Shown here: in pieces, positions 1 through 64,000 of the stretch
Position numbering within the stretch: the first letter of the stretch is position 1
Layout: every line of letters begins with the position of its first letter
NCBI GenBank assembly: GCA_043806035.1
Contig: JAZDHK010000023.1
Coordinates: forward strand, 21,877 to 85,876
DNA: 64,000 nucleotides
Direction: 5' to 3'
Source of the DNA: an archaeon
GTDB lineage: Archaea > Nanobdellota > Nanobdellia > Woesearchaeales > UBA9642
Notes under the pieces: model-generated
The model's database searches: none
What the model was told of the DNA's origin: nothing
What the model saw: the letters and a program-made list of their open reading frames with translations, nothing else
Translations under genes and position numbers: made by a program

Positions 1-190
1 TGAGATTATGAAGCTGGTCCTGGACAAGTTTCTCTGGATAGGGGTCTTTATCCTTGGCTTGGGCTTTTACAAGCTTGTTGCGGGAACGGATAGCATCGCG
101 TACGGCTTCCTCATCATGCTTGCCGGCGTTGTGGTCTTGCTGATATTCAGTATCGTTATCATCAAAGAGTATGAGTTCATTAAGAGTTAA
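1..190 (+). CDS. small two-TM membrane protein; first copy of a tandem pair, probably truncated at the 5' window edge
   Basis: ORF 8..190 encodes MKLVLDKFLWIGVFILGLGFYKLVAGTDSIAYGFLIMLAGVVVLLIFS with two hydrophobic helices. It is near-identical in protein to the ORF at 733..963, but only about 85% identical in DNA, mostly through synonymous changes. Confidence 0.5.
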   Translation, partial: EIMKLVLDKFLWIGVFILGLGFYKLVAGTDSIAYGFLIMLAGVVVLLIFSIVIIKEYEFIKS

Positions 191-195
191 GAGGT

Positions 196-732
196 GTGTT
201 CATGAAATTTTCACCTAAGCGGGTACGAAAGAAGGGTTCTCTTGAGTTGAGCGTGAATGCTATCGTTGTTCTGGTCATGGCAATAGCCGTGCTCGGTTTG
301 GGATTGGCATTCATCAGAGGGCTTATTCAGAAAGGCCAGGAAAAGTTCGACACTATCATCAGCGGCACAGAATTAGAGAATCCTGCACGAGCAGACCGTC
401 CCTACATAGTGCAGACTGAGGTCGCCATCAAGAAAGGAGGCTTCGAGAAAATACTCGGTAGCGTTTACAATACGGGATCAGCGCCAATGACGGTAACGCC
501 TTCATTTGAAGGCTGTATAGGTCTGGCAGACACAGATATAATGGTGACAACAGGTACTGACTTACCCGTTCCCGAAGGTCAAGCCATAGGATTCAGGGCT
601 GGAGTCAATGTAGCAGCAGGCGTTACTGCAGGACAGTACACGTGCATTTTCAACATCAACGACACGACGGACACGGCAACACCAGCAGTCCTCTACCAGA
701 CAGGGCAGTTCTTCGTGAACGTCAAGCAGTAG
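196..732 (+). CDS. archaeal type IV pilin-like protein with class III (prepilin/archaellin-like) signal peptide
   Basis: The N-terminus MFMKFSPKRVRKKGS|LELSVNAIVVLVMAIAVLGLGLAF has a basic stretch, then G/S, then a hydrophobic helix, as expected for a PibD/FlaK-type cleavage site. The remainder is Thr/Gly-rich. Confidence 0.6.
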   Translation: MFMKFSPKRVRKKGSLELSVNAIVVLVMAIAVLGLGLAFIRGLIQKGQEKFDTIISGTELENPARADRPYIVQTEVAIKKGGFEKILGSVYNTGSAPMTVTPSFEGCIGLADTDIMVTTGTDLPVPEGQAIGFRAGVNVAAGVTAGQYTCIFNINDTTDTATPAVLYQTGQFFVNVKQ

Positions 733-963
733 GTGATTATCATGAAAAAGCATCTAACCAAACAGGAAGAATTTGAGATTATGAAGCTGGTCTTGGACAA
801 GTTCTTGTGGATTGGCGTGTTCATTCTCGGCTTGGGCTTTTACAAGCTGGTTGCCGACACGGACAGCATTGCGTACGGCTTCCTCATCATGCTTGCCGGC
901 ATTGTCGTGCTCTTGATTTTCAGCATCGTCATCATCAAAGAATACGAGTTCATCAAGAGTTAA
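733..963 (+). CDS. small two-TM membrane protein; paralogue of 1..190
   Basis: The protein is about 95% identical to the first copy. The start may be the GTG at 733 or the ATG at 742. An oligo-T tract follows the stop. Confidence 0.5.
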   Translation: MIIMKKHLTKQEEFEIMKLVLDKFLWIGVFILGLGFYKLVADTDSIAYGFLIMLAGIVVLLIFSIVIIKEYEFIKS

Positions 964-977
964 TTTTTTTTCTTTTC
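964..977 (+). terminator. oligo-T tract (archaeal intrinsic terminator-like)
   Basis: The sequence TTTTTTTTCTTTTC lies immediately after the stop at 963. Confidence 0.4.
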
Positions 978-1020
978 TAAATGATAAACATTATAAATGT
1001 AGTTCTCAGGTAGTATTTGC

Positions 1021-1551
1021 ATGAAAGGCTTCGAGCTCTCCGTCAACTTCCTCGTGGTGATTATTCTTGGCATCGCCGTGCTTGGCGGCGGCATCATGCT
1101 CATGTATAAAGTGTTCAATGCGAGCATGGACATCAGCACGAAGATCAGCGACCAGAACAGGGATGAGCTCAACTTGCTCATGAGCCAAGGCCAGCTCGTC
1201 GCCTGCCCCGTCTCCAAACAGGAAATACAAAAAGGAAAGACAGCAATTCTTCCGTTGGGCATTCTCAATAAGATAGGAGTGCCTGCCGAATTCACCATCG
1301 TTGTCGATGAGAATATACCCAACGTTGATGGAGCCACTTTCGGAAGCATTACGGGAGCGCATACGTCCTTCATTTCCGGACCGTACATGCTCGAGCACAA
1401 CAAAGACCAGACACTAGGCATAGGCATAGGGATAGACAGGACTGTTCCCAAAGGGACGTATCTGCTGGGAATTAACGTGACGTGCAACATATCTGCTGTC
1501 TGCACTCCCATCTACGATACGCCCAAGCGTGTGCAGATCGTCGTTACGTAA
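1021..1551 (+). CDS. second archaeal type IV pilin-like protein (class III signal peptide)
   Basis: The N-terminus is MKG|FELSVNFLVVIILGIAVLGGG. The mature part diverges from the pilin at 196..732. Confidence 0.6.
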   Translation: MKGFELSVNFLVVIILGIAVLGGGIMLMYKVFNASMDISTKISDQNRDELNLLMSQGQLVACPVSKQEIQKGKTAILPLGILNKIGVPAEFTIVVDENIPNVDGATFGSITGAHTSFISGPYMLEHNKDQTLGIGIGIDRTVPKGTYLLGINVTCNISAVCTPIYDTPKRVQIVVT

Positions 1552-2191
1552 GAAGCCCTTCAATCGCAGCCTTCTGATCCTTAGCAAGAGTCACGCTACT
1601 TGCAAGAAGCACGCCTGCAGCGCCGAGCTTTGCCGCAATCCTGACATCCTCTGCGTTCTGGATGCCTGCTCCCACGAGAATCCTTCCTTTCATGCTTTCG
1701 CCGAGCAGCTCGACCGTTTTCGTTATGACTTCTGGCTTTGCCTGGCTGACAGAAATCTTCCCCCCTATCAGTTCTGGAGGTTCGACGGCGATGAAATCAG
1801 GATTGTACTGAGCCAGCTCTTTTCCTTTCTCGGGCGTGTTCGCGCAAAGCAGCACTTTCAGCTTGAGTTCATGAGCTCGCGTTATTGTTTTTGCGATGGT
1901 CTCATCAGAAATTTGCTTTTCTGAATGGTTCAACAACACGCCGGCAGCACCTGCTTCCTTCACCGCTTCCAATGTTATGGATCCCGTGCTTTTTCCCGGC
2001 AGTGAAAAATCAGCATGCTGCACGTACACGGGAATATGCACCGCTCTCGCTGTCTCTTTCAAGTCAATGGCGGGCACGCAGACCAAAAAATCAACGTGCT
2101 TTTCCTTGCCTACTTCTTCACAGAATTTTGCAAGCGTGATGGCATTGCTACCGCTGCTCTCCTTGTACGTCTTGCAGTTGATGGCAATCAT
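1544..2191 (-). CDS. tpiA: triosephosphate isomerase, archaeal type
   Basis: The 215-aa product contains LNHSE and IAVEPPELIGG, which are typical of archaeal TIM, and the length fits. Confidence 0.9.
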   Translation of the reverse strand: MIAINCKTYKESSGSNAITLAKFCEEVGKEKHVDFLVCVPAIDLKETARAVHIPVYVQHADFSLPGKSTGSITLEAVKEAGAAGVLLNHSEKQISDETIAKTITRAHELKLKVLLCANTPEKGKELAQYNPDFIAVEPPELIGGKISVSQAKPEVITKTVELLGESMKGRILVGAGIQNAEDVRIAAKLGAAGVLLASSVTLAKDQKAAIEGLLT

Positions 2192-2475
2192 TTTTTCGTA
2201 CCCGGTTGAAAACTCGGGTCAACATTCCTGATAGGTTGCCTGGGCGCCTCTCCGAATGCTTTCCTCTCGCTCGGTGCAGGCCGTTCAGCATAGCCTTTCT
2301 TGTTCAGGCATTTCTTGCAATACTTCTTGCCGTTCGCTTCGAGGATGCAGTTATCGCAGATTGGTGTGCTGCACCAACTGCACAATGCCACGATGGGTTC
2401 CCGATGGATGAAACATTTTTGTTCTGGACTCGGCTTGAATACCATACTACCACCTTTGAAAGACATACTGCACAA
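2188..2475 (-). CDS. small Cys-rich zinc-finger protein (B-box-like C/H pattern)
   Basis: The pattern CFIH..C..C..C..C..C..C is present. The ORF overlaps tpiA by 4 nt, which suggests an operon. The true start may be the internal Met (MVFKPS). Confidence 0.35.
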   Translation of the reverse strand: MCSMSFKGGSMVFKPSPEQKCFIHREPIVALCSWCSTPICDNCILEANGKKYCKKCLNKKGYAERPAPSERKAFGEAPRQPIRNVDPSFQPGTKK

Positions 2476-2621
2476 CGCCTTAAATATCTTTTCATTTTAG
2501 AGTAGTGCAAACAAACGTTATCGTGTGTTGCCTGCGCGTCTTCAGCGCAAGGTATTTAAAGAAAGCCGTCCGTGAGTGCAGAAAGAGGGACACGGTGTTG
2601 CTTTCATTCCAGGAATCATCC

Positions 2622-3227
2622 ATGTTGCTGAACAAGTACAAGCTGCCATTGGTGCAAAGCACAGTCATCCAGGCACAGACGCCCTACACGTTCTCTTATC
2701 CAGTGGTGCTCAAGGCGTTCAGTCCCAGCATCGTCCACAAGACAGAAAAAGGAGCGGTTGTTCGTGACATCAGGAATGCCGCCGAGCTCGAGTCAGCACG
2801 CGTCATGATGAAGGCGCGCCTTGCAGGGAAGAATCCCACGTTTGTGGTGCAGCCGCAACTCACTGGCGTTGAGCTCATCTTGGGCATGAAGACCGACCCG
2901 CAGTTCGGAAAAGTAATCATTTTCGGCGTGGGAGGCATTCTTGTTGAGCTCTTCAAGGACGTCACGTTCAGGATTGCCCCGCTCAAGAGAAAAGATGCTC
3001 AGGACATGCTGCAGGGCATCAAGGCAAAGAAACTGCTCGACGGATTCAGGAACTTGCCTGCAGTGGACAAGCCAACCCTTGTCCGCCTGCTTATGAAACT
3101 GTCTGATCTCGTCATGCACGAAGACATCGATGAGCTCGACCTCAATCCCGTCATCGCCTCAGGAAAAAACATATTCATCGTCGATGCGCGAATAATAGTA
3201 TCTCTCTCCAAGCGAGGAAAACCATGA
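2622..3227 (+). CDS. acetyl-CoA synthetase (ADP-forming) beta subunit, ATP-grasp domain
   Basis: The product is MLLNKYKLPLV...GGILVELFKDV...LDLNPV, an ATP-grasp fold of the ACD beta type. The ORF starts upstream at 2505, but homology begins at this Met. Confidence 0.65.
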   Translation: MLLNKYKLPLVQSTVIQAQTPYTFSYPVVLKAFSPSIVHKTEKGAVVRDIRNAAELESARVMMKARLAGKNPTFVVQPQLTGVELILGMKTDPQFGKVIIFGVGGILVELFKDVTFRIAPLKRKDAQDMLQGIKAKKLLDGFRNLPAVDKPTLVRLLMKLSDLVMHEDIDELDLNPVIASGKNIFIVDARIIVSLSKRGKP

Positions 3228-4582
3228 ATGCGCTCTTCACGCCAGAACACGTCGCTGTCATCGGGGCAAGCAGGGATCCCGAAAGCGTAGGCTACGGCAT
3301 TCTCAAGAACCTTCTGGAAGGGGGAACACTTGAGCGTGCAACACCCTTCAACGGCAGCGTCTATCCTGTCAACCCGAACGCGCAGGAGATTCTCGGCAGG
3401 AAATGCTTTTCCAGCATCCTTGACTTGAAAAAAGTGGACCTGGCCATCATCTGCGTTCCCGCACCGCTCGTCATGCAGGTCCTGCAGCAGGCAGCCCAGA
3501 AAAAAACCAAGGCAGCAATCATCATCAGTGCAGGATTTGGAGAGACGGGCAAAGCGGGGCACAAGCAGGAAGAAGTGCTCGCTAGGCTTGCCGCAACGAA
3601 AGGCATGCTGCTCCTTGGCCCCAATTGTCTCGGCATCATCAACACAAGCGCAAACTTGAATGCGAGTTTTGCCCCGGCCATGCCGCACAAAGGAAGCATA
3701 GCGCTTGTCAGCCAATCGGGAGCTCTGGTCGACAGCATTATTGATTGGAGTCTCTCCGCAAAATACGGATTCTCAAAAATCATCAGTTATGGCAATGCAG
3801 CAGGACAGTCTCTTCCAGACTTTCTTTCATACTTGGACAAGGATAAGGAGACAAAAGTGATAACGTGCTATGTCGAGGGTATCAGCGATGGTAAGAAGCT
3901 CATGGGCGTCCTTAGAGACATGCACAAGCCCGTCGTCATGCTCAAGGCGGGCAAGACGGAAAAGGGCAGCAAGGCAGTCTCGAGTCACACGGGGAGCCTC
4001 GCCGGCAGTTACGATATTACGAAAGCGGCATTGCAGCAGGCTGGCGCGTATGTTGCCGAAACTCTCGAGGAAATGTTTGATGTCGCAAAATGCCTCACCA
4101 TTCCAAAACTCAGAAAACCTGTAGCGATCATCACGAACGGCGGCGGTTGTGGCGTTCTTTGTGCAGATGCATGCGAACAACAAGGCATTCCTCTCGCAAC
4201 GCTTTCCTCGTCAGTGCTGCGCAAACTTGATGCTTCAAAAAAGATGCATCCCTCCTATTCTCGTGCGAATCCCCTGGACATTATCGGCGACGCTCGTTCT
4301 GAACGGTATGGTGCGGCACTCTCGGTGCTGCTTAGTGATGCGAGCATCGGTGGCGTCATTGTCATCCAGACCCTGCAGACGATGACGCAGACGCTCAAGG
4401 ACGCAGAGCTCATGATTGCCGCAAAGAAATACAATAAACCCATCGTGGCGTGCTTCATGGGGGGAAAATACACGCAGGCAGCAATTGAACTTCTCGAGAA
4501 GAATGGCATTCCTAATTATTCTGACCCATTCAGGGCGGCGCGGGCGATGGCGGCAATTCTCCTAAAGAACGCAATTCATTGA
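3224..4582 (+). CDS. acetyl-CoA synthetase (ADP-forming) alpha subunit (CoA-binding/ligase-CoA domain)
   Basis: The product VAVIGASRDPESVGYGILKNL ... GPNCLGIINT has CoA-binding and succinyl-CoA-synthetase-like domains. It overlaps the beta gene by 4 nt (ATGA). Confidence 0.8.
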   Translation: MNALFTPEHVAVIGASRDPESVGYGILKNLLEGGTLERATPFNGSVYPVNPNAQEILGRKCFSSILDLKKVDLAIICVPAPLVMQVLQQAAQKKTKAAIIISAGFGETGKAGHKQEEVLARLAATKGMLLLGPNCLGIINTSANLNASFAPAMPHKGSIALVSQSGALVDSIIDWSLSAKYGFSKIISYGNAAGQSLPDFLSYLDKDKETKVITCYVEGISDGKKLMGVLRDMHKPVVMLKAGKTEKGSKAVSSHTGSLAGSYDITKAALQQAGAYVAETLEEMFDVAKCLTIPKLRKPVAIITNGGGCGVLCADACEQQGIPLATLSSSVLRKLDASKKMHPSYSRANPLDIIGDARSERYGAALSVLLSDASIGGVIVIQTLQTMTQTLKDAELMIAAKKYNKPIVACFMGGKYTQAAIELLEKNGIPNYSDPFRAARAMAAILLKNAIH

Positions 4583-4979
4583 ACAGTCTCTTCTCGTTTT
4601 CAAACATGATGATTGAGTCGAGTTCTTCAGGTGTCAAGAAGATATACGCTTCATTCTCCTCATTGAGCGTTATTTTTGTATCGTTCATCCTTGCAACGAA
4701 GATAGCCTTGTCCTGTCCATCATAGCCGAGCTCTTTAACGAATTTCTCTTCCCACACATACGTCAAGTTCTTTGATGCTTGATGCACGTCGGTGAAATCA
4801 GATTTCATTAACCCGAGTTCTTCACGCATCTCTCTATAAAACGTGTCAAGCATTTTCTCGCCTGGCTCGCTGCCGCCGCCAGGCAGTGCGTACTGGTTTG
4901 CAGGATAGTGTTGCTTGCGCACGAGCAAGAGTGCTCTGCCCTTGAAGATCATGGCGCACGCGCCCTTGCGATAGTTCAT
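4530..4979 (-). CDS. NUDIX hydrolase
   Basis: The Nudix box is GGGSEPGEKMLDTFYREMREELGL. Confidence 0.7.
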   Translation of the reverse strand: MNYRKGACAMIFKGRALLLVRKQHYPANQYALPGGGSEPGEKMLDTFYREMREELGLMKSDFTDVHQASKNLTYVWEEKFVKELGYDGQDKAIFVARMNDTKITLNEENEAYIFLTPEELDSIIMFENEKRLFNELRSLGELPPSPAPP

Positions 4980-5758
4980 CCTATTTTCCTCAAGCGTGTC
5001 AGCATAATTGCAGCGACGATGACCATGCCAATGCATGCATACTGCCCCATGCTGATGCCAAATAGCCGAGGGTCTTCTCTCCAGAAATTCTCGACGAACC
5101 TGAACAGGCCGTACAGCAGCCAGAACAGCCAGAAGACGAATCCTGGCGTATGCAGAAAGGAGTGTTTTGACGCTGTTTTTTTCTTGTTGTGCACGAACAG
5201 CAGCGAGAAGAAGATGATGATAGTATACGCTGCCTCATACAATTGCGACGGATGCCTGCACCCCTCCGCTCCTTGAAACTGGACACACCACGGAACATCA
5301 GTTATTGTCCCCCATAGTTCTCCGTTGATGAAGTTGGCTATCCTGCCGAGGAACAAGGCGAGCGCTGCGGGGATGACGAGCAGGTCTGCAAGATCGTAAA
5401 AGAAGATCTTTTTTTTCTTGCAATACCAATACGTGACGAGCGCTGCCCCGAGAAGCCCGCCGTGAAAGCTCAATCCCCCTTCCCAAATCCTGAATATGCC
5501 GACAGGATCGGTGAAGATGGCCGGCCAGTAGAAGAAGACATAATCAATGACTCTTGCCCCGACGACGACGCCAAGCACCAACCACATGATGTAATCATCA
5601 ACGTCCTTGAGTTGCATGTGCTTAATTTTTCCCTGCTTGACGAAATGCCGCAGCAGGAGATAGGCAAGAATAAAGCCGAGCGCGTAGATGATGCCATAAT
5701 AGCGAATGCTCAACGGACCGATGCTGAACAGGACGGGATTGATGTTGTGGATGAACAT
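4976..5758 (-). CDS. lgt: prolipoprotein diacylglyceryl transferase homologue
   Basis: The Lgt signature GRIANFINGELWG is intact. The polytopic membrane protein is 260 aa with aromatic-rich helices. Confidence 0.8.
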   Translation of the reverse strand: MFIHNINPVLFSIGPLSIRYYGIIYALGFILAYLLLRHFVKQGKIKHMQLKDVDDYIMWLVLGVVVGARVIDYVFFYWPAIFTDPVGIFRIWEGGLSFHGGLLGAALVTYWYCKKKKIFFYDLADLLVIPAALALFLGRIANFINGELWGTITDVPWCVQFQGAEGCRHPSQLYEAAYTIIIFFSLLFVHNKKKTASKHSFLHTPGFVFWLFWLLYGLFRFVENFWREDPRLFGISMGQYACIGMVIVAAIMLTRLRKIG

Positions 5759-6825
5759 TATCGCTCCAGGATAAAATACCCTAATTCTTTCGTCGCCAGT
5801 ACGAAGAGCGCGTGGCTGAGGATGTGCGCTTGTGCAGCGTGTTGATGCTTGTTCTCGAACAGTTGTTCGGGCAGGTATTCTTCAGCGTGATGCAGGACAA
5901 ACTGGTAGTAGGGCGTTGCCTTCTTCCTCTCGCCAGTCTTTGCATGGTAGATGGCCATGAGGAAGTTGAGTGCTGGCCAACTTCCCCCTCCTTTCCGGAC
6001 GTGCACATTCTGCAGCATCATGCCGTCGTACAGATCGTGCTCGAAGCGCTGTACTCCATTATTCTTAACGAGCGTAGATTCTAACGTGTTGACGAACTGC
6101 ATGAGTCGCTTGTTCGGCAAGTGATAGATGACCAGAGGGTAGATGATGAAGAGCAGGCTTGCATCGACATGCGCATCATGCACGTGCTTGCCATGGCTTC
6201 GTGTCAGCATCTCAGGAAAGTCGAGTTGCTTTTTCATCTGTTCAGCAATCCGCATGTACTTGTCGTGGTGCAGGAATTGGTGTGCGCACGAGAGCCCCCT
6301 GCAGCAAGCGGCCAGGCTGTACAAGAAATTCTCCTCGAATTGGGGGAAGCTGTGGAATTCTCCCCAGATGTCTTTTGCAAGGATGCTGAAATGCGTCTCT
6401 TTCCAATCTTCGCATAATGCATCGCTGAGCTTTCTCACAAGAGGTTTGATCTTTTCTGCGCGATGCGGGGTTTGTTTGTAGTGGTGCCAGATGGCGAACA
6501 GCAGCAGCCCCGCCTGGTCGGGCTGGTAGCCTTGGATGAGTCGTTTGCCTTCTGTCGAGTAGAGGGTGTGAATCCTTCCCGTCTTGCTGATGTCTGCGTT
6601 CTTCTTCAGGCACCACATGAAGAATTTTTCGGGGATGTCATCGAAGCCGAGGACGTCCGCGGCGAGGCAGGCAAAACTGGCATCCCGGACGGAGACGGTG
6701 TGCTTGTTCTGTATGCATTTATGATGCTGGAAGTCTTGATGTGCTGAAACAATAGCTCCGTTCTTGAGCGCGTTCTTTTTCAGCACGTGTCTTGTCTTGT
6801 GGAGGAGTTGGTTTATTGTGTCCAT
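5758..6825 (-). CDS. six-hairpin (alpha/alpha)6 glycosidase-like protein, GH15/GH63-like
   Basis: The product is 355 aa with W-rich helical repeats (DIWGEF, GGGSWPALNF). Resemblance to glucoamylase/trehalase-like enzymes is weak. Confidence 0.3.
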   Translation of the reverse strand: MDTINQLLHKTRHVLKKNALKNGAIVSAHQDFQHHKCIQNKHTVSVRDASFACLAADVLGFDDIPEKFFMWCLKKNADISKTGRIHTLYSTEGKRLIQGYQPDQAGLLLFAIWHHYKQTPHRAEKIKPLVRKLSDALCEDWKETHFSILAKDIWGEFHSFPQFEENFLYSLAACCRGLSCAHQFLHHDKYMRIAEQMKKQLDFPEMLTRSHGKHVHDAHVDASLLFIIYPLVIYHLPNKRLMQFVNTLESTLVKNNGVQRFEHDLYDGMMLQNVHVRKGGGSWPALNFLMAIYHAKTGERKKATPYYQFVLHHAEEYLPEQLFENKHQHAAQAHILSHALFVLATKELGYFILER

Positions 6826-7367
6826 CAGTGCACCTGTTTGGTGAGGCAGTTGCAGGGCTCGGTCGCCTGCGGCATTGCTTTCAGGTCATCAAAGTACACT
6901 CTGTTTTCTGGTTTTATCTGCGTGGCAAAGGGGCAGGTGGTGAAATGGTATCTGCTTGCGTCCTTGGCGATGATGAACTTGTGACTTTTGTTGACTTTGT
7001 TCTTGAGACAGATGCACGGTTCGTAGTTCTTTGCCTGCGCATCGCGCTCCTGTTCGAAGAAGAAGAGATTCTCCTCGAGTATTTTCTTGATGAACGGGCA
7101 GTGGATGTGATGATACTTTCCCTTATGATATTTGTTGGTCTGCATGCTGACGATGAACTTGTCCTCGAGTTTTTTCTTCTCGATGCCAATGATGGACTTC
7201 GGCGCGGCAGGCACATGAGGTTCCTCTTTTTGCGGCGCAGGCTGCACGATTAAGTCTTTTCTCCTGTAGAGCACGTTGCATTTGCCGCAGAAAAACCTAT
7301 ACTCGTCATTGCCATGCACGTGCCCCCCACACATAGGACATGCGTGCTCTATCCGTTCCATGTGCAT
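6825..7367 (-). CDS. zinc-ribbon protein with two tandem Ada-type metal-binding (Ada_Zn_binding-like) domains
   Basis: An N-terminal CPMCGG..CGKC ribbon is followed by two repeats of a YH..HCP...(~25 aa)...EPC.CL module, which resembles FCRPSC...RPCKRC in Ada. Confidence 0.45.
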   Translation of the reverse strand: MHMERIEHACPMCGGHVHGNDEYRFFCGKCNVLYRRKDLIVQPAPQKEEPHVPAAPKSIIGIEKKKLEDKFIVSMQTNKYHKGKYHHIHCPFIKKILEENLFFFEQERDAQAKNYEPCICLKNKVNKSHKFIIAKDASRYHFTTCPFATQIKPENRVYFDDLKAMPQATEPCNCLTKQVH

Positions 7368-7406
7368 GACGGTGTTGTCGTCAGGAACGTTTAAATATGT
7401 TGCGCT

Positions 7407-8324
7407 TTAATAGCTTCCTGCTTTCTTCCCAGAAACGTACTCGTACGCTGCTTTCGCGGCAGTCGCACCAAAACCCGCGGCAGTAATGGTTTGCTTCTGG
7501 AAGACAGGCGTGATGTCTCCCGCAGCAAAAACGCCAGGGATGTTCGTCGCCTGTTTTCTATCAACGATGATGTGGCCTCGCTCATCACAAGGTATGCCGA
7601 GATTGCTAAATATTTTACTGTTCGGCTCGCTGCCTATCTCGATGAACAGACCGTCGAGCTTGAGTGTCTTCCCGTTATCAAGTTTTGCCCACTCCACATT
7701 TTTTGAGCCGCCAACTTCAAGAACGTTCGTTTTTGTGAGGACGACGAGTTTTGGATTATCCTTGATCCTGTCAAAATTGATCGGTTCTGCGCGGACGTTC
7801 TCTCCCCGATAGATGATGGTGACGTGCTTTGCCATAGTGAGTAATAGCTCTGCGGCAGTGACTGCTCCATCATTCCCGCCTACGACGCCGACGATTTTTC
7901 CTTTGTAGAATGCTGCATCGCACGTGGCACAGTACGCAATACCCCTTCCCGTGTATTCTTTCTCGCCAGGAATGTTGAGCTTTCTCTTGGCACTGCCTGC
8001 AGCAATGATGATGCTCTTCCCCAAGAATTCCTTCCCGCCTTCTGTCTTGACAGAAAAACCATTCTTTTTCTTGCCCACCTTTGTCACGCGATCAAAGACG
8101 ATGGGCACGTGCCAATGCTCCACCTGCTCCTTGAACTTTTGCATGAGCTCGATGCCGCTGATGCTCGTGAAGCCAGGATAGTTCTCGACGTTGTGCGCTT
8201 CTGTCAACGTCCCCCCATCCATGAAGCCGATGACGAGTGTCTTCAAATTATAGCGTGCGCTGTAGAGCGCCGCAGGATAACCTGCACTGCCCGTCCCGAT
8301 GATGATGACGTCATACGTGTCCAT
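7407..8324 (-). CDS. trxB: thioredoxin-disulfide reductase
   Basis: The FAD motif DVIIIGTGSAGYPAA and the redox-active CATC are present. The start is placed at MDTYD. Confidence 0.9.
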   Translation of the reverse strand: MDTYDVIIIGTGSAGYPAALYSARYNLKTLVIGFMDGGTLTEAHNVENYPGFTSISGIELMQKFKEQVEHWHVPIVFDRVTKVGKKKNGFSVKTEGGKEFLGKSIIIAAGSAKRKLNIPGEKEYTGRGIAYCATCDAAFYKGKIVGVVGGNDGAVTAAELLLTMAKHVTIIYRGENVRAEPINFDRIKDNPKLVVLTKTNVLEVGGSKNVEWAKLDNGKTLKLDGLFIEIGSEPNSKIFSNLGIPCDERGHIIVDRKQATNIPGVFAAGDITPVFQKQTITAAGFGATAAKAAYEYVSGKKAGSY

Positions 8325-8377
8325 GCTTGGAAACAACCGCCGAGCGTATTTAAATGTTATGGAGTGCTGACGTGAGG

Positions 8378-8500
8378 GGCCTTGTTGAAAAAGTCCACCT
8401 AGCGCAGTCATTCGAGCAGACGGCTATTGCGATTGCCCTCGAGACGGGCAGTGGTGAACCGTGCTGTACGGAGCGTGGACTAGAGACGTTCAACAAGGCC
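8378..8500 (+). mobile_element. MITE-like element copy A: 123 bp, 12-bp perfect TIR (GGCCTTGTTGAA/TTCAACAAGGCC), flanked by 9-bp direct repeat GACGTGAGG
   Basis: The same element occurs in reverse orientation at 29516..29638, flanked there by a different 9-bp duplication. Between the conserved flanks the 23-nt core differs entirely between the copies. An internal 7-bp helix (AGTCCAC/GTGGACT) is also present. Confidence 0.75.
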
Positions 8501-8554
8501 GACGTGAGGAACAAACTTTTTAAAGCATCGCGGAAGAGCAGCAGGAGAGGTGTT

Positions 8555-11500
8555 GCTTTGGGATATGATTTCAAGCACATAGAGGAGCAGGTGGGCAAGC
8601 ACTGGCAACAGCACCAGAAGGAGATAGATGTACTGCTCAAGTACAATCCCGAGAAAAAACTGTATTCCTGGCTGGAAGGACCACCAACAGCAAACGCCCC
8701 TCCTGCGCTGCATCATGTCGAAGTGAGGGTTTTCAAAGATGTCGTCCTCAGGTTCAAGACCATGCAAGGTTATTCCGTGCCGAGAAAGGGCGGCTGGGAC
8801 TGCCACGGACTTCCCGTCGAAGTACAAGTGGAAAAAAAACTCAAGCTCAAGAGCAAGAAAGACGTCATCACATACGGCGTCCCCAAGTTCATTGAAGCAT
8901 GCAAGAAGGATGTCTTCACGTTCGTCAAGGACTGGAATGACAACACGAAAAAGCTCGGCTTCTGGGTGGACTTGCCTGATGCATACATGACGCTTGCCAC
9001 GCCGTACATGGAGAGCGTGTGGTGGTCGCTCAAAGAGCTCTTCAACAAAAAACTGCTCTATGAAGGATACAAGGTAGTTCCCTACTGTCCGAGATGTGAG
9101 ACTCCGTTGAGCAGCCACGAAGTCGCCTTAGGCTACCAGGACATCGAGGAAAAAACAGTCGTTGTCACGTTCTCCTTGAAGGACAAGCTGCCCGGCATGC
9201 CAAAAGAGAAGGTGCAGTTGCTCGTCTGGACAACAACACCTTGGACCCTGCCAGCGAATGCAAGCATCGCCGTGCACAAAGACATCCCTTACGCACTCAT
9301 CAGCAGTCACGGTACGTATTATGTACTGGCGGAAGAGCTCGTCAGCAAATACTTCAAGCATGCAGAAACGATACAAGTATTTCCTGGAGCTGATCTTGTC
9401 GGCAAACACTATGAGCCGCTCTTCCCCTACTTCACGCTCAAGAAAGGATTCTTCATCATGGACGCGGACTACGTCACCGTCAGCGAAGGCACAGGCCTTG
9501 TCCATCAAGCGTCGGCGTACGGCGAAGTGGACTATGATGCAAACCAGAAAGCAGGTGTCGGCTTCATCCATCCCGTGCTGAAGGACGGCACGTTCAGCGA
9601 CGAAATAACTGACTTCAAAGGCATCTTCGTCAAGGACGCAGACCCGCTCATCATTGCAAAACTCGACAAGGACGGCAAGCTCTTCAAAATCCTCGAGTAT
9701 GTGCACAGCTATCCTTTCTGCTGGCGCTGCAAAAGCCCCTTGCTCTATTATGCCATGGACACGTGGTTTGTGAAAGTCAGCGAGTTCAGGCAGCAGCTCC
9801 TCGCAAAAAACCAGGAAATCCATTGGTATCCTGATTCTGTCAAGGATGGCAGGTTCGGGAATTGGCTCGAGGGGGCAAAGGATTGGGCATTGTCCAGGAA
9901 CAAATTCTGGGGGACACCATTGCCCATCTGGATATGCAATGTCTGCAAGCACCAAGAAGCGATAGGCAGCATCAAAGAGCTCGAGGAAAAGACAGGAGCA
10001 AAACACATTACTGATCTGCACATCATGTCTGTCGATACCTTGACCATGCCTTGCCCCGCATGCGAAAAGAAAGGAAAGCACACGACGATGCGACGAACTC
10101 CCGAAGTCATCGACTGCTGGTATGATTCCGGCTCCGCAGCATTCGCACAATTCCACTATCCTTTCGAGAACAAGGAACTCTTCGAGAAACGATTCCCCTA
10201 TGACTTCATCGTCGAAGCAATAGACCAGACGAGAGGATGGTTCTACACGTTGCACGTCCTTGGCGTGCTACTCTTCGACCAGCCTGCCTATAGGAACGTT
10301 GCGGTCGGTGGCCTGCTCTGCGACGACAACGGCGAGAAAATGTCAAAATCGAAAGGGAACATCGTTTCCCCTGAGGAAACGTTCACCCAGTACGGCGTCG
10401 ATGCCGTGCGCTTGGCCATGTGCTCCTATCCTTTGGGTAATCAGATACGCTATGGGCCGAGCGTCTTCAAAGATACGCTTATGCCCTACTTCAACACGCT
10501 CTGGAACTGTTTCATCTTCGTGCAGAACTACTTCAAGAACAACGGGCTGGATGGAAAAATGCAGAGTGACTTGCAGCAGGAGGATCTGTGGATACTCAGC
10601 AAGACAAACACACTTATCTCCACGGTGACGGAAGACCTGGAAAAGCACGAATACAGCCATGCAATCGTAACCATCATGTCCTTCGTCATTGATGACTTCT
10701 CTCGAGGATACATTAAGATGATCAGGGAGCGCACGGCAACAGCGAATAGTGCGGCTGCATTCTCATTGCGATACGTGCTTGAACGCGTCATCCTCATAAC
10801 CGCACCATTCACGCCATACCTTGCAGAATGGCTCTATCAAGACTTCATGAAAGAAGGAGGCATGCCCTGGAGCGTCCACGTCCTTTCCTGGCCGAGCAAA
10901 GAAGACGACCGTATACTGCCAGATATGGAAAGGCACATGCGGCATGTCCAAGTGCTCATAACGGGAATATTAGGAGCGAGAGAGAAAGCACAGCTCGGCG
11001 TGCGCTGGCCCATCAGCAAAGCGATCATCGACCTGCATGACAATGACGTGCCCATCAAGGACGCATACGCGGCATTCACAGATATGGTGCACCAGCAGAC
11101 GAACGTCAAGGAAATACTTTTTGAGAAGTTCACCGAGCTCGACTATGACTTCAAGCCGAACTATGATGCGCTTGGCAGAGCGCTAGGGGAGCACACGGCA
11201 GACGTCCTTACTGCACTTCCCGCTCAGAAGGGACGCATCCTGAGCGAGCTCAGGCAAGGTAAGGAAGAATTCCTCATTGCAGGCCAACTCATCAAGAAAG
11301 AACACTTGCTCATAACAAAGATTCCCCCAACGCACCTCGTCTACGCTGACTTCACGGAATGCAGTACACTCTACCTTGAAACGACCACGAATGATGCACT
11401 GCTTGCCGAAGGGTATGCGCGTGAACTAACCCGCAGGATTCAGGAGGCGAGAAAGGAACTCGGCCTCAAAAAAACAGACACGCTCGCCAGCGTTGCTATC

Positions 11501-11653
11501 ATTGGAGAAGATCTGGGTCTTGCTCCTTTCTTCGAGGAAATCAAGAAAAAAGTTGGTGCAAAGCAAATTTCTGCAACGCCTTTGCCGCACAAGGACTTTG
11601 CAAAAGTGTTCACGATCAAGCAGAAGACCTTCACCATCAACGTCCAGAAATAA
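8555..11653 (+). CDS. ileS: isoleucyl-tRNA synthetase
   Basis: The product contains KMSKSKGN and P..H..H-like class I motifs, is about 1030 aa, and has an archaeal-type C-terminus. ORF 8354.. runs through MITE copy A, so I place the real start near the TTG at 8555 (GYDFKHIEEQVGKHW). Confidence 0.9.
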   Translation, partial: ALGYDFKHIEEQVGKHWQQHQKEIDVLLKYNPEKKLYSWLEGPPTANAPPALHHVEVRVFKDVVLRFKTMQGYSVPRKGGWDCHGLPVEVQVEKKLKLKSKKDVITYGVPKFIEACKKDVFTFVKDWNDNTKKLGFWVDLPDAYMTLATPYMESVWWSLKELFNKKLLYEGYKVVPYCPRCETPLSSHEVALGYQDIEEKTVVVTFSLKDKLPGMPKEKVQLLVWTTTPWTLPANASIAVHKDIPYALISSHGTYYVLAEELVSKYFKHAETIQVFPGADLVGKHYEPLFPYFTLKKGFFIMDADYVTVSEGTGLVHQASAYGEVDYDANQKAGVGFIHPVLKDGTFSDEITDFKGIFVKDADPLIIAKLDKDGKLFKILEYVHSYPFCWRCKSPLLYYAMDTWFVKVSEFRQQLLAKNQEIHWYPDSVKDGRFGNWLEGAKDWALSRNKFWGTPLPIWICNVCKHQEAIGSIKELEEKTGAKHITDLHIMSVDTLTMPCPACEKKGKHTTMRRTPEVIDCWYDSGSAAFAQFHYPFENKELFEKRFPYDFIVEAIDQTRGWFYTLHVLGVLLFDQPAYRNVAVGGLLCDDNGEKMSKSKGNIVSPEETFTQYGVDAVRLAMCSYPLGNQIRYGPSVFKDTLMPYFNTLWNCFIFVQNYFKNNGLDGKMQSDLQQEDLWILSKTNTLISTVTEDLEKHEYSHAIVTIMSFVIDDFSRGYIKMIRERTATANSAAAFSLRYVLERVILITAPFTPYLAEWLYQDFMKEGGMPWSVHVLSWPSKEDDRILPDMERHMRHVQVLITGILGAREKAQLGVRWPISKAIIDLHDNDVPIKDAYAAFTDMVHQQTNVKEILFEKFTELDYDFKPNYDALGRALGEHTADVLTALPAQKGRILSELRQGKEEFLIAGQLIKKEHLLITKIPPTHLVYADFTECSTLYLETTTNDALLAEGYARELTRRIQEARKELGLKKTDTLASVAIIGEDLGLAPFFEEIKKKVGAKQISATPLPHKDFAKVFTIKQKTFTINVQK

Positions 11654-11683
11654 TGCAGGATTTCCTGCACTACTTTTATATAG
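11654..11683 (+). promoter_or_regulatory. hairpin TGCAGGAtttCCTGCA (ileS terminator-like) followed by TATA-like TTTTATATAG about 23 nt before the exonuclease ATG
   Basis: A perfect 7-bp inverted repeat is followed by an AT-rich box, and the spacing fits a leaderless archaeal promoter. Confidence 0.4.
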
Positions 11684-11705
11684 TACCTTGCCCTCATGCA
11701 GGAGT

Positions 11706-12275
11706 ATGACGTATTTTGTCATCGATGTAGAAACCATCCCTCTGGACATGCAATTGCATGCATCGCTGTCGGAGGAGGACAGGAAAAAGCTGCTCAACCC
11801 TATTGATTCTCGCATCATCGCCATAGGACTAAGGACGAAAGGGAAGAACATCATCTTCCAAGGGGAGGATGAACAAGCCCTGCTTTTCGACTTCTGGAAA
11901 CTGTGGAAAGAGCTCAAGCCGAACATGCTCGTCAGGGTAGTTGGCTTCAACCTCGTTGATTTTGACATTCCGTTCCTCGTGGCGAGAAGCTTCATTAATG
12001 ACGTTGCCATAGTGCCGTTTTCTGTCAAGGAATTGCTCGACCTTCGCGACAAGATAAACGCATACAGGTATGGGCACAGCAGGGGAAAGCTCAAGGAGTA
12101 TGCAGTATTGCTCGGCCTGCCGGTCATGGACGTTGATGGCAGCGACGTTGCGCGATTGTGGCAGGATGGCCAGCACGAGCTCATCAGGGCGTATTTGGAG
12201 AGAGACTTAGAAATTACGGATGCACTCTACCTCAGAGCTGTCCGCCTCGGCATTGCAGACATCTCAAGATTCTAA
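11706..12275 (+). CDS. predicted 3'-5' exonuclease, RNase H-like/DEDD fold (PolB-exonuclease-related)
   Basis: The motifs FVIDVETIP, RIIAIGL and GFNLVDFDIPFL are present. Confidence 0.55.
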   Translation: MTYFVIDVETIPLDMQLHASLSEEDRKKLLNPIDSRIIAIGLRTKGKNIIFQGEDEQALLFDFWKLWKELKPNMLVRVVGFNLVDFDIPFLVARSFINDVAIVPFSVKELLDLRDKINAYRYGHSRGKLKEYAVLLGLPVMDVDGSDVARLWQDGQHELIRAYLERDLEITDALYLRAVRLGIADISRF

Positions 12276-12317
12276 AACTATATAAACCACGTCTTCCTGT
12301 AAGCGAGGGGTGATACC

Positions 12318-12512
12318 ATGTGTTGTGAGAAATGTTCGAAAATGGGAGGGTTGCTGTTCTTTCTGTTCGGCATCATCTTCCTGCTGCAAAACCTGAACGT
12401 CTGGAATTTTTGGGGAATCCAGTGGTACACGGTGCTGTTCGTGCTCATGGGCTTGGGCATGATATGCATGGCGAGCTGCAAGGAATGCCAGACGCCAAAG
12501 AAAAAGAAGTAA
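12318..12512 (+). CDS. small two-TM membrane protein
   Basis: The 64-aa ORF is hydrophobic with a KKKK C-terminus and is followed by T-tracts. Confidence 0.3.
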   Translation: MCCEKCSKMGGLLFFLFGIIFLLQNLNVWNFWGIQWYTVLFVLMGLGMICMASCKECQTPKKKK

Positions 12513-12544
12513 TTTTTTAAACTCTTTTTTTTAGTATAGTCAGC

Positions 12545-13000
12545 GTGGGTACGATATCTAAGGAACAGCCGCTTGCCGAGTTGACGCTACGCAAGTACGA
12601 AAAACCAGGCAACCTTACTGATAGGGAGCTTGTGAAGAAACTCTGCCTTTCCCTCGGGTTATTGCAGGCGGGAGACTCTCGCGATGTCATCGTCGATGTG
12701 TTCATGGTCCTGCTTTCGAGAAAGCAGCTTTCCTCTGAGTCAATCGAACAAAAGGTGGTTGAGCAGCGCACATCTCTCAAGCTGCCTCTTATCGGTATTG
12801 CGGGCTCGAATATCAGACGACAGCTCTTGCGCTTGCGGGAGGCGTTCCTTGTCGAGAAGGTCGCGAACGAATACAGAATTGCAGAGAACGCCAAACTTGC
12901 TGATCTGTTCACGGAGAAGATAGAGCGATACGTACTGCCGTCGATACTCGGCAGAATAAGAGAATATTTAACGGAAGCTGATGAGAGGTTCAAAGGATGA
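12545..13000 (+). CDS. hypothetical protein
   Basis: The 151-aa ORF has a GTG start and no recognisable motif. Confidence 0.3.
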   Translation: MGTISKEQPLAELTLRKYEKPGNLTDRELVKKLCLSLGLLQAGDSRDVIVDVFMVLLSRKQLSSESIEQKVVEQRTSLKLPLIGIAGSNIRRQLLRLREAFLVEKVANEYRIAENAKLADLFTEKIERYVLPSILGRIREYLTEADERFKG

Positions 13001-13512
13001 AATGGTCTGTACTACTAATGCTGCTTTTGTTCACCGCTATTTCTTGCAAACAGCTAAACAAAACGCAGTTATTGGATACAACTGCTAAACTTACAGAAGA
13101 TATTGAACGTTGTAACTCACTTTATGATTCATCTCTGAGTTGGGATGGATCAGAAGCAGATAAGTGCAAACTGGTAGTTAAGTTGGCATTTGTTACAAAA
13201 AAAGACGATCCTGCCTATTGTGAAAACACATCTGATATAGATAATTATTATCAACAAAGATTCTTCAAGAATGAATGTTATCTTCACTTTGCTATAGCTC
13301 AGCGTAATGAAAGTTGGTGTGACAAGATGGTCCTTGCTTACTGGAAAAACGAAACAGTTCGATGTAAGATAACTATTGCCAACTTCACCAAAAACTACAC
13401 CTATTGCGATACATTAGCAGGATTGTATGAAACTGCTCCGGGTGGGGGTTCCCATGCGGGTCCATCATTCTCATTAAAAGACACCTGCTATGAAATTCTC
13501 ACTAATTCTTAA
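12997..13512 (+). CDS. secreted Cys-rich putative lipoprotein
   Basis: The signal peptide MKWSVLLMLLLFTAISC ends in a lipobox-like Cys, and the product has 12 Cys. The locus is markedly lower in GC than its neighbours. Confidence 0.45.
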   Translation: MKWSVLLMLLLFTAISCKQLNKTQLLDTTAKLTEDIERCNSLYDSSLSWDGSEADKCKLVVKLAFVTKKDDPAYCENTSDIDNYYQQRFFKNECYLHFAIAQRNESWCDKMVLAYWKNETVRCKITIANFTKNYTYCDTLAGLYETAPGGGSHAGPSFSLKDTCYEILTNS

Positions 13513-13559
13513 TGGTTGCAAGTCATGGCCATTTGATGTGAGATTAGCATAAAACTACT

Positions 13560-14084
13560 TTATTTTTCAAGAGATCTCTTGAGTCTTTTAAACGCCTTCG
13601 CCCGGTGACTGAAGGTGTTCTTCTCAACAAGTGTCATCTCCCCGAACGTCTTGCGCGATCCTGCCGGGAGGAAGAGTGGGTCCCAGTGCCAGCCGTTCTT
13701 GCCTCGTGGTTTGACGACTTTTCCGTGAACGCTGTCCTCAAAGAAAGTGAGCGTGTTCTTGTGCCAGTATCCAATGATGGCTCTGTATGTTATGCGGCTG
13801 CCCTTGCATAATTCGTAGATTTTCTGCGTGCCGAGACGGGTAATCATCCATTTTGCCAACGCCCCAGGAAAGCCGTTGAGCGCTTCCAGCTCGACTGATG
13901 CATCCTCGACGATAATGGTGCCTTTGATGTGCTTTCTTGCCTCTGCAATCTTGTGCGTGATGACTTCCCTGCTGTCAACGCTTTGAATCTCCGGCAGGTC
14001 TATGCTTTTCTGCACGAGATGAGGGATGAGCGCTTTCGCTTCTCTGAATTTCTCTTTCTTCGAGGTGATGAAGGTTATTGCCAT
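13560..14084 (-). CDS. non-canonical purine NTP pyrophosphatase (Ham1/RdgB/ITPase family)
   Basis: ITFITSKKEKFREAK and the overall pattern match the Ham1 family. Confidence 0.75.
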   Translation of the reverse strand: MAITFITSKKEKFREAKALIPHLVQKSIDLPEIQSVDSREVITHKIAEARKHIKGTIIVEDASVELEALNGFPGALAKWMITRLGTQKIYELCKGSRITYRAIIGYWHKNTLTFFEDSVHGKVVKPRGKNGWHWDPLFLPAGSRKTFGEMTLVEKNTFSHRAKAFKRLKRSLEK

Positions 14085-14155
14085 GCTGTTCCCAAGTTGA
14101 GGTCATTTATATGTGTAATGGCAATCCATAAAAAGCAAGGCAGCACTCTTCACGC

Positions 14156-14710
14156 ATGGATCCCGTCTATGACCCGCAGGAGGACTCCCAGCTAATCAAG
14201 TGCTTCATCCCCCTGCTACTTGAAGACACGCCTGGTGCTCTAGTTCTCGATATGGGCACGGGCTCAGGAATTCTCGCCGAGCACGCCACGTACTCTGCAG
14301 GAAAGATTATCGCTGTCGACATAAACCCTGCAGCAATCGATGCAGTCAGAGACCTCGTCGCTGAAAAACAACTTAAGCAGATCGATGCGCGAGTGAGCGA
14401 TTTCTTCTCGAACGTTCCCGAACAATTTAATCTTATCATCTGCAATCCACCCTACCTGCCAGCAGACCCGTACCTTCCAGATCCCGCGCTCGATGGTGGG
14501 CGAGAAGGGCATGAATTCATCGTGCGGTTCTTGCACGAGGCGAAACAGCACCTTTTGCCGAAAGGTAAGATATTGCTGCTCTTCAGCAGCCTCAGCAATA
14601 AAGAAAAAATCCTCGCGGCCTGCGACCAGATGCAGTATGCCTATACGGAGCTTGCTGCCGAACCGTACTTCATGGAAACGCTGTATGTTTACGTCTTGTG
14701 GAGGGCATGA
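14156..14710 (+). CDS. HemK/Mtq2-type protein N5-glutamine methyltransferase
   Basis: The SAM motif LDMGTGSG and the catalytic NPPY are present. Confidence 0.7.
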   Translation: MDPVYDPQEDSQLIKCFIPLLLEDTPGALVLDMGTGSGILAEHATYSAGKIIAVDINPAAIDAVRDLVAEKQLKQIDARVSDFFSNVPEQFNLIICNPPYLPADPYLPDPALDGGREGHEFIVRFLHEAKQHLLPKGKILLLFSSLSNKEKILAACDQMQYAYTELAAEPYFMETLYVYVLWRA

Positions 14711-15291
14711 TGGAATTCTTGGCAAAAGGAAAGCGAGGTGTCGTGCATCGTCTCGTGTGGAAAGGAAAGCAGGCAGTAATCAAGACGAAACGGGAAAGTT
14801 CTGCAGTTGATACATTAGTGCATGAGGCGAACATGCTACAATTAGTGAATACACGCAGTATAGGCCCGCGCTATTTTGCGTTCGAGAACGGCTTGATCAT
14901 GGAATATGTCGACGGGCAACGCCTTGACGACTATGTCAGAACGCATCCTGCTCGCACTATATGCACGACACTCAGGACAATCCTCAGACAGTGCAGGACG
15001 CTCGATAAGCTGCGTCTGAACAAGTTTGAACTGCACCATCCGCACAAGCACGTCATCATTACAAAGAAGGGCCCAGTCATGATTGATTTTGAGCGATGCC
15101 GATTCTCAGAGCATCCGAAGAACGTGACGCAGTTCGTGCAATTCCTCACTTCGACCGCATTCGGCGGATTGCTGCGCAGCAGAGGCGTACATGTTTCTCC
15201 TGATGTGCGCGAGCAGGCGAAGCAGTACAAGAACACATATGCTGAGGCGCCATGCAAACGCATGCTCGATGGTATTCATACACGAGCTTAG
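14698..15291 (+). CDS. small Bud32/RIO-like atypical protein kinase
   Basis: The Gly-rich loop GKRGVV..K and the approximately 197-aa length fit. The ORF overlaps the preceding methyltransferase gene. Confidence 0.5.
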   Translation: MEGMMEFLAKGKRGVVHRLVWKGKQAVIKTKRESSAVDTLVHEANMLQLVNTRSIGPRYFAFENGLIMEYVDGQRLDDYVRTHPARTICTTLRTILRQCRTLDKLRLNKFELHHPHKHVIITKKGPVMIDFERCRFSEHPKNVTQFVQFLTSTAFGGLLRSRGVHVSPDVREQAKQYKNTYAEAPCKRMLDGIHTRA

Positions 15292-16217
15292 GTGTCTGGT
15301 GCGAAGGGCAGGATGTACTGCTGCTTGAGCAGCTTGATCATGAACGTGCACTCAATGACTTCCCGCATGAGCTTGGCAGAGAGAATGAGCAGTGTCCTGA
15401 TCTCCCCTTCCATCTTTGCCTGCCGCAGCTTGACGAGCTTCTCGCGTATCTCATAGACGTTCTTGATCTCGGCTTTTCCCATGAAGAACAAATACACTTC
15501 CTTCAAGAATGCGTTCGTATCCACGAGCATGGCCAGCTCTTCCTTGGACATTTTCTTCTTGAGCGCATACCTCGTCATGCGGACGTACGCGTCCCCAATA
15601 GCATCGAGCGTGGAGAGCAAGTAGAAATAGCTGTTCGTCTCCTCTAAGCCTCCATGGCCTGACTGGTTCAGGAAGTAGATACAGAGATTAGTGTGCCTTC
15701 GTAGCGTATAGCGTTGCTCGATGAGTTCCTCGAGGCCTTTGCGATCGTTTGCTTTTGCCAGTCGTGCGAGCTCCTGGCTTTTGAACAGGAGGATGTGGAA
15801 TGCCTTGTTGAAAATGCTCTCGAAATCGTGGCTTTCCGCTTCGGCAATGTTCTCGATGACGATCTTGTCGTTTGTCTTTTCGAGCACGATGAGTCCGAGG
15901 CACATGTCCATGCTGCCCTCGACGAGGGGAATTTGCGCTTTCGTGCATTTCAGCGTGAGTCTTCTGAATCCTATCTTGTAGGCTGAGGCGAGCAGTCGTT
16001 TTCTGAGAAATCGGTCGGGGAAGTTCTTGATGTCCAGCGTGAGATTCTTGTCTGTTCTCTCTTGAGGGCGGATGAGCAGGTCCTTCTCTTTTCTGATGAT
16101 GTCGACGCTGTCCCCCTTCTTGAGCTTGAGATGCTCCAGCCAGTCGGAGGGAAGGCTCACGACGAGTGTCTTGTTTGCCAGCCTGATGAGTTTGCGTTCC
16201 ATGGGCAAGGGAAACAT
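15288..16217 (-). CDS. AbrB/SpoVT-domain plus PhoU-like domain transcriptional regulator
   Basis: An N-terminal swapped-hairpin KLIRLANKTLVVSLPSDW...KKGDSVDI is followed by C-terminal helical PhoU-like repeats. A paralogue lies at 52160..53026. Confidence 0.55.
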   Translation of the reverse strand: MFPLPMERKLIRLANKTLVVSLPSDWLEHLKLKKGDSVDIIRKEKDLLIRPQERTDKNLTLDIKNFPDRFLRKRLLASAYKIGFRRLTLKCTKAQIPLVEGSMDMCLGLIVLEKTNDKIVIENIAEAESHDFESIFNKAFHILLFKSQELARLAKANDRKGLEELIEQRYTLRRHTNLCIYFLNQSGHGGLEETNSYFYLLSTLDAIGDAYVRMTRYALKKKMSKEELAMLVDTNAFLKEVYLFFMGKAEIKNVYEIREKLVKLRQAKMEGEIRTLLILSAKLMREVIECTFMIKLLKQQYILPFAPDT

Positions 16218-16318
16218 TTTCTCTTTTAAAAATATTACTGTTTTATATATTGTTATATACTCGTATAAGATTACGGTGCGACGAAACCATTATTAACTCT
16301 GTTGCTCTTTTTCAGTTT

Positions 16319-16630
16319 ATGCCGACAAAATTTCAGAAAAGAGTCTATGCCCTCTGCAAAAAGATTCCTCGAGGAAAAGTCTCGACTTACGGTGCTCTTG
16401 CGAAGAAACTGAGAAGCAGCCCAAGGGCTGTAGGCCAGGCACTGGCGTGCAACCCGTATGCACCCGTCGTCCCCTGCCACAGAGTCGTGAAGAGCGATGG
16501 TTCTATTGGGGGATTCAATCATCACACAACAGGAAGAGATATTCAACGGAAGATTGCGCTGCTGAAAAAAGAGGGAGTTGGCATCAGTGCATACAGCGTT
16601 CTTCAGTTTGACAGGAAGTGTCAGAGATGA
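16319..16630 (+). CDS. ogt: methylated-DNA-protein-cysteine methyltransferase
   Basis: The active site PCHRVV and the HTH are present. The start is taken at MPTKFQ. Confidence 0.85.
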   Translation: MPTKFQKRVYALCKKIPRGKVSTYGALAKKLRSSPRAVGQALACNPYAPVVPCHRVVKSDGSIGGFNHHTTGRDIQRKIALLKKEGVGISAYSVLQFDRKCQR

Positions 16631-17145
16631 AAACTGAAGTGACACTGGAACGATTGGAAGAATTCACTACAGCTCTTGAACGAGGCAATGTGCCCTATGT
16701 GGTTATCGCAGGATTTGGTCTCGATGGAAAAAGAGGGCTGCAAACCAGACCACATCAGGATCTTGATGTACTTTGCTTAAAGAAAGACAAGGACAAAGTG
16801 GATACGATACTTTCTTCTCTCAGATATGCAGGTCCACTCATGAATGATACCTATAAACTGAAACGTTCAGACGGGAGCAAAATAGATCTCACCTTTCTTA
16901 CTGAAGAAGGAGACGACCTTATTTCCTACGGGAAGACACACATAACTCGTTTTCCAAGACAGATGTTTTCTCCACAGAAAGCACATATTGGAACGGTATC
17001 GTTCAGTATCGCACCAAATGAACTGCTCTATGTGTGGGGAAGAGACTGTCCGAAAGGGGATGATGCGAACTATGCAAAAACGTTACCCATTGATGAACAA
17101 ATCGTGAGTCGTATCAGTAGACAAAAGCAAGATCATCCTTTATAG
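16618..17145 (+). CDS. nucleotidyltransferase-fold protein resembling Lnu/ANT(2'')-type
   Basis: VVIAGFGLDG...HQDLDVL resembles the GGWGVDAL...HxDxD core of lincosamide/aminoglycoside nucleotidyltransferases. Confidence 0.45.
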   Translation: MSEMKTEVTLERLEEFTTALERGNVPYVVIAGFGLDGKRGLQTRPHQDLDVLCLKKDKDKVDTILSSLRYAGPLMNDTYKLKRSDGSKIDLTFLTEEGDDLISYGKTHITRFPRQMFSPQKAHIGTVSFSIAPNELLYVWGRDCPKGDDANYAKTLPIDEQIVSRISRQKQDHPL

Positions 17146-18251
17146 ATGAACTCCTCCACGTGCTTTCTCGCCCATTCTCTTTTCTTCTGGTGTTCTGCCA
17201 AGAATGCGTTGAGCTTGTCGATGAGGATATTCTTGAGCTCGCCGGAAAGCAATTTTCCCGAGCGATAGTCGTCATGGATTTCCTTGAGTTTTGCATCATC
17301 CTCTTCAAAGAAGCGCAGCCACTGATACGCAACATCAACGTCAGGATCACCGCCATGTTTTCTGTGTTCCTCGATCGTCTCCTTCCCCCCCGAGAATGCG
17401 TACTTGTTGACCTTCTTCTTCACCTGTTCTGGAGAATCTGTAGTCCAGATGGCAGTGTTCGGGTCGGAGGCGGACATCTTGCCGTCAACCTCCATGCCGC
17501 CAAGGCCTGGCAAGAACACACCGTGCAGGATGGCCGGCTTGTAATAGCCCAGCTTGGGGAAGACATCCCTGCTCACTCTGAAGTGCGCATCCTGGTCAAT
17601 GCCCAACGGGATGAGGCAGGGGATGTTCTTCTTCTTGATGATGCTTGGCAGGATTGCGGGCACGGCCTGCATCGCCGTATAGAATATTTGGCCGATGTTC
17701 CTCTCGTTCGTGAAGCCGAAACTCGCCTTGACCGTGCTGAACGTTATCTTCTTCGCAATCTCGCATGCAGGCGCATATAGCAGTCCCGCATGTTTCGTGT
17801 CGATGAGGAAATGCGTCTTTTTTGGATTGAAGCCAAGAGCGATGATGTCCAGCATGTTCTCCTGAGTCCACTTTGCCGTATCCTGCAGCGTCAGCTCTTG
17901 CTTGAACAGGAATTTTTCCTCATCAGGGAATTGGAACCATAAGTCTACATCGAACTTGTCCTGCAGCCATTTCGTGAAGAGCCAAGGCACGAGATGCCCG
18001 ACGTGAATCGGCCCGGAAGGTGCTCTGCCCGTATAGAGAAAAAACTGCTCTCCTTTGTCATACTGGTCGAGCAGCCAATGCATGTCTCGGTGTGAGAAAA
18101 AGATGCCCCTTCTCAAGAAAGGATGGAGATCTCCTGCATGCTTCTCTATCCTGTGCAGGAGCTTCTGGTCTATCTTCTGCGTGCCGAATTCTGTGATGAG
18201 CTTGTCATAATCGATGCTGCCCTTGACTTCCCAAGGCGTGATTGTGGTCAT
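17133..18251 (-). CDS. trpS: tryptophanyl-tRNA synthetase, archaeal/eukaryotic type
   Basis: The motifs GRAPSGPIHVGHL and KMSAS are present. Confidence 0.9.
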   Translation of the reverse strand: MTTITPWEVKGSIDYDKLITEFGTQKIDQKLLHRIEKHAGDLHPFLRRGIFFSHRDMHWLLDQYDKGEQFFLYTGRAPSGPIHVGHLVPWLFTKWLQDKFDVDLWFQFPDEEKFLFKQELTLQDTAKWTQENMLDIIALGFNPKKTHFLIDTKHAGLLYAPACEIAKKITFSTVKASFGFTNERNIGQIFYTAMQAVPAILPSIIKKKNIPCLIPLGIDQDAHFRVSRDVFPKLGYYKPAILHGVFLPGLGGMEVDGKMSASDPNTAIWTTDSPEQVKKKVNKYAFSGGKETIEEHRKHGGDPDVDVAYQWLRFFEEDDAKLKEIHDDYRSGKLLSGELKNILIDKLNAFLAEHQKKREWARKHVEEFIYKG

Positions 18252-18412
18252 GGCGCATCAGCGGAACTTGCGATTAATAAATATTGTGCAAATGCGAAGA
18301 AATCACTTGTCTCTCTGTTTTTACCCTTCTACGTGTTTTCTGTAGAACGTGTCATACATGCTGCAGAGGGGAGTCTATTGGTTCCGTGCGCTAAACCAAA
18401 AAATTATTAAAC

Positions 18413-19435
18413 GTGTTATCATTGTTGGGAGAATACTTTTTGGCTGTCGGGGTGGTGGTTGTGAAATTGGGTGATTATGCAATCCTTGTGTGTTTTGTGC
18501 TTTTGTGTTGTGTTCTGTCATTGCCCACGATTGGTGCTCTTGAGCAATCACGGAGTGATGTGTCTACTGACAGGATAACCTCTCCGCTTGATGACATAAC
18601 CATTACTTCCTGCAATACACACGTATATGAGAATGGCACACGGATACTTCTTGAACAGGATATCTATTGTCAAGAGAATGAAGATGGGATTGTTCTCCAT
18701 GTGGCTTCGTTTCAGATAGATTGTCAGAATCACCGAATTGTCGGCAGAAGCCTGACCGGTGGTAGAACGAATGCAGGCATTCGCTTGCCTATAGACGGAT
18801 CATTTATTGATGAGAGCAGGATTGACAACTGTGTAATTGAGGGATTTGTTGGTGGTATATGGAAATCACCAGGACTAGATGAGTCACCAATGAACGTCAT
18901 ATTGCACAATAACACCTTGTTCAATAATAGTGTTGGCATATATGTTGACAGATACAGGGGAGGCATAACCCTCAGTAATAATACTGTGGTAAATAATATC
19001 TATGGGATTAATTGTGCGAACTCAATATTACGTGGAAATCGTATTCAAGGAAACACAGCAATCGGCGTTTTAAACCGTGATGGAGATAGTACTTTTCAGG
19101 ACAATAGAATACATGGTAATGGGATCGGAATTGAAAGCTGGCCAGATGTTGCCCTGCAAAATAATTCTGTGCAAGGTAATGGGATAGGATTATTTGTACA
19201 TGGTGAACCATCTACCAAAACTCCGCTCTCCATATCGAACAATCTTTTTTGTCACAATAGCGATGTTGACGTGTATTATGCTCATCCATTATCATTCTCT
19301 GGTTTTTTTGAGGATAACTATTGTGATATTCTTCGTTTATCTCTCGATCCGAGAGAGAATGTGATTAGGAAATTTAGTTGTATCCCTTGTGAACAAAGGC
19401 AGAATACGGAAAGCAAAGGTCACGAGCTGACGTAA
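18413..19435 (+). CDS. secreted right-handed parallel beta-helix repeat protein (NosD/pectate-lyase-like)
   Basis: An N-terminal TM/signal is followed by repeated N-N-T/S..G-I modules, and the locus is low in GC. Confidence 0.55.
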   Translation: MLSLLGEYFLAVGVVVVKLGDYAILVCFVLLCCVLSLPTIGALEQSRSDVSTDRITSPLDDITITSCNTHVYENGTRILLEQDIYCQENEDGIVLHVASFQIDCQNHRIVGRSLTGGRTNAGIRLPIDGSFIDESRIDNCVIEGFVGGIWKSPGLDESPMNVILHNNTLFNNSVGIYVDRYRGGITLSNNTVVNNIYGINCANSILRGNRIQGNTAIGVLNRDGDSTFQDNRIHGNGIGIESWPDVALQNNSVQGNGIGLFVHGEPSTKTPLSISNNLFCHNSDVDVYYAHPLSFSGFFEDNYCDILRLSLDPRENVIRKFSCIPCEQRQNTESKGHELT

Positions 19436-19469
19436 CAACGTTTATAAATGCCTTGTGGTGTTGTGAACT

Positions 19470-20243
19470 GTGTTATCTCGTAATCTGGAAAAAGCAAGAG
19501 AAGCATTTTTGCATCAGGACAAATTATCTTCCCGCCTTGCGCACGAGCAGAAATCGTCAGAGCCGCACAAGCTGCAAGGCAAATATCTCAAGAGCGCAGT
19601 GTACGGTGGCATGGATGGCATCATCACTACCTTTGCAGTCGTTGCGGGCGTGGGAGGTGCTGCGCTGTCCTCCAGCATTGTGCTCATTCTCGGCTTTGTC
19701 AATCTTATCGCTGACGGCCTGAGCATGGCCATAGGTGATTATCTCAGTACAAAATCAGAGCGCGAATATCAGAAGGCAGAACGCACGCGAGAAGCATGGG
19801 AATTAGACAATTATCCTCAAGGAGAACGCAAGGAGATGGTGGAAATCTATATGCGGAAAGGCGTAAGCAAAAAAGATGCAGAGCTTGCTGTCAAAGCATT
19901 GTCCAAGAACAGAGATGCGTTTATCAACATCATGATGGTGGAAGAGCTTGGCATCATCGAAGAGGACACGAGTCCTGTGAAGAATGCGCTCGTCACCTTC
20001 CTGAGCTTTGCCGTCTTCGGATTCGTCCCCTTATTTGCCTTTGTTTTTTCATCCCTCTTCCCCTTGCACGAGTTCCTTGCCGCAATCATACTGACTGGAG
20101 CAACCCTTTTTGCGTTGGGCGCATTGCGGACAAACTTCACGGGAAGAAACTGGCTGCTCTCGGGAACGGAAATGCTCGTCGTTGGAGGGATAGCTGCTGG
20201 AGCTGCCTATCTGATGGGTGTGTTGCTTGGCGGCCTAGTCTAG
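19470..20243 (+). CDS. VIT1/CCC1 family iron/manganese transporter
   Basis: The motif GGMDGIITTFAVVAG and the TM layout fit the family. Confidence 0.7.
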   Translation: MLSRNLEKAREAFLHQDKLSSRLAHEQKSSEPHKLQGKYLKSAVYGGMDGIITTFAVVAGVGGAALSSSIVLILGFVNLIADGLSMAIGDYLSTKSEREYQKAERTREAWELDNYPQGERKEMVEIYMRKGVSKKDAELAVKALSKNRDAFINIMMVEELGIIEEDTSPVKNALVTFLSFAVFGFVPLFAFVFSSLFPLHEFLAAIILTGATLFALGALRTNFTGRNWLLSGTEMLVVGGIAAGAAYLMGVLLGGLV

Positions 20244-20633
20244 CTTGAAGAGTTCGATGCATTCTGTATTCGGCTTGAGCATGCTTTCCGGCTGTTTTTC
20301 ATACTGGACTGCAAGGTATTCGTTGATGAGCGGTCTGATCTCTTCAAGCACTGCTTTCTTGCAATCTTGGAGATTGAACGCTGGTTTGTTCTTTCCTTTT
20401 TTCTTCCTGCCTGGCTCTGCATGAGGGACGGCAATGACTGTGTTGTTTGCAATTGTCACCACGTATCCTGAACGTTCATACCTTCTGCTGTTCCTGTGCA
20501 TCAAGTGACAATGGAATCCGAAGCCGTGATTTTCTCTTCGATCAAGATAATATTGTGGTGCGTGATATTCGCCCGAAGGAACGCTGCCATGGACGTGTAC
20601 GATGTCATAGTCATTAAGAATGTTGTCAGCCAT
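20235..20633 (-). CDS. hypothetical protein
   Basis: The product is 132 aa and His-rich, with no clear motif. Confidence 0.3.
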   Translation of the reverse strand: MADNILNDYDIVHVHGSVPSGEYHAPQYYLDRRENHGFGFHCHLMHRNSRRYERSGYVVTIANNTVIAVPHAEPGRKKKGKNKPAFNLQDCKKAVLEEIRPLINEYLAVQYEKQPESMLKPNTECIELFKLD

Positions 20634-20671
20634 GTTGGCTTATAGCGGCAAGTCTATATTATTCTTTTGGT

Positions 20672-22135
20672 TTAGATTTCGTACTTGACGCCTTTCTTCA
20701 TGACGATGACCGTCTCTGGAGCATAGCCTGCCTCGATGATGCTGTCTCTAAGAGCGTAGCATGCTTCTTTCTCACCGTGCTTGATGAAGATTCCCTTGAA
20801 CTGCTTCCCTTGCCCTGGAGGGTGGATATGCTTGAGATGCGCGATGATTTCATCTTTGTCAGCATGTCCGGAAAGGCCACCCATCTTTCGCACTTCTGCG
20901 TTGTTCTCGATCATTTCGCCATCGAAATAGATTTCTTTTGCTCCTCTCTTCAATGCATCTGCTCTCGTCCCAGGACTTGCGTAGCCCGTTAGGAGAACCA
21001 TGGTTGTCGGATTAGAGATGGTCTTTGCGAGAATAGGAACTACTCTTCCCATCTCGCACATGCCTGAGCTTGCGATGATGGCATACGGTGGTTGCGCATT
21101 GTCCAGCACTTCATAAGTCTCTGCCATTTTCTTGTGGTGAATGAGCCCGGGGAATTCGAAAGGATTATTGTTCTTTCTTTCGAATTCTTCGAGTGCACGC
21201 TCATCGAGATCTTTTATGTGTTTCAGAATGATCCTGCTGACTGTGTTTGCTGTGGGGCTGCTGCTATAGATGGGCATCTCAGGTAGTCGTCCTTCCTCGT
21301 GCAGCCGGTAGAGAAAATTCCACAGCATGTGTGTTCGCATGATGCTAAATGCGGGGATGATGAGCCTGCCTTTCTGATCGTACGTGTCCTGCACTGCTTT
21401 CTCCAATGTGGAGATGGACTCCTCAAGGGGTCCGTGCACTCTGTTGCCGTACGTGCTTTCGATGACGATATAATCGATGTCGCCAGGAAATTCTGTTTCG
21501 GGATAGCGAACGAGCGGAATGTCAGCAACAGGATGTCCTAATATCTTGTAGTCCGTCCTGCCAAGATCGAATGAGGTAAGCAGTTTTTTTGGTCCTTCTT
21601 TTGTGTCAATGGTGAAGAGGATCTGTGCGCTGCCCGGGATGTGTCCTGCATCATAGAATGTTGCTGTTGCATTGGGAAGTTGGAATTGTTCATGGTAGTC
21701 GTGTTGGAGCACTTGTGCCATGGTCTTGTTGACATCATCAGTGGTGTATTCTGCCTTTTTGAAAGGAACATATTCTCCTTTTTTCGGGCCGAATTGTATT
21801 CTCTTGCCTCTGATGGACTTGTTGTACATATAGACAGAGCCCACGTCTTGCTTGAGCTGCATTTCGGTGATGTCGTATGTCTCTGGAGTGGCATGGATGG
21901 GACCGTCAAAGGCTCTGTTGAGATTCATGAGCTCTCCTATGTGGTCTAAATGGCCGTGCGTTAAGACTACTGCGTCGATGCTTTTCGGGTTGAATGGCAG
22001 CATCTTTGTTTCGTGAGAATAATCCTTGCCCATATCGATCAGAATGTTCTTTCCGTCAACACAAAGCAGCAGTTTGCTGCCGGGAACGGTCTCTGCCGCG
22101 CCGTATTCCGCTATAGTGACTTCCGGGCCTTTCAT
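20672..22135 (-). CDS. beta-CASP family MBL-fold ribonuclease (RNase J / aCPSF-like)
   Basis: The motif LTHGHLDHIG is present, and the 487-aa length is consistent with a beta-CASP architecture. Confidence 0.75.
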   Translation of the reverse strand: MKGPEVTIAEYGAAETVPGSKLLLCVDGKNILIDMGKDYSHETKMLPFNPKSIDAVVLTHGHLDHIGELMNLNRAFDGPIHATPETYDITEMQLKQDVGSVYMYNKSIRGKRIQFGPKKGEYVPFKKAEYTTDDVNKTMAQVLQHDYHEQFQLPNATATFYDAGHIPGSAQILFTIDTKEGPKKLLTSFDLGRTDYKILGHPVADIPLVRYPETEFPGDIDYIVIESTYGNRVHGPLEESISTLEKAVQDTYDQKGRLIIPAFSIMRTHMLWNFLYRLHEEGRLPEMPIYSSSPTANTVSRIILKHIKDLDERALEEFERKNNNPFEFPGLIHHKKMAETYEVLDNAQPPYAIIASSGMCEMGRVVPILAKTISNPTTMVLLTGYASPGTRADALKRGAKEIYFDGEMIENNAEVRKMGGLSGHADKDEIIAHLKHIHPPGQGKQFKGIFIKHGEKEACYALRDSIIEAGYAPETVIVMKKGVKYEI

Positions 22136-22259
22136 ATGTATAACGAATGCACGTTCCTTTTTAAAGCTTTCTAATTGTAACTACTGATTAGTTAATATTT
22201 TATCGAGGTGTGTGCTGTGTACACGATATTCTGTAAAGAAAAAAGGAGGCTCTTCCTCC

Positions 22260-22440
22260 TCACCTCTTTTCTCGGAAGGTATTTTGCTCTTGCTGATACC
22301 AGCCAGCATAATATTCCTCATAGCCAAAATCAAAGCCAGTAAATTCTTTGGTAGCTTGTGGCTGAGGTAGGTAGTCTAGTGTGTGTTCTTCTTTCTCAGA
22401 TGACTGTCGTTCGGGAGGTTGTTGTGCTGTGTTGTCCATG
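22260..22440 (-). CDS. possible small Gln/Tyr/Glu-rich protein between the beta-CASP gene and tfb
   Basis: A 59-codon ORF (MDNTAQQPPERQ...) fills an otherwise unannotated 300-bp gap. Confidence 0.15.
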
Positions 22441-22443
22441 TGA

Positions 22444-23367
22444 TCACTTCTTCTTCTTTTTCGCTTTCTTGATTTCTTTTTCCAAGTTCAGCTTGTCCAG
22501 AAGTTCTTTGTACCTGTTTCTGATCGTGACTTCAGTAACGCCGGCGACATCAGCGACCTCTCGTTGCGTTCGTTTCTCGCCGTTGATCAGAGCGGCGACG
22601 TACAGGCCTGCTGCGGCAATGCCTGTAGGCCCTCTGCCTGATGTCAGCTCGATCTTCTGTGCTGTTTCGATGATCTCCACAGACTTCGATTGTGTCTCAG
22701 CGCTCAAGTTCAGCGCAGAAGCGAATCGTGCTATATAGTCGCTCGGATTGCTCGGAAGGATGGTGATACCTAGCTCTCTAGTAATAAATCGGTACGTCCT
22801 GCCTATCTCTTTCTTCTCGATGCCTGATGCTTCGTTGAACTCATCAAGCGTTCGGGGCACTTCATGACGCCTGCACGCAGCATACAATGCCCCTGCGACG
22901 ACACTTTCCATGCTCCTGCCACGAACGAGCCCTTTCTGCACGGCAAGCGTGTAGATGCGCGAGGCTTCTTCCTCGACACTAGAAGGTAATTTGAGATAAG
23001 AGGAGACTCTCTTGAGCTCAGCCAAGGCCAATTTGAGGTTCCTTTCGATGGCAGTGTTGATTCGGTGCTGCCACTTCCTGAGCCTGAAGAATTTGCTCTT
23101 GTTCGCTCCACCTAATTGGTAGAGGTCTGACTTCTTGCCAACGTCTGTACCTAGTCCTTGGTCGAACTGCGTGTACGTCATGGGCGCGCCGGTCCTTCGC
23201 TTCCGGGCAGCAGCTTCTGAGTCGAATTCTCGCCATTCCTGGTCGAAATCGACCATTTTCTCTTCAACGACGAGTCCGCACTCTCTGCAGGTGATTTCTC
23301 CTCTATCTTTGTTCCAAAGCAGATTGATACTTCCGCATTCTGGGCATTTCTTGACAAATTGTGCCAT
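22444..23367 (-). CDS. tfb: transcription initiation factor IIB
   Basis: The Zn ribbon CPECG..CRECG, cyclin folds and a Lys-rich tail are present. The start is taken at MAQF. Confidence 0.95.
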   Translation of the reverse strand: MAQFVKKCPECGSINLLWNKDRGEITCRECGLVVEEKMVDFDQEWREFDSEAAARKRRTGAPMTYTQFDQGLGTDVGKKSDLYQLGGANKSKFFRLRKWQHRINTAIERNLKLALAELKRVSSYLKLPSSVEEEASRIYTLAVQKGLVRGRSMESVVAGALYAACRRHEVPRTLDEFNEASGIEKKEIGRTYRFITRELGITILPSNPSDYIARFASALNLSAETQSKSVEIIETAQKIELTSGRGPTGIAAAGLYVAALINGEKRTQREVADVAGVTEVTIRNRYKELLDKLNLEKEIKKAKKKKK

Positions 23368-23580
23368 GCTTTTACCCCCAACATGAACAATTATGCTATT
23401 AGTTATGTTCCAGCACAACTAATTTTATAAAGGAAATCCGCTTTTACTATATAAACCTTTCGGTTTTTTACAATAGATTTTTAAAACTTGCGCCTATTTC
23501 GTAACCACAACAAAGTGATACTTGTGTTTTGTTTTTTTTGTTTAGGTAGATTTTTATATCAGCTGCATTCCAGCAAAGCT

Positions 23581-24264
23581 ATGGCAAAACTTGTTTTGGT
23601 ACGGCACGGCCAAAGCGTATGGAACCTCGCCCCGAACTTTACAGGATGGGTTGATGTACTCTTGACTCCACAAGGAAGAGCAGAAGCAGAAGCTGCAGGA
23701 AAGGCACTCGTCAAAACAAACCTGACTTTTGATGCTATCTTCACCTCGACATTGATACGTGCACATGAGACCTTGCTGCATCTTCTCTATCAGCTGCACC
23801 TAGAGAAGACACTCATCTTTCATTCGGAATATCCTGATCTGGAGCAATGGGCACATCATGCTGCCAAGGAAAGCATCCTTCCTGTCTTCAAGGCAAAAGC
23901 GCTGAATGAACGCTACTATGGCGACCTCCAAGGATTAAACAAGAATGAAACTATCGCAAAATATGGCGCGCAACAAGTACACATCTGGAGAAGAAGCTAC
24001 AGCACTCCGCCTCCGAATGGAGAAAACCTTAAGGAAACGTGTGCCAGAGCCATTCCCTACTATCAAGAGCGTATCCTGCCATTGCTTAACCAGGACAAGA
24101 ACGTCCTCGTCGTAGCGCATGGTAATTCCTTGCGGGGCATCATCATGTATCTCGAGAACATTTCCGAGACAGATGTTTCCAACCTAGAAATTCCGTTAGG
24201 CGTTCCTATCGTTTATGAGATAGTTCAGGGAAAGATACTAAATAAAAGTATATTGGAAACGTGA
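23581..24264 (+). CDS. gpmA: 2,3-bisphosphoglycerate-dependent phosphoglycerate mutase (histidine phosphatase family)
   Basis: The signature LVRHGQSVWN is present, and an AT-rich promoter region lies upstream. Confidence 0.8.
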   Translation: MAKLVLVRHGQSVWNLAPNFTGWVDVLLTPQGRAEAEAAGKALVKTNLTFDAIFTSTLIRAHETLLHLLYQLHLEKTLIFHSEYPDLEQWAHHAAKESILPVFKAKALNERYYGDLQGLNKNETIAKYGAQQVHIWRRSYSTPPPNGENLKETCARAIPYYQERILPLLNQDKNVLVVAHGNSLRGIIMYLENISETDVSNLEIPLGVPIVYEIVQGKILNKSILET

Positions 24265-24286
24265 TGCTTTTCAGTGATTCTGCTCC

Positions 24287-24991
24287 TCAAATTCTCTTGT
24301 ACTTGAAATAATTATCGACGTCGTCTTTGCTTAATTCTATGGTTTTGGGAGCTGTTCGCGCACGTTTTGTGCTTGCGGGCTTTCTTTTTGTATAGCCGCT
24401 TTTTCGTAGCTGCATGAGCAGGAAGTAGCCGTAGCCAAGACCTATCGCAAGCCCTGCAAGATGCGCGATGTTCGCAATGCCTGAAGGAACGAAGATGCCG
24501 AAGATGTCGATTGCGGCAAAGATGATCCCTGCAATCCTGAGCGACATGGGGATGAAGAACAAGAAGAGAACGGGGAGGTCGGGCATGAGGATGATGGTTA
24601 TGCCAAGGATGCCCATGATGGCGCCGCTCGCTCCCAACACTGCGTTGTAGAAGAAGACGCTAACAATGGACGCAAAAAGCCCTGCGGCAAAATAGCCGAC
24701 TAGGAATCTCCTCGTGCCTATCCTGCGCTCCACTAATGATCCGAACATGAGCAGCGCATACATGTTGAAGAGCAAATGCATAAGGTCGGCGTGCAGGAAC
24801 ATGCTCGTCACGAGAATCCACGGCCGGGCAAGGACGTCTGAAGAGACGAGCACGAACGTTTGCGTGAAGCCTTTGAACAGCTGCTGGATGATGAACACGA
24901 GTATGTTGATAAGCAGTAGCGGCACGACGGCATTTCTCAATAATCTCATGTCTGCGAGAGCGGGGTGATGGCTTAAAAGCGTTTCGGTCAT
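24287..24991 (-). CDS. rhomboid family intramembrane serine protease
   Basis: GASGAIMGILG (GxSG) and a histidine in AHLAGL are present. Confidence 0.8.
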   Translation of the reverse strand: MTETLLSHHPALADMRLLRNAVVPLLLINILVFIIQQLFKGFTQTFVLVSSDVLARPWILVTSMFLHADLMHLLFNMYALLMFGSLVERRIGTRRFLVGYFAAGLFASIVSVFFYNAVLGASGAIMGILGITIILMPDLPVLFLFFIPMSLRIAGIIFAAIDIFGIFVPSGIANIAHLAGLAIGLGYGYFLLMQLRKSGYTKRKPASTKRARTAPKTIELSKDDVDNYFKYKRI

Positions 24992-25177
24992 CATGGGCTC
25001 CGTACTCAATCTCTTTTGCATCCCGCTCCGCACAGAAGAGCATGCAGATGCACGCATACGAGTCGGCACGTAACGGAATTGTTTGTTGATTGCTTCGCTC
25101 GGGGATGCACGAGACTCTGAGGATGGAGCAGGTCATCGTGACGAAACATAACGCTTATAAAAGCGTACGTTCAAGAA

Positions 25178-25741
25178 GTGGTCGTGTTCAACCTCAAGAA
25201 CCTCGATGAGCATCTGGACAGCAACGAAAAGGTGCTGCTCTTTTTTAGGCCGTCACGAAGAGCGTACCTGCTGCAGTATGCGCTCATCATTCTGCTGATA
25301 CTGCTCTGTCTTTTCTTGCTCTCTTCCTCTTTCTTCTTGAGACTGAGCATGCTGCTGCGCTACGCATCCTTCGTCATTTTCATCGTCTGCATCGTCCTGC
25401 TCGTACGAGTTGAGTACCGTATCTGGTCGAGACGCTACGCATTGAGCTCTGATCGTTTGCTCTACAGCAGAGGCATTTTTTCCGAGACGTTCATGAGCGC
25501 GAGCTATGCGTTCATCACGGACATTCGTTTCCGTCAGAGCTTTTGGGACAAGCTCATGAATACGGGAACTATTGCGGTAGATACTGCGGGGACGGACAGG
25601 ATAGAGATACGCTACAGAAAAGTCAACAACCCGCTGGAAGTCAAGCGGATGATCAATGACTTGCAGGGACAAAACATAAAAACAGCTTCTCCCTTACAAA
25701 AGCGTGCACAAGGCAATTCTCTACGAAAAGAAAGAGCATGA
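25178..25741 (+). CDS. membrane protein with bacterial-type PH (YdbT-like) domain
   Basis: Two TM helices are followed by a compact domain. Confidence 0.4.
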   Translation: MVVFNLKNLDEHLDSNEKVLLFFRPSRRAYLLQYALIILLILLCLFLLSSSFFLRLSMLLRYASFVIFIVCIVLLVRVEYRIWSRRYALSSDRLLYSRGIFSETFMSASYAFITDIRFRQSFWDKLMNTGTIAVDTAGTDRIEIRYRKVNNPLEVKRMINDLQGQNIKTASPLQKRAQGNSLRKERA

Positions 25742-26738
25742 TCTCGTCCGCTGCACGGCCTGCCAGAATTACTGCGTTATTGCGAAGGACACGAGCGGCG
25801 TTTGCGGCGTGCGGAGGAACATTGATGGTGATCTCTGCTTGCTCGTGTATGGGCAAGCAAGCGCTGCAAATGTTGATCCTATTGAGAAAAAGCCGCTCTA
25901 CCACGTCCTGCCTGGAGAATCTGTCTTTACGATAGGGACTGTTGGCTGTAATTTCTCCTGCCAGTTCTGCCAGAATTGGGATATTAGCCAGGTGACAAAA
26001 GGATTACGGAAAAAGCCACTCGAGCACACTAAAGAGCTACTCGCTTACGGTTACAAGCTCTCCCCTCAGGACATCATTGACATCTGCAAAAAACAGCGCA
26101 TCCCTGCAGTCGCTTTCAGCTACAATGAGCCTGCAATCTTTTTCGAGTACGCGTATGACACGATGCTGCTTGCCAAGAAGGAGGGCATCAAGACCGTTTT
26201 TGTCAGTAATGGGTATGCGAGCAATGAGTCCTTGGACAAGCTTGCAGGACTTCTCGATGCAATCAATATAGACCTGAAGAGTTTCAAAGACGAATTCTAC
26301 AGGAAGCATTCGCAGGCACGCCTGCAACCCGTGCTGGACACGATCAAACGATGCCACGACCTCGGCATCTGGGTAGAAGTGACGACGCTCTTCATTCCCG
26401 GAGAGAATGATGCTGGTCAAGAGATGCGTGACATCATAACGTTCATTGCAGGCATCGATGTCAACATCCCTTGGCACATCTCCGCGTTCCACCCTTCGTA
26501 CAAGATGCTTGACAAGCAACCGACACCTCACGAAACCCTGAAGAGAGCGTATCATTTGGGCAGGGAGAAGCTGCATTTCGTCTATGTGGGAAATGTGCAC
26601 GATCCAGAACGGAGTGCCACGTATTGTCCACATTGCGAGAAGAAGGTCATTGAGCGGCACGGCAGTGCAGTGCACAATAGTTTGAGTAAGCAGGCATGCC
26701 CGTTCTGCAACACGGCCATTCCCGGAATTTTCAAATAG
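25704..26738 (+). CDS. amrS: AmmeMemoRadiSam system radical SAM enzyme
   Basis: The cluster motif CNFSCQFCQNW (Cx3Cx2C), an N-terminal CxxC pair and the 344-aa length fit. Memo and AMMECR1 genes lie downstream. Confidence 0.7.
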   Translation: MHKAILYEKKEHDLVRCTACQNYCVIAKDTSGVCGVRRNIDGDLCLLVYGQASAANVDPIEKKPLYHVLPGESVFTIGTVGCNFSCQFCQNWDISQVTKGLRKKPLEHTKELLAYGYKLSPQDIIDICKKQRIPAVAFSYNEPAIFFEYAYDTMLLAKKEGIKTVFVSNGYASNESLDKLAGLLDAINIDLKSFKDEFYRKHSQARLQPVLDTIKRCHDLGIWVEVTTLFIPGENDAGQEMRDIITFIAGIDVNIPWHISAFHPSYKMLDKQPTPHETLKRAYHLGREKLHFVYVGNVHDPERSATYCPHCEKKVIERHGSAVHNSLSKQACPFCNTAIPGIFK

Positions 26739-26778
26739 AATCACTTTTAAGTAGTAAAATTTATAAATTGGGTGTGTT

Positions 26779-27141
26779 TTGTTCTGCAGCATGGACCCAA
26801 TAGCACGTTTTGAACTGGGCATACGGCATGTCGCTAGACGATATGCCAACCGAGAAGGATATGGCAATCAGCGCAAAGGACCCAATATTGATATTGGTGA
26901 AAAAACTATCCTGCAGGAAATCTATGACCTTCCTCGTTCACACTCCAGCTTCCTCCTTCCCATCTACATCGACAGAGCTGCCAAGACGATAACGCTTCCC
27001 GGCCCTCTCGACAATACTGGAAAACGGGGCAAGCCTCGCGTCTATAAGAACCCCGAAGCGGCAGTGAGAGTATATGAGTGGCTCTGGCTCGAGACGCACA
27101 GGCACTGTGCGCTTGAGGAATTATCCCTTCTCCCTCAGTAG
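26779..27141 (+). CDS. hypothetical small basic protein between amrS and memo
   Basis: GKRGKPRVYKNPE is AT-hook-like. Confidence 0.3.
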   Translation: MFCSMDPIARFELGIRHVARRYANREGYGNQRKGPNIDIGEKTILQEIYDLPRSHSSFLLPIYIDRAAKTITLPGPLDNTGKRGKPRVYKNPEAAVRVYEWLWLETHRHCALEELSLLPQ

Positions 27142-27161
27142 AAACGGAAACACATAAGTAC

Positions 27162-27926
27162 TTGCTCATCTCAAGACAATGCATGGGCGTGCGCAAGCCT
27201 GCAGTCGCTGGCACCTTCTATCCTGGCAGTGAAGAGCTTCTGCGCAGCATGATACATGAGTTTATGCAGGCCTGCAAGAAAATGAAATTCTCGCCAAAAG
27301 CGCTCATTGTTCCACATGCGGGATATGTGTATTCTGGAATAGTGGCAGCGGCAGGCTATCACCTCCTCCAGGGAAAAACCTACGAACGAGTCATCCTGCT
27401 CGGTCCCAGCCACCGACTCCCTTTCTACGGAGCAGCATTCGACAGCAGCCAAAGTTGGGAGACCCCTCTCGGCAACGTCCCCGTCAGCAACTTTTACGCG
27501 GAACACATCAAGATCCTTCCCCAGGCGCATGTGAAAGAGCACAGCATCGAGGTACAGCTGCCCTTCCTCCAGTACGTGCTCAAAGACTTCAGCATAGCTC
27601 CCATCGCCATGGGCAGCTCAGCACCGATACAGGACGACTTGCAGAATGCACTCTCCGACAAGACCTTGTTCGTCGTGAGTTCAGACCTGAGCCATTACCA
27701 TGACTATGACACGGCAAAAAGCATGGATGGGCAGACCATAGACAAAATACGCAAGCTCACCTGTGTGAATTACGAAGAGGCATGCGGCGCGGATGGCATC
27801 AACGCACTCATAGCCCTCGCTAAAAAAAACAAGTGGACTCCTGCACTGGTCGAGTACAAGAACTCAGGAGACACTGCAGGAGACAAGAAACAGGTGGTGG
27901 GCTATGCCTGCATCGCATTCTCGTGA
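27162..27926 (+). CDS. amrB: Memo-like protein (AmmeMemoRadiSam system protein B)
   Basis: The motifs KPAVAGTFYPGS and LIVPHAGYVYSG are present. Confidence 0.8.
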   Translation: MLISRQCMGVRKPAVAGTFYPGSEELLRSMIHEFMQACKKMKFSPKALIVPHAGYVYSGIVAAAGYHLLQGKTYERVILLGPSHRLPFYGAAFDSSQSWETPLGNVPVSNFYAEHIKILPQAHVKEHSIEVQLPFLQYVLKDFSIAPIAMGSSAPIQDDLQNALSDKTLFVVSSDLSHYHDYDTAKSMDGQTIDKIRKLTCVNYEEACGADGINALIALAKKNKWTPALVEYKNSGDTAGDKKQVVGYACIAFS

Positions 27927-28461
27927 ACACCAGAAAAGCATGCTTGACCTTGCACGAAGAGCAATCATGGCCTATCCGAATAATGAACAGTTGAGGCTGC
28001 TCTATCAGGAACGGCACGATTTCGGCAGAGGTGGCGTGTTCGTGAGTGTCTACGTCGACAACGACTTGCGCGGATGCATCGGCAATCTCGAGCCTCTATC
28101 GTTGCAGGAAGGCATCATAGAAAACGCTATTCACGCAGCATACCACGACACAAGATTTTCACCCATAACAAAAAAAGAATTGCCCAGCATGAATGTGCAC
28201 ATCAATCTGCTCACCGAGCCAAAACCATACGCGTACAAGACGACGAAAGAGCTCCTGGAACGGATCAAGGGGGAAGGCGTCATCATCGAACGTAGAGGCA
28301 GGCGAGCGACCTTCCTGCCGAGTGTCTGGGAACAACTCCCTCTTTCTGAAGAATTCTTGAGTCATTTGTGCATGAAAGCAGGGCTGCCTGCACAGGATTG
28401 GAAGGAAAAAGGGTTGAGCGTCATGCTCTACCAGAGCGAGGAGTTCAGCGAACGTCCTTGA
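27904..28461 (+). CDS. amrA: AMMECR1 domain protein (AmmeMemoRadiSam system protein A)
   Basis: The LRGCIG signature is present. Confidence 0.85.
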   Translation: MPASHSREHQKSMLDLARRAIMAYPNNEQLRLLYQERHDFGRGGVFVSVYVDNDLRGCIGNLEPLSLQEGIIENAIHAAYHDTRFSPITKKELPSMNVHINLLTEPKPYAYKTTKELLERIKGEGVIIERRGRRATFLPSVWEQLPLSEEFLSHLCMKAGLPAQDWKEKGLSVMLYQSEEFSERP

Positions 28462-29137
28462 CTATTCGTTCCAACAAAGTTCGTCCTTGCTCGCCTAAGG
28501 GAATTTTCACTCGTCGCTCGTCATAGGGCACTTCTTGCTCTGTGAAAGGAAAGGTGAGCGGAATCTTCCATCGCTGCTGGTATTTCTTGTTCACATGCAT
28601 GCCTATCTGGAATGCCAGAAGATCTGCATAGTTGATGAGGGGAATGCTCTTGTCCCCGCCCGCATGCAGTTCGATGTTCTGCAGAGGAATCTTGAAGTTC
28701 AGGGCGTGCAAGTATTCTTTGATGAGCTGCTTGCTCACATATTCCTTGAGATAGAACATGTCGATGAACAGCACGGTCTTTTGTGAGTCATAGCCATTGA
28801 CGGTGACGAGATGTGCTATCGCTGCATGCTCGATGAGCTGTCTGCTGAACCTTCCTTCATTGGCACGCATCCAATGATACGTTTGCAATCCTTTCATCTC
28901 ATCGGGCCGAGGGAGCCGCGGAGCAGTCTCCAAAGAGCTGCCTGCACTCATGTGTGCATAAAATTCGGTAAGATGATCCCGCGCTTTTGGCAAGGCAGCA
29001 TATCCCTTGCTTTTTGTCAGTGTCTTGTCTTCAGTCACTGCAGCGACGACAGTGAGACTGTTCGTTCCGCTTCTGAGCGTGCTCTCATCTATGCCGATGT
29101 ACGTAAACGTCATGATTTCACGAGCTGGCTGAGGCAA
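28445..29137 (-). CDS. hypothetical protein (N-terminal IGIDES motif)
   Basis: The 230-aa ORF overlaps the upstream nuclease-like gene by 28 nt. Confidence 0.3.
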   Translation of the reverse strand: MPQPAREIMTFTYIGIDESTLRSGTNSLTVVAAVTEDKTLTKSKGYAALPKARDHLTEFYAHMSAGSSLETAPRLPRPDEMKGLQTYHWMRANEGRFSRQLIEHAAIAHLVTVNGYDSQKTVLFIDMFYLKEYVSKQLIKEYLHALNFKIPLQNIELHAGGDKSIPLINYADLLAFQIGMHVNKKYQQRWKIPLTFPFTEQEVPYDERRVKIPLGEQGRTLLERIVKDVR

Positions 29138-29481
29138 TACTGTCCGTACTGTTCTGTTCCCGGTGTGGACTTGTAATGCACGATCTTGAGACTGTCTGGC
29201 GTGCCGGTAACGTAGAATGCATGCACTTCATCATACGTATTGTGCAAGTATTTGATTGCTTTGTTGAGCTGCTCTTTTGCCTTCCATCGTTTATGATTGC
29301 TGCATTTCACTTCAAATACTAACGCTTTCCGTTCTGTGGTGCCGAGAAGGTCCATCTCTCCAGAAAGAGATGTCGTATTCGGAGGGTAGTTGAGCTTGTT
29401 GAGGATGCTTGTGCACAATCCCGATTGCTCAAGCAGCTGCTCGAGGCTGCTGACGAGGAGATCGTGCATGAACGTGTACAA
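29110..29481 (-). CDS. PD-(D/E)xK nuclease-fold protein resembling Holliday junction resolvase Hjc
   Basis: The pattern E14..D45..E57-V-K59 (GEMDLLG...ALVFEVKCS) has Hjc-like spacing, and the product is 123 aa. Confidence 0.4.
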   Translation of the reverse strand: MYTFMHDLLVSSLEQLLEQSGLCTSILNKLNYPPNTTSLSGEMDLLGTTERKALVFEVKCSNHKRWKAKEQLNKAIKYLHNTYDEVHAFYVTGTPDSLKIVHYKSTPGTEQYGQYCLSQLVKS

Positions 29482-29515
29482 TGTGCTTTCTCTTTATAAT
29501 TGTTGCGCTGCGTTG

Positions 29516-29638
29516 GGCCTTGTTGAACGTCTTCAGTCCACGCTCCGTACCGCAAGGAAAACAGCTGCGCGCCTCGAGGGCAATCGCAATAGCCGTCTGC
29601 TCGAATGACTGCGCTAGGTGGACTTTTTCAACAAGGCC
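29516..29638 (-). mobile_element. MITE-like element copy B (reverse orientation), flanked by 9-bp direct repeat GCTGCGTTG
   Basis: The TIRs and conserved flanks are identical to copy A, while the 23-nt core is different (GCGCGCAGCTGTTTTCCTTGCGG). Confidence 0.75.
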
Positions 29639-29691
29639 GCTGCGTTGTGAATCCGCAAGCTTTTTAAACAAATCGTCAGTTCTTTCGCTTC

Positions 29692-29862
29692 ATGGTAACC
29701 ATAAAATGCAGCTCAAGCCACGTCCCTATAACAAATGATTCAGGCAGTGCACGATTCCCCTGCCCCAACTGCGGAAAAACAGAGATCATACGCAGCCGAA
29801 GAGCGCGGGAAGTGGTCATGAAGTACACCTGTCCTGAGTGCGGCTTCGAAGGACCAAACTAG
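29692..29862 (+). CDS. small zinc-ribbon protein (COG2888-like, usually linked to aEF-1beta)
   Basis: The 56-aa product is MGTIK...CPNCGKTEIIRSRRAREVVMKYTCPECGFEGPN. It lies directly upstream of aEF-1beta, and it falls below the ORF-track length cutoff. Confidence 0.45.
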   Translation: MVTIKCSSSHVPITNDSGSARFPCPNCGKTEIIRSRRAREVVMKYTCPECGFEGPN

Positions 29863-29877
29863 AATCTCGGTGAATGT

Positions 29878-30156
29878 ATGGCAAAGGTTATTATCACACT
29901 CAAAATCATGCCAGCAAGTCCAGACACTGATCTGGACAAGCTCGAGCATGAAGTGAAAAAGCACATCGAGCACTTTGCCGGTGAAGGTGATATGAAAGTT
30001 GAGATCAATCCCATCGCCTTCGGCTTGAAAGAGCTCAGGATACTCTTCGTCGCTGACGAATCCAAAGGCGGCACGGACTCCTTGGAAGAGGAAATCGGCA
30101 AATTAGAAGATGTCAATTCTGTCGAAGTCGTCGATGTCAGACGGGCAATAGGCTAA
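29878..30156 (+). CDS. translation elongation factor aEF-1 beta
   Basis: The product is 92 aa and contains IKIMP...PIAFGLKEL...SVEVVDVRR. Confidence 0.85.
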   Translation: MAKVIITLKIMPASPDTDLDKLEHEVKKHIEHFAGEGDMKVEINPIAFGLKELRILFVADESKGGTDSLEEEIGKLEDVNSVEVVDVRRAIG

Positions 30157-30166
30157 TGCGTTGGGA

Positions 30167-30541
30167 TTATTCTGCGTCTGTATCAACACCGTCACGGCCA
30201 ACGATAACTTCAAACTTTGAAGAAGGTGGACGGGCTGCACTTTCAGTAAGTAGGCTGAGTTCTTTGTGTCCTTGCGGGTCGTTCTCGGCAAGCACGTGTT
30301 CTATTCCTTGTCGTAGCTTTCCATAAAATTCGTGAACGGTCAATTTGTCCGTGTCGGTAATCTTGAATGAGCCCAAGTTCATAACATGTTCGACAGGGAA
30401 GCTGTGTCCGTGATCGAGACTTTTGTACACGGTAATCCAATTCTCGTTATGATGGTGTGGTCTATAATGATTAGACGCGCCAAAGCAAGATATCTGAATA
30501 TAGTATCCGCTGGGAATTCGAATGTCTTCTATGGCCACCAT
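30167..30541 (-). CDS. hypothetical protein
   Basis: The product is 124 aa and His-rich. Confidence 0.3.
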   Translation of the reverse strand: MVAIEDIRIPSGYYIQISCFGASNHYRPHHHNENWITVYKSLDHGHSFPVEHVMNLGSFKITDTDKLTVHEFYGKLRQGIEHVLAENDPQGHKELSLLTESAARPPSSKFEVIVGRDGVDTDAE

Positions 30542-30615
30542 TGATGAGGAGAAACACTCTACCTATTTATGTGTTGTGGTGTACGAAAATGCAGTGCGGC
30601 ATTTCTGCTGTTTAG

Positions 30616-31308
30616 CTATCGACGGAGCATGCTAATAAGCTCTTTTGCTTTTTCTCTCGGGTTTTCTGCTTGCGTAATCGTCCTCCCCACGAACGCATGC
30701 CAGTGAGGAAATGCCTGTGCGTAGGCATGGATTTCTCCGCCCTGCACGCCCAGGCCTGGACTGTACAAGACAGGAGAGTACTCAGTCAGGAGTTCAGCAT
30801 ATGCAACTGCCCGCACCAGTTTCGTTCCAGGAATGACAAAATCCCGAACACCAAGTTTTGCCGCAAGAGAGAATATCTCTTCAGGTGCGGAATCCTTGAT
30901 GTAGCCACCCTGGCTGATAAAATATTTCTGTGCAGTCATGTCCCCACCGACTAAGAGGTGGATGTGTCGTTCCTGAGCTGCCTTCACCCATGCCTCAAGT
31001 GTCACCGGTCCGGACAGAGGGAAAAGAATGACGGCATCGACGCCAAGGATGGAATCCATGAACGGCTCCGCCTGGAACGGTGTGTCCGTCCCTCCTTTTT
31101 GGTGATCGTAGATGATGGGCAGTGCTGTTCTTTCACGAATTTTTGGCAAGAGGCGTTCCATGCCATACCTATTGTTCAGTACAGCACCTACCTTGTAACC
31201 GCCTATGCCGTGCAGATCGGTTGTTTGCTCGATGCAGCGCAGTGCTTCCTCTTCTGTTCGCTGGTCGAGCGCGGGAATGATGCTTTGCCTATAGTGTATG
31301 AGTGTCAT
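30616..31308 (-). CDS. pyrF: orotidine 5'-phosphate decarboxylase
   Basis: The blocks IIPALD, KVG, IIYDHQKGGTD, LLVGGDMT, YSPGLGVQGGE and FVGRTI are collinear with archaeal PyrF. Confidence 0.7.
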   Translation of the reverse strand: MTLIHYRQSIIPALDQRTEEEALRCIEQTTDLHGIGGYKVGAVLNNRYGMERLLPKIRERTALPIIYDHQKGGTDTPFQAEPFMDSILGVDAVILFPLSGPVTLEAWVKAAQERHIHLLVGGDMTAQKYFISQGGYIKDSAPEEIFSLAAKLGVRDFVIPGTKLVRAVAYAELLTEYSPVLYSPGLGVQGGEIHAYAQAFPHWHAFVGRTITQAENPREKAKELISMLRR

Positions 31309-32446
31309 GGATATGCCTCACGAATTCTGCAGGGCTCTTTTTTGTCTTAACTGCACTGTTCGAGAAGTGCGTCCGCAAAATGTCGGAATTGAAGAGCACG
31401 TCCATCCTTGGCAGTTTCGGGATGAGCTTTTTTTCTGCAAGAACGTGCGTCTCGTAGAATCCGACGATATCTGTACAGTCTCCCTCCATGCTGGCCAAGA
31501 ATTTCTTGAGCGCAGCATACTCAGTATTCGCCAGCATGTTCTTCACAAGGTTCTCATTGGAAAGAAAACCAGTCCACAATGGTCCAGCAATGATGTATGC
31601 TTTGCCGCAGCGGCAGGTTTCGTTGTTGCTCTTGCTCGTCTTCATGCTGAGACAGGAACTACAATAGAGGAAATGCTGGTGTTGTTTCAGAACCGTATCC
31701 ACTTTCGTGTTGCCTTTCTCGCACTGGAGGAAGACGCGAAAATAATGGTCGGAAAAATAGCTGAAGACAGGTGTTAAGGCTTTCTCGTGATGCGCGCCCA
31801 GGAGTTGTATTTTCCTGATGAGCATTCTCAAGCCGAGTTCATGCCGTAGTTCATTGTTGAGCGGCTCTGCCCAGTATTTCCTTCGTCCTGTGTTGAGCCG
31901 CGCTCCGCATAGTGCTGCCGTGTCCGTTGCCGTCACTGCCAGTATTCCTTTTCGTGCGAGCCTGACGATGGCATTGTCCAAGAACGGATTGGGGCTGCCG
32001 TACGGATCGATGTCAATGTAATCAAAGCCGTTGGATTCGAGCAGGGCGAGATTAGCGTCCCTTTCCTGGACGACGATTCTGTCATCATTTTCAAACCCGT
32101 TCTGGCGCAGCGTCTCTCGCATGCGTTCTGCAAAACCTGGAGAAAGATCATTCGCGACGATGCGCCTGATGATGCTGGGCGAGAGTTCTTTGAGAAAACG
32201 AACAGTTCTCACTCCGGACGCTGCCATGAGGTCCATCATCGACATGTTTTTCTTGCCGAGACTGTTGAGCAGCACGACAGAGAGATCCCTGTTCTTCTTC
32301 ATGACGGGGTTGTAGAATGATATGTTTTTTGTTGGGATTGATTGCTGCACTATTTTTACTTGTGCCGTGTTCTCTTCGATGACATGCAGGTGTTCTTTTT
32401 TCATGGAGTGGAGTGTATGTGCTTGTTTTATATGCGTTGTGGGCAC
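31289..32446 (-). CDS. trm1: tRNA (guanine26-N2)-dimethyltransferase
   Basis: The motif DIDPYGSP is present, along with a C-terminal Cys cluster. Confidence 0.85.
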   Translation of the reverse strand: MPTTHIKQAHTLHSMKKEHLHVIEENTAQVKIVQQSIPTKNISFYNPVMKKNRDLSVVLLNSLGKKNMSMMDLMAASGVRTVRFLKELSPSIIRRIVANDLSPGFAERMRETLRQNGFENDDRIVVQERDANLALLESNGFDYIDIDPYGSPNPFLDNAIVRLARKGILAVTATDTAALCGARLNTGRRKYWAEPLNNELRHELGLRMLIRKIQLLGAHHEKALTPVFSYFSDHYFRVFLQCEKGNTKVDTVLKQHQHFLYCSSCLSMKTSKSNNETCRCGKAYIIAGPLWTGFLSNENLVKNMLANTEYAALKKFLASMEGDCTDIVGFYETHVLAEKKLIPKLPRMDVLFNSDILRTHFSNSAVKTKKSPAEFVRHIHDTHTL

Positions 32447-32534
32447 AGTCGAGAACGCACTTGTTTATTGATACTACTATTTAGTGGTTAAAATGGAAAG
32501 GTTTAAATAGTAGTAAATCTTACTACTTCTTACG

Positions 32535-32699
32535 ATGAAGATAAAAATGTCCATTTCAGTCGAGGAAAGCACGCTTGAGCAAGTAGAGCACATCGTGCAG
32601 AACAATCGATTCAGGAATAAGAGCCATTTCATCGAAATGGCAATCCAAACATATCTTAAGAAAGGGGGTGATGAACGTGTTCCGGAAAAAACAGACTGA
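32535..32699 (+). CDS. ribbon-helix-helix (CopG/Arc-like) DNA-binding protein
   Basis: The 54-aa product is MKIKMSISVEESTLEQVEHIVQNNRFRNKSHFIEMAIQTYLKK. It overlaps the start of the next ORF and falls below the ORF-track cutoff. Confidence 0.5.
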   Translation: MKIKMSISVEESTLEQVEHIVQNNRFRNKSHFIEMAIQTYLKKGGDERVPEKTD

Positions 32700-34245
32700 C
32701 TCGAAAAGACATGTTGAAACATCCCTGACCTTAGATTATCGATCGGCTGTGTGGGGTATTGAACGTATCGTCCTCGACACCATTGCAAATCATCTTCCTG
32801 CTGACAGCAAAGGCACAAAAGCCGCGGTGAAGATAAAACAGCAAGGAACCTATAGAGATATTTCTCAGTCAGATTTTTCTCAGCCAGCCGAGGAAGTCGT
32901 CTTTGAGGATGACGGCCAAGGCTATGACTCTGGTTTATTGACTGTGCTGCAGTCAACGAAAATGAATGAACTGTGTAGCGTTGGCCAGTTTGGAGAGGGA
33001 CTGAAAATGGTGGCAGCAGCTGCGCTCCGTAACAATCTCGACTTAGAATACCGTTCAAGAGATTGGTCTGCACGACCATTCATTAAAGAAGAAACTATCG
33101 CGGGAACAAGGGTCAAGCGGCTCTGTTTCTCTATTGATAAACGACCCGCCATGCAAGGATCACAGACCATCATACGCAAACCTTCCCCTGAATTGATGAC
33201 TGAACTCTCAGTGCTAGAAAGGAAGGCACTGCCTTTTGCAGAATATAAAACACTCTACACAGAGCCAAAAGGAGGAAAAACCTACCCTGCTCGCATTCTT
33301 GAGCTGGCAAAACCTGCTCTTTTCGTGAAAGGAATCCGCATACAAGATAGGCACAGTATTTTCAGTTATGATCTTGGCATCGAAGACATCACTCCAGATA
33401 GATATTTCACTAAAATGGATACCTTGCTTGATGAGATACAGCGTCTTCTGAACGCAACTGACAATCCTGAAGTGATAGAGCGTGTCTTGGCGAAAGCGGA
33501 AGATGAGCCATATGGGGGGTATGATGAATTCCGTGCATTTGAGAGTAGAGAACAAGAAAGGTCAGGTTATTTTTGTGGAATGTTTCTTGATACTATTGAC
33601 CCCATTGTGTTACTTAAATCAGTCGGGATGAAAAAAACGTTGTTCAATGCATTGAGTGCATACATCAAAGAACCAATACAGACTGAGTCTGTATGGAAGA
33701 GGTCATTCACTAAACTGTTCGGCGATAACGCAATCCTGGCATCTGATTGTGATGTGACCAACAAGGATGCTGTCGCATTAGGATATATTCCTGTCAAGTT
33801 GCACAGAGGCATTGCGCACAAGCTTATCAAAGAAGATGTCCAGAGCGCTGACCAGCTTGAGATCACGAAAGACTATAAGTGGATAAGCAAGGATGATCTG
33901 ACTCCTGAAGAGCGAACAATCTATGATTGTGCAAATGAAATTCAACAAGTTGTGCTTGAGCAACCGGTTCCTGTCGATCTTCGCGTGTATTCAGGCGTTT
34001 ACGCCAACACTGGCAGAGAACTCGAATCCAACACGGGCATCTATATGCCTGCAAAACCACGGGACATCATAGGCATTAAGCGCTCCCAGCTTACCGATCT
34101 CGTGAGTTTTGCAGATACGTATCTTCACGAACTCGGACACAAAGTGACTGGCGAGGGAGACTACAGTAGAAGACACACTGCTTTCTTCACCCGCGCTCTT
34201 GCAAAACTCGTTTCTGCTCAACTGGGCAAGCATGCCAATCTTTAA
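32668..34245 (+). CDS. GHKL (HSP90/MORC-type) ATPase domain protein with C-terminal HExxH (ImmA/IrrE-like HELGH) metallopeptidase motif
   Basis: The N-box LDTIANHLPAD, G1 box DDGQGYD and G2 box GQFGEGLK are present, followed by about 300 aa of unknown sequence and a C-terminal YLHELGHKV...RRH. Confidence 0.5.
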   Translation: MMNVFRKKQTDSKRHVETSLTLDYRSAVWGIERIVLDTIANHLPADSKGTKAAVKIKQQGTYRDISQSDFSQPAEEVVFEDDGQGYDSGLLTVLQSTKMNELCSVGQFGEGLKMVAAAALRNNLDLEYRSRDWSARPFIKEETIAGTRVKRLCFSIDKRPAMQGSQTIIRKPSPELMTELSVLERKALPFAEYKTLYTEPKGGKTYPARILELAKPALFVKGIRIQDRHSIFSYDLGIEDITPDRYFTKMDTLLDEIQRLLNATDNPEVIERVLAKAEDEPYGGYDEFRAFESREQERSGYFCGMFLDTIDPIVLLKSVGMKKTLFNALSAYIKEPIQTESVWKRSFTKLFGDNAILASDCDVTNKDAVALGYIPVKLHRGIAHKLIKEDVQSADQLEITKDYKWISKDDLTPEERTIYDCANEIQQVVLEQPVPVDLRVYSGVYANTGRELESNTGIYMPAKPRDIIGIKRSQLTDLVSFADTYLHELGHKVTGEGDYSRRHTAFFTRALAKLVSAQLGKHANL

Positions 34246-34269
34246 AAACTAGCAGATGTCTCTTCACAC

Positions 34270-36027
34270 ATGGTCGACGCAGCATGCTTTCGTAGCCCTA
34301 TCGTCTCTGTGCTTGGTCATGTTGATCATGGCAAGTCCAGTGTCCTTGATGCTATCCGCGGGACGAATATCGTCAAGACGGAAGCAGGACAAATCACGCA
34401 GGCGATAGGCGCAAGCATTATCCCGCTTGACGTCATCATGAAACGCTGCAGCAAGCTCCTCAAAGACAAGCCGTCCTTCTCCATTCCTGGATTGCTGTTC
34501 ATCGACACGCCAGGCCACGCGGCATTCATGGGCATGCGCAAGCGTGGAGGCAACCTTGCTGATATCGCCATTCTCATCGTCGACATCAATGAAGGGTTCA
34601 AGCCGCAGACGATTGAAAGCATAAAGATACTGCGTTCCCAGAAGACTCCCTTCGTCGTTGCCCTCAACAAGATGGACCTCATCGCCAATTATCGAAAGCA
34701 AGCAGACCTGCTCATGGATGATATTCAGCAGCAGCGAGCGGACGTACAGCAAACGCTGGACAATAAGCTCTACACGATCGTGGGACAGTTCTATGAACAG
34801 TTCGAGCTGCAAGCAGAACGGTATGATCGGTGTGATTTCACCAAACAAGTTGCCCTCGTCCCGTGCAGCGCAAAGCAGGACATAGGCATTGCAGAATTGC
34901 TCATGGTGCTTATAGGACTAACGCAGAAATACTTGCAAGAGTCTCTCGCCTTCTCCGCACAAGGCCCCGCCAAGGGCAGTGTCATGGAAGTCAAGGAATC
35001 CCCCGGATTGGGCACGTGCATGAACGTCATACTTTACGATGGCAGCCTCGCCGTCAACGACACCATTGTCATAGGCGGGATAGACAAGCCGACCGTGACA
35101 AAAGTCAGGGCATTGTTCGAGCCCTACCCGCTGCACGAGATGCGGGACAAGAAGAGCAAGTACAAGTCCGTCGAGCATGTCTGTGCAGCTACGGGCGTGC
35201 GCATTGCCGCCGCCCAGGATGTCGATGCCGTCATTGCGGGCATGCCCCTCATGAGCTGCGAAGACACGCCTGAAGCGATAGCTGAGGCAGAGCAGCAACT
35301 GCAAGAGACGTTCGAGGAACTGCCATTGGAGAAAGAGGGCATCATCATCAAGGCGGACACGCTCGGCAGCCTCGAAGCGCTCGCTGTCCTCTTGAAAGAA
35401 AATGCCATTCCCGTACGGGCAGCAACTATCGGTGCTGTTTCCAAAAAAGACATCGCTGACGCAGAATCAGAACAAGAACCAACGTTCAGGGTCATTCTCG
35501 GCTTCAATGTCAAGGACGAGTCAGGCCTGCAGAGCGTCAAGGTCATCACGAACGATGTCATCTACCGGCTTATCGATGATGTCGAGCAGTGGCAGCAGTC
35601 AGTCAAGGAGAAGGAAGAGGAACGTGCACTCGACTTGATGACCAGACCCTGCAAGCTGGAGGTGCTGCAGAACTGCATCTTCCGCCAGAGCAATCCTGCC
35701 GTCGTCGGTGTGGAGGTGCTCGTTGGCGTTCTGCAGAAAGGCATGCCACTTATGAAGAACGGCCAGCGTCTTTGCATCGTAAAGAGCATGCAGAAAGAAA
35801 AAGAGAATATAGACCGGGCGGAGAAGAAAGACCAAATTGCCATTTCTCTGCCGGACGTGGTGTGCGGCAGGCACCTCTTCGAAGGCGACGTTTTGTACAG
35901 TGACATTCCTGAAGAGCAATTCCGAGAACTCAAAAAATTCAAGAAACATCTAGCGAGAGATGAACTCGATCTTATGAAGGAGATTGCGGAATTTCATAGA
36001 AAAGACAATCCTGTCTGGGGGATATGA
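34270..36027 (+). CDS. infB: translation initiation factor aIF5B (IF2)
   Basis: The G domain VSVLGHVDHGKSS, DTPGH and NKMD are present, and the archaeal length is 585 aa. Confidence 0.95.
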   Translation: MVDAACFRSPIVSVLGHVDHGKSSVLDAIRGTNIVKTEAGQITQAIGASIIPLDVIMKRCSKLLKDKPSFSIPGLLFIDTPGHAAFMGMRKRGGNLADIAILIVDINEGFKPQTIESIKILRSQKTPFVVALNKMDLIANYRKQADLLMDDIQQQRADVQQTLDNKLYTIVGQFYEQFELQAERYDRCDFTKQVALVPCSAKQDIGIAELLMVLIGLTQKYLQESLAFSAQGPAKGSVMEVKESPGLGTCMNVILYDGSLAVNDTIVIGGIDKPTVTKVRALFEPYPLHEMRDKKSKYKSVEHVCAATGVRIAAAQDVDAVIAGMPLMSCEDTPEAIAEAEQQLQETFEELPLEKEGIIIKADTLGSLEALAVLLKENAIPVRAATIGAVSKKDIADAESEQEPTFRVILGFNVKDESGLQSVKVITNDVIYRLIDDVEQWQQSVKEKEEERALDLMTRPCKLEVLQNCIFRQSNPAVVGVEVLVGVLQKGMPLMKNGQRLCIVKSMQKEKENIDRAEKKDQIAISLPDVVCGRHLFEGDVLYSDIPEEQFRELKKFKKHLARDELDLMKEIAEFHRKDNPVWGI

Positions 36028-36485
36028 TGCTGGCACTCAAGCCAATGAACAGCAAAGATGTCAAGCACGTCAAGCAGCTGCTCAAAGAACAGTTCGGCAT
36101 AGCTGCACTTCCCGACGGCTTCTTTTTTATCAACAAGGAGCACAAGCTCTACTTTATCAACAGGGACGTTGACCGTGTTGATTTTGAGCAGCTCAGGATA
36201 GACACGCTTGGCATGTATTTTGGCGAGCTCGAGGAGGATGGCATCAGGCTCAGTATGGATGCCTGCCAGCTGCTCGGCCAAAACGCAAGCAAGAATGTTC
36301 TTTTACTTACTGCTGGGCAGCTTGAGCACTGGGTGAAAGGAGAGACGATGAACTGGGCATCAGACACAAGAGGATTCGTGCTTGTTCGTTATGGGAATGA
36401 TTTTCTCGGCTGTGGAAAGTTGGGCAAGGATAAACTCTACAATTATGTCTCAAAATCACGAAAGCTTAAAGTGCTCAATGCCTGA
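36024..36485 (+). CDS. NIP7/PUA-like RNA-binding protein (ribosome biogenesis)
   Basis: The product is 153 aa with a C-terminal PUA-like segment GFVLVRYGNDFLGCGK. It overlaps infB by 4 nt. Confidence 0.4.
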   Translation: MMLALKPMNSKDVKHVKQLLKEQFGIAALPDGFFFINKEHKLYFINRDVDRVDFEQLRIDTLGMYFGELEEDGIRLSMDACQLLGQNASKNVLLLTAGQLEHWVKGETMNWASDTRGFVLVRYGNDFLGCGKLGKDKLYNYVSKSRKLKVLNA

Positions 36486-37644
36486 AGAGCAATCCTTGTG
36501 CGTACTCTCTCAAGAACGGCGTGCTCATGGTGCCGAATGCTGCATCTCCTAATCGTTCTCCAAATGTATCGCCTTGCAGTTTGCTCTCATAGAACGTGTC
36601 TGCAAACTTGCCGTGCTGCTTGAGGATGTGTCCTTCCCTGAGCAGATGAAAGAGCTTCACCCGCTGCATGTTCATCCTGTCTCTGCTGACGAGATCTGCT
36701 TCGCGTGATTTTCTGATTATTTCATCGACGTCGCTTCTTGTTCTGTCTGCAAGCTGTTGCTGTATCAGGATGTTTTTCTGCTCGGTGAGGAATAGGTCAT
36801 GATAGTCTTTAGGGAATTTGAAAGGGTGCCCATAGGCGTGCGTGAACTCTTCCCTGGCAGCACGGCTGGCATGCATGCTCTCCTTGTATTCAGCAGGCGC
36901 ATGCAACAGGCCATAGATGTATTCCTGGAGACGTGCGGCGAACGAGCTGACGTAACAGGAGACGTTCGGTTCTTTCGTGAGCAGCGTATCTATCATGAGA
37001 AATCCATCCCGTACATTTTTTGTGTGGAAGGTGCCGCTCTTGTTCAGTGCCTGGTCCATGATGCGTATCTCGTTGAGAATCTGCTTGCCTCGCTTGATGC
37101 GTGCGCGCATGTAGTTGTTCGTCATGCCAAGTTTTGGATTGACGGCATTGATGGCGTCGGCGAGAGAAAAATAGTAGATTGACTTCCTTCTCGTATAGTA
37201 TGCTTTGGTGAGTGCCTCTTCGCCGTCTTCGTATTCGAGAATTTTGTTGGATATGCTCCGTACTGCTCTGGCGAAGAACGGGATGCTGATGCGATGCTCG
37301 GAAGGAATAGCCAAGGATTTGAGCGATTTGCCGATGCGTTCTTTCGTCTGTGGCGTTCCTTCGATGAATGCCTCAGCGTTCTGCATAAGCTCTGGTGAGA
37401 GAGGGAATTGTTGGACATCCTGGATGTACCGTGCAGTAAATACTGCTGCCGCATCAGGATCGGTGTCGATGAGCTCCCCGTATCGTGATAGGAAGATGTT
37501 TCTTTGCAGCGACGGAGATACTGATTGTATGCTGTCGATAAGAGGGGTGATACGCGCATCGAGTTGTGCGCGCTGCTCATCCGTGTAGAGCATGTCCTCT
37601 ATCCGTCGTGGTTGCACCATATCTTTCATGCGTGTTCGAAGCAT
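36475..37644 (-). CDS. hypothetical protein
   Basis: The product is 389 aa with no clear motif. Confidence 0.3.
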   Translation of the reverse strand: MLRTRMKDMVQPRRIEDMLYTDEQRAQLDARITPLIDSIQSVSPSLQRNIFLSRYGELIDTDPDAAAVFTARYIQDVQQFPLSPELMQNAEAFIEGTPQTKERIGKSLKSLAIPSEHRISIPFFARAVRSISNKILEYEDGEEALTKAYYTRRKSIYYFSLADAINAVNPKLGMTNNYMRARIKRGKQILNEIRIMDQALNKSGTFHTKNVRDGFLMIDTLLTKEPNVSCYVSSFAARLQEYIYGLLHAPAEYKESMHASRAAREEFTHAYGHPFKFPKDYHDLFLTEQKNILIQQQLADRTRSDVDEIIRKSREADLVSRDRMNMQRVKLFHLLREGHILKQHGKFADTFYESKLQGDTFGERLGDAAFGTMSTPFLREYAQGLLFRH

Positions 37645-37686
37645 GCTTGTCGTATATAAATGTTTCTATTTGTAATCACTATATAG

Positions 37687-38385
37687 TTATAACTTTTTTA
37701 GTGCGTCTGGCAATGCCATGATGGACAGAATGGTTTTGTCGACGAAGGGATAGTGCACGTCTCGCTGTAATGCTTCCTGTGTCCAGATGGTTTTCATGCC
37801 GAGCTGTTTTGCAGGCAGCAAATCCATCTCCGGATGATCGCCCACCATGGCTATTTCCTGAGGTCGCAGCTGGAGCTGCTTCATGATGAGCCGCCAGCCT
37901 GCAGGATCAGGTTTGTTCGCGAACACGTCATCGCTCGTCACAATCTTTTTGAAAAATTGGTCAATGCAGAGCTTCTTGATGCGTTCGAGCTTTATGGGTT
38001 TGTAGCCGTCACTGTCGCTGAACATGCAGAGCGTGTACTGCGTTGACAGTTCTTGGAGAATCTCTATTGTTCCAGGAAATAACGTGCTGACCTCGAGGAT
38101 TTTCTTCCAATACGCATCCTCGAGTGATTTCACTTCAGGAATATCATAGTCTGCGTTGAGCGTATGCAATGCTGTGCTGATCCAGGTCTCCCTGCTCATG
38201 TCGATAGGTCGTTTGGTCTTATGCACGTACTTAGCCTTGGCTGCATTGAATGCATCAAGAAACGCTTTTTGCGTGAGTCCGTACTGCTTAGCGGCGAGTG
38301 AAGCCACCTGTGCATCAGCCTCCGCTTCTGCAGGGCTCCACCGCTCCAACGTATCGTCAAAATCAAAGATGACTGCACTAATCAT
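37687..38385 (-). CDS. HAD superfamily hydrolase
   Basis: Motif I FDFDDTL, a motif III lysine and motif IV GDHPEMD are present. Confidence 0.75.
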   Translation of the reverse strand: MISAVIFDFDDTLERWSPAEAEADAQVASLAAKQYGLTQKAFLDAFNAAKAKYVHKTKRPIDMSRETWISTALHTLNADYDIPEVKSLEDAYWKKILEVSTLFPGTIEILQELSTQYTLCMFSDSDGYKPIKLERIKKLCIDQFFKKIVTSDDVFANKPDPAGWRLIMKQLQLRPQEIAMVGDHPEMDLLPAKQLGMKTIWTQEALQRDVHYPFVDKTILSIMALPDALKKL

Positions 38386-38621
38386 AGCATCTCATCGATG
38401 GGTGGTTTTTTGCCATCCTTCTTCTCGACTGCCTCTTTCTGCAGATCAACGCCTAATTCCTTGAGCGCTGAGACGTGCATGTGCATGAGCTGCTCGACAA
38501 TCTGCAGAATCCGTGCCAGCTCCTGCCTCTCCTTTGCCAGTGTTGACAATGCGCCTTTATGAAATCCTATCTGCTCCTCTTTTGTTTCCTTGCTCGCTTC
38601 TGGTTTGTCTTTCTTCGCCAT
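38382..38621 (-). CDS. small coiled-coil protein
   Basis: The product is 79 aa, Lys/Glu-rich, and overlaps the HAD gene by 4 nt. Confidence 0.3.
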   Translation of the reverse strand: MAKKDKPEASKETKEEQIGFHKGALSTLAKERQELARILQIVEQLMHMHVSALKELGVDLQKEAVEKKDGKKPPIDEML

Positions 38622-38635
38622 AGTCTCTCCTCAAT

Positions 38636-39226
38636 ATGCTTTTTGCACAAAGAGTGACGGCAATATTTATAAAGATGCTTTATTTTTGGGGATACATGCT
38701 GTTGCAACAGATTTCCCAAACCGTCTTGACGATCATCGTCGCCGTTCTTGTCTTGTTTATGGGGCTTATCCTTGGACTGGTCTTGCGCAAGTTGATCAAG
38801 CGTCTCCTAGGCATTCTCAAGCTGAACGACGTGCTCTATCGTCTTAGCGGTGTTAAGACGAAGATGGACGTAGTGCTTTCTTGGGCAGTCGCCATGGCAG
38901 TGTATGCTATTACTATTTATCTTGTGTTGGGCAAGCTCGGCATTCTTCGCGTTGCGGGAATATTATTTTTTTCCTGCCTTGGCGTGTTGTTCCTGCTCTG
39001 GCTGCTCTTCGGTGCCAAAGATGCAATAACGAATTACTTTGCGGGAAGACCGCTGCGCAAACACCTGCACGTGGGAAGCGCGGTTTCATTCGGGTCTATC
39101 AAAGGCATCGTGCAACGGCTGGGCGCGTGTGAGTGCGTGCTTAGAAGTGGGGACGAGCTGTACGTCGTTCCCTACATCATTGCAGTTTCTCCAGCAAAGA
39201 AGAAACGTGATAAATCTGTGTCCTGA
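38636..39226 (+). CDS. small MscS-like mechanosensitive channel domain protein
   Basis: TM helices are followed by VGSAVSFGSIKGIVQRL...RSGDELYVVPY, which matches the MscS beta-domain pattern. The product is shorter than canonical MscS. Confidence 0.4.
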   Translation: MLFAQRVTAIFIKMLYFWGYMLLQQISQTVLTIIVAVLVLFMGLILGLVLRKLIKRLLGILKLNDVLYRLSGVKTKMDVVLSWAVAMAVYAITIYLVLGKLGILRVAGILFFSCLGVLFLLWLLFGAKDAITNYFAGRPLRKHLHVGSAVSFGSIKGIVQRLGACECVLRSGDELYVVPYIIAVSPAKKKRDKSVS

Positions 39227-39428
39227 CGAATCCCTGCAGGTTGTTGTCTTCTGCAAGCGAGTCAAGCAGGGTGAGGCTTTTGTTGACGATGAGTGAGCTG
39301 TCTTCCTTCTTGTTTTGCAGGTTTTCTCTGATTTCGCGCATCCGCTCCCGAACGTTACGGGGAAGGTCGTCATCTGTTTCTAGTTCCTGTAGCGCTTTGA
39401 GCAACTCGATAAGGACGTCATGTTTCAT
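39177..39428 (-). CDS. UPF0147-family small protein
   Basis: LPRNVRER...NLQGFVRTQIYHVSSLLEKL resembles the archaeal UPF0147 pattern. Confidence 0.4.
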   Translation of the reverse strand: MKHDVLIELLKALQELETDDDLPRNVRERMREIRENLQNKKEDSSLIVNKSLTLLDSLAEDNNLQGFVRTQIYHVSSLLEKLQ

Positions 39429-39432
39429 GGTT

Positions 39433-39741
39433 TCACTTCATCTTGGCAAGAACAGCAGAACGAATGTCCTCTGATTTTTTCTTGAGCTTCTCTTCCTGCT
39501 TCTCTATGTTTTTTATGCGTATGACCAATAATTCTTTCTTCTCCTGTAATTCCTGACGAAGCTGTGCTGTTGGTGTTTTGACCATGAGGTTGCCGATGAT
39601 CCTGTAGGCGTCATCTTGCTGTGTGAGTTCCTGCAGTGCAGATTCTAGTTCTGCCTGCTGTGCCTGGAACTGCTGACGCTGGCCTGACAGATGCTGGATG
39701 TTCTGTTCAATCACTTGGAGTTGTTGGATGTCTTTTTCCAT
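39433..39741 (-). CDS. pfdB: prefoldin beta subunit
   Basis: The 102-aa product is coiled-coil, then a beta hairpin (LMVKT), then coiled-coil. Confidence 0.85.
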   Translation of the reverse strand: MEKDIQQLQVIEQNIQHLSGQRQQFQAQQAELESALQELTQQDDAYRIIGNLMVKTPTAQLRQELQEKKELLVIRIKNIEKQEEKLKKKSEDIRSAVLAKMK

Positions 39742-39955
39742 GTTCGCTCAGTTGCTCATGCAAGGTGAGGAGCTTCGTTATGGCGTTGCAGGTCGTGCGC
39801 AATGCGACTGAGTCCTGCGCTTGGATGGTGAAGATAGTCTTCGTTGCGTCATGCAGCACGGCATACGTCGCCCTGTTGCCGATGTTCTTATCCTCTGCGG
39901 CAAAACTTTTTGCAATGCTGCCGTGCGGGTCATCGATGGTGATGGTGGCGTTCAT
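39707..39955 (-). CDS. pcc1: KEOPS complex subunit Pcc1-like
   Basis: The product is 82 aa, and its position next to pfdB and rpoP is conserved in archaea. Confidence 0.5.
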   Translation of the reverse strand: MNATITIDDPHGSIAKSFAAEDKNIGNRATYAVLHDATKTIFTIQAQDSVALRTTCNAITKLLTLHEQLSEHGKRHPTTPSD

Positions 39956-40089
39956 CGTGCCTTGAGCTTTGTCGTTGTCGTCCTTGTCTTGAAGAGAATC
40001 CTGCTGCCGCAGTATGGGCAGCGGACGCGCTTCTTGATGTACGTGTCAGCGACGGGTTTGCTGCAGTTGAAGCATTTGTACTCGACCAT
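39952..40089 (-). CDS. rpoP: DNA-directed RNA polymerase subunit P (Rpb12)
   Basis: The product is MVEYKCFNCSK...RCPYCGSRILFKTR. Confidence 0.75.
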   Translation of the reverse strand: MVEYKCFNCSKPVADTYIKKRVRCPYCGSRILFKTRTTTTKLKAR

Positions 40090-40099
40090 GGCCCACCTC

Positions 40100-40324
40100 T
40101 TACTGAACCTCGAATTTGACGAGGCTGTATGCTCTGCTCGTGAATTTCGTGTCGCATTTTCTGCAATGCCAAATGCCCGCGGCAACCCGTTTTACCTGGG
40201 TTTTCCTACAGTAGGGGCAGAGATGCTTCTTGCGCTGCTCTGCCTCGATCTTGCCGAACTTCTCTTTGACTGTTCTGCCGTATCGTGCGCCAAATCGTTT
40301 CATTGCCGGATGTTTTGTTACCAT
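40100..40324 (-). CDS. rpl37ae: 50S ribosomal protein L37Ae
   Basis: The product contains CPYCRK..WHCRKCDTKF. Confidence 0.85.
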   Translation of the reverse strand: MVTKHPAMKRFGARYGRTVKEKFGKIEAEQRKKHLCPYCRKTQVKRVAAGIWHCRKCDTKFTSRAYSLVKFEVQ

Positions 40325-40340
40325 GCACTCACCGTGAAGT

Positions 40341-40445
40341 GGGGCTGCCCAGACTTTCTGCAGTCCTGCATCGCAGGGTTGCGTTCGAACTGGGGTCTTC
40401 TGGTCCCAAACCAGAAAGGATGGACCAAGCTACCCTACAGCCCCT
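40341..40445 (-). tRNA. tRNA-Pro (anticodon UGG) with putative 30-nt non-canonical intron between positions 59/60 (T-loop)
   Basis: On the minus strand, the acceptor GGGGCUG/CAGCCCC, the D-arm GGGU..AUCC with GG, the anticodon stem UCUGG/CCAGA with loop UUUGGGA, and the T-stem CCCAG/CUGGG are all present. The T-loop reads UUCGAA[30 nt]U. The discriminator is A. Confidence 0.7.
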
Positions 40446-40577
40446 TTTCGTCCCTGAGAACAGCAGTGCTTTTTTAAATGTTGTGCTTTCCCACTATGTG
40501 CATTTTTGAGGAGGGTCATGAAATGCATCGTGACTGAAAAATACTCTTTGCAGAAAGCAAACACCTGCATGTGGCAA

Positions 40578-42785
40578 TCATACGATTTTCTCGATGTGCC
40601 TGCATTTGGGGAAAGTCGAGCAGCCGTAGAACTGGCCGTAGATGGACTTTCTCAGGAGAAGGTTGCCACCGCACTTCGGGCATTTCTTGACGATCTTTCC
40701 TGATGCTACGCCATCTGCTTCCTTCTGCGCCTTCTTGTCCTCTGATTTCTTTGCAGGACAGTCAGGATTGATGCATGCTTCTCTTTTTCTTCTTCCCGAA
40801 ATGACGAGCACTTGCGGATAAGAGCAATGCGCGCACGGTGTAGGCAGCGACTTGATGATGCCGAAGACGGGGATGTTGAATGTCGCCTCGCAATCAGGAT
40901 ATTTGTCGCACGCGATGAATCGTTTCTTGAACTTCTTGCTCATCATGATACGTAACGTTCCCTGCTTGCATATCGGGCACGGTCCAATATAGCTTTCTTT
41001 CTCTCGCGTCTCCTGCAATGCTTCCTTCAGCTCTTCGCCTATCGCTTTCTCTTTCTTCTGGAAATTGGTGAGGATCTTGGTGAGCGTCTGCTTTGCCTCG
41101 TCCAGGACTTGCTCTGCGGTCATCTGCTTCCGGCGGATCTTTTCCATCTCCACTTCAAAATGCCTCGTCAGTTTGTCATCGACAATCTCGGGCACGTACT
41201 TAGTCAGGAGTTCTGCAGTCTTCATGCCGAAGTCAGTAACTTTGATGGACTCGTCCTCGATGTAGCCGCGTTGGTAGAGGCTCTCGATGACGGCAGCACG
41301 GGTGGATTTCGTTCCTAAATTCCTCTTCTCGAGCTCCTTGATGACAGATGCTGGCGTGAACCGTTTCGGCGGCTGGGTCATCTTGTCCAGTTTGTCTATG
41401 CTCTTTGTCTTGAACACATCGCCTTCCTTTGCCGCAGGCAATTCTTGCTCCTCAAGTTTCACATATCCTTGATAGAATGCATGCCATCCTTCGATGGTCG
41501 TCCTCGTTCCTTTTGCGATGAACGGCTCGCCAGCAATGTCTATGCTTATGCTGACCGTCTCTCGCTCGGCAGGACTGCTAAAGCAACTCAGGAAACGCTT
41601 GACGATAAGATCATATATTTTTCCTTCCCGCTCCCGGAACACGTGTGCATGCCCAGTAGGATAGATTGCAGGATGTGCGGGATCGGTCTTCTTGCCCTCG
41701 CTCGGCTTCAGTGGACTGTGCTGTTTCAGGAGTTGATCGACGAGCTGCTTGTACTGCGGTTGCTTGGCGAGACTGCTGAGTATTTTCTGGTAGCCAATGC
41801 TTGCAGGAAGTTGCTGGCTGCTCGTTCTTGGATAGGAAATGAATCCTCCCGTGTAGAGTCCTTGTGCGATGTCAAGCGCATCTTTTGGAGGAATTCTGAA
41901 CAGCCGATACGCTTCTGTCTGCAATGAGGTGAGGTCAAAAGGGAAGGGTGGTGCTTGTGTCGACTTCTTCCTATCTATGGCGGTGACCTTGCCATCCTTG
42001 CCGCTTGTTTTTGTCAGCACCGCTTTGCACGTTTTTTCGTCAGTGAATTTATCTGTGGCGTGCTGGGCGATGAGTGCGTGCTTGTTGAGCGTGCCGCGCG
42101 CTTCGAGCTGCCAGAACGGCTCCGCCGTGAACGCCTGTATCTCTTTCTCTTTCACTGTCAGCAATTTCAGCGTTGGGCCTTGTACCCTTCCGACGCTGAG
42201 CGTTCGATAGGTTTTTGCTTTCTTGAGCGCGAGCATGAGTGCCCTGCTGAGATTGATGCCGTAATACCAGTCGAGCACATGCCGTGTCTCTCCGGCGATG
42301 GCCTGCCCCCAATCAAGCGTCTTGCTCTTCTGTGCATAGCTCTCGATGAGGTCTTCTTTGGTGAGCGTCGAGAATTTCATGCGCTGCGCATCTTTCTGCT
42401 TGCACGCATAGCGTATGCAGTTGAGGCCGATGACCTCTCCTTCAATGTCATAGTCCGTTGCTACGGTGAATGCGGATGCATCCTTGGCGAGCTTCTTGAG
42501 CGTGTCCACATATTTTTTCGTAAATGCGGCTTTCTTGTCCACATCTGCGCTGGCCTTCCACGTGATATCATAGACGGGATAGGTGAATGATTTTTCTTTT
42601 TCAGAAACGGTGAAGAGGTGGCCGACGGCGCAGCTCACAACGATGTCCTGCTTGCCATGTGTAATCCGATAAAAGGCAATGCCTTTGTTGCTTTCCTTGA
42701 TTGGTTTTCCGTCGGCAAGGCTCTCTGCAATCTTCTTCATTGCATTCGGCTTTTCCGTGATGATGAGCTCGTACGATTCGGGCAT
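40578..42785 (-). CDS. topA: DNA topoisomerase I (type IA) with C-terminal zinc ribbons
   Basis: The Toprim LIITEKP, active-site region and multiple C4 fingers are present. The start is placed at MPESYE. Confidence 0.9.
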   Translation of the reverse strand: MPESYELIITEKPNAMKKIAESLADGKPIKESNKGIAFYRITHGKQDIVVSCAVGHLFTVSEKEKSFTYPVYDITWKASADVDKKAAFTKKYVDTLKKLAKDASAFTVATDYDIEGEVIGLNCIRYACKQKDAQRMKFSTLTKEDLIESYAQKSKTLDWGQAIAGETRHVLDWYYGINLSRALMLALKKAKTYRTLSVGRVQGPTLKLLTVKEKEIQAFTAEPFWQLEARGTLNKHALIAQHATDKFTDEKTCKAVLTKTSGKDGKVTAIDRKKSTQAPPFPFDLTSLQTEAYRLFRIPPKDALDIAQGLYTGGFISYPRTSSQQLPASIGYQKILSSLAKQPQYKQLVDQLLKQHSPLKPSEGKKTDPAHPAIYPTGHAHVFREREGKIYDLIVKRFLSCFSSPAERETVSISIDIAGEPFIAKGTRTTIEGWHAFYQGYVKLEEQELPAAKEGDVFKTKSIDKLDKMTQPPKRFTPASVIKELEKRNLGTKSTRAAVIESLYQRGYIEDESIKVTDFGMKTAELLTKYVPEIVDDKLTRHFEVEMEKIRRKQMTAEQVLDEAKQTLTKILTNFQKKEKAIGEELKEALQETREKESYIGPCPICKQGTLRIMMSKKFKKRFIACDKYPDCEATFNIPVFGIIKSLPTPCAHCSYPQVLVISGRRKREACINPDCPAKKSEDKKAQKEADGVASGKIVKKCPKCGGNLLLRKSIYGQFYGCSTFPKCRHIEKIV

Positions 42786-43145
42786 GCATCGCGTTTGGCA
42801 CGGCATCATATAAAAACTTAACGACTCGCTTTTGCAAACGACGTTATTTTCCCGTCGAGAAATCGGCAAAAAAATGTGGCGAGCAGTACCTGTGCAAAAG
42901 AATGGTATGCTGTTCCAGCATCACTCTTCATCCAATTCGTCCAACGTCCAATAATCTTTTACCATATCGCACCAGCGCAGAGGTGTGCAGGCATATTGCC
43001 TTGCCAACACGATATGTAAAGTGTTGTATTGAGTTTATTTTTAATTGCTTTAAAAACACAACACTTTGATAAATAATGCGTGTTTTTTCGTGCGTGGCGG
43101 CAGTGCATGCACAAGTTATTTATATGCCTGCTCGTTCTTGTGCGC

Positions 43146-43988
43146 ATGCTCGATACGAAGCTCATGAAGAAGATCTCTGATTTCGTCTACGTGAAACCGA
43201 GGACGGTGCAGGAAGTGGCGCACCTCATCAACAAGAACTGGCGGACGGCAGACAGCTACCTTGCCAAGATCGCAGCAGAGGAAGGAACGATAGGTATGCG
43301 CACGTTCAGAGGAGGCACGAGAGGTGCATTGAAGATCGTGTTCTGGAATAATATAGAGAAAGTGCATAGTTACGCATTCCAGGAGCGGCTCATGCAGCGC
43401 ATCCAGACCTCGAGCACGAAAACGGACTTTAGCCCGTTTGACATCTACCAGTACGTTGATCCTAAGAAACGGCACGCGTTCATCGAGGCACAGGCTGATG
43501 ACGCAAAATCGGTGCAGCAAGACCTTGCGTCGGAGTTGCGTAAGGCACGGCATCAGGTATTACTTTTTTCTGGAAATCTCTCCTGGGCGAATCTGTCCAT
43601 GCGAAACAAGCAGATGATCGACGTGTTCGGGGAGCTCGCCAAAGCAAAAATATCCATCAAGATACTGTGTAGGGTGGATATTGCCAGCAAGAAGAATGTG
43701 GAGAAATTCCTTGCCATCAACGAGCAGGTGGGATTTGATGCGGTGGAGATCAGGCATGCCGAACAGCCGCTGCGTGCATTCATTATCGACAAAAACATGG
43801 TGCGGTTCAAGGAAATAAAGAACGTCCACGATTATGAATTGCGCAAGACGAAGCGAAACTACATCTTCTATGATTTGCTTGACGTGGAATGGGTGGAATG
43901 GACGCAAAACGTGTTCTGGAACATCTTCCGCGTCGCCATCCCTGCACGAAAACGCATCGAGGACATGGAGAGTATCCAGCAGCTCTGA
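43146..43988 (+). CDS. winged-HTH domain protein with uncharacterised C-terminal domain
   Basis: The N-terminus MLDTKLMKKISDFVYVKPRTVQEVAHLI is HTH-like. The start is uncertain; the ORF opens at a GTG at 43080. Confidence 0.35.
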   Translation: MLDTKLMKKISDFVYVKPRTVQEVAHLINKNWRTADSYLAKIAAEEGTIGMRTFRGGTRGALKIVFWNNIEKVHSYAFQERLMQRIQTSSTKTDFSPFDIYQYVDPKKRHAFIEAQADDAKSVQQDLASELRKARHQVLLFSGNLSWANLSMRNKQMIDVFGELAKAKISIKILCRVDIASKKNVEKFLAINEQVGFDAVEIRHAEQPLRAFIIDKNMVRFKEIKNVHDYELRKTKRNYIFYDLLDVEWVEWTQNVFWNIFRVAIPARKRIEDMESIQQL

Positions 43989-44079
43989 ATTGCCTGATTT
44001 TGTGTTTTCTTATGCGGCAAAACTGCATCTCCACACTGAAACTTCCTTAAATACAGATGGCTTTGTCTGTGTGTGATTT

Positions 44080-44550
44080 ATGATGAGAGCACTCCCCGTA
44101 ATCGGATTAACAGCACTCTTGCTTGTTGGCTGCTGTGCCAGTAACCAACAGGAAACGCCAGACTACAGGAATGAGTATCTAAGTACTACACAACAGACTG
44201 TAGAATCAATAGCCGAACTTGATGGAACAATCGTTGATGTACAACAAGGACACATCTCCTATTGCGGTAGTTGGGATACTCGCTGGGATGGTTCACAGAT
44301 ATCTGCAAATCACGAGATAGAATATGTTCTCGTTCAGGGAAATGACAACAGCAGGCATGTCCTGATTTATCCGTTCACGAAGGCAATCTGGCAAGGCCCC
44401 GCAACACTCAAGTACAGAGAACTTCCCTCAGGCCGGATTGATGCGAACACGTTCATCGACAACTATCTTGACAAAAGCTACTTCACCGATGACAACGTCG
44501 TTCTTGAAGCGGATGGCATCATTGTCGGAAATGGCATTATCTATAACTAG
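44080..44550 (+). CDS. putative lipoprotein
   Basis: The N-terminus MMRALPVIGLTALLLVGC|CAS has a classic lipobox (L-V-G-C), and the locus is lower in GC. Confidence 0.5.
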   Translation: MMRALPVIGLTALLLVGCCASNQQETPDYRNEYLSTTQQTVESIAELDGTIVDVQQGHISYCGSWDTRWDGSQISANHEIEYVLVQGNDNSRHVLIYPFTKAIWQGPATLKYRELPSGRIDANTFIDNYLDKSYFTDDNVVLEADGIIVGNGIIYN

Positions 44551-44563
44551 TGGATTTTTGTTC

Positions 44564-44821
44564 TTATTCATACACCCATTCCGGATGCCCGAAATGAAGC
44601 ACGAGGTCTACGCCGAGATGCTTGACTTCGAGAGGAAGGTCGCAGCTGCCAAAGTTCGAGCCGCTCCAGATGAGCAGCTCTGCAGTTGTGTGCTTGCGCA
44701 GCGCCTCCTGGATTTCTTTTGCTCGAGGCTTTAGTCCATCAGGCAATTGGATAAGAATGCATGTCGGCTGCGATTTCTTGATGGCGGCAATTGCCTTGTC
44801 GAGCTCAAGATTGTACGTCAT
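44564..44821 (-). pseudogene. dph2: truncated remnant of diphthamide synthase Dph2 (first approximately 85 aa only)
   Basis: CILIQLPDGLKPRAKEI...IWSGSNFGSCDL...DLVLHFGHPEW matches Dph2 domain 1. The reading frame stops about 250 aa short of full length. Confidence 0.55.
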
Positions 44822-45542
44822 CTTGTGCATCATCTTCAGAATCGTCTTCCTTTTCCTGTCCTTCATCTGTTGGCTGCTCTTCGGCAGGCTCCTCTGCAAA
44901 ATCTTCTTCGTCCTTCGGCTTCTCGAAGACAATGTCCGTTCCCTTCTCATCAACAGTTTCTCGCAGGTTCTTTTGCTCGCGATGGAACATGTAGATCTCT
45001 GCAGTCCGTATGGGATAGAGCTTGGTGAGCTTCTCCCGCAGTTGCTTCTGCAGGTTGCTTTTGATGAGTTCCTGTGTGAGTGTCTCGAAGGTGTTGGCGT
45101 GGCTGAATTCCTTGAAGAACAACCGCACGCCTTTCCGGAGCTTGGTGCTGATTGCCTTGTTAACCAGATTGTTTGTGATAATTAACGGTTTGATCCTGAC
45201 GAAAATGTCATCCTGTGTCTTGACGACAAAGCTGTCGGCTATTTTTGTCCGGCCGCGCTTGACCAATCGCTTGATGTTTGAGGGCACGAGTTCATATTTT
45301 TCCAGGCGTGTCTGCGCCTTGGTTCCTTCTATGCCTATGATTTTGAACTGCAAATACGTACCTTGCTTCTTCATGTCACCCAAGAGGTTTGCGATGCTGA
45401 CGCTCACGGTCCGGTCAGCAAGTTCTGTCGGCTCGTATGCAGGCGTCTCTCCGATGACTTTCTCGCCAAGTGATTCGGGAGCCAGTATGGTGAACCACTT
45501 CTTTTTCTTTTTAATAGGTGCTGCTTTCTTTGCTGCTGCCAT
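44805..45542 (-). CDS. rps3ae: 30S ribosomal protein S3Ae (S1e)
   Basis: The N-terminus KKKKKWFTILAP and an acidic C-terminal tail are present. Confidence 0.9.
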   Translation of the reverse strand: MAAAKKAAPIKKKKKWFTILAPESLGEKVIGETPAYEPTELADRTVSVSIANLLGDMKKQGTYLQFKIIGIEGTKAQTRLEKYELVPSNIKRLVKRGRTKIADSFVVKTQDDIFVRIKPLIITNNLVNKAISTKLRKGVRLFFKEFSHANTFETLTQELIKSNLQKQLREKLTKLYPIRTAEIYMFHREQKNLRETVDEKGTDIVFEKPKDEEDFAEEPAEEQPTDEGQEKEDDSEDDAQDDVQS

Positions 45543-45683
45543 GCGTTGCCGAGAACAATGGGCTATTTAAAAAGCTTACTGTTTGTCCGAGTGGGATGAA
45601 GTCAGGTCTTCCTGTAGGATCCTTGATGCGTTTCGGTAAATGCAAAAACGGGACAAGGTAGATTTATAAGTGATGCTGCATTC

Positions 45684-46085
45684 TTGGGCAGCGGTGATAT
45701 CATGAGAAAAACATTAGGTCTCTTGGTTATGGGTGTGGGATTGGCAGTTGCTGTGCAAGCGCAGGACAAGGCAGTGAGCGATACGATCTATGTCGACCTT
45801 GCTGAAATGATGCCTGTTGTCCAGGCAGGAACAACGTTCGGTTTCAACTATTCTGAAGCGTATCTTGACAAAGAGACAGAGTCAGTCGACTATAGATATG
45901 TCCAGCTCATCGGAGAATGTGCGACATCCAATAAGCTGGTTGAAGCGCTTTCGGATATAACCGCATCGCAGGAACTCTATACATCTGGAGAATTCGTTTT
46001 TGTGGGTGTAAAAAAAGATGACGGGATCTTTTATGCAAAAAAAATGCTCTCGCCAATCAGTGAAGACTATCTGAACTTGAAGTAA
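45684..46085 (+). CDS. secreted hypothetical protein (Sec signal peptide)
   Basis: The signal MRKTLGLLVMGVGLAVAVQAQD is present. Confidence 0.4.
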   Translation: MGSGDIMRKTLGLLVMGVGLAVAVQAQDKAVSDTIYVDLAEMMPVVQAGTTFGFNYSEAYLDKETESVDYRYVQLIGECATSNKLVEALSDITASQELYTSGEFVFVGVKKDDGIFYAKKMLSPISEDYLNLK

Positions 46086-48119
<2,034 letters not shown>

Positions 48120-48190
48120 TTAAGAAACCATTTTTGTTTATAAAACTTACGAAATGCCTGGAAAGATTTAAGTAGTTCTGCTCTCCTCTG

Positions 48191-49813
48191 ATGCGAGGGG
48201 GTGGCAGTATAGGACTACTAACCAAGCTCATCAAACACAGAGTGCTTGCAGGAACCATGGTGGGGGTGGGGACGCTTGCGTATTATCAGGCAACGGGCCA
48301 TGAGTTGCACAACACGTTCTTGCCGGCAGTCCCTTCTGAACTGTGGGCGTTCGGCAGGGGATTCATCAGCGTGTACGCGCCGCTCTTTCTCATGCGCCGC
48401 TTCAGGCCAAATGAGTTGAGGAACATGCTGAACAGCATCCCTCTTTTTTTAAAAGGGCTCACGCAAACAAAGCCCGAGCAGCGACTGACACAGCATCAGC
48501 GGTATGGCGCGTACGTGTGCACGTCACATCTTGCCATCAGCCAAGCAAATGCGGCATTGCGGGCAGGCTACCTGGACGAATCCATCCAGTACGTGCGGAA
48601 GTTCATCACACACGCGCACAAGTCCAAGCTTGAACGGGCAGTTAATGATCTCAATCCTGTCTGCCATGCTGCCGTTCTTCTCGAGAAGCCACTACAACCT
48701 ATCATGTATCCTGAACGGCAGGACGACAAAGAACTCATTGATGCGCTGACGGTTATTCATCAGTGTTTGGAGGAAGACCTCTGGGGTTTGGCTGAACGCA
48801 GGACGAAAGCGTTGCTCAAGAAAGAGCTCTCGCTGTATTATCGGGCACATTGCACCGAATTGCTCGATGCGCTCAATCCTGCAGCAGCAACGGCGTCGTG
48901 GGAAGACCTTGCCCGGCGAGCCCGCGCTGCACCGCTGGAAAAACGTGTTTCTGGCGACGTTTGGGAGATAACGGAGAAAGGCATGCGTGACGTGCTCAAG
49001 ATACGGAAAGGGAATTTGAACGAGCTCGAGGAGACGCGTACGCTGTCAACGTATCTTACGAGCATCGCGGATAAGGAAACGGTGGTCATGCGACCTCTTG
49101 TCATCATCCAACAAGAAGACAAGGCCATGCTCGTCTATAAGCACCTTGACGGCATGCCTCTCACGTATGCTCCTCCAGAAGAGATTATGCGTGGGGCGAG
49201 GAGCCTCGCTACCATTCTTGCACGAGCAGAACATCCGTTGCTGCATGAGAAGCATGCAGAACACCAACGCATGAGCACGGCATCCTATCCGCTTTTCACG
49301 CTTGCCAAACGCACAGCATTCCTGCCTGAAGAAGAACGAACAGCTCTTCTCGAAGCAGCGATATTCCTTGCAGAGCGCTATCCCTCACCCTCGGTGATGA
49401 AGCGCGACAGCAGGCGAGACAACATCCTTGCCGGAGAGAAGATTGCCCAGATCGACATCGTGAATGACGGCTATGCGCCGCTCGCGGACGAGCTTGCAAA
49501 ATATTTCTATGAAGGTAGCAGCGTCGATGAGAAAACGTTGTCCGATGAAATTTTTTCGATATTCAACGAGAATGTGCAGGAGAAGATTGCTGATAAAGAA
49601 TGTCTCCTTTCCAGCATCAGGGCATCAAGCCTGGGCAGGGCATTCTCCTTTTACGGGCATGCGCGCGACAAGCCGTACAAGCACGGCCTGGCAAAACAGT
49701 TTCTCAGCAACGCGCATGATGCTCTCTCAAAAGTTGCACTCCAGCTTTTCGGCTCGGAAAAAGAACTTGTTGATGATGCGACCGCTTTGCTTAGAAGGTA
49801 TGGGCAGGAGTGA
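48191..49813 (+). CDS. hypothetical protein with C-terminal protein-kinase-like/APH-like phosphotransferase motifs
   Basis: KRDSRRDNIL and IDIVNDGYAP resemble the HRDxxxxN and DFG motifs. Confidence 0.35.
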   Translation: MRGGGSIGLLTKLIKHRVLAGTMVGVGTLAYYQATGHELHNTFLPAVPSELWAFGRGFISVYAPLFLMRRFRPNELRNMLNSIPLFLKGLTQTKPEQRLTQHQRYGAYVCTSHLAISQANAALRAGYLDESIQYVRKFITHAHKSKLERAVNDLNPVCHAAVLLEKPLQPIMYPERQDDKELIDALTVIHQCLEEDLWGLAERRTKALLKKELSLYYRAHCTELLDALNPAAATASWEDLARRARAAPLEKRVSGDVWEITEKGMRDVLKIRKGNLNELEETRTLSTYLTSIADKETVVMRPLVIIQQEDKAMLVYKHLDGMPLTYAPPEEIMRGARSLATILARAEHPLLHEKHAEHQRMSTASYPLFTLAKRTAFLPEEERTALLEAAIFLAERYPSPSVMKRDSRRDNILAGEKIAQIDIVNDGYAPLADELAKYFYEGSSVDEKTLSDEIFSIFNENVQEKIADKECLLSSIRASSLGRAFSFYGHARDKPYKHGLAKQFLSNAHDALSKVALQLFGSEKELVDDATALLRRYGQE

Positions 49814-49816
49814 AAC

Positions 49817-50293
49817 ATGAGTTTGCCCTTTCATCCTAACAGGGACAATGAGCGCATCTCCTCAGAGAGGATAAATCAATTCTTGCATGCAGCGCAGTAT
49901 TACGTGCCGAAAGCAAGATTGGTGCTGGATATTGGCTGCGGCCATGGCGATCTCGTGCACGCATCCAACGCTGCAGGCATACGTATGTTGGGCGTTGACC
50001 TGCGCGATGTCTTCTTGTATGATAGGCAGTGGTTTGTTCACGCTGATGCTGCCTATTTACCGTTCAAGAGCAGAAGTGTGGATGTCATCTGCGAACATTT
50101 CTTCATCGACGACATCATGATGCTCCAGGAAGACGCTCCCCGAAAGATCATTGCCGCACTTGCTGAGATGCAGCGTGTGTTGAAGAAAGGAGGAGCGGTC
50201 ATCAGCAGTCCGCAATGGTACAATTTTGCTCCTGAGTTGGGTTGTCTACTAGTTTCTGATGCGTACACGTACAAGGTGTATAAGAAAAAATGA
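49817..50293 (+). CDS. class I SAM-dependent methyltransferase
   Basis: The motifs VLDIGCGHGDL and LKKGG are present. The gene starts 4 nt after the preceding one. Confidence 0.7.
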   Translation: MSLPFHPNRDNERISSERINQFLHAAQYYVPKARLVLDIGCGHGDLVHASNAAGIRMLGVDLRDVFLYDRQWFVHADAAYLPFKSRSVDVICEHFFIDDIMMLQEDAPRKIIAALAEMQRVLKKGGAVISSPQWYNFAPELGCLLVSDAYTYKVYKKK

Positions 50294-50397
50294 ATCGTGG
50301 CGGCAGGATGTTCTATTCTCATTTTATAACTATTGTTTGATGGTAAAAAAAGAAAGGTTTATAGTGCGGCTTTGTTTCTTTGGCTTAGGTGATAACA

Positions 50398-50744
50398 TGA
50401 AGTATCTCGCGACAGGACTGGTCCTCACAGGAATTGCATTGTCGACAACAGGCTGTATATCCGGTGGGCTTGCAGACATTGCTTTTGGCATCGTCAAAAT
50501 GAAGGCGAAAGAGACGCAAAGAACACTGGTTGTTGCGCAGTTGCTGGATGCGGGGAATGTGCAAGCGGCACGAGACTCACTCCACGCATATCTTACTGGT
50601 GATGCGAAAGAGTACGCTGAAGTGCAAAAAACTATTGTTGATAAACGTAGCAAAGGGCATTATGCGTCATTAGACAGCGCACGTACTCTTGCGGACAGCA
50701 TGGAAACGGCAATCAATACCTATCTTAATTGTACTATCAAGTAA
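50398..50744 (+). CDS. putative small lipoprotein
   Basis: The N-terminus MKYLATGLVLTGIALSTTGC|ISGG ends in a lipobox-like Cys. Confidence 0.45.
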
Positions 50745-50778
50745 TATATTGTGTGTTGTTTACTGATTTCGTTTCTGC

Positions 50779-51534
50779 CTATTTTCTTCCTAAGCTCCAC
50801 AATAATTTAGCATAGATCTTAAATGAATTAGCGACTTCTTGGTTTTGTATGACAATGGAGAATGATTTTCCCTTGTTGATGCCGATAGTAACTGTGTCCG
50901 CATAAATTTCGAGCCAGGCATGGGTTATCATCCCTTCAGGCAAGTAACGGACCTCGCTAAGTGAATACGATGCAGATAGTTGTCCGTGCGCTTTTCTCGC
51001 ATTTTCATTATAGAGATAGTTGCAGGTGATTCCTTTTGCATATCTACGCTTGTGATATTCTGCAAAATAGGGTGCTAGCCGATCATACGCTGTTGTCGCT
51101 ATGCCTATAATCCACATCTCGTCTCCTTTCTGCATGATCTGCAATGTTCGCTCTCTTGCCGTCTGAATGCCTTTCAGCCCGTCATAAATCTGAGCGGTCT
51201 CTCCCTTCGTACTTGATTGCTGGCGCAATTCCAACTCAGGAATGAGCACCTTGAGTTTTCCTTCCTGCTGTTTAAGACCGTCTTGTTTTTCCTGTAAGTA
51301 GATGAGCAGCCGTTGCGGGTCTGCTGTCCTGAAATATTTCGTCTTGTTCTTGATGATGTGCGAGACGAGTCCTTTTTTTGCCAGTCGCTCGAGAATCTCA
51401 TACACTTTTGAGATGGACACATTGCTTTCTTCCGCTATTGGTCCTGATGTTGTTTCTCCCAGGCTGACTAATGCGATGTAGACCTTGATTTCCCCTTCTG
51501 TTAACCCTAGCTCTCGTAATGGCTCGATGTCCAC
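50779..51534 (-). CDS. trmB: TrmB family transcriptional regulator
   Basis: The N-terminal wHTH LTEGEIKVYIALVSLGETTSGPIAEESNVSISKVYEILERL, a coiled coil and a C-terminal domain are present. Confidence 0.8.
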   Translation of the reverse strand: MDIEPLRELGLTEGEIKVYIALVSLGETTSGPIAEESNVSISKVYEILERLAKKGLVSHIIKNKTKYFRTADPQRLLIYLQEKQDGLKQQEGKLKVLIPELELRQQSSTKGETAQIYDGLKGIQTARERTLQIMQKGDEMWIIGIATTAYDRLAPYFAEYHKRRYAKGITCNYLYNENARKAHGQLSASYSLSEVRYLPEGMITHAWLEIYADTVTIGINKGKSFSIVIQNQEVANSFKIYAKLLWSLGRK

Positions 51535-51578
51535 AATCCTACAAAGGGTGATTTGCTATATAATTCTTTTGATTTTAT

Positions 51579-51620
51579 CCCCCTCTAGGGTAAATAGCTT
51601 ATCTTCCCCCAGGGGGAAGA
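51579..51620 (+). promoter_or_regulatory. palindromic putative operator sites in the trmB divergent intergenic region
   Basis: A perfect 9-bp inverted repeat TCTTCCCCC-a-GGGGGAAGA lies at 51602..51620, with a near-palindrome CCCCCTCTAGGG upstream. The TATA-like TATAAAAT is at 51643..51650. Confidence 0.45.
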
Positions 51621-51674
51621 AATATTTAAGTACTTTTAACACTATAAAATAGTAACAAAAAAGAGGTGAGCATT

Positions 51675-52127
51675 ATGAACACACACAAGACAGGAAAACC
51701 AACCATTACAAGGAAACTGGCGATAGGCCTTATAGGACTGCTCTGTGCAGCGACATTGTATGCAGGATGCAATGCATATGAACAATCAAGAAAAGAACAC
51801 GATCTGCATCTGCAGCAGCTCACGAGCACCAACTCTCAGCTTGAAGGTGAAGAGAGAAACCTGCAATCGTTTGCAAGAGAGACACTCAGACGCGGGGACG
51901 TCATGTACAAGTATGCCAATGCGAGCCCGCGCACCTGGAAGGAATTAGAAGAGAATGACTCCACCTTCCAACGGCTTGCCGCAGAATACGACGGGGCAAG
52001 AATGGCAGAGCAGTGGCTGCGAAATTATGTGCGAGAAGACCGTGCAAAAAGAAACGAGCTATCGGTCGAGCTGACGGGAAAGAAATATGAGGACAGTCAA
52101 TTCTCTACCAAATCTCAATCTGAGTAA
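51675..52127 (+). CDS. putative lipoprotein
   Basis: The N-terminus MNTHKTGKPTITRKLAIGLIGLLCAATLYAGC|NAY ends in a lipobox-like Cys. An SD-like AGAGGTGA lies 6 nt upstream. The ORF opens at a GTG at 51666. Confidence 0.45.
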   Translation: MNTHKTGKPTITRKLAIGLIGLLCAATLYAGCNAYEQSRKEHDLHLQQLTSTNSQLEGEERNLQSFARETLRRGDVMYKYANASPRTWKELEENDSTFQRLAAEYDGARMAEQWLRNYVREDRAKRNELSVELTGKKYEDSQFSTKSQSE

Positions 52128-52159
52128 TCAGCATACAGGTATCGTCAATTTTTTTCAAT

Positions 52160-53026
52160 TTATTTTTGCTGCAGCATCATCGCCGATCCGTGCATCTCGT
52201 GCAGGTGCTCGCTGATCACGAGCAGCTCATGCGTTATGCTGTTTAGCGTTGGATACAGTTTCTTGTGCTCATCTCTTTTGACGAGATAGCTTCTCAGATT
52301 TTCGTCGCTTTGCTTGAAGAACAGCGATTGTGTCTCTTGCAGAAGAGCGAGTGTGCTCGTGAAGTACTGCATCGTTTCTTTCGTGAGCGATTTGTGTTCT
52401 TTTTTGAAGTCGAGTGTGCAGATTCGGTGCAGCGCGTCACCTATCTTTTCGAGATCACGAACTACTACATACTCATATACGGAACGTGCATGCTTGTTGA
52501 TGATGCGCTTGCAGAAGTCCGTGAGCTTGTTGATGGTATCTTCAAGCAGAGAGAGATCATTAAGACGTGCACACTCTTTCTGCTCAAGCGCGATTTTGCA
52601 GTCCTTCGCCAGATTGTTGATGATGTGCCACGTCCGTTCAAAGATGGCATCAAATGCCTCCTCTTTTTCCGAGGATATGTTCTTGATGACGCAGAGCTTC
52701 TCGCCTTGATAGACGATCTCGAATCCCATGAGTTTCTCGACCTTTTCCCGGATGCCTTGGAAGGCGAGGCTGCTGCTGTACTGCACGGTTATTTCGTCAT
52801 AGCCTTGCTGGTAGAGGAAACTGATGGTTCTGCTATCGAATCCTTCATCAGCGGTGATGGTCGCTTGCTTGCTTTCTGCTTGTCCCTTGCCGCTGACGAT
52901 GATCGTGTCCTTTTCTTCGCTCAGGAACAGATCCTGGCCTTTCTGGATGTGATATTTTTCGACGAACGCACGTGGAAGGCTGACGAGCAATGTCTTGCCT
53001 GCGAGCTGGATTGCTTTTCTTTTCAC
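52160..53026 (-). CDS. AbrB/SpoVT plus PhoU-like domain regulator (paralogue of 15288..16217)
   Basis: The N-terminus is KAIQLAGKTLLVSLPRAFVEKYHIQKGQDL. Confidence 0.55.
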   Translation of the reverse strand: MKRKAIQLAGKTLLVSLPRAFVEKYHIQKGQDLFLSEEKDTIIVSGKGQAESKQATITADEGFDSRTISFLYQQGYDEITVQYSSSLAFQGIREKVEKLMGFEIVYQGEKLCVIKNISSEKEEAFDAIFERTWHIINNLAKDCKIALEQKECARLNDLSLLEDTINKLTDFCKRIINKHARSVYEYVVVRDLEKIGDALHRICTLDFKKEHKSLTKETMQYFTSTLALLQETQSLFFKQSDENLRSYLVKRDEHKKLYPTLNSITHELLVISEHLHEMHGSAMMLQQK

Positions 53027-53039
53027 GATGCTGCAAGAG

Positions 53040-53228
53040 TAGAATGAGTATTTAAATCTATTGAAAATATATACTTATTTAAAATTATAATAGTATATAT
53101 CTGATTATATATTATATGAAAAAAATATATATCCTTCTTTTTCGGTAAAAATAGAAAATTAATGGTTGATTTGTTGGTTATCCGTCCTCAACGAAAATAA
53201 AATGTTTGAAAACAAGAAGGTGAGATGA
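53040..53228 (+). promoter_or_regulatory. extremely AT-rich divergent promoter region with multiple TATATA boxes
   Basis: The region is about 85% AT and lies between divergent regulator genes (AbrB-PhoU on minus, Lrp on plus). Confidence 0.45.
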
Positions 53229-53726
53229 ATGGATATGAAGGACATACAGTTCATTGCCGAACTGAGAAAGAACGCCAGAAAGAGCCTGACGACAATCAGC
53301 AGGAAAACACAAATACCTATATCGACACTGTTCGACAGACTCAAGCACCACGAGAAGAGCTTCATCATCAAGCACACGACATTGCTTGACTTCAACAAGC
53401 TCGGCTACGGCTGCGTGGCGATGGTCGTGCTGAAAGTAGACAAGGAACACAGGGATGCAATGAGAAAAGCATTGCTCGCGCATGACAGCGTCAACAGTGT
53501 CTACAGGATCAACAACGGTTATGATTATCTGCTGGAAGCAGTCTTCCATAACGTCAAGGAACTCGAAGAATTCCTGGAAGAGCTGGAGAGCAAGTTTCTC
53601 ATCGTCGAAAAAAAAACGTTCTACATCATCGAGCATCTTGCAAGAGAATTATTCATGAATGCGAGCTGGAAGACGGCAAAGGACGATGCAAACGGGCAAG
53701 GCACGATTCAGTTACACACGATTTGA
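53229..53726 (+). CDS. lrp: Lrp/AsnC family transcriptional regulator
   Basis: An HTH is followed by a RAM domain (GYGCVAMVVLKV). Confidence 0.85.
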   Translation: MDMKDIQFIAELRKNARKSLTTISRKTQIPISTLFDRLKHHEKSFIIKHTTLLDFNKLGYGCVAMVVLKVDKEHRDAMRKALLAHDSVNSVYRINNGYDYLLEAVFHNVKELEEFLEELESKFLIVEKKTFYIIEHLARELFMNASWKTAKDDANGQGTIQLHTI

Positions 53727-53768
53727 ATAAGGAATGATAAAATAACAGACGATACGGCGCTGTACCTA

Positions 53769-54668
53769 TCATTTTTTGTTATCTATCTCGAAGAATGAGA
53801 ACTTGACTTTCGGGAATTGCGCTTTCAGATCACGTTCTATCTGGTTCGTCTGCAGCACTATCTTTCTCACGTCTTTCTCTTCCTTCATCTTGACTTTCAC
53901 GGCGACCATGATGTCCGGGCCATAATGCTGCGTTATCATATTGTAGACTTTGTCGACCTCTTTCCTGTTATTGATGAATTTCAGTATCTCATCCTGCTCC
54001 TTCGGCTCTGCGCTCTTGCCAATCAATAACTGTTTTACTTCATAGCCTACCGTGACTGCGACGCACACGAGCACGATGCCGATGAAGAGGCTTCCAAGCG
54101 CGTCAAAGAGGGGATTGTCAGTGATGACTGTGGCAATGACTGCGAGCAATGCAAAAATCAGTCCTACCAGTGCTGCAACGTCTTCTGCCAACACAACGAT
54201 TAACTCGGATTCCCTGCTTGTCACGAAGAATTTCCACAATGGTTCCTTCCGCTGCTTGATAACGCGCACTGCCCCTGCAAGCGAGAACGACTCTAAGACG
54301 ATCGCGAGAACAAGCACGCCTATGGCGAAGGCAGCGTTCTTTATGTGCTCAGGATGCTGTATTTTGTGGATGCCCTCATAGATGGAGAACATGCCACCTA
54401 TGCTGAACAAGAGAATGGCGACGATGAACGCCCAAAAGTACGTCTCCCTACCATACCCCATCGGGTGCTCTGCCGTCGGCGCCTTTTTCGACTGCCGCAA
54501 GCCAAGGAACAGCAGCAACTGGTTGGCACAGTCCGCAAACGAATGTATTGCTTCGGCGAGCATTGCCCCTGACTTAGTTATTACTGCCGCAACCGTCTTT
54601 GCAACAGCAATGCCTAGATTGGCCAGTAGTGCATACACGATGGCTGTTGACGATGAAGCGTTGCTCAT
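53769..54668 (-). CDS. cation diffusion facilitator family transporter
   Basis: HSFADCANQ and a cytoplasmic C-terminal domain are present. The start is taken at MSNASS. Confidence 0.85.
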   Translation of the reverse strand: MSNASSSTAIVYALLANLGIAVAKTVAAVITKSGAMLAEAIHSFADCANQLLLFLGLRQSKKAPTAEHPMGYGRETYFWAFIVAILLFSIGGMFSIYEGIHKIQHPEHIKNAAFAIGVLVLAIVLESFSLAGAVRVIKQRKEPLWKFFVTSRESELIVVLAEDVAALVGLIFALLAVIATVITDNPLFDALGSLFIGIVLVCVAVTVGYEVKQLLIGKSAEPKEQDEILKFINNRKEVDKVYNMITQHYGPDIMVAVKVKMKEEKDVRKIVLQTNQIERDLKAQFPKVKFSFFEIDNKK

Positions 54669-54803
54669 GAGCGTATCTCTTGCAGTTCTCATATTTAAAA
54701 GTAATCCTGTGCGGACTGAAATGACAGGAAAAATTTTTGTCCCGAAGATAAACTGCACATGTGCTTCCTATGATTTTATAAAACATGCTGCATTCCTCTT
54801 CGT

Positions 54804-55760
54804 ATGCATCGCATGCACGAGTTGGCAGCACTCTACAAAAAGCATCCTGGTTGTGCACGTGCATTTGTGCAGCACGAACAGCAGGGACTGGAACGCTGCC
54901 TCTCCTGGCAGCAGGACTTCTCCACGGCAGGGCTTGATCTGCTTTATACGAGTAAGCATTTGCACAAGCAACGCCTCTTGGCAAGCGCGATCGTGCACCT
55001 CCCCCCTGATGCAGTTCTTTCCACGCTCGGCAAGGATGCTTTGCTCTGGGGCTGGTTTGCTTTCGACGGAGACTGCACCCTGCCCTATAAGGAAAGGGAC
55101 GTCTTGCGATGCGCAGATGTGCACGTTCATGCCTGGAGAAAGGCAGCCAATTCCTGGCACTTTATTTCGGGAATACAGAAGAACTATTCAAGCTTGCTGG
55201 CAACGTATGCACTGTTAGATAGGGCACACAGCACAAACGTGCCATTGCAGCAACGACTCATTGCTGCTGCAAAGAAACCTTTTCCTATAGAACAGTATTC
55301 TCTGACGTGGCTGACAACGGAACACGATGCCGCTCTAGGCTATGCTGATTTTAATGACAAGGAGTACAACATCTACTTAGATGCGCCTTTCGCGTTGACG
55401 TTGTGCAAGAAACAGCCCGTTGCTCTTGCAGGGCTCATGGCATACAGCAAAAATGTCTTGTTCATCAGGCAATTGCAGGGCCTCAACAAACTGCGTTATG
55501 ACGATTTTGGCGGAGCAGACCGTGTGGAGCACAACTGGGCGCTCGAGCCGTTTGATTGGCGGTGTGCGCTCGTTACGTGCGTACAGGACGTTGCGGCATC
55601 GCTCGGCTTCTCTCAAATAGGCATTTTGAGCGCGCATAACAACAAGTGGGTTCCTCATCAGCTGCCCTTCGAACGTGCCCTGAAGAACTATGATGCAACA
55701 GCGAAACGGCTGCACTTCAGGCAGCGCCGTGACGGGAACTGGTACAAGAAGATGGGATGA
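54804..55760 (+). CDS. hypothetical protein
   Basis: The product is 318 aa with no motif. Confidence 0.3.
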   Translation: MHRMHELAALYKKHPGCARAFVQHEQQGLERCLSWQQDFSTAGLDLLYTSKHLHKQRLLASAIVHLPPDAVLSTLGKDALLWGWFAFDGDCTLPYKERDVLRCADVHVHAWRKAANSWHFISGIQKNYSSLLATYALLDRAHSTNVPLQQRLIAAAKKPFPIEQYSLTWLTTEHDAALGYADFNDKEYNIYLDAPFALTLCKKQPVALAGLMAYSKNVLFIRQLQGLNKLRYDDFGGADRVEHNWALEPFDWRCALVTCVQDVAASLGFSQIGILSAHNNKWVPHQLPFERALKNYDATAKRLHFRQRRDGNWYKKMG

Positions 55761-55885
55761 AGGATGTTGTTATTCTTTACGTGTGCTTTAAAAAATCATG
55801 GCGATACGTTTAAAAACTTGTAGTGCTTTCTCTTTTTTTAAGAGGTGATGCCTCGACATTTCTCGAGGAGTTTTGGGGGATAGGC

Positions 55886-56350
55886 ATGGCAAGAATTCAT
55901 GAAGAGACTATACGCGGCATCACCACACGATACGTGCAGGCGCAGGATGGCATACGCATCTATCTGCTTCCTGGCATTCCCACTGATGCGGGTGAGCTCT
56001 TTTCAGAAAAAAATTTTGATTTGGAATCTGCCCTGGCAGGATTTCCTGATGGCAAAAAAGAACGAGCACGAGCCATAGGAAAAAAATATGCGGGAAGACA
56101 ATTGGATGCGTTGTCTGTTCTGCTCTATGCTGAAGAACAAGGAACATTTGATGAGTATGCAAGAACGTTGGAGTCAAAACAGGACTTCAGCAGCATTCAT
56201 CCTGACTTGATGCTGGCCAGAACTGATGTTACCGCGTTCTTCTTGAGACTGTACGCTGATCTGGACATTGCGCCAGTTGCAGAGGCAGAACGGGCTGAAC
56301 GGCAATTGAGCGAGTATGGTGTCGGTGTTGTTATTCATCCAAAAAGATAA
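55886..56350 (+). CDS. hypothetical protein
   Basis: The start is taken at MARIHEE. Confidence 0.3.
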   Translation: MARIHEETIRGITTRYVQAQDGIRIYLLPGIPTDAGELFSEKNFDLESALAGFPDGKKERARAIGKKYAGRQLDALSVLLYAEEQGTFDEYARTLESKQDFSSIHPDLMLARTDVTAFFLRLYADLDIAPVAEAERAERQLSEYGVGVVIHPKR

Positions 56351-56400
56351 GTTGAGGATATAAGGAAAGGTTTATAACGCTCTGTTCGAGGACAACTTGT

Positions 56401-57027
56401 ATGAATTGGGAATTGCTCAAGACAAACTGGGAAGAAGCATGGACGTTTCCACAGGGTGAGCAGCAGTTCAAAGAGCTCCTGAATCTCTACGGGCAGCCGC
56501 AACGGCACTACCACACGCTCGAGCACATCGGCGAGATGCTGCTTGATTATGAGCGAGCAAAGCACCTCGTCCAGCATCCACAGGCACTACTGCTGGCCAT
56601 CTTCTATCACGATAGCATCTACCGGCCGGGCAGCAAGGACAATGAGGAATGCTCAGCAGATTTAGCGTCCAACGTTCTGCGAGAGGCGCATGCGGAAGAA
56701 CAACTGATCAGTAAGGTAGACTCGCTCATTCTGACGACGAAGAAACATCCTGTCGTCGTTTCAGGCGATGCCGCAATACTTTCTGATTTAGACATTGCTA
56801 TTCTGGGAATGCCGCCGGATCGTTTTGGGGCATATGATTGTGCCATACGTGAAGAGTTTGCCTTTACCCCTTACGGCAAATACGTCGGTGCCCGCATTGC
56901 TGTCTTGGAGGGATTCCTTGCGAGGCAACACATCTTCCACCTGCCACTGTTTAGGCAAGCGTATGAGGGTCAGGCACGAGCAAATGTGCATCGGCTGCTG
57001 GGCGAGCTGTATGTGCGTTCAGGATAG
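56401..57027 (+). CDS. HD-domain-like metal-dependent phosphohydrolase
   Basis: The H..H...D pattern appears as RHYHTLEH...IFYHDSIY. Confidence 0.45.
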   Translation: MNWELLKTNWEEAWTFPQGEQQFKELLNLYGQPQRHYHTLEHIGEMLLDYERAKHLVQHPQALLLAIFYHDSIYRPGSKDNEECSADLASNVLREAHAEEQLISKVDSLILTTKKHPVVVSGDAAILSDLDIAILGMPPDRFGAYDCAIREEFAFTPYGKYVGARIAVLEGFLARQHIFHLPLFRQAYEGQARANVHRLLGELYVRSG

Positions 57028-57035
57028 TCAGCACA

Positions 57036-58220
57036 TTGCGCAACCCATATAAATCATGCGGGAGTCGCGCATTGATGGCAGTGGAGAGGACGGCGTATCA
57101 CAGCTGGTGTTTAGGAGCGTTATGCGAGGGCTGCAAGCGCTGTGTCAAAGGAGAGAAACTCGTCCTGTTCATAACAGGATTATGTCCACAGAAGTGTTTC
57201 TACTGTCCTGTTGCCGAAAACAAATATGGCAGTGATGTCGTCTATGCGAATGAGTGGCAGATTAATAACCCCGATGACCCACAAGAGTTGTTGGAAGAAG
57301 CAAGGCTCACGAGGGCGACAGGTGCAGGCATCACTGGAGGGGATCCTTTGGTTAAGACAGAACGCTGCTGTGCATACATTCGCCTGCTCAAGCAAACATT
57401 TGGAAAGAACTTCCACGTACACCTGTATACACCGCTCACCCTTGTGGATGAAGAACGGCTCAAGATGCTGTTCGATGCAGGTTTAGATGAGATCAGATTC
57501 CATCCTGATCTTGACGATGAGCGGCACTGGCATAAGCTGGAGCTCGCAAAAAAATTTTCATGGGCAGTGGGCGTTGAAATTCCCGCAATTCCCCATTATG
57601 GCGAGAAGACGAAAAAACTCATCGATTTCGTGCAGGGCAAGATAGACTTTTTTAATCTGAATGAGCTGGAACTGTCTGACACGGCAGCGCCACACTACAC
57701 ACTGCAAGAACGAGGCTATATGCCCAAGGACAGCATAAGCTATGCCGTCAAGGACAGCGAGGACATGGCAAAGACAATGGCTGCATATGCGGAAAAAAAG
57801 GGCATTCCCGTCCATTGCTGCACAGCAAAGCTCAAGGACAGTGTGCAAGTCCGTCAGAGAATACTGAAGCGGCAGGCGAGCACGGCATTGCCTTTTGATA
57901 AGAAGACTCCTGATGGACTGTTGTCGCGTGGCTGTGCATATCTTCCCGGCTTGGCTCCTGGTCTTGATTACAGGAAAAAACTCAAGACAGATATGATGGT
58001 GCAGATTGCAGAGCTTTACAGAAAGCGAGACCAGATTATAGAGCAGTTCAAGCTTGATCCTGCAGCCATTGTGCTTGACGAGAACAAGCCTCGCCTGCTC
58101 ATGAGCCAGGGCATGGTGAAGCGGGAGAGAAAACGCCTGAAAAAGCTAGGCTTGTTTCCTGCTCTTGTCGAGGAATATCCTACGAAAGATGCCGTAGAGA
58201 TGGAAGTGGAGTTTCTCTGA
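57036..58220 (+). CDS. radical SAM domain protein (NrdG/PflA-related, COG2108-like)
   Basis: The cluster motif CPQKCFYCP (Cx3Cx2C) is present, preceded by a CEGCKRC motif. Confidence 0.6.
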   Translation: MRNPYKSCGSRALMAVERTAYHSWCLGALCEGCKRCVKGEKLVLFITGLCPQKCFYCPVAENKYGSDVVYANEWQINNPDDPQELLEEARLTRATGAGITGGDPLVKTERCCAYIRLLKQTFGKNFHVHLYTPLTLVDEERLKMLFDAGLDEIRFHPDLDDERHWHKLELAKKFSWAVGVEIPAIPHYGEKTKKLIDFVQGKIDFFNLNELELSDTAAPHYTLQERGYMPKDSISYAVKDSEDMAKTMAAYAEKKGIPVHCCTAKLKDSVQVRQRILKRQASTALPFDKKTPDGLLSRGCAYLPGLAPGLDYRKKLKTDMMVQIAELYRKRDQIIEQFKLDPAAIVLDENKPRLLMSQGMVKRERKRLKKLGLFPALVEEYPTKDAVEMEVEFL

Positions 58221-58271
58221 ATGTGTTCTTCGAGAAAGATATTTCCCCCTTGATATATTTACTATTTATTA

Positions 58272-59939
58272 GTGGTAAAGATGGAAACATTTATAAGGGA
58301 GTTGGTGTTCATGCTACCAATGACGCTCGAAAACAAGGCGCTACTAACCCTCAATGGAGAAAACTCGTTCATTTCTCTCAGTGACCCTGATGTCTTTGAA
58401 GGCAGGCCGTGCATTGACCATAAGGCACTCTTCACGGTCTTGCCAAAAAAAGCCATTGACACAGAAAGCCTACTGAACGCGGACATGCAACAATTTCATA
58501 AGACCATTGACGAAACGACAACGCAGATAGGCTCTGCAACGTTCTACCGTTCCTTATGCAGTCCGCTCACGAATCCCGATGACATCATCAAGAAGCAACA
58601 TGCCGTACAAGAGCTCGAATCCAACAATTTGTTGCGGCAGCGCGTGCAGGAATATCTTGGTGAATTCGTAAAAGTGGAACGTGACCTTTTTCGATTCCTC
58701 ATGCAGGATGGAGACCGTCCGCGGGACACGTATACCATCTTCAAAAAAGCGCAGCAGGCGGCAGCTGTCTTTTCTGACTTAACGGCCAGCAATGGCGATG
58801 GCATCACGTCGGACTATCTGAAAACCCTCTTGCGACGTGTCATGACCGTTGATAATTCAAGACCCTATCGCATGCTCGTCCACAATCCTTATCTTACCTT
58901 CAATGGCGTCGTTCCTCTAAATGAGTTGAAATGGTATATACCGCGCAGGGAACTAAAACCATCCCCGTGGACGTTGGATGCTATTGCGCTTCCTCTTTTC
59001 TCGACGCTCGGCACGGGGGGCATACTCGATCTCATGAGCACAGGAATTGGCCAATACATTGCCATAGGAACGGTCTCTGTGGGTACGGCCATGGGTCTTG
59101 CCGGATATTTGTCGTGGAGAAAAAATGCCTTCTACGAGAAGGTCATGCAGCCGATAAAGACGGGCCTCCTCAATGATGCTGCTTTCAATTATGCTATGGA
59201 AGCGACGGGAACGTTGGATGAACTTCTTTCCTTCATCACCTTCAGAAAGCGCTATCCAAACATGACGTGCATGCCTAAAATTGTCGATGGTCCTGAACAA
59301 TATATCAAAACGAAGAACCTGAAAAGCCCCGTCATGATTATGCAGTCAGACCATCCCGGTTTTGACATTGACCTGAGCGAGCAGAACAACATGGTCGTTA
59401 CCGGCAGGCACAGTACGGGCAAGAGTAAGCTCGGCAGGAGATTGTTCTATGCTGCAGTCCAGGCACAGACAGGCTCGCATGTCATGGCAGATGCATTTGA
59501 GATTGTGCCCGCGGATAAGTTATTCTTCCACATGAGCATGATGGAAAGCGCAGGTGTGCAAGGCGGAGGCGTTGAGCAGGAGTTTGCCTATCTCAAGTCT
59601 ATGTGGGATCAGAGCACGCCGAAAACATTTATCATCATGCACGATGTTGGAGGGACGCTTCCTGATTCCGAGGTCATTGCCCAGGAGAAGCGGCTCATGG
59701 GTGGGTATTACCGCATGGGCGGCACGACCATCCTCATTACTTCCTATGGTCCCTTGGCAAAAGACCTGGCAGACAGTGGATTAGCTGCCTGCATCCATGC
59801 AGAACTCAGAGGAAAAGCGCCGACCGGCAGATTCGTACCCGGCATCCATCACGAAAGCAACATTGAGTACTTGCAGCAAACAAGCGTGCTCTTTACCGAT
59901 GAAGAGATCAGCTCACGTCTCGCTCAGTTTGGAAGATGA
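58272..59939 (+). CDS. MutS-related ABC ATPase (MutS domain V-like) protein
   Basis: The Walker A VTGRHSTGKSKLG (compare ITGPNMGGKST in MutS) and Walker B IIMHDVGGTLPDSE (compare LVLLDEVGRGT) are present. Confidence 0.5.
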   Translation: MVKMETFIRELVFMLPMTLENKALLTLNGENSFISLSDPDVFEGRPCIDHKALFTVLPKKAIDTESLLNADMQQFHKTIDETTTQIGSATFYRSLCSPLTNPDDIIKKQHAVQELESNNLLRQRVQEYLGEFVKVERDLFRFLMQDGDRPRDTYTIFKKAQQAAAVFSDLTASNGDGITSDYLKTLLRRVMTVDNSRPYRMLVHNPYLTFNGVVPLNELKWYIPRRELKPSPWTLDAIALPLFSTLGTGGILDLMSTGIGQYIAIGTVSVGTAMGLAGYLSWRKNAFYEKVMQPIKTGLLNDAAFNYAMEATGTLDELLSFITFRKRYPNMTCMPKIVDGPEQYIKTKNLKSPVMIMQSDHPGFDIDLSEQNNMVVTGRHSTGKSKLGRRLFYAAVQAQTGSHVMADAFEIVPADKLFFHMSMMESAGVQGGGVEQEFAYLKSMWDQSTPKTFIIMHDVGGTLPDSEVIAQEKRLMGGYYRMGGTTILITSYGPLAKDLADSGLAACIHAELRGKAPTGRFVPGIHHESNIEYLQQTSVLFTDEEISSRLAQFGR

Positions 59940-60020
59940 TCACGCAGTAACTATTTTTCATTCCGTTTTCATTCTCTTATTCGTCAATTGATTTCTTGAG
60001 TAAACTTTTTAAAAACAGCA

Positions 60021-61031
60021 ATGTATGTGCGGGATATGGTGTTGAAACCGTTCTTCAGGTATTCTGACGAGAAACTCGTCATGACCGGTGTACTGCTGGC
60101 GTGCGCCTTATTCCTCACCGGACTTGAGTTCGTGCCTTTGTTCGGCACCCTCAGGCTCCCCCTCCAGTATGCCACAAGCTATGCTGTTGCGCTCATGACG
60201 CTTGCACCTCCTCTGCTGCTCTACTTTCATGCAGTGTTCTATCTCACTATCCTGCTAACAATCATCGTATCTGTACTCACGGTAGGCTATGCGTACGTAC
60301 TGAGCTGCCTCCTCGCACTCGTACAGAAAAAGTGGCTGCGCTACGGTTTATTAGCGATACCTTGCGTGGTAGTCGTGCTGTTCTTCATCATTTCTCTCCC
60401 ATGTACTCCTCAGGTTGTCATGCACGAGCAGCCAGGAGCGGATCTGCACATGGAGAATGACGTTTTTCTCTCAATAGGCTGCACCATTGATGACCAGCAG
60501 ATCAGCTGCCCTTCGCTGAGTAAGCTTGGCTGCAGCGCTCTTTCCCTTTCACCTGACGGGTATGCGGGACTGGAAACGCCCATGCTCGTCTGCACACCCA
60601 ACAGAGGGACGGCAAGCCCTGACGCGCTCGTGGGAGAGGGCTGCATGGCACGTCGCCAACGCAGCATCATCGCCTATGCTGACGGCATCGTTGTCATGAA
60701 CACAACAACAGAGGTCAAGGCATTCTTTGCACCCATCACTCGTCCTGAGCAGGCGTTGAGTTATGCTGCACTCGTGACGGACAGTTATCCTCTCTATAGT
60801 TTAGAGAAAAGAGCAGGTTACAAATACATCGTGCGGCAAGTCGATTTGTCGTACGTGAATGCCACGTCTTCAGGATTCATCGTGCATCTTTTCAGAGATG
60901 ATCATTGCGGGTGCGGACCGAAAGGAAGGGCCGCTGTTGATTATTTGGTGAGCGATGAGGGGAAGATAACCCTGCTCAACCAGCAAGTGATTGAGGAGGA
61001 TCTTTCATTGCGGCGTGCATGCGTCGATTGA
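60021..61031 (+). CDS. membrane protein with Cys-rich extracytoplasmic domain
   Basis: About four TM helices are followed by a Cys-rich soluble part. Confidence 0.4.
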   Translation: MYVRDMVLKPFFRYSDEKLVMTGVLLACALFLTGLEFVPLFGTLRLPLQYATSYAVALMTLAPPLLLYFHAVFYLTILLTIIVSVLTVGYAYVLSCLLALVQKKWLRYGLLAIPCVVVVLFFIISLPCTPQVVMHEQPGADLHMENDVFLSIGCTIDDQQISCPSLSKLGCSALSLSPDGYAGLETPMLVCTPNRGTASPDALVGEGCMARRQRSIIAYADGIVVMNTTTEVKAFFAPITRPEQALSYAALVTDSYPLYSLEKRAGYKYIVRQVDLSYVNATSSGFIVHLFRDDHCGCGPKGRAAVDYLVSDEGKITLLNQQVIEEDLSLRRACVD

Positions 61032-61105
61032 CTGAGCTCTGCTGCCTTGCCGAATCGAAAGCTTTTTAATTCTCCACCTTGATTTTTCCCGCGTGACGTA
61101 GGTGA

Positions 61106-61531
61106 GTGACTATGATTACTGGTGTTATGGCAATAGTTTATGACGACATGGGCGATCCGTTCTACCTCATTTTCAAAAGGAACAGCAACTGGAAGGGATG
61201 GGAATTCTTGAAAGGCAAGATCAAGGGGGGAGAGACTCCCGAGCAGGCGGTGGAGCGCACTATAAAAGAAGATGCAGGTCTTGGCAAGTACAAGATGAAG
61301 AAGAAGCTCAGCCAGACGAGGAAATATGCAAAGAACGGCACGGAACAGGAACTCGCTGTCTTCCTCATAGAATCAGAAACGTACATTCCCGTGAAGAACT
61401 ACAAGGTGAGCAAGAAGCATGACAGCTACATCTGGGTGAAGGAAGGGGAAGTGCTCCAGAAGCTCAATTGGGACAATGAGAAGGACATATTCAAGATAGC
61501 GACAGACATCATCAAGAAGAAGAGCTTCTGA
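61106..61531 (+). CDS. NUDIX hydrolase
   Basis: The Nudix box is GKIKGGETPEQAVERTIKEDAGL. Confidence 0.75.
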   Translation: MTMITGVMAIVYDDMGDPFYLIFKRNSNWKGWEFLKGKIKGGETPEQAVERTIKEDAGLGKYKMKKKLSQTRKYAKNGTEQELAVFLIESETYIPVKNYKVSKKHDSYIWVKEGEVLQKLNWDNEKDIFKIATDIIKKKSF

Positions 61532-61628
61532 ATGAGACTATGCATGAGACTGTTGTTGAAGAATTTCTAAAGATGCCACTTGCGCAGAGTTATAATTCTT
61601 TATATAGGGTTGTGTTCTAGACTGCACC

Positions 61629-62954
61629 GTGGTTGGCGTATTCAAAACGTATGACATCCGTGGGCTGTACCCTGATGAGTTAAGTGAGGAAAAGGCATTC
61701 TTCATAGGCAGAACCATACAGCGCATCCTGCATCCGAAACGAGTTGTCATCGGGTATGACATGCGGAAAAGCTCCAGGCGATACTTGCACGAGCTCACGC
61801 ACGCCCTCACGTCAGCGGAAATAACGGTTATCGGCAGGACCAGTTCGCCATTGCTGTACTTCAGCACCATCCACGGCCAATACAATCTGGGCATCATGCT
61901 CACCGCATCGCACAATCCTGCAGCGTATGGAGGAATAAAATTCATGCTGCCAAACGGCATGCCTGTTGCGAAAGGCAGCGGTATGGAATTGCTCGAGAGG
62001 CATTATCTTGAAAAGAAAGAACAATTTCCCCGTCGGGCAAAGATACAGCATTGCAGTTACCTCAAGGAATACATTGCACGCATCCGCGGAGCAGTCCAGC
62101 CAGGAAAGCAGCTCAAAATCGTCGTCGATTACGGTAATGGCATCATGCATGCCGTAGCAAAACATTTTTGGCATCATCTCCCCTGGGTGAGGGTCATCGA
62201 ACTCAATGAAAAACCCGATGGCAATTTTCCACATCACATCCCCAATCCTGTAATGCCCGAGAACATGCGAGAGTTACAAGCCGCCGTAAAAAAACACAAG
62301 GCAGATTTGGGCATAGCATTCGATGGTGACGGAGATAGAGTGGGTTTTGTCGATGAGCAAGGACACATTGTCCCGAACGATCTCGCCTGCCTGGTGTTAG
62401 TGCTGAATGAATTCAGGACGACACGTAATGCATGGACAGTATATCATGACTTCCGTTTCAGCCCCGTCTTTGAAGAGGTCATCAAGGCGGCAGGAGGAAG
62501 GGCAGAGAAGAGCCATGTGGGGACGCTCTATTACAAAAAAAGGCTCATCAGGGAAGGGGGTGTCTTGGGATGCGAGTATTCCGGGCATATCATGTATAGG
62601 GATAACGACAGCATCGATGATGGCCTGTACGCTGCAGCGAAAATGCTGCACTTGCTTGGCGAGAGTTCGAAGAAATGCAGCCAGCTCATCGCTCCTTTCG
62701 ACGAGTACCTGCCATTAGCAGAGTCAAACTATCCTCTGCACGACCTTGACCGGGTCATTGTTGCACTGCGAAAAAAGTTTGCGGGTTGTCACGTTGATTT
62801 TTTTGAGGGCGTCTCTGTGCGAGGCAAGGGATTCTGGTTCAACCTGCGCAAGAGCAACACAGAACCAGTACTGCGGGTCAGCGTGCTCGCCAAGACACGG
62901 CGGCAGGCGGCGCATATTGAAAAAACGCTTGCAACCATTATCAAAAGAGCATAA
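61629..62954 (+). CDS. phosphomannomutase/phosphoglucomutase (alpha-D-phosphohexomutase)
   Basis: The active-site TASHNP and GDGDR are present. Confidence 0.85.
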   Translation: MVGVFKTYDIRGLYPDELSEEKAFFIGRTIQRILHPKRVVIGYDMRKSSRRYLHELTHALTSAEITVIGRTSSPLLYFSTIHGQYNLGIMLTASHNPAAYGGIKFMLPNGMPVAKGSGMELLERHYLEKKEQFPRRAKIQHCSYLKEYIARIRGAVQPGKQLKIVVDYGNGIMHAVAKHFWHHLPWVRVIELNEKPDGNFPHHIPNPVMPENMRELQAAVKKHKADLGIAFDGDGDRVGFVDEQGHIVPNDLACLVLVLNEFRTTRNAWTVYHDFRFSPVFEEVIKAAGGRAEKSHVGTLYYKKRLIREGGVLGCEYSGHIMYRDNDSIDDGLYAAAKMLHLLGESSKKCSQLIAPFDEYLPLAESNYPLHDLDRVIVALRKKFAGCHVDFFEGVSVRGKGFWFNLRKSNTEPVLRVSVLAKTRRQAAHIEKTLATIIKRA

Positions 62955-63042
62955 AGTTTATAAATAAATTGCCTCTTCCTTAGGAGTGGAGAGAAGAAGA
63001 ACCTTTGCGAGCGCATGTGCTGCGTTCACTTCTCTAATAACA

Positions 63043-63369
63043 ATGAAAATGAAAGTATTGCTGCCCAGCATGAAAGAACGGGCAAGATATCTCGTATATG
63101 AGATGAACACAGCAGGAAACATCCAGCATGCTCAGGTCATCGAGGCCTGTAAGGCATATCTTGGCGTGTTTGACAGTGCACGAGCAGGCATCATGCCGGT
63201 TGCCACTAGAGCAAATAGAGGCATATTGCGATTGAGTCATGACCTTCTGGATAAAGTACGCGTAAGTCTTCTGCTTATCAGCACACTGCATGCAACGCCT
63301 GCACGTGTGCATACGGTCTACGTTTCAGGCCTGCTCAACAAGGCAAAAGCATACTTGACAACACAATGA
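63043..63369 (+). CDS. rnp2: RNase P protein component Pop5 (Rnp2)
   Basis: MKMKVLLPSMKERARYLVYEM and the position immediately upstream of psmA follow the conserved archaeal arrangement. Confidence 0.6.
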   Translation: MKMKVLLPSMKERARYLVYEMNTAGNIQHAQVIEACKAYLGVFDSARAGIMPVATRANRGILRLSHDLLDKVRVSLLLISTLHATPARVHTVYVSGLLNKAKAYLTTQ

Positions 63370-63401
63370 GAACGACGATTGAGATAATGAGGTGGAACTA
63401 A

Positions 63402-64000
63402 TGCAACCAGTGCAGCACCAAATGATGGGATACGACCGTGCGATAACCATGTTCTCTCCTGACGGGAGACTCCTCCAGGTGGAATATGCGAAGAAAACAG
63501 TGAAGCAAGGCAGTCCTGCAATAGGCATAACGTGCAAGGACGGCGTCGTGCTCATCGCGGACAAGAGAGTCCTTGAGCCATTAATCGTGAACGACCAGAT
63601 AGAGAAGATCTGGCCCATCGAGGAACATATCGTGGCGACGGCTGCAGGCATCCTCAGCGACGCACGTGTCCTCATCGAACGTGCGCAGGTAAAGGCCCAG
63701 CAGCACAAGGTGACATACGGCAGCCCCGTCGACATCTTAACTATTGTCAAAGACATCGCGGACCTGGAGCAGATGTGCACGCAATCAGGAGGACTCAGGC
63801 CATTTGGTGTGAGCATGCTAATTGCAGGCGTCGATGCAAATGGCATCAGGCTGTTCGAGACAAACCCTACAGGCATATTCTTTCCCTACTACGCTACAGC
63901 GATAGGCGAGTTCGACACGGAGATCAAGGAATACTTGGGCAAGAACTACAAGCAGAGCATGAGCATGGATGACGCCATCAAGCTCGGCATCCAGGCACTC
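63402..64000 (+). CDS. psmA: proteasome subunit alpha (3' partial, runs off window)
   Basis: The product is MQPVQHQMMGYDRAITMFSPDGRLLQVEYA.... Confidence 0.9.

Follow-up and report, generated by a model that had tools for sequence, protein, structure and literature searches.

A putative IS903-group MITE present twice between divergent genes of a DPANN archaeon

The two loci and the repeated element

The window, meaning the whole 64-kb stretch of DNA that was analysed, contains two intergenic regions that hold the same short sequence in opposite orientations, and both copies lie between divergently transcribed gene pairs (Table 1). Copy A separates a thioredoxin-reductase-like oxidoreductase gene from ileS, and copy B separates the gene of a short hypothetical protein from that of a small zinc-finger protein, after which the next ORF is aEF-1beta (PF00736). 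The zinc-finger and aEF-1beta neighbours and the relatives of the IleRS fit a host that is a DPANN archaeon of the Nano/Woesearchaeota-like kind. The only near-identical database entry for this IleRS is the deposited archaeal MAG protein MFH1174282.1. The next relatives, which belong to MAGs of Nanoarchaeota, Woesearchaeota and other DPANN, are only 55% identical and, with ileS loci that lack collinearity with the window, offer no empty site for comparison.

Table 1. Coordinates, strands and supporting details of the genes and element parts at the two loci of the window.
Feature	Position	Strand	Details
Pyridine nucleotide-disulphide (thioredoxin-reductase-like) oxidoreductase	7407..8324	-	Pfam PF07992, E = 1.5e-44; TATA-like box 8349-8354
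Left TSD, copy A (GACGTGAGG)	8369..8377	.	Same as 8501-8509
MITE copy A, 123 bp	8378..8500	+	112/123 vs reverse complement of 29516-29638 (alignment of the loci)
Left TIR, copy A (GGCCTTGTTGAA)	8378..8389	+	Perfect inverted repeat of 8489-8500
Subterminal inverted repeat AGTCCAC	8392..8398	+	Pairs with GTGGACT 8475-8481
Variable core, copy A (ACGGGCAGTGGTGAACCGTGCTG)	8444..8466	+	9/11 inter-copy differences
Right TIR, copy A	8489..8500	-	IS903 IR match 13/18
Right TSD, copy A (GACGTGAGG)	8501..8509	.	Same as 8369-8377
ileS, start TTG 8558	8558..11653	+	IleRS homology; TATA-like box 8519-8524, between MITE and gene
Hypothetical protein, 119 aa	29110..29469	-	TATA-like box 29493-29499
TSD, copy B (GCTGCGTTG)	29507..29515	.	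Same as 29639-29647
MITE copy B, 123 bp, opposite orientation	29516..29638	-	Alignment, repeat finder
Variable core, copy B (GCGCGCAGCTGTTTTCCTTGCGG on - strand)	29550..29572	-	Mismatch clustering
TSD, copy B (GCTGCGTTG)	29639..29647	.	Same as 29507-29515
Small zinc-finger protein (HVO_2753-like)	29692..29862	+	Pfam PF07754, E = 1.2e-15; TATA-like box 29663-29668

A preliminary description of this DNA had placed a 123-bp element at both sites, the second time reverse-complemented, with 12-bp terminal inverted repeats (TIRs) and 9-bp target-site duplications (TSDs), and reading and alignment of the loci bear out these coordinates as well as the perfection of both kinds of repeat. Each copy starts with GGCCTTGTTGAA and ends with TTCAACAAGGCC, the two TIRs matching at 12/12 positions, and the subterminal 7-bp inverted pair AGTCCAC/GTGGACT, earlier listed as an internal helix, is identical in copies A and B. 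Each copy is also bounded by its own perfect 9-bp direct repeat, and the chance of two perfect 9-mer duplications lying exactly at the element boundaries is about (4^-9)^2. Outside the 9-mers the two loci are unrelated and give no alignment, either directly or with a repeat finder. As the 9-mers differ between the loci and the flanks do not align, they represent TSDs and do not mark the limits of some longer duplicated segment, so that the earlier proposal of a transposed MITE is upheld by the TIRs and the per-copy TSDs, and the objection that had been raised in advance against it, that the 9-mers might belong to a longer duplicated segment, falls away. Over the 64-kb window the repeat finder returned just one inverted pair, 126 nt long and with members 21 kb apart, and no third copy of the 123-bp element. 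The MITE lacks a transposase and its open frames span only 41 codons without real homologues; one reading frame is open through both copies, and a reading of the 123-bp sequence revealed no internal TATA-like box. The G+C content is 57% in the MITE and 49% in the whole window, which possibly hints at a foreign origin.

The placement of the element relative to the flanking promoters differs from what had first been proposed. A TATA-like hexamer precedes each of the four start codons, that of ileS by 36 nt and the other three, which are ATG codons of seemingly leaderless genes, by 26-27 nt. At both loci the MITE with its TSD fills what was originally a 30-32-nt spacer between back-to-back TATA-like boxes. 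Copy A had been assigned to the ileS leader, an assignment that follows from assuming a bacterial gene organisation in what is an archaeal host; between the element and the TTG start of ileS there is a TATA-like box, and the divergent gene is equally near. From the archaeal promoter consensus, copy A probably lies upstream of the ileS core promoter and outside the leader. The statement that each copy faces its downstream gene in the same sense likewise carries no weight, because both copies are situated between divergent genes. Insertions between the TATA boxes were likely tolerated because they would break neither a core promoter nor an ORF, and the spacer insertions probably reflect survivorship in a very compact genome, although with n=2 this is not separable from a target preference.

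IS903-group termini and elements with the same ends

The termini of the element are of the GGC-TTTGTTGAATAAATC type that characterises the IS903 group, and they agree with the inverted repeat (IR) of IS903 at 11 of the terminal 12 bp. Of 5,426 complete E. coli genomes, 1,943 contain this IR, in features annotated as 'IS5-like element IS903B family transposase', and the one E. coli copy of IS903B that was examined measures 1057 bp and has GGCTTTGTTGAATAAATC at both ends. Over this 18-bp IR the left end of the window element matches at 15/18 positions and the right end at 12-13/18, with the right end departing from the IR at positions 13-16. As this divergence lies within the 18-bp IR, the true partner differs from IS903 itself. 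The size of the duplication agrees with that made by IS903, which is listed as 9 bp (table, PMC2577343). The IS903 target motif WTTYA-N9-TRAAW, which is a preference and not a strict requirement, is fitted by one of the four half-sites (TGAAT, to the right of copy B), and the others agree at 2-3 of 5 positions.

An IS with matching TIRs had been suggested as the autonomous partner. In the 64-kb window tblastn detected no IS903-type transposase, but the partner type was found in other organisms: it is an IS of 1075 bp whose ends read GGCCTTGTTGAATAAATC, which encodes an IS903-group transposase and is associated with a 9-bp TSD. When viral contigs were scanned for GGCCTTGTTGAAWAARTC, a complete 1075-bp IS with perfect 18-bp TIRs came to light on contig L007 (1963-3037), and a second IS of 1075 bp on contig L014 (5910-6984) shares with it perfect GGCCTTGTTGAATAAATC ends. 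The 316-aa transposase of the L007 IS shares 39% identity with that of IS903B (E = 2e-71) and matches the NCBIfam equivalog NF033579 with 278 bits against a cut-off of 140, a model that the IS903B transposase matches as well. The L014 transposase (308 aa) is 79% identical to that of L007, and a perfect 9-bp TSD, TTTTGAAAC, surrounds the L014 IS.

The surroundings of these two ISs were also inspected. The L007 IS, on an IMG/VR contig, lacks a TSD, the flanking sequences being GGCTGTCAT and ACGGTATCC, and a 228-aa ORF upstream of it (1287-1973) enters the left TIR, so that the IS seems either to have cut short this perhaps viral gene on insertion or to have come in after a rearrangement. L014 is rich in mobile-element genes over positions 1-12927, including IS66 parts, an IS110 transposase, a phage integrase and a NikA/relaxase, and the region is probably a plasmid or an integrative element of a bacterial host.

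Non-autonomous elements with the same ends were recovered from metagenomes. A scan with the TIR-pair pattern detected two independent loci, each in two samples, with MITEs of 120 and 121 bp that have the termini of the window element and interiors completely unrelated to it. Their termini extend to GGCCTTGTTGAATAA(A/T)TC, a longer form that resembles the IS903 IR, and they are flanked by the 9-bp repeats GGGGAGAGG (9/9) and GAGCACCGA/GAGCCCCGA (8/9), so that other metagenomes do contain further elements that agree with the window element in their termini, approximately in length, and in a TSD of 9 bp. The 121-bp MITE (L002 11402-11522, identical to L004 6546-6666) is palindromic almost throughout, its arms measuring ~45 bp, and has a ThrRS gene on one side and an MgsA/RarA-type ATPase gene on the other, on a contig of 58% GC that is probably bacterial. 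On L001 a lone TIR-like GGCCTTGCTGAAAAAATC at 283-300, about 430 bp from the MITE of that contig (716-835), may end a second, degraded element. Exact-match scans with a 30-mer and with the TIR-pair pattern gave no match among 185,579 species genomes, a collection that does not include the host genome, and the viral contigs held no match to an internal 22-mer. The interior of the window MITE was also compared with the L007, L014 and IS903B elements as possible sources, and these were rejected as the similarity ends after 12 bp.

On independent elements, GGCCTTGTTGAA termini, an IS903-group transposase and a 9-bp duplication are thus linked, and the window element fits into this chain. Judged from its ends and duplications, the 123-bp sequence is a predicted non-autonomous MITE with termini of the IS903 group within the IS5 family. 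In the proposed mechanism, an IS903-like DDE transposase encoded elsewhere in the genome or in a partner organism would bind the GGCCTTGTTGAA termini in trans, excise or copy the 123-bp element and insert it at a target cut with a 9-bp stagger, whose repair would leave the 9-bp direct repeats. The IS903 transposase is known to prefer acting in cis (Derbyshire et al. 1990), which makes mobilisation of a MITE in trans less obvious.

Clustered core differences and competing readings

Most of the divergence between the two copies is confined to a 23-nt core at element positions 67-89, which lies in the right half of the element and in which 9 of 23 positions differ. The core had been called entirely different between the copies, and this does not stand, since 14 of the 23 positions (61%) are identical; the clustering of the differences is nevertheless real, as in simulations with random placement at least 9 of the 11 mismatches fall within 23 nt with P = 9e-5. 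The flanks are not base-for-base identical as had been claimed, owing to two mismatches at positions 105-106 (AG in copy A, GA in copy B). The core difference would most likely stem from one multi-base event in the imperfectly palindromic centre of the element, for which short-patch conversion from an unseen family member and a replication template switch are candidates, or alternatively copies A and B could descend from two sub-lineages. A single event or sub-lineages are favoured because the alternative needs purifying selection on ~100 of the 123 nt of a MITE, and a functional variable cassette is less likely, although with two copies to compare this preference is itself only weakly supported. 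Quasi-palindrome correction was considered as a source of the cluster and rejected, with self-complementarity at 41 matched positions in copy A and 38 in copy B and no perfectly corrected tract. The explanation that best accounts for the whole, and that is very probably correct, is an IS903-group MITE with two insertions between divergent TATA boxes; its core, less firmly, would reflect a single event or separate sub-lineages.

The preliminary description had instead proposed a structured and probably transcribed element that contains a hairpin or cassette of variable sequence, and in its fuller form this reading makes the sequence a functional cis-regulatory element or the gene of a structured small RNA, with a conserved scaffold of ~100 nt, a variable 23-nt guide- or antisense-like cassette and transposon-like ends that are secondary. 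It draws on the strong clustering of the differences, with only 2 in the remaining ~100 nt, on the position of both copies next to promoters, and on folding energies, which for both strands are better than those of shuffled controls (z = -5.6 to -2.4). The folding signal, however, comes mainly from the TIRs and is expected of any MITE, and Rfam gives 0 matches at the gathering score and 0 at E<=1. When copy A is folded, its core is paired to the invariant left arm, but 7 of the 8 variable paired positions are broken in copy B without compensation, a comparison of two sequences that has minimal power. The absence of an internal TATA-like box and the entirely unrelated interiors of MITEs with identical termini also speak against a conserved RNA. 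A host source or target for the cassette might be seen in GACGGGCAGTG in core A (8441-8451), which is the reverse complement of positions 8285-8295 in the GxGxxG-coding region of the oxidoreductase gene (11 nt, extending to 14/15). Although only 1 of 500 shuffles is as good, 2.7% of random real 29-mers of the window equal or exceed this match, and with two copies tested, capture from or complementarity to the host was set aside as a probable coincidence; the best local match of core B is not significant (168/500), and neither core has any other match in the 64-kb window, the best showing 6-7 mismatches. With Rfam empty, the pairing broken in copy B and the cores 61% identical, the structured-RNA reading appears unlikely.

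A related reading holds that the ~100 nt are under selection as an RNA or as a protein-binding module between divergent archaeal promoters, and that the centre is hypervariable in every copy and either host-derived or host-directed. If true, the element would be MITE-borne and programmable and not a passive transposon, and the purifying selection that it would demand makes this a distinctly improbable account of the clustered differences.

It is very improbable that the 123-bp sequence is coding, as an N-terminal extension of IleRS with a related short ORF in copy B. The deposited IleRS (P0001, MFH1174282.1, 1093 aa) begins within the TSD, at a GTG at 8372, and continues across the MITE in the frame that is open in both copies, which adds 62 N-terminal residues (window 8372-8557), 41 of them encoded by the MITE. 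In an alignment of the N-termini of P0001 and 29 homologues, the start of nearly every homologue falls 2-10 residues ahead of a conserved YDFK, no homologue shares the extension, and the longer N-terminal extensions of P0004 and P0009 are their own and unrelated to it. These starts near YDFK place the true ileS start at TTG 8558, which is preceded by an SD-like GGAGAGGTG, and identify the 62-residue extension as an annotation artefact. In the same frame copy B is joined to no gene. When 1.84 billion proteins were searched exhaustively with a profile, only two unrelated repeat proteins were returned and P0001 itself was not recovered, and a composite 224-aa query of the translated MITE frames gave no match in a search that likewise missed its positive control, P0001.

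Diversification of the core by a diversity-generating retroelement or another form of targeted hypermutation deserves almost no credence, as its only attraction is that the substitutions cluster in a short tract, which is non-coding and only 23 nt long, and the mismatches are not restricted to adenine in either copy or on either strand (A/B = A/G, G/C, T/C, G/T, G/T, A/T, A/T, G/T, T/G). Segmental duplication or recombination of host sequence without transposition, which the sight of two inverted copies 21 kb apart might suggest, is effectively refuted by the boundary structure and has next to no probability, since homology ends exactly at the TIR ends, each copy carries a different perfect 9-bp repeat between unrelated flanks, and the same termini and TSD length recur on independent elements in other organisms.

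Known relatives and significance

The closest described analogue of the IS903-group MITE is MITEAba12 of Acinetobacter with its mobilising element ISAba12 (IS5 family, IS903 group). MITEAba12 is 113 bp long, has the TIR GGCTTTGTTGCACAAA, a 9-bp TSD and a variable centre, and is mobilised by ISAba12, whose group makes 9-bp TSDs; its identity to candidate parent ISs is restricted to the TIRs (PMC6382973). The two MITEs resemble each other in being small (123 and 113 bp) and non-coding, in their 9-bp TSDs and in a centre that is the most variable part, and their TIRs start alike, with GGCTTTGTTG in MITEAba12 and GGCCTTGTTG in the window element (9/10), and differ at positions 11-16. In contrast to MITEAba12, which has a gammaproteobacterial host and is 78% AT, the window element belongs to a DPANN archaeon and is GC-rich (57%), and whereas the former is known together with its mobilising IS, the latter is known from sequence alone and has no co-resident parent IS in the window.

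Of the autonomous elements, E. coli IS903/IS903B (1057 bp, IS5 family) shares with the window element 11 of the terminal 12 bp, 15/18 positions of the left IR and the 9-bp TSD. Unlike IS903B, the window element has no transposase gene, matches at the right end at only 13/18 positions, departs from most of the target motif and has an unrelated interior. The L007 and L014 ISs agree with it at all of the first 12 TIR positions, among them position 4, where a C sets them apart from IS903, and diverge at positions 13-18, which read TAAATC in the ISs and AAAGTC or CGTCTC at the two ends of the window element. These ISs are autonomous (316- and 308-aa transposases, NF033579) whereas the window MITE has no transposase, and they probably reside in bacterial or plasmid hosts, the L014 copy being flanked by relaxase, IS66 and IS110 genes. 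In its size class of ~100-150 bp, its hairpin-forming ability and its intergenic location, often near promoters, the element also recalls Correia/NEMIS, ERIC and REP/BIME sequences. In those families, however, TSDs are either TA or missing and the termini are unrelated; REPs, moreover, depend on Y1 (RAYT) transposases for their mobility. It is with the IS903 group, and not with Correia, ERIC or REP, that the window element is placed by its 9-bp TSD and its GGC...TTGTTGAA ends.

The element is an ordinary kind of mobile DNA, and its sole oddity is the cluster of differences in the middle. MITEs are well known from archaea, and a recent census drew attention to one Woesearchaeal genome in which they number 105 per Mb (PMC11602168); MITE-rich DPANN and IS903-group MITEs with 9-bp TSDs are both already known and will not surprise specialists. 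The novel points are modest and comprise the cross-domain termini, the IleRS artefact, the insertion geometry and the unexplained core cluster. The known range of MITEs with IS903-type termini and 9-bp TSDs now includes a DPANN archaeon, and the near-identity of the terminal 12 bp to an E. coli IS suggests either spread across domains or very strong conservation of the interaction between the transposase and the ends. When MAGs are annotated, open frames within MITEs lead to wrong gene starts, of which MFH1174282.1 is an example, and insertions in a gap of ~30 nt between TATA boxes show where a very compact archaeal genome has tolerated them.

A further repeat in the window is unrelated to the MITE. 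Positions 1-190 and 774-963 form a direct repeat of 85% identity that shares a terminal TAA and differs mostly at every third base, and it looks like a pair of tandem paralogous genes for small hydrophobic proteins.

Follow-up and report, generated by a model that had tools for sequence, protein, structure and literature searches.

A probable MITE with IS903-like ends at two divergent promoter regions of a DPANN archaeon

Introduction

IS903, IS903B and IS102, insertion sequences of the IS5 family, resemble the element reported here in their terminal GGC, their end sequence and their 9-bp target duplication. IS903B is flanked by direct target repeats of 9 bp (PMC9769513), and IS903 is listed with a 9-bp TSD and the target motif WTTYA-N9-TRAAW (PMC2577343 Table 1). 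IS903-group ISs in Paracoccus carry outward promoters (PMC3281130). Our IS903 reference end comes from a K. pneumoniae plasmid (L005), where the annotated IS903 is 1057 bp long and has 18-bp IRs, GGCTTTGTTGAATAAATC.

Modular MITE families such as Correia/NEMIS of Neisseria and BOX of pneumococci combine constant ends with discrete internal variant segments. The Correia TSD is TA. These families are like the element described below in that internal variation accompanies constant ends, which resembles the clustered differences between our two copies; their ends, TSDs and hosts, however, differ from those of our element.

MITEs occur at high density in DPANN genomes, including that of a Woesearchaeon (PMC11602168). 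Prokaryotic MITEs in general are short, non-coding, TIR-bounded, TSD-flanked, intergenic and non-autonomous, as is our element. In the available part of the census, however, elements are not classified by IS903-type ends, and our family was matched to no sequence listed there.

Here we describe a 123-bp element that is present twice in a 64-kb window, the whole stretch of DNA that we analysed. We conclude that it is very probably a non-autonomous MITE, and that a DDE transposase of the IS903 group (IS5 family), encoded elsewhere, gave rise to it or mobilised it. The IleRS encoded beside one copy has, after the identical MFH1174282.1, next-best homologues that are only ~55% identical (Woesearchaeota, Nanoarchaeota, Nanobdellota). 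Therefore, the host is a deep-branching DPANN archaeon without a close sequenced relative.

Results

Two copies with perfect TIRs and locus-specific TSDs

The segment 29507-29647 is exactly one TSD, the element and a second TSD, and direct reading gives the layout GCTGCGTTG / GGCCTTGTTGAA / 99 nt / TTCAACAAGGCC / GCTGCGTTG (Table 1). In this copy, copy B, the 12-bp TIRs are perfect and the two TSDs match at 9/9 positions. Copy A also has perfect 12-bp TIRs, and its TSD, GACGTGAGG, matches 9/9 on both sides and differs from that of copy B. When the two copies are compared, 112/123 positions are identical (91%; blastn E = 6e-41). Searched with 0 mismatches allowed, each 12-bp TIR has two sites in the window and no more (8378/8489 and 29516/29627), and a repeat finder paired the arms 8375-8500 and 29516-29641 as a 126-nt inverted repeat, 90% complementary and 21 kb apart.

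Table 1. Features of the two element copies and their surroundings (window coordinates)
Feature	Position	Strand	Remarks
MITE copy A with TSDs	8369-8509	-	GACGTGAGG 8369-8377; element 8378-8500, inverted relative to copy B; GACGTGAGG 8501-8509; between the thioredoxin-reductase (TrxR) and IleRS promoters
TATA ATTTAAAT, thioredoxin-reductase promoter	8348-8355	-	31 nt from ATG 8324
IleRS promoter AACAAACTTTTTAAA (TATA 8516-8524)	8510-8524	+	abuts right TSD of copy A; precedes TTG 8558
119-aa orphan protein, NCBI V1725_04190	29110-29469	-	D...ExK-like motif; left of copy B
BRE-like GCAACAA and TATA TTATAAA (29499-29493) of the 119-aa gene	29493-29506	-	BRE abuts left TSD; 30 nt from ATG 29469
Left TSD of copy B, GCTGCGTTG	29507-29515	.	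direct reading; length of 9 confirmed by TIR/TSD scan
MITE copy B, 123 bp	29516-29638	+	91% identical to copy A, inverted relative to it
Left TIR GGCCTTGTTGAA	29516-29527	+	0 mismatches; 11/12 against IS903 end GGCTTTGTTGAA
Variable segment, element positions 18-57	29533-29572	+	holds all 11 differences from copy A
Invariant half, ending in GACTTTTTCAACAAGGCC (right TIR with T5 run)	29574-29638	+	identical in copies A and B; 18-mer end also in L080 and L031
Right TIR (TTCAACAAGGCC on the + strand)	29627-29638	-	0 mismatches; reverse complement of left TIR
Right TSD of copy B, GCTGCGTTG	29639-29647	.	direct reading and TIR/TSD scan
TATA box CTTTTTAAA, Zn-ribbon/aEF-1beta operon	29660-29668	+	32 nt upstream of ATG 29692
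Zinc-ribbon protein, HVO_2753-like	29692-29862	+	PF07754, E = 1.2e-15; right of copy B
aEF-1beta	29878-30156	+	PF00736, E = 1.9e-21; right of copy B

The 64-kb window holds two copies, 21 kb apart. When the whole window was scanned for elements bounded by perfect TIRs (at least 10 bp long and separated by 40-800 bp) and flanked by a TSD of at least 5 bp, copies A and B were the only ones returned. By analytic calculation, a 12-bp TIR with a 9-bp TSD is expected by chance ~1e-5 times per window. The element is therefore real, far beyond chance. A first-pass annotation had placed a MITE at 29507-29647, with the TIRs of copy A, the reverse orientation and a different TSD. Our results bear this out: the 12-bp TIRs are perfect, the inverted copy is 91% identical, the 9-bp TSDs are locus-specific (GCTGCGTTG versus GACGTGAGG), and these two copies have neither coding capacity nor a transposase.

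The sequence comes from a metagenome-assembled genome, and the right-hand 65 nt are identical in A and B, where a short-k assembler could cross-connect the copies. A collapsed or chimeric repeat of this kind, or a phasing error, would then have produced the core differences between them. We consider such an artefact exceedingly unlikely, since matched TSDs stand on both sides of each copy. Had the assembly been misjoined or inverted across these inverted copies, which are 21 kb apart, GCTGCGTTG would be partnered by the reverse complement of GACGTGAGG. In addition, the variable segment lies 17-57 nt from the unique left flank, so that single reads tie the segment to its locus.

Substitutions between the copies cluster on one side

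Copies A and B differ by 11 substitutions (4 transitions and 7 transversions), at element positions 18, 19, 36, 40, 43, 44, 45, 48, 49, 54 and 57, and positions 59-123 show no difference. The clustering of the substitutions in a 40-nt stretch gave p ~3e-4 in a permutation test with the TIRs excluded, a value that rests on two copies. The first-pass annotation was right that the interiors differ. What it had described as a 23-nt core that differs, however, is not a replaced 23-mer: the changes extend over positions 18-57, and the 25-nt core matches at 16/25 positions between the copies. This level of core identity indicates divergence, not a swap to an unrelated block.

One-sided clustering of this kind is unlike simple neutral decay and counts against a plain picture of a decaying MITE. 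It may reflect the existence of two subfamilies, or the right half may have undergone gene conversion or be under constraint; two copies do not separate these sources. We also considered hairpin-templated (quasi-palindrome) correction and rejected it. Outside the TIRs, the two arms reach a complementarity of only ~30-36%, whichever register is taken, and at the variant sites complementarity is no higher in copy A than in copy B, although the MFE fold of copy A suggests otherwise.

Concentration of the A/B differences in one segment would also suit a gene for a small RNA, structured or guide, with a variable 23-nt core that pairs with a target. Both strands do fold better than shuffled controls (z -2.4 to -5.6), but much of the folding energy is given by the 12-bp TIR stem, which is present in any MITE. 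The first-pass annotation had hinted at a guide function and suggested a check of the cores for targets. In that check, neither core matched any other site on the two strands of the window when up to 3 mismatches were allowed (the window is without rRNA), so the hint found no backing. Rfam gave no match on the element at the gathering threshold or at E <= 1, and reading of the element sequence revealed no C/D-box motifs and no internal BRE/TATA. Moreover, cores that share 16/25 positions are diverged copies rather than distinct guides, and the locus-specific 9-bp TSDs point to arrival by transposition. An RNA gene is thus a very unlikely reading. In the window as a whole, Rfam at the gathering threshold returned no family and there is no tRNA; the sole Rfam match at E <= 1 was SNORD49 (E = 0.56), outside the element.

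Gene models that read through the element

Although in both copies each strand has one frame that crosses the element without a stop codon, the 123 bp have no coding capacity joined to conserved proteins. The deposited IleRS model MFH1174282.1 (1093 aa) starts at GTG 8372, within the TSD of copy A, and its first residues (MRGLVEKVH...) are translated from copy A. Taken at face value, this model would make the element coding sequence, an N-terminal extension of a neighbour protein. However, the 60-aa extension is absent from 24/24 of the closest IleRS homologues, which begin 3-5 residues before the YDFK motif, and it would sit upstream of the IleRS gene's own BRE/TATA (8510-8524). At copy B, this frame is not joined to any gene. 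We regard a coding role as vanishingly unlikely, and the deposited read-through of copy A is an annotation artefact. The true IleRS start is likely TTG 8558, downstream of the TATA at 8516-8524.

The other neighbour of copy A shows a similar over-extension. Its longest ORF (thioredoxin-reductase, 7407-8411, minus strand) runs 29 codons into copy A (8325-8411), and the start consistent with the TATA at 8348-8355 is ATG 8324. This extended ORF and the ORFs 29429-29671 and 29481-29738 at copy B result from frames that are open by chance through the element. The last two had already been called artefacts of the element, and we agree: they span two TATA boxes as well as the element, and their parts outside it are absent at copy A.

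The ends and TSD length point to the IS903 group

We compared the ends of the element with those of IS903. The IS903 end sequence was found at 100% identity in thousands of plasmids, under genes labelled 'IS5-like element IS903 family transposase'. At each end, the window element agrees with IS903 at 11/12 positions, and at the right end, GGCCTTGTTGAAAAAGTC, 15/18 positions agree. TIR sequence and TSD length, independently of each other, point to the IS903 group of the IS5 family. Position 4 is C in the window element, whereas IS903 has T. The window element also differs from IS903 in its length of 123 bp without a transposase gene, in an interior that is unrelated, and in its host, a DPANN archaeon rather than an enterobacterium. 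When the 64-kb window was searched by tblastn with the IS903 transposase, no IS903-like transposase was found, which counts against our reading of the element.

The insertion sites fit the IS903 target motif WTTYA-N9-TRAAW weakly, which also counts against it: copy B scores 7/10 and copy A 5/10, with ~3.5/10 expected by chance. The right flank of copy B, TGAAT, matches the IS903 target half-motif at 5/5. For the elements from other sources described below, the scores are 7/10 (L080), 3/10 (L001) and 3/10 (L002), against the same chance level of ~3.5/10.

Related ends in other genomes

We searched for the exact pattern TIR-N(85-115)-TIR. There was no match in GTDB representative genomes (a set without the host MAG) or in viral contigs. 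Four metagenome loci did match, and these are two distinct insertions, each found in two metagenomes in opposite orientation. The elements are 120 bp (L001/L003) and 121 bp (L002/L004) long, with ends GGCCTTGTTGAATAA(A/T)TC and 9-bp TSDs (9/9 and 8/9). A scan of genomes for the 18-mer end gave 118 loci, mostly single matches.

A Candidatus Micrarchaeota MAG (JAJZYD010000013.1; L080:6674-6730) carries a 57-bp element with the ends GGCTTTGTTGAT / GGCCTTGTTGAAAAAGTC. The right end is identical to that of the window element at 18/18 nt. This element has a perfect 9-bp TSD, CTTAATAAC (L080:6665-6739), and its insertion point immediately precedes ACAAACTTTAAAAAC, which is the BRE/TATA of the gene that follows. 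In a Candidatus Woesearchaeota MAG (CAYHOV010000017.1; L031:6789-6810), the end TTAAGACTTTTTCAACAAGGCC agrees with the end of L080 at all 22 nt and lies 15 nt upstream of the TATA box CTTTTAAAA. A left partner or matching TSD was not found around it, and this end may be a truncated element or a solo end.

The L001/L003, L002/L004 and L080 elements share the first 12 nt of the TIR with the window element and, like it, are small and intergenic with 9-bp TSDs. Their interiors, however, are unlike its interior. They are thus separate MITE families that share a transposase type and not copies of one element. No further copies of the 123-bp family were found in any sequence collection searched, and plasmids, phages and viral contigs gave no significant match to the element or its interior. 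A common recognition end and TSD length around unrelated interiors in several organisms are characteristic of MITEs with one type of transposase in common.

In the Chlamydiota MAG JBCDEZ01, and in no other genome that we examined, the end type occurs beside a transposase gene: next to GGCCTTGTTGAAAAAATC lies a gene with 36-37% identity to that of the IS903 transposase (L034, L105). The regions concerned are L034:1-382, L105:503-1094 and ~20 further contig ends, and most matches lie within a few hundred bases of the end of a contig. Its position beside an IS903-like transposase gene indicates that this end type belongs to real IS903-group insertion sequences. We also observe that the assembly of this Chlamydiota genome is fragmented by a multi-copy IS903-group IS with GGCCTTGTTGAAAAAATC ends.

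Three archaeal matches (L043:6769-6786, L090 and L119:5640-5657) were rejected as elements, since the matched sequence, GA(C/T)TTTTTCAACAAGGCC, is the coding motif DFFNKA in a conserved gene. The context of the motif in this archaeal gene is ...FV DFFNKA QPLT.. LPGLGKKHMW, and it yields false positives in scans for the TIR.

Insertion between divergent promoters

When the window was scanned for TATA-like motifs (CTTTWWAAA, TTTATAA and WTTTAAAW), these lay overwhelmingly in the ~9% of DNA that is intergenic, typically 27-32 nt upstream of start codons. This spacing indicates leaderless or short-leader archaeal promoters. The host promoter motif is also unusually uniform, with (A/G)A(C/T)AAA followed by CTTTWWAAA ~30 nt upstream of starts (for example at 16223, 22157, 34240, 43048, 45574, 55786 and 60005). 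Such uniformity implies mostly leaderless transcripts and helps to correct start codons in the host MAG.

At both copy A and copy B, the two flanking promoters of divergent genes are intact. When the element and one TSD are removed, ~15 nt are left between the two core promoters at each site, in a window that is ~91% coding. A TSD or element end adjoins a BRE/TATA with a gap of 0 nt in all four DPANN cases, namely copies A and B, L080 and L031, a pattern that we noticed post hoc. The intergenic regions of L080 and L031 measure 150-230 nt. These data hint at real targeting of the upstream promoter edge by insertions. It is improbable, in our judgement, that the full scenario holds, namely that IS903-group elements have been active in DPANN archaea up to now or until recently, prefer the upstream BRE/TATA edge, and have kept the invariant half, with its near-consensus TATA/oligo-T end, for promoter modulation or insulation.

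The same context bears on whether the MITE has been co-opted, with its invariant half as a putative weak promoter that points outward, as a terminator (oligo-T) or as an insulator between the divergent promoters. This reading would add to a MITE origin. The end of the invariant half, CTTTTTCAA, matches the local TATA consensus CTTTTTAAA at 8/9 positions, and outward promoters are known on the IS903-group ISs of Paracoccus (PMC3281130). Positions 59-123 are identical between the copies while positions 18-57 hold 11 changes, both copies lie between divergent BRE/TATA boxes, and an insertion abuts a BRE/TATA without a gap in each of the DPANN cases. However, both neighbour genes retain their own BRE/TATA at normal spacing, and a new promoter is unneeded. 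With two copies only, conservation is indistinguishable from recent common descent or gene conversion, and the window copies differ from L080/L031 in their orientation toward the abutting promoter. We judge co-option to be unlikely, and retain the view of the element as a probable IS903-group MITE.

Host and flanking genes

To the right of copy B, matches to PF07754 and PF00736 confirm the Zn-ribbon and aEF-1beta neighbours that the first-pass annotation had named there (Table 1). To the left lies V1725_04190, which it had called an Hjc-like nuclease. Among 5.8 billion proteins this protein matched only itself; it had no Pfam match at E <= 0.01 and no sequence match in the PDB. Residues 36-77 gave sub-threshold Pfam matches to Hjc (E = 0.045), Cas4 (0.047) and NERD (0.061). 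The Hjc-like label is not established by such matches, and a putative 'PD-(D/E)xK-like' label is plausible. The distance of 34 nt given between this gene's start and the element holds for a start at TTG 29481 only. ATG 29469, which agrees with the NCBI 119-aa model and with the TATA spacing, gives 46 nt.

Downstream of V1725_04190, a 230-aa gene (28445-29137, minus strand) shares 28 nt with it and likewise gave no Pfam match. The two may form a lineage-specific two-gene nuclease module. Elsewhere in the window, two paralogous small proteins (196-732 and 1021-1551, plus strand), whose N-termini resemble archaeal class III (pilin-type) signal peptides, are preceded by the units of a 190-nt direct repeat with 85% identity (1-190 and 774-963).

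Discussion

We propose the following course of events by analogy with the family. A transposase would bind the GGCCTTGTTGAA ends, and the 123-bp unit would be excised or copied and joined to 9-bp staggered target cuts, whose repair would leave the 9-bp direct repeat. Mobilisation would occur in trans, by an IS903-like DDE transposase. Both copies may have survived by landing in a ~15-bp spacer between divergent BRE/TATA boxes, which would leave promoters and genes intact. In a genome that is ~91% coding, such spacers would be among the few sites that tolerate a 132-bp insertion. Nothing suggests a cellular function for the element.

Recognising the element is mainly of practical use for the host genome. 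Spurious ORFs are removed, and the false 60-residue N-terminus of IleRS and a similar over-extension of thioredoxin-reductase are corrected. The matched 9-bp TSD pairs confirm that the contig was joined correctly across two inverted repeats.

MITEs have already been counted in the DPANN lineage (PMC11602168), and the window family is an added, IS903-type member. Mobile DNA is sparsely recorded in small-genome DPANN archaea, and an IS903-type MITE now joins that record. The same 12-18-bp transposase recognition end is found on elements of bacteria and of at least two DPANN lineages, which hints that IS903-group transposases are shared or exchanged across domains. Finally, placement of the element in ~15-bp spacers shows the scarcity of neutral DNA in such genomes.

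What the first reader, a model, noticed from the sequence alone, without database searches (positions are those of the whole stretch)
32535..34245. Two-gene island between trm1 and infB: an RHH protein plus a large GHKL-ATPase fused to an HELGH metallopeptidase motif
A 54-aa ribbon-helix-helix ORF is unannotated in the ORF track because it falls below the cutoff. It overlaps the start of a 525-aa protein with clear Bergerat-fold boxes (NHLPAD, DDGQGYD, GQFGEGLK; HSP90/MORC-like). That protein ends in YLHELGHKV...RRH, an ImmA/IrrE-type zinc-peptidase motif. A pairing of ATPase sensor, protease effector and small DNA-binding regulator is the kind of architecture seen in conflict and abortive-infection modules. 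I do not recognise this exact fusion as a described system. The island also has somewhat lower GC than its surroundings.
Basis: partly seen in the sequence, partly recalled or inferred. Interest (0 to 1): 0.7.

Follow-up and report, generated by a model that had tools for sequence, protein, structure and literature searches.

The report
RHH-controlled GHKL ATPase–zinc protease cassette
A small, self-regulated two-gene cassette in a DPANN archaeon encodes a DNA-binding repressor and an undescribed enzyme that joins a MORC/topoisomerase-type ATPase to a small Wss1/SprT-like zinc protease; relatives occur in other tiny archaea and bacteria, on plasmids and in large phages, so it is probably a new mobile conflict or defence module.

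Summary
A 54-aa ribbon-helix-helix (RHH) gene (32535-32699) overlaps a 525-aa gene (32668-34245) with intact GHKL ATPase motifs and a C-terminal HELGH.

No Pfam, NCBIfam, PADLOC or PDB sequence search names the large protein. A confident AlphaFold model (pLDDT 89) shows three parts:
- **Middle:** a helical domain with no structural match.

All motifs, including HExxH-x6-D, are conserved across a large unnamed family (283 cluster representatives at E<=1e-30).

The RHH gene accompanies the large gene in 20 of 39 related loci. Its promoter, with operator-like palindromes around the TATA box, is conserved across 12 loci.

The cassette sits between different housekeeping genes in each genome and has low GC3, so it looks mobile. 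Distant relatives lie in a type I restriction-modification operon on a plasmid and in large phages.

Best reading: an autoregulated, ATP-gated protease module used in genetic conflict. It is built like GHKL-nuclease Shedu (paraMORC3) with the nuclease replaced by a protease. Function is inferred, not shown.

The parts
32472..32487 (.). Distal operator-like palindrome (TACTACTATTTAGTGG). Its first 12 nt form a perfect inverted repeat with 32504-32515.
   Evidence: Inverted repeat I5. The box 'TTACT-N5-AGTAGTTAC' is conserved at the same position in 12 loci (alignment A2).
32495..32509 (+). Archaeal core promoter: a purine-rich BRE-like GGAAAGG followed by the TATA box TTTAAATA (32502-32509). 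It lies about 29 nt upstream of the RHH ATG, which implies a leaderless or nearly leaderless transcript.
   Evidence: Sequence. 'GAAAGrTTTAwA' is nearly invariant in A2. The position of the transcription start is inferred from known archaeal promoter geometry.
32510..32526 (.). Proximal operator palindrome GTAGTAA-ATC-TTACTAC, between the TATA box and the start codon. Candidate RHH binding site for autorepression.
   Evidence: It is the only match in the 64-kb window, even allowing 2 mismatches, against 0.02 expected by chance. It is conserved in A2.
32535..32699 (+). RHH (CopG-type) gene, 54 aa. It has only the minimal DNA-binding fold and no C-terminal extension.
   Evidence: Pfam RHH_1, E=2.6e-5. 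Orthologues lie upstream of the large gene in 20 of 39 related loci, with HMM E-values of 1e-18 to 1e-28.
32664..32672 (+). Shine-Dalgarno-like GGGGGTGAT inside the end of the RHH gene. It precedes the candidate starts of the large gene (GTG 32668, ATG 32671, GTG 32677) and suggests translational coupling.
   Evidence: Sequence. The NCBI 522-aa call (P0001) fits a start at 32677. Coupling is an inference.
32668..34245 (+). GHKL ATPase-zincin gene, 525 aa (522 aa if it starts at 32677).
   Evidence: ORF. 83 close homologues. AF2 model with pLDDT 89.1 and pTM 0.83.
32695..33237 (+). GHKL (Bergerat-fold) ATPase domain, about aa 10-190. Motif I is D37-x3-N41 (32788-32805), motif II D81-x-G-x-G85 (32908-32922), motif III G106-QFGEGLK113 (32983-33006) and motif IV G164-S-x-T167. 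A disordered lid spans aa 99-107.
33238..33402 (+). Second, beta-rich domain, about aa 191-245. It carries the near-invariant K221-G, F232-S-Y and P243-D-R motifs and is a candidate transducer (S5-like) domain.
33403..33867 (+). Family-specific helical middle domain, about aa 246-400. It contains a variable, low-confidence insert at aa ~295-340.
33868..34242 (+). C-terminal minimal zincin domain, about aa 401-525. H487-E-L-G-H491 is at 34126-34140 and the candidate third zinc ligand D498 at 34159-34161.

Best explanation
The locus is a self-contained, horizontally mobile two-gene cassette.

**Gene 1** encodes a minimal RHH repressor. It probably binds the conserved palindromes on either side of the TATA box and so autoregulates a leaderless, two-gene transcript.

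**Gene 2** is translationally coupled to gene 1 and encodes a cytoplasmic enzyme with four parts:
- a GHKL ATPase head;
- a second, transducer-like domain of the kind found in MORC, MutL, type II topoisomerases and Hsp90;
- a family-specific helical middle domain;
- a C-terminal minimal zincin protease (HExxH-x6-D) with a Wss1/SprT/minigluzincin-like fold.

**Proposed mechanism.** As in other two-domain GHKL enzymes, ATP binding would make two heads dimerise into a clamp. That conformational cycle would gate the protease or position it on a substrate held by the middle domains. The substrate is most probably a DNA-bound or invader-derived protein.

**Proposed role.** The cassette serves in genetic conflict, as defence, anti-defence or addiction. 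The logic is the same as in the GHKL-nuclease Shedu type I-D (paraMORC3) proteins, with proteolysis replacing DNA cleavage.

**Shown:** the domain architecture, motif conservation, the RHH linkage, the conserved promoter and operator, and the scattered genomic positions.

**Inferred:** ATPase activity, dimerisation, protease activity, the substrate, repression by the RHH, and the biological role.
For: **Architecture**
- The full-length AF2 model has pLDDT 89.1.
- Catalytic-type residues are conserved family-wide.

**Dimerisation**
- Among 199 retrieved relatives, about 100 are GHKL-middle-zincin and about 50 are [GHKL-middle]x2-zincin.
- One genome carries two single-module paralogues in tandem behind one RHH gene.
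- This is what is expected if two heads must pair.

**Regulation**
- The RHH gene lies upstream in 20 of 39 loci.
- The promoter and its palindromes are conserved in 12 loci whose proteins are only 40-45% identical.
- The proximal palindrome is unique in the window.

**Mobility and conflict**
- Flanking genes differ in every genome: trm1/aIF5B, PCNA/NUDIX, MutS/ribosomal proteins, ELP3, RNase H/Bro-N.
- GC3 is 0.43 against 0.54-0.65 in the neighbours.
- Two paralogues come from one MAG, judged by NCBI locus-tag prefixes (P0056, P0059).
- A Salinibacter plasmid relative with the same architecture sits between hsdS and hsdR of a type I R-M operon that also encodes a YgjP/WLM-type protease.
- About 20 large viral contigs and Moorella phage MTATph1 encode 430-480-aa versions.

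**Functional analogue**
- VcSduA has a GHKL head, a clamp-like middle domain and a nuclease. It needs both its ATPase and its nuclease residues for phage defence (PMC12137116).
Against: - There is no functional evidence of any kind.
- PADLOC gives no hit.
- The window shows no defence island: all neighbours are housekeeping. No integrase, tRNA or flanking repeat marks an insertion.
- The general-base position of GHKL motif I is Asp, not Glu, in 212 of 218 family modules. ATP hydrolysis may therefore be slow or absent.
- The third zinc ligand differs from Wss1 and SprT.
- The R-M and phage contexts come from relatives with only 22-33% identity, and those lack the RHH gene.
- The model coordinates could not be inspected, so the clamp geometry and the role of K221 are untested.
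Confidence: 0.5

Rival explanations
1. **Housekeeping or stress DNA-protein-crosslink protease.** The GHKL clamp loads on DNA as MORC or MutL do, and the Wss1/SprT-like zincin degrades proteins trapped on DNA. The RHH keeps expression low until it is needed.
For: - The top zincin matches include Wss1 and Spartan, which established literature describes as DNA-dependent crosslink proteases.
- The top GHKL matches are DNA enzymes: ParE, Topo II, MORC and MutL.
- The Moorella phage copy lies among helicase, dUTPase and SSB genes.
- Several DPANN copies neighbour PCNA, MutS or an RNase H-like gene.
Against: - Distribution is patchy: 33 loci in 185,579 species genomes, by a pattern-limited scan. A core repair function would be more widespread.
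- Positions are non-syntenic, paralogues occur, and GC3 is low.
- No recognisable DNA-binding domain was found in the middle region.
- The third zinc ligand and sequence profiles do not match WLM or SprT.
- Minigluzincins and YbeY match equally well.
Confidence: 0.2
2. **Signal-responsive derepression switch.** This works like ImmA/ImmR, IrrE/DdrO, CapP/CapH or BlaR1/BlaI. On a signal sensed by the ATPase, the zincin cleaves its own RHH repressor and derepresses the operon, and possibly other targets.
For: - A protease gene is strictly coupled to a small repressor gene behind an autoregulated promoter.
Against: - The only operator copy in 64 kb is the cassette's own. The switch would therefore control nothing but itself.
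- Bacterial, plasmid and phage relatives keep the ATPase-protease and have no RHH gene, so the repressor cannot be the universal substrate.
Confidence: 0.12
3. **Type II toxin-antitoxin-like addiction module.** The GHKL-zincin is a toxin and the RHH protein neutralises it.
For: - The gene order is TA-like: a small RHH gene first, overlapping the larger gene, behind an autoregulated palindromic promoter.
- Genomic positions are scattered.
Against: - The RHH protein is only 44-54 aa in all loci. That is the bare DNA-binding fold with no toxin-binding tail.
- In three loci another gene separates the pair.
- Many relatives lack the RHH gene altogether.
Confidence: 0.1
4. **Hsp90-like chaperone-protease for protein quality control.** Small-genome organisms that lack HtpG would use it for this.
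For: - The G2 box GQFGEGLK resembles the one in Hsp90 and MORC.
- Hosts are mostly reduced-genome lineages.
Against: - Sporadic occurrence, paralogy, and phage, plasmid and R-M contexts do not fit a proteostasis core function.
- The Hsp90 middle and C-terminal domains are not matched.
Confidence: 0.08

Closest known systems
Shedu type I-D / paraMORC3 (e.g. Vibrio cholerae VcSduA)
   Same: A single polypeptide with an N-terminal GHKL ATPase, a clamp-like middle region and a C-terminal effector. It is predicted to act as a dimer, and its defence activity needs both the ATPase and the effector (PMC12137116). Occurrence is sporadic and mobile.
   Different: The effector here is a zincin protease, not the DUF4263 PD-(D/E)xK nuclease that defines Shedu. 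No PADLOC model matches. Motif I has Asp instead of Glu. The DPANN form has a dedicated RHH regulator.
Prokaryotic MORC/paraMORC GHKL+S5 ATPases of restriction-modification loci (Iyer, Abhiman & Aravind 2008, PMC2292703)
   Different: That paper mentions no peptidase fusion. Pfam HATPase_c_3 hits are sub-threshold for the query (E=0.25) and for most relatives. The DPANN copies are not next to R-M genes.
Wss1/WLM and SprT/Spartan DNA-dependent metalloproteases
   Different: No WLM or SprT-like profile hit. The candidate third ligand is Asp seven residues after the second His, rather than a His. No ubiquitin, SUMO or zinc-ribbon DNA-binding accessory domains are present.
Archaeal minigluzincins (proabylysin, projannalysin, selecase)
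   Different: Those are stand-alone ~105-110-aa proteins. Here the scaffold is the C-terminal domain of a 525-aa ATPase. Sequence identity is 10-13%.
ImmA/IrrE (M78) protease with cognate repressor; CapP/CapH
   Same: A zinc protease gene paired with a small DNA-binding repressor gene.
Phage rIIA proteins and phrog_6077
   Same: An N-terminal GHKL of the same structural class: BFVD E-values of 1e-4 to 1e-6 for rIIA proteins and phrog_6077 E=3e-9. Phage proteins of 372-437 aa match the whole model (best E=7e-23).
   Different: rIIA proteins are 650-850 aa with different C-terminal regions. phrog_6077 has no known function.

Membership tests
RHH_1 / CopG-type ribbon-helix-helix regulators | Profile match above the curated threshold over the beta-alpha-alpha fold | tested here: met
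   PF01402, 24.4 bits against a cut-off of 20.5, covering residues 6-43. 20 orthologues were recovered by HMM.
RHH_1 / CopG-type ribbon-helix-helix regulators | Binds repeated or palindromic operator DNA | not testable with these tools
   Candidate operators are conserved in 12 loci and unique in the window. Binding itself needs EMSA or footprinting.
GHKL (Bergerat-fold) ATPase superfamily | Motifs I (E-x3-N), II (D-x-G-x-G), III (G-x-x-G-x-G) and IV (Thr) | tested here: met
   N41, D81-x-G83-x-G85, G106-x-x-G109-x-G111 and G164-S-x-T167 are all at least 93% conserved. One deviation: the motif-I acid is Asp37 (41/42; 212 of 218 family modules).
GHKL (Bergerat-fold) ATPase superfamily | Bergerat fold | tested here: met
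GHKL (Bergerat-fold) ATPase superfamily | ATP binding and hydrolysis | not testable with these tools
   Needs biochemistry. The Asp-for-Glu change makes hydrolysis uncertain.
MORC/paraMORC (GHKL + S5 transducer) | S5-fold second domain supplying a conserved Lys to the ATP site | tested here: inconclusive
MORC/paraMORC (GHKL + S5 transducer) | HATPase_c_3 profile membership | tested here: not met
   The query scores E=0.25 and 11.8 bits against a cut-off of 25. Only 14 of 43 relatives give any hit.
Shedu (incl. type I-D / paraMORC3) | DUF4263 PD-(D/E)xK nuclease domain | tested here: not met
   No such Pfam or PADLOC hit. The C-terminal domain is a zincin.
ImmA/IrrE (peptidase M78) | M78/COG2856 fold and profile | tested here: not met
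WLM/Wss1 and SprT families | Zincin fold of the WLM/SprT type | tested here: met
WLM/Wss1 and SprT families | Family profile match and HExxH plus a downstream His as third ligand | tested here: not met
   No WLM or SprT-like hit in 43 members. The conserved downstream residue is D498, giving HExxH-x6-D. The His-ligand rule is from my own knowledge.
WLM/Wss1 and SprT families | DNA-dependent proteolysis | not testable with these tools
   Needs biochemistry.
Type II toxin-antitoxin (RHH antitoxin) | Antitoxin has a toxin-binding extension beyond the RHH fold | tested here: not met
   The RHH proteins are 44-54 aa in all loci. The Pfam match covers residues 6-43 of 54.

The most novel reading that the evidence does not exclude
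This is the founding example of an undescribed class of ATP-gated clamp proteases. A MORC/topoisomerase-like GHKL dimer captures DNA-bound proteins, such as invader replication or restriction proteins or crosslinked proteins, and a tethered Wss1-like zincin destroys them. Ultra-small symbionts (DPANN archaea, CPR bacteria, Omnitrophota), plasmids and jumbo phages would all use it as a weapon or counter-weapon. In DPANN archaea a dedicated RHH autorepressor controls it.
Probability: 0.25. Interest if true: 0.8.

Novelty: new variant of a known kind. Interest (0 to 1): 0.62.

Why it matters
- **DPANN immunity.** Defence and conflict systems of DPANN archaea and CPR bacteria are largely uncharted. 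This would be one of the few candidate modules specific to them.
- **A new effector type.** GHKL ATPases are known to gate nucleases (Shedu I-D), topoisomerase gates, mismatch-repair endonucleases and chaperone cycles. A GHKL-gated protease would add a new effector type to that list.
- **A testable link.** It would offer a prokaryotic model connecting MORC-type clamps with Wss1/Spartan-type proteases.
- **A large unnamed family.** There are 283 cluster representatives at E<=1e-30 and 2,971 at E<=1e-3. It has no Pfam, NCBIfam or PADLOC model for its protease half, so it is currently annotated only as 'hypothetical' or 'ATP-binding protein'.
- **A ready-made assay.** The conserved promoter-operator gives an easy entry point for studying RHH-mediated regulation of leaderless archaeal transcripts.

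Tried and rejected
- **Sequence searches that found nothing useful.**
  - The 525-aa protein gave no family at the thresholds used in Pfam, NCBIfam or PADLOC.
  - A sequence search of the PDB found nothing.
  - A profile search of the PDB gave one spurious hit at E=1.4.
- **Peptidase family by profile.** Scanning all 43 aligned members against Pfam at E<=1 gave no recurring peptidase family. There was a single MPTase-PolyVal hit at E=0.29.
- **AlphaFold DB fold search.** The library was unavailable.
- **Insertion scars.** No tRNA in the window. No convincing flanking direct repeats; the only candidate is a 13-nt, 85% pair lying inside the two neighbouring coding regions.
- **Further operator copies.** None found: the first pattern, with N4 spacing, was wrong, and the correct N3 spacing matches only the cassette's own promoter.
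- **Defence-island hypothesis for this window.** Rejected, because the neighbours are TFB, a rhomboid protease, radical SAM, Memo, an OMP-decarboxylase-like gene, Trm1, aIF5B, a PUA protein, a HAD hydrolase and a topoisomerase.
- **Literature searches.**
  - Searches for GHKL with metallopeptidase or HExxH, and for GHKL, SprT, Wss1 and MORC together, found no description of this fusion.
  - Neither did searches for paraMORC, MPN635, or YgjP with R-M.
- **Antisense ORF.** The 200-aa ORF at 32477-33079 (-) lies inside the conserved gene and was dismissed as spurious.
Full report
**1. The observation**

The RHH ORF is 32535-32699 (+), 54 aa. The large ORF is 32668-34245 (+), 525 aa from a GTG.

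An identical protein in the public collection is called at 522 aa ('MAG: archaeon', P0001). That fits a start at the GTG at 32677, just after a Shine-Dalgarno-like GGGGGTGAT at 32664-32672. The genes overlap by 23-32 nt, which suggests translational coupling; this is an inference.

The small ORF passes Pfam's RHH_1 threshold (E=2.6e-5). All quoted motifs are present in the translation.

The composition claim also holds. The island's GC is 0.449 against 0.490 +/- 0.022 for equal-sized windows, placing it in the lowest 6%. GC3 is 0.43 for the large gene against 0.54-0.65 for five neighbouring genes.

**2. What the large protein is**

*Sequence libraries.* Pfam, NCBIfam, PADLOC and PDB sequence and profile searches give nothing usable for the query.

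*Close homologues.* A search found 83 homologues at 25-48% identity. Almost all come from DPANN archaea (Woese-, Pace-, Nano- and Micrarchaeota), and the few that carry a name are annotated 'hypothetical protein'.

*Wider family.* An exhaustive profile search of 1.84 billion cluster representatives found 2,971 proteins at E<=1e-3 and 283 at E<=1e-30.

*Conservation in 43 aligned sequences.*
- GHKL motifs: D37-x3-N41-H, D81-x-G83-x-G85, G106-x-x-G109-E-G111-x-K113 and G164-S-x-T167 are conserved in 39 to 42 of 42 sequences.
- Second-domain motifs: K221-G, F232-S-Y and P243-D-R.
- Zincin signature: H487 38/40, E488 40/40, H491 39/39, D498 38/40.

*C-terminal half alone.* A second model of residues 246-525 (pLDDT 84.5) searched separately gives Wss1 9.9, projannalysin 9.0, S. 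pombe Wss1 8.7, proabylysin 8.6, YbeY 8.5, Spartan 8.5 and selecase 8.0. ArdC scores 5.7. The ImmA/IrrE-type proteases PprI and CapP score only 4.8, at ranks 59-60. The helical middle domain (about aa 246-400) matches nothing on its own.

*Weak profile support.* HATPase_c is hit by 32 of 43 relatives and HATPase_c_3 by 14 of 43. No peptidase family recurs.

*Conclusion on architecture.* The protein is GHKL + transducer-like domain + novel helical domain + minimal zincin. The HExxH-x6-D signature resembles the Asp-zincin HExxHxxGxxD motif (quoted in PMC3890501) with one extra residue.

One caveat applies. The motif-I acid is Asp rather than the canonical Glu in 212 of 218 family modules, so ATP hydrolysis may be slow.

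**3. Family architectures**

Domain HMMs built from the alignment classify 199 retrieved relatives:
- about 100 are N-M-C (GHKL/transducer, middle, zincin);
- about 50 are N-M-N-M-C, about 1,000 aa long, mostly from CPR bacteria, Omnitrophota and Micrarchaeota.

HExxH is intact in 158 of 175 zincin domains.

The duplicated heads with a single protease fit the rule that GHKL heads act in pairs. So does one contig with two single-module paralogues in tandem behind one RHH gene. This is an inference drawn from MutL, MORC, Topo II and Hsp90.

**4. The RHH gene and its promoter**

An HMM of the small ORF finds an orthologue upstream of the large gene in 20 of 39 related loci. In three of these another gene sits between the two: a methyltransferase, or a 230-aa HELSH protein. 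One case is a two-module protein. Bacterial, plasmid and viral relatives have no RHH gene. The RHH proteins are only 44-54 aa, which is the bare fold.

In the stand-alone cassettes the upstream ~70 nt are conserved (70% mean column identity over 12 loci), even though the proteins are only 40-45% identical. The layout is:
- a distal 'TTACT-N5-AGTAGTTAC' box;
- 'GAAAGrTTTAwA' (BRE and TATA);
- 'GTAGyAA-N3/4-TTACTACTT', ending a few bases before the ATG.

In the window these are 32472-32487, 32495-32509 and 32510-32526. A perfect 12-nt inverted repeat links 32472-32483 with 32504-32515. The proximal palindrome is the only match in 64 kb, against 0.02 expected by chance.

The TATA box lies about 29 nt before the ATG, which implies a leaderless transcript. 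A repressor bound to the palindromes would block TBP, TFB and RNA polymerase. Autorepression is thus well motivated but not shown.

**5. Genomic behaviour**

*In the window.* The cassette lies between trm1 (divergent, 88 nt away from trm1's longest possible start codon) and aIF5B (24 nt away). All genes within +/-10 kb are housekeeping. There is no tRNA, integrase or flanking repeat.

*In other DPANN genomes.* The same cassette lies in unrelated places:
- between PCNA and NUDIX;
- between MutS and an RNA polymerase/ribosomal-protein cluster;
- between small unknown genes and RNase H/Bro-N;
- after ELP3;
- near ribosomal protein genes, with an HNH endonuclease, a DNA methylase and a transposase nearby;
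- inside a long operon with a Ser/Thr kinase and radical SAM genes.

*Paralogues and prevalence.* Two paralogues come from one MAG, judged by NCBI locus-tag prefixes (P0056, P0059). A pattern-limited scan found only 33 loci among 185,579 species genomes.

Non-synteny, patchiness, paralogy and deviant GC3 together indicate an accessory, horizontally moving cassette rather than a core gene.

**6. Distant relatives in conflict contexts**

*Plasmids.* A translated search found a 480-aa 'ATP-binding protein' on Salinibacter ruber plasmid pSR56. It has the same layout:
- a canonical REIIANALDE motif I, a GKFGVGLK box and an FSYN motif;
- a C-terminal LHELAH...D, 33% identical over 120 residues (E=3e-14);
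- HATPase_c hits.

It sits between hsdS and hsdR of a type I R-M operon, which is followed by a YgjP/WLM-type metalloprotease gene. Two Bacillales plasmid relatives lie in recombinase- and intron-rich regions.

*Phages.* Moorella phage MTATph1 (177 kb) encodes a 446-aa full-length relative with 22.8% identity over 97% of the query. It lies among helicase, dUTPase and SSB genes. About 20 IMG/VR contigs, many 60-410 kb long, encode 430-480-aa proteins with the same GHKL...HExxH layout.

*Phage families.* phrog_6077 (unknown function) matches at E=3e-9. In BFVD, uncharacterised phage proteins match the whole model (best E=7e-23), followed by many rIIA-type GHKL proteins.

**7. Mechanism and comparison**

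The closest experimentally studied analogue is VcSduA (Shedu type I-D, formerly paraMORC3). It has a GHKL head, a clamp-like middle domain and a C-terminal nuclease. Both the ATPase and the nuclease residues are needed for phage defence (PMC12137116).

The present family has the same layout with a protease effector. It is not a Shedu member, because it lacks DUF4263.

My best-supported explanation has these steps:
- an autorepressed cassette;
- ATP-dependent pairing of the GHKL heads;
- that cycle gates a tethered zincin on a captured, probably DNA-associated or invader protein;
- the module serves in genetic conflict.

I rate the architecture at about 0.9 and the conflict role at about 0.5.

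The rivals are set out with their tests in the rival-explanations section:
- a Wss1/Spartan-like DNA-protein-crosslink protease;
- a repressor-cleaving switch;
- a toxin-antitoxin pair;
- an Hsp90-like chaperone-protease.

**8. Novelty**

No searched paper describes a GHKL-zincin fusion. No curated profile covers the protease half. I classify the family as a new variant of a known kind, namely GHKL-ATPase-gated effector proteins of the paraMORC/Shedu type, with an unusual host range and a dedicated RHH regulator in DPANN archaea.

Its interpretation is partly supported: the conflict-module idea remains plausible, but the ImmA/IrrE label and the defence-island expectation are not supported.

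Noticed in passing
window 34241-34248 (and aIF5B start at 34270): A TATA-like TTTAAAAA overlaps the stop codon of the GHKL-zincin gene, 22-29 nt before the aIF5B ATG. The promoter of this essential gene therefore seems to lie in the cassette's last codons, and aIF5B also looks leaderless.
   Followed up: partly
L071 6226-9781 (= L011; JAHFQW010000015.1): Two single-module GHKL-zincin paralogues (590 and 596 aa) lie in tandem behind one RHH gene. This is a possible heterodimer counterpart of the fused two-module proteins.
   Followed up: partly
L001 2967-13623 and L036 3360-11207: A second RHH subtype (MKSKISITVD...) and its GHKL-zincin are embedded in a long operon of overlapping genes. The other genes are unknown small proteins, a 988-aa unknown, a methyltransferase, DUF1284, radical SAM and a Ser/Thr protein kinase.
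   Followed up: partly
L015 5288-5980; L019 4868-5695: A gene is inserted between the RHH and GHKL-zincin genes. In L015 it is a 230-aa protein with its own HELSH motif and no Pfam hit. In L019 and L001 it is a SAM methyltransferase.
   Followed up: partly
L038 7001-9391, L039 7001-9244 (P0073, P0081; also P0055, P0056): Two-module relatives carry weak or faint precomputed hits to PF25856 'MPN635_N', a Mycoplasma pneumoniae protein domain. This hints that Mollicutes may have related proteins. The single paper that mentions MPN635 was listed but not read.
   Followed up: partly
L031, L032 (whole loci); P0152: In Omnitrophota the N-M-N-M-C unit lies inside giant ORFs. These run for more than 4,400 codons across the whole fetched locus, and one representative is 6,439 aa. 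Several of these copies lack a strict HExxH.
   Followed up: no
L065 1902-11626 (Salinibacter ruber M8 plasmid pSR56): A type I R-M operon has the order hsdM, hsdS, GHKL-zincin, hsdR, YgjP/WLM-type metalloprotease, second methyltransferase. That gives two different zincins in one restriction operon.
   Followed up: partly
window 36475-37644 (-), 28445-29137 (-), 43080-43988 (+): Three sizeable ORFs (389, 230 and 302 aa) near the cassette have no Pfam match.
   Followed up: no
window 32477-33079 (-): A 200-aa antisense ORF lies entirely within the RHH and GHKL-zincin coding region. It is almost certainly spurious.
   Followed up: yes
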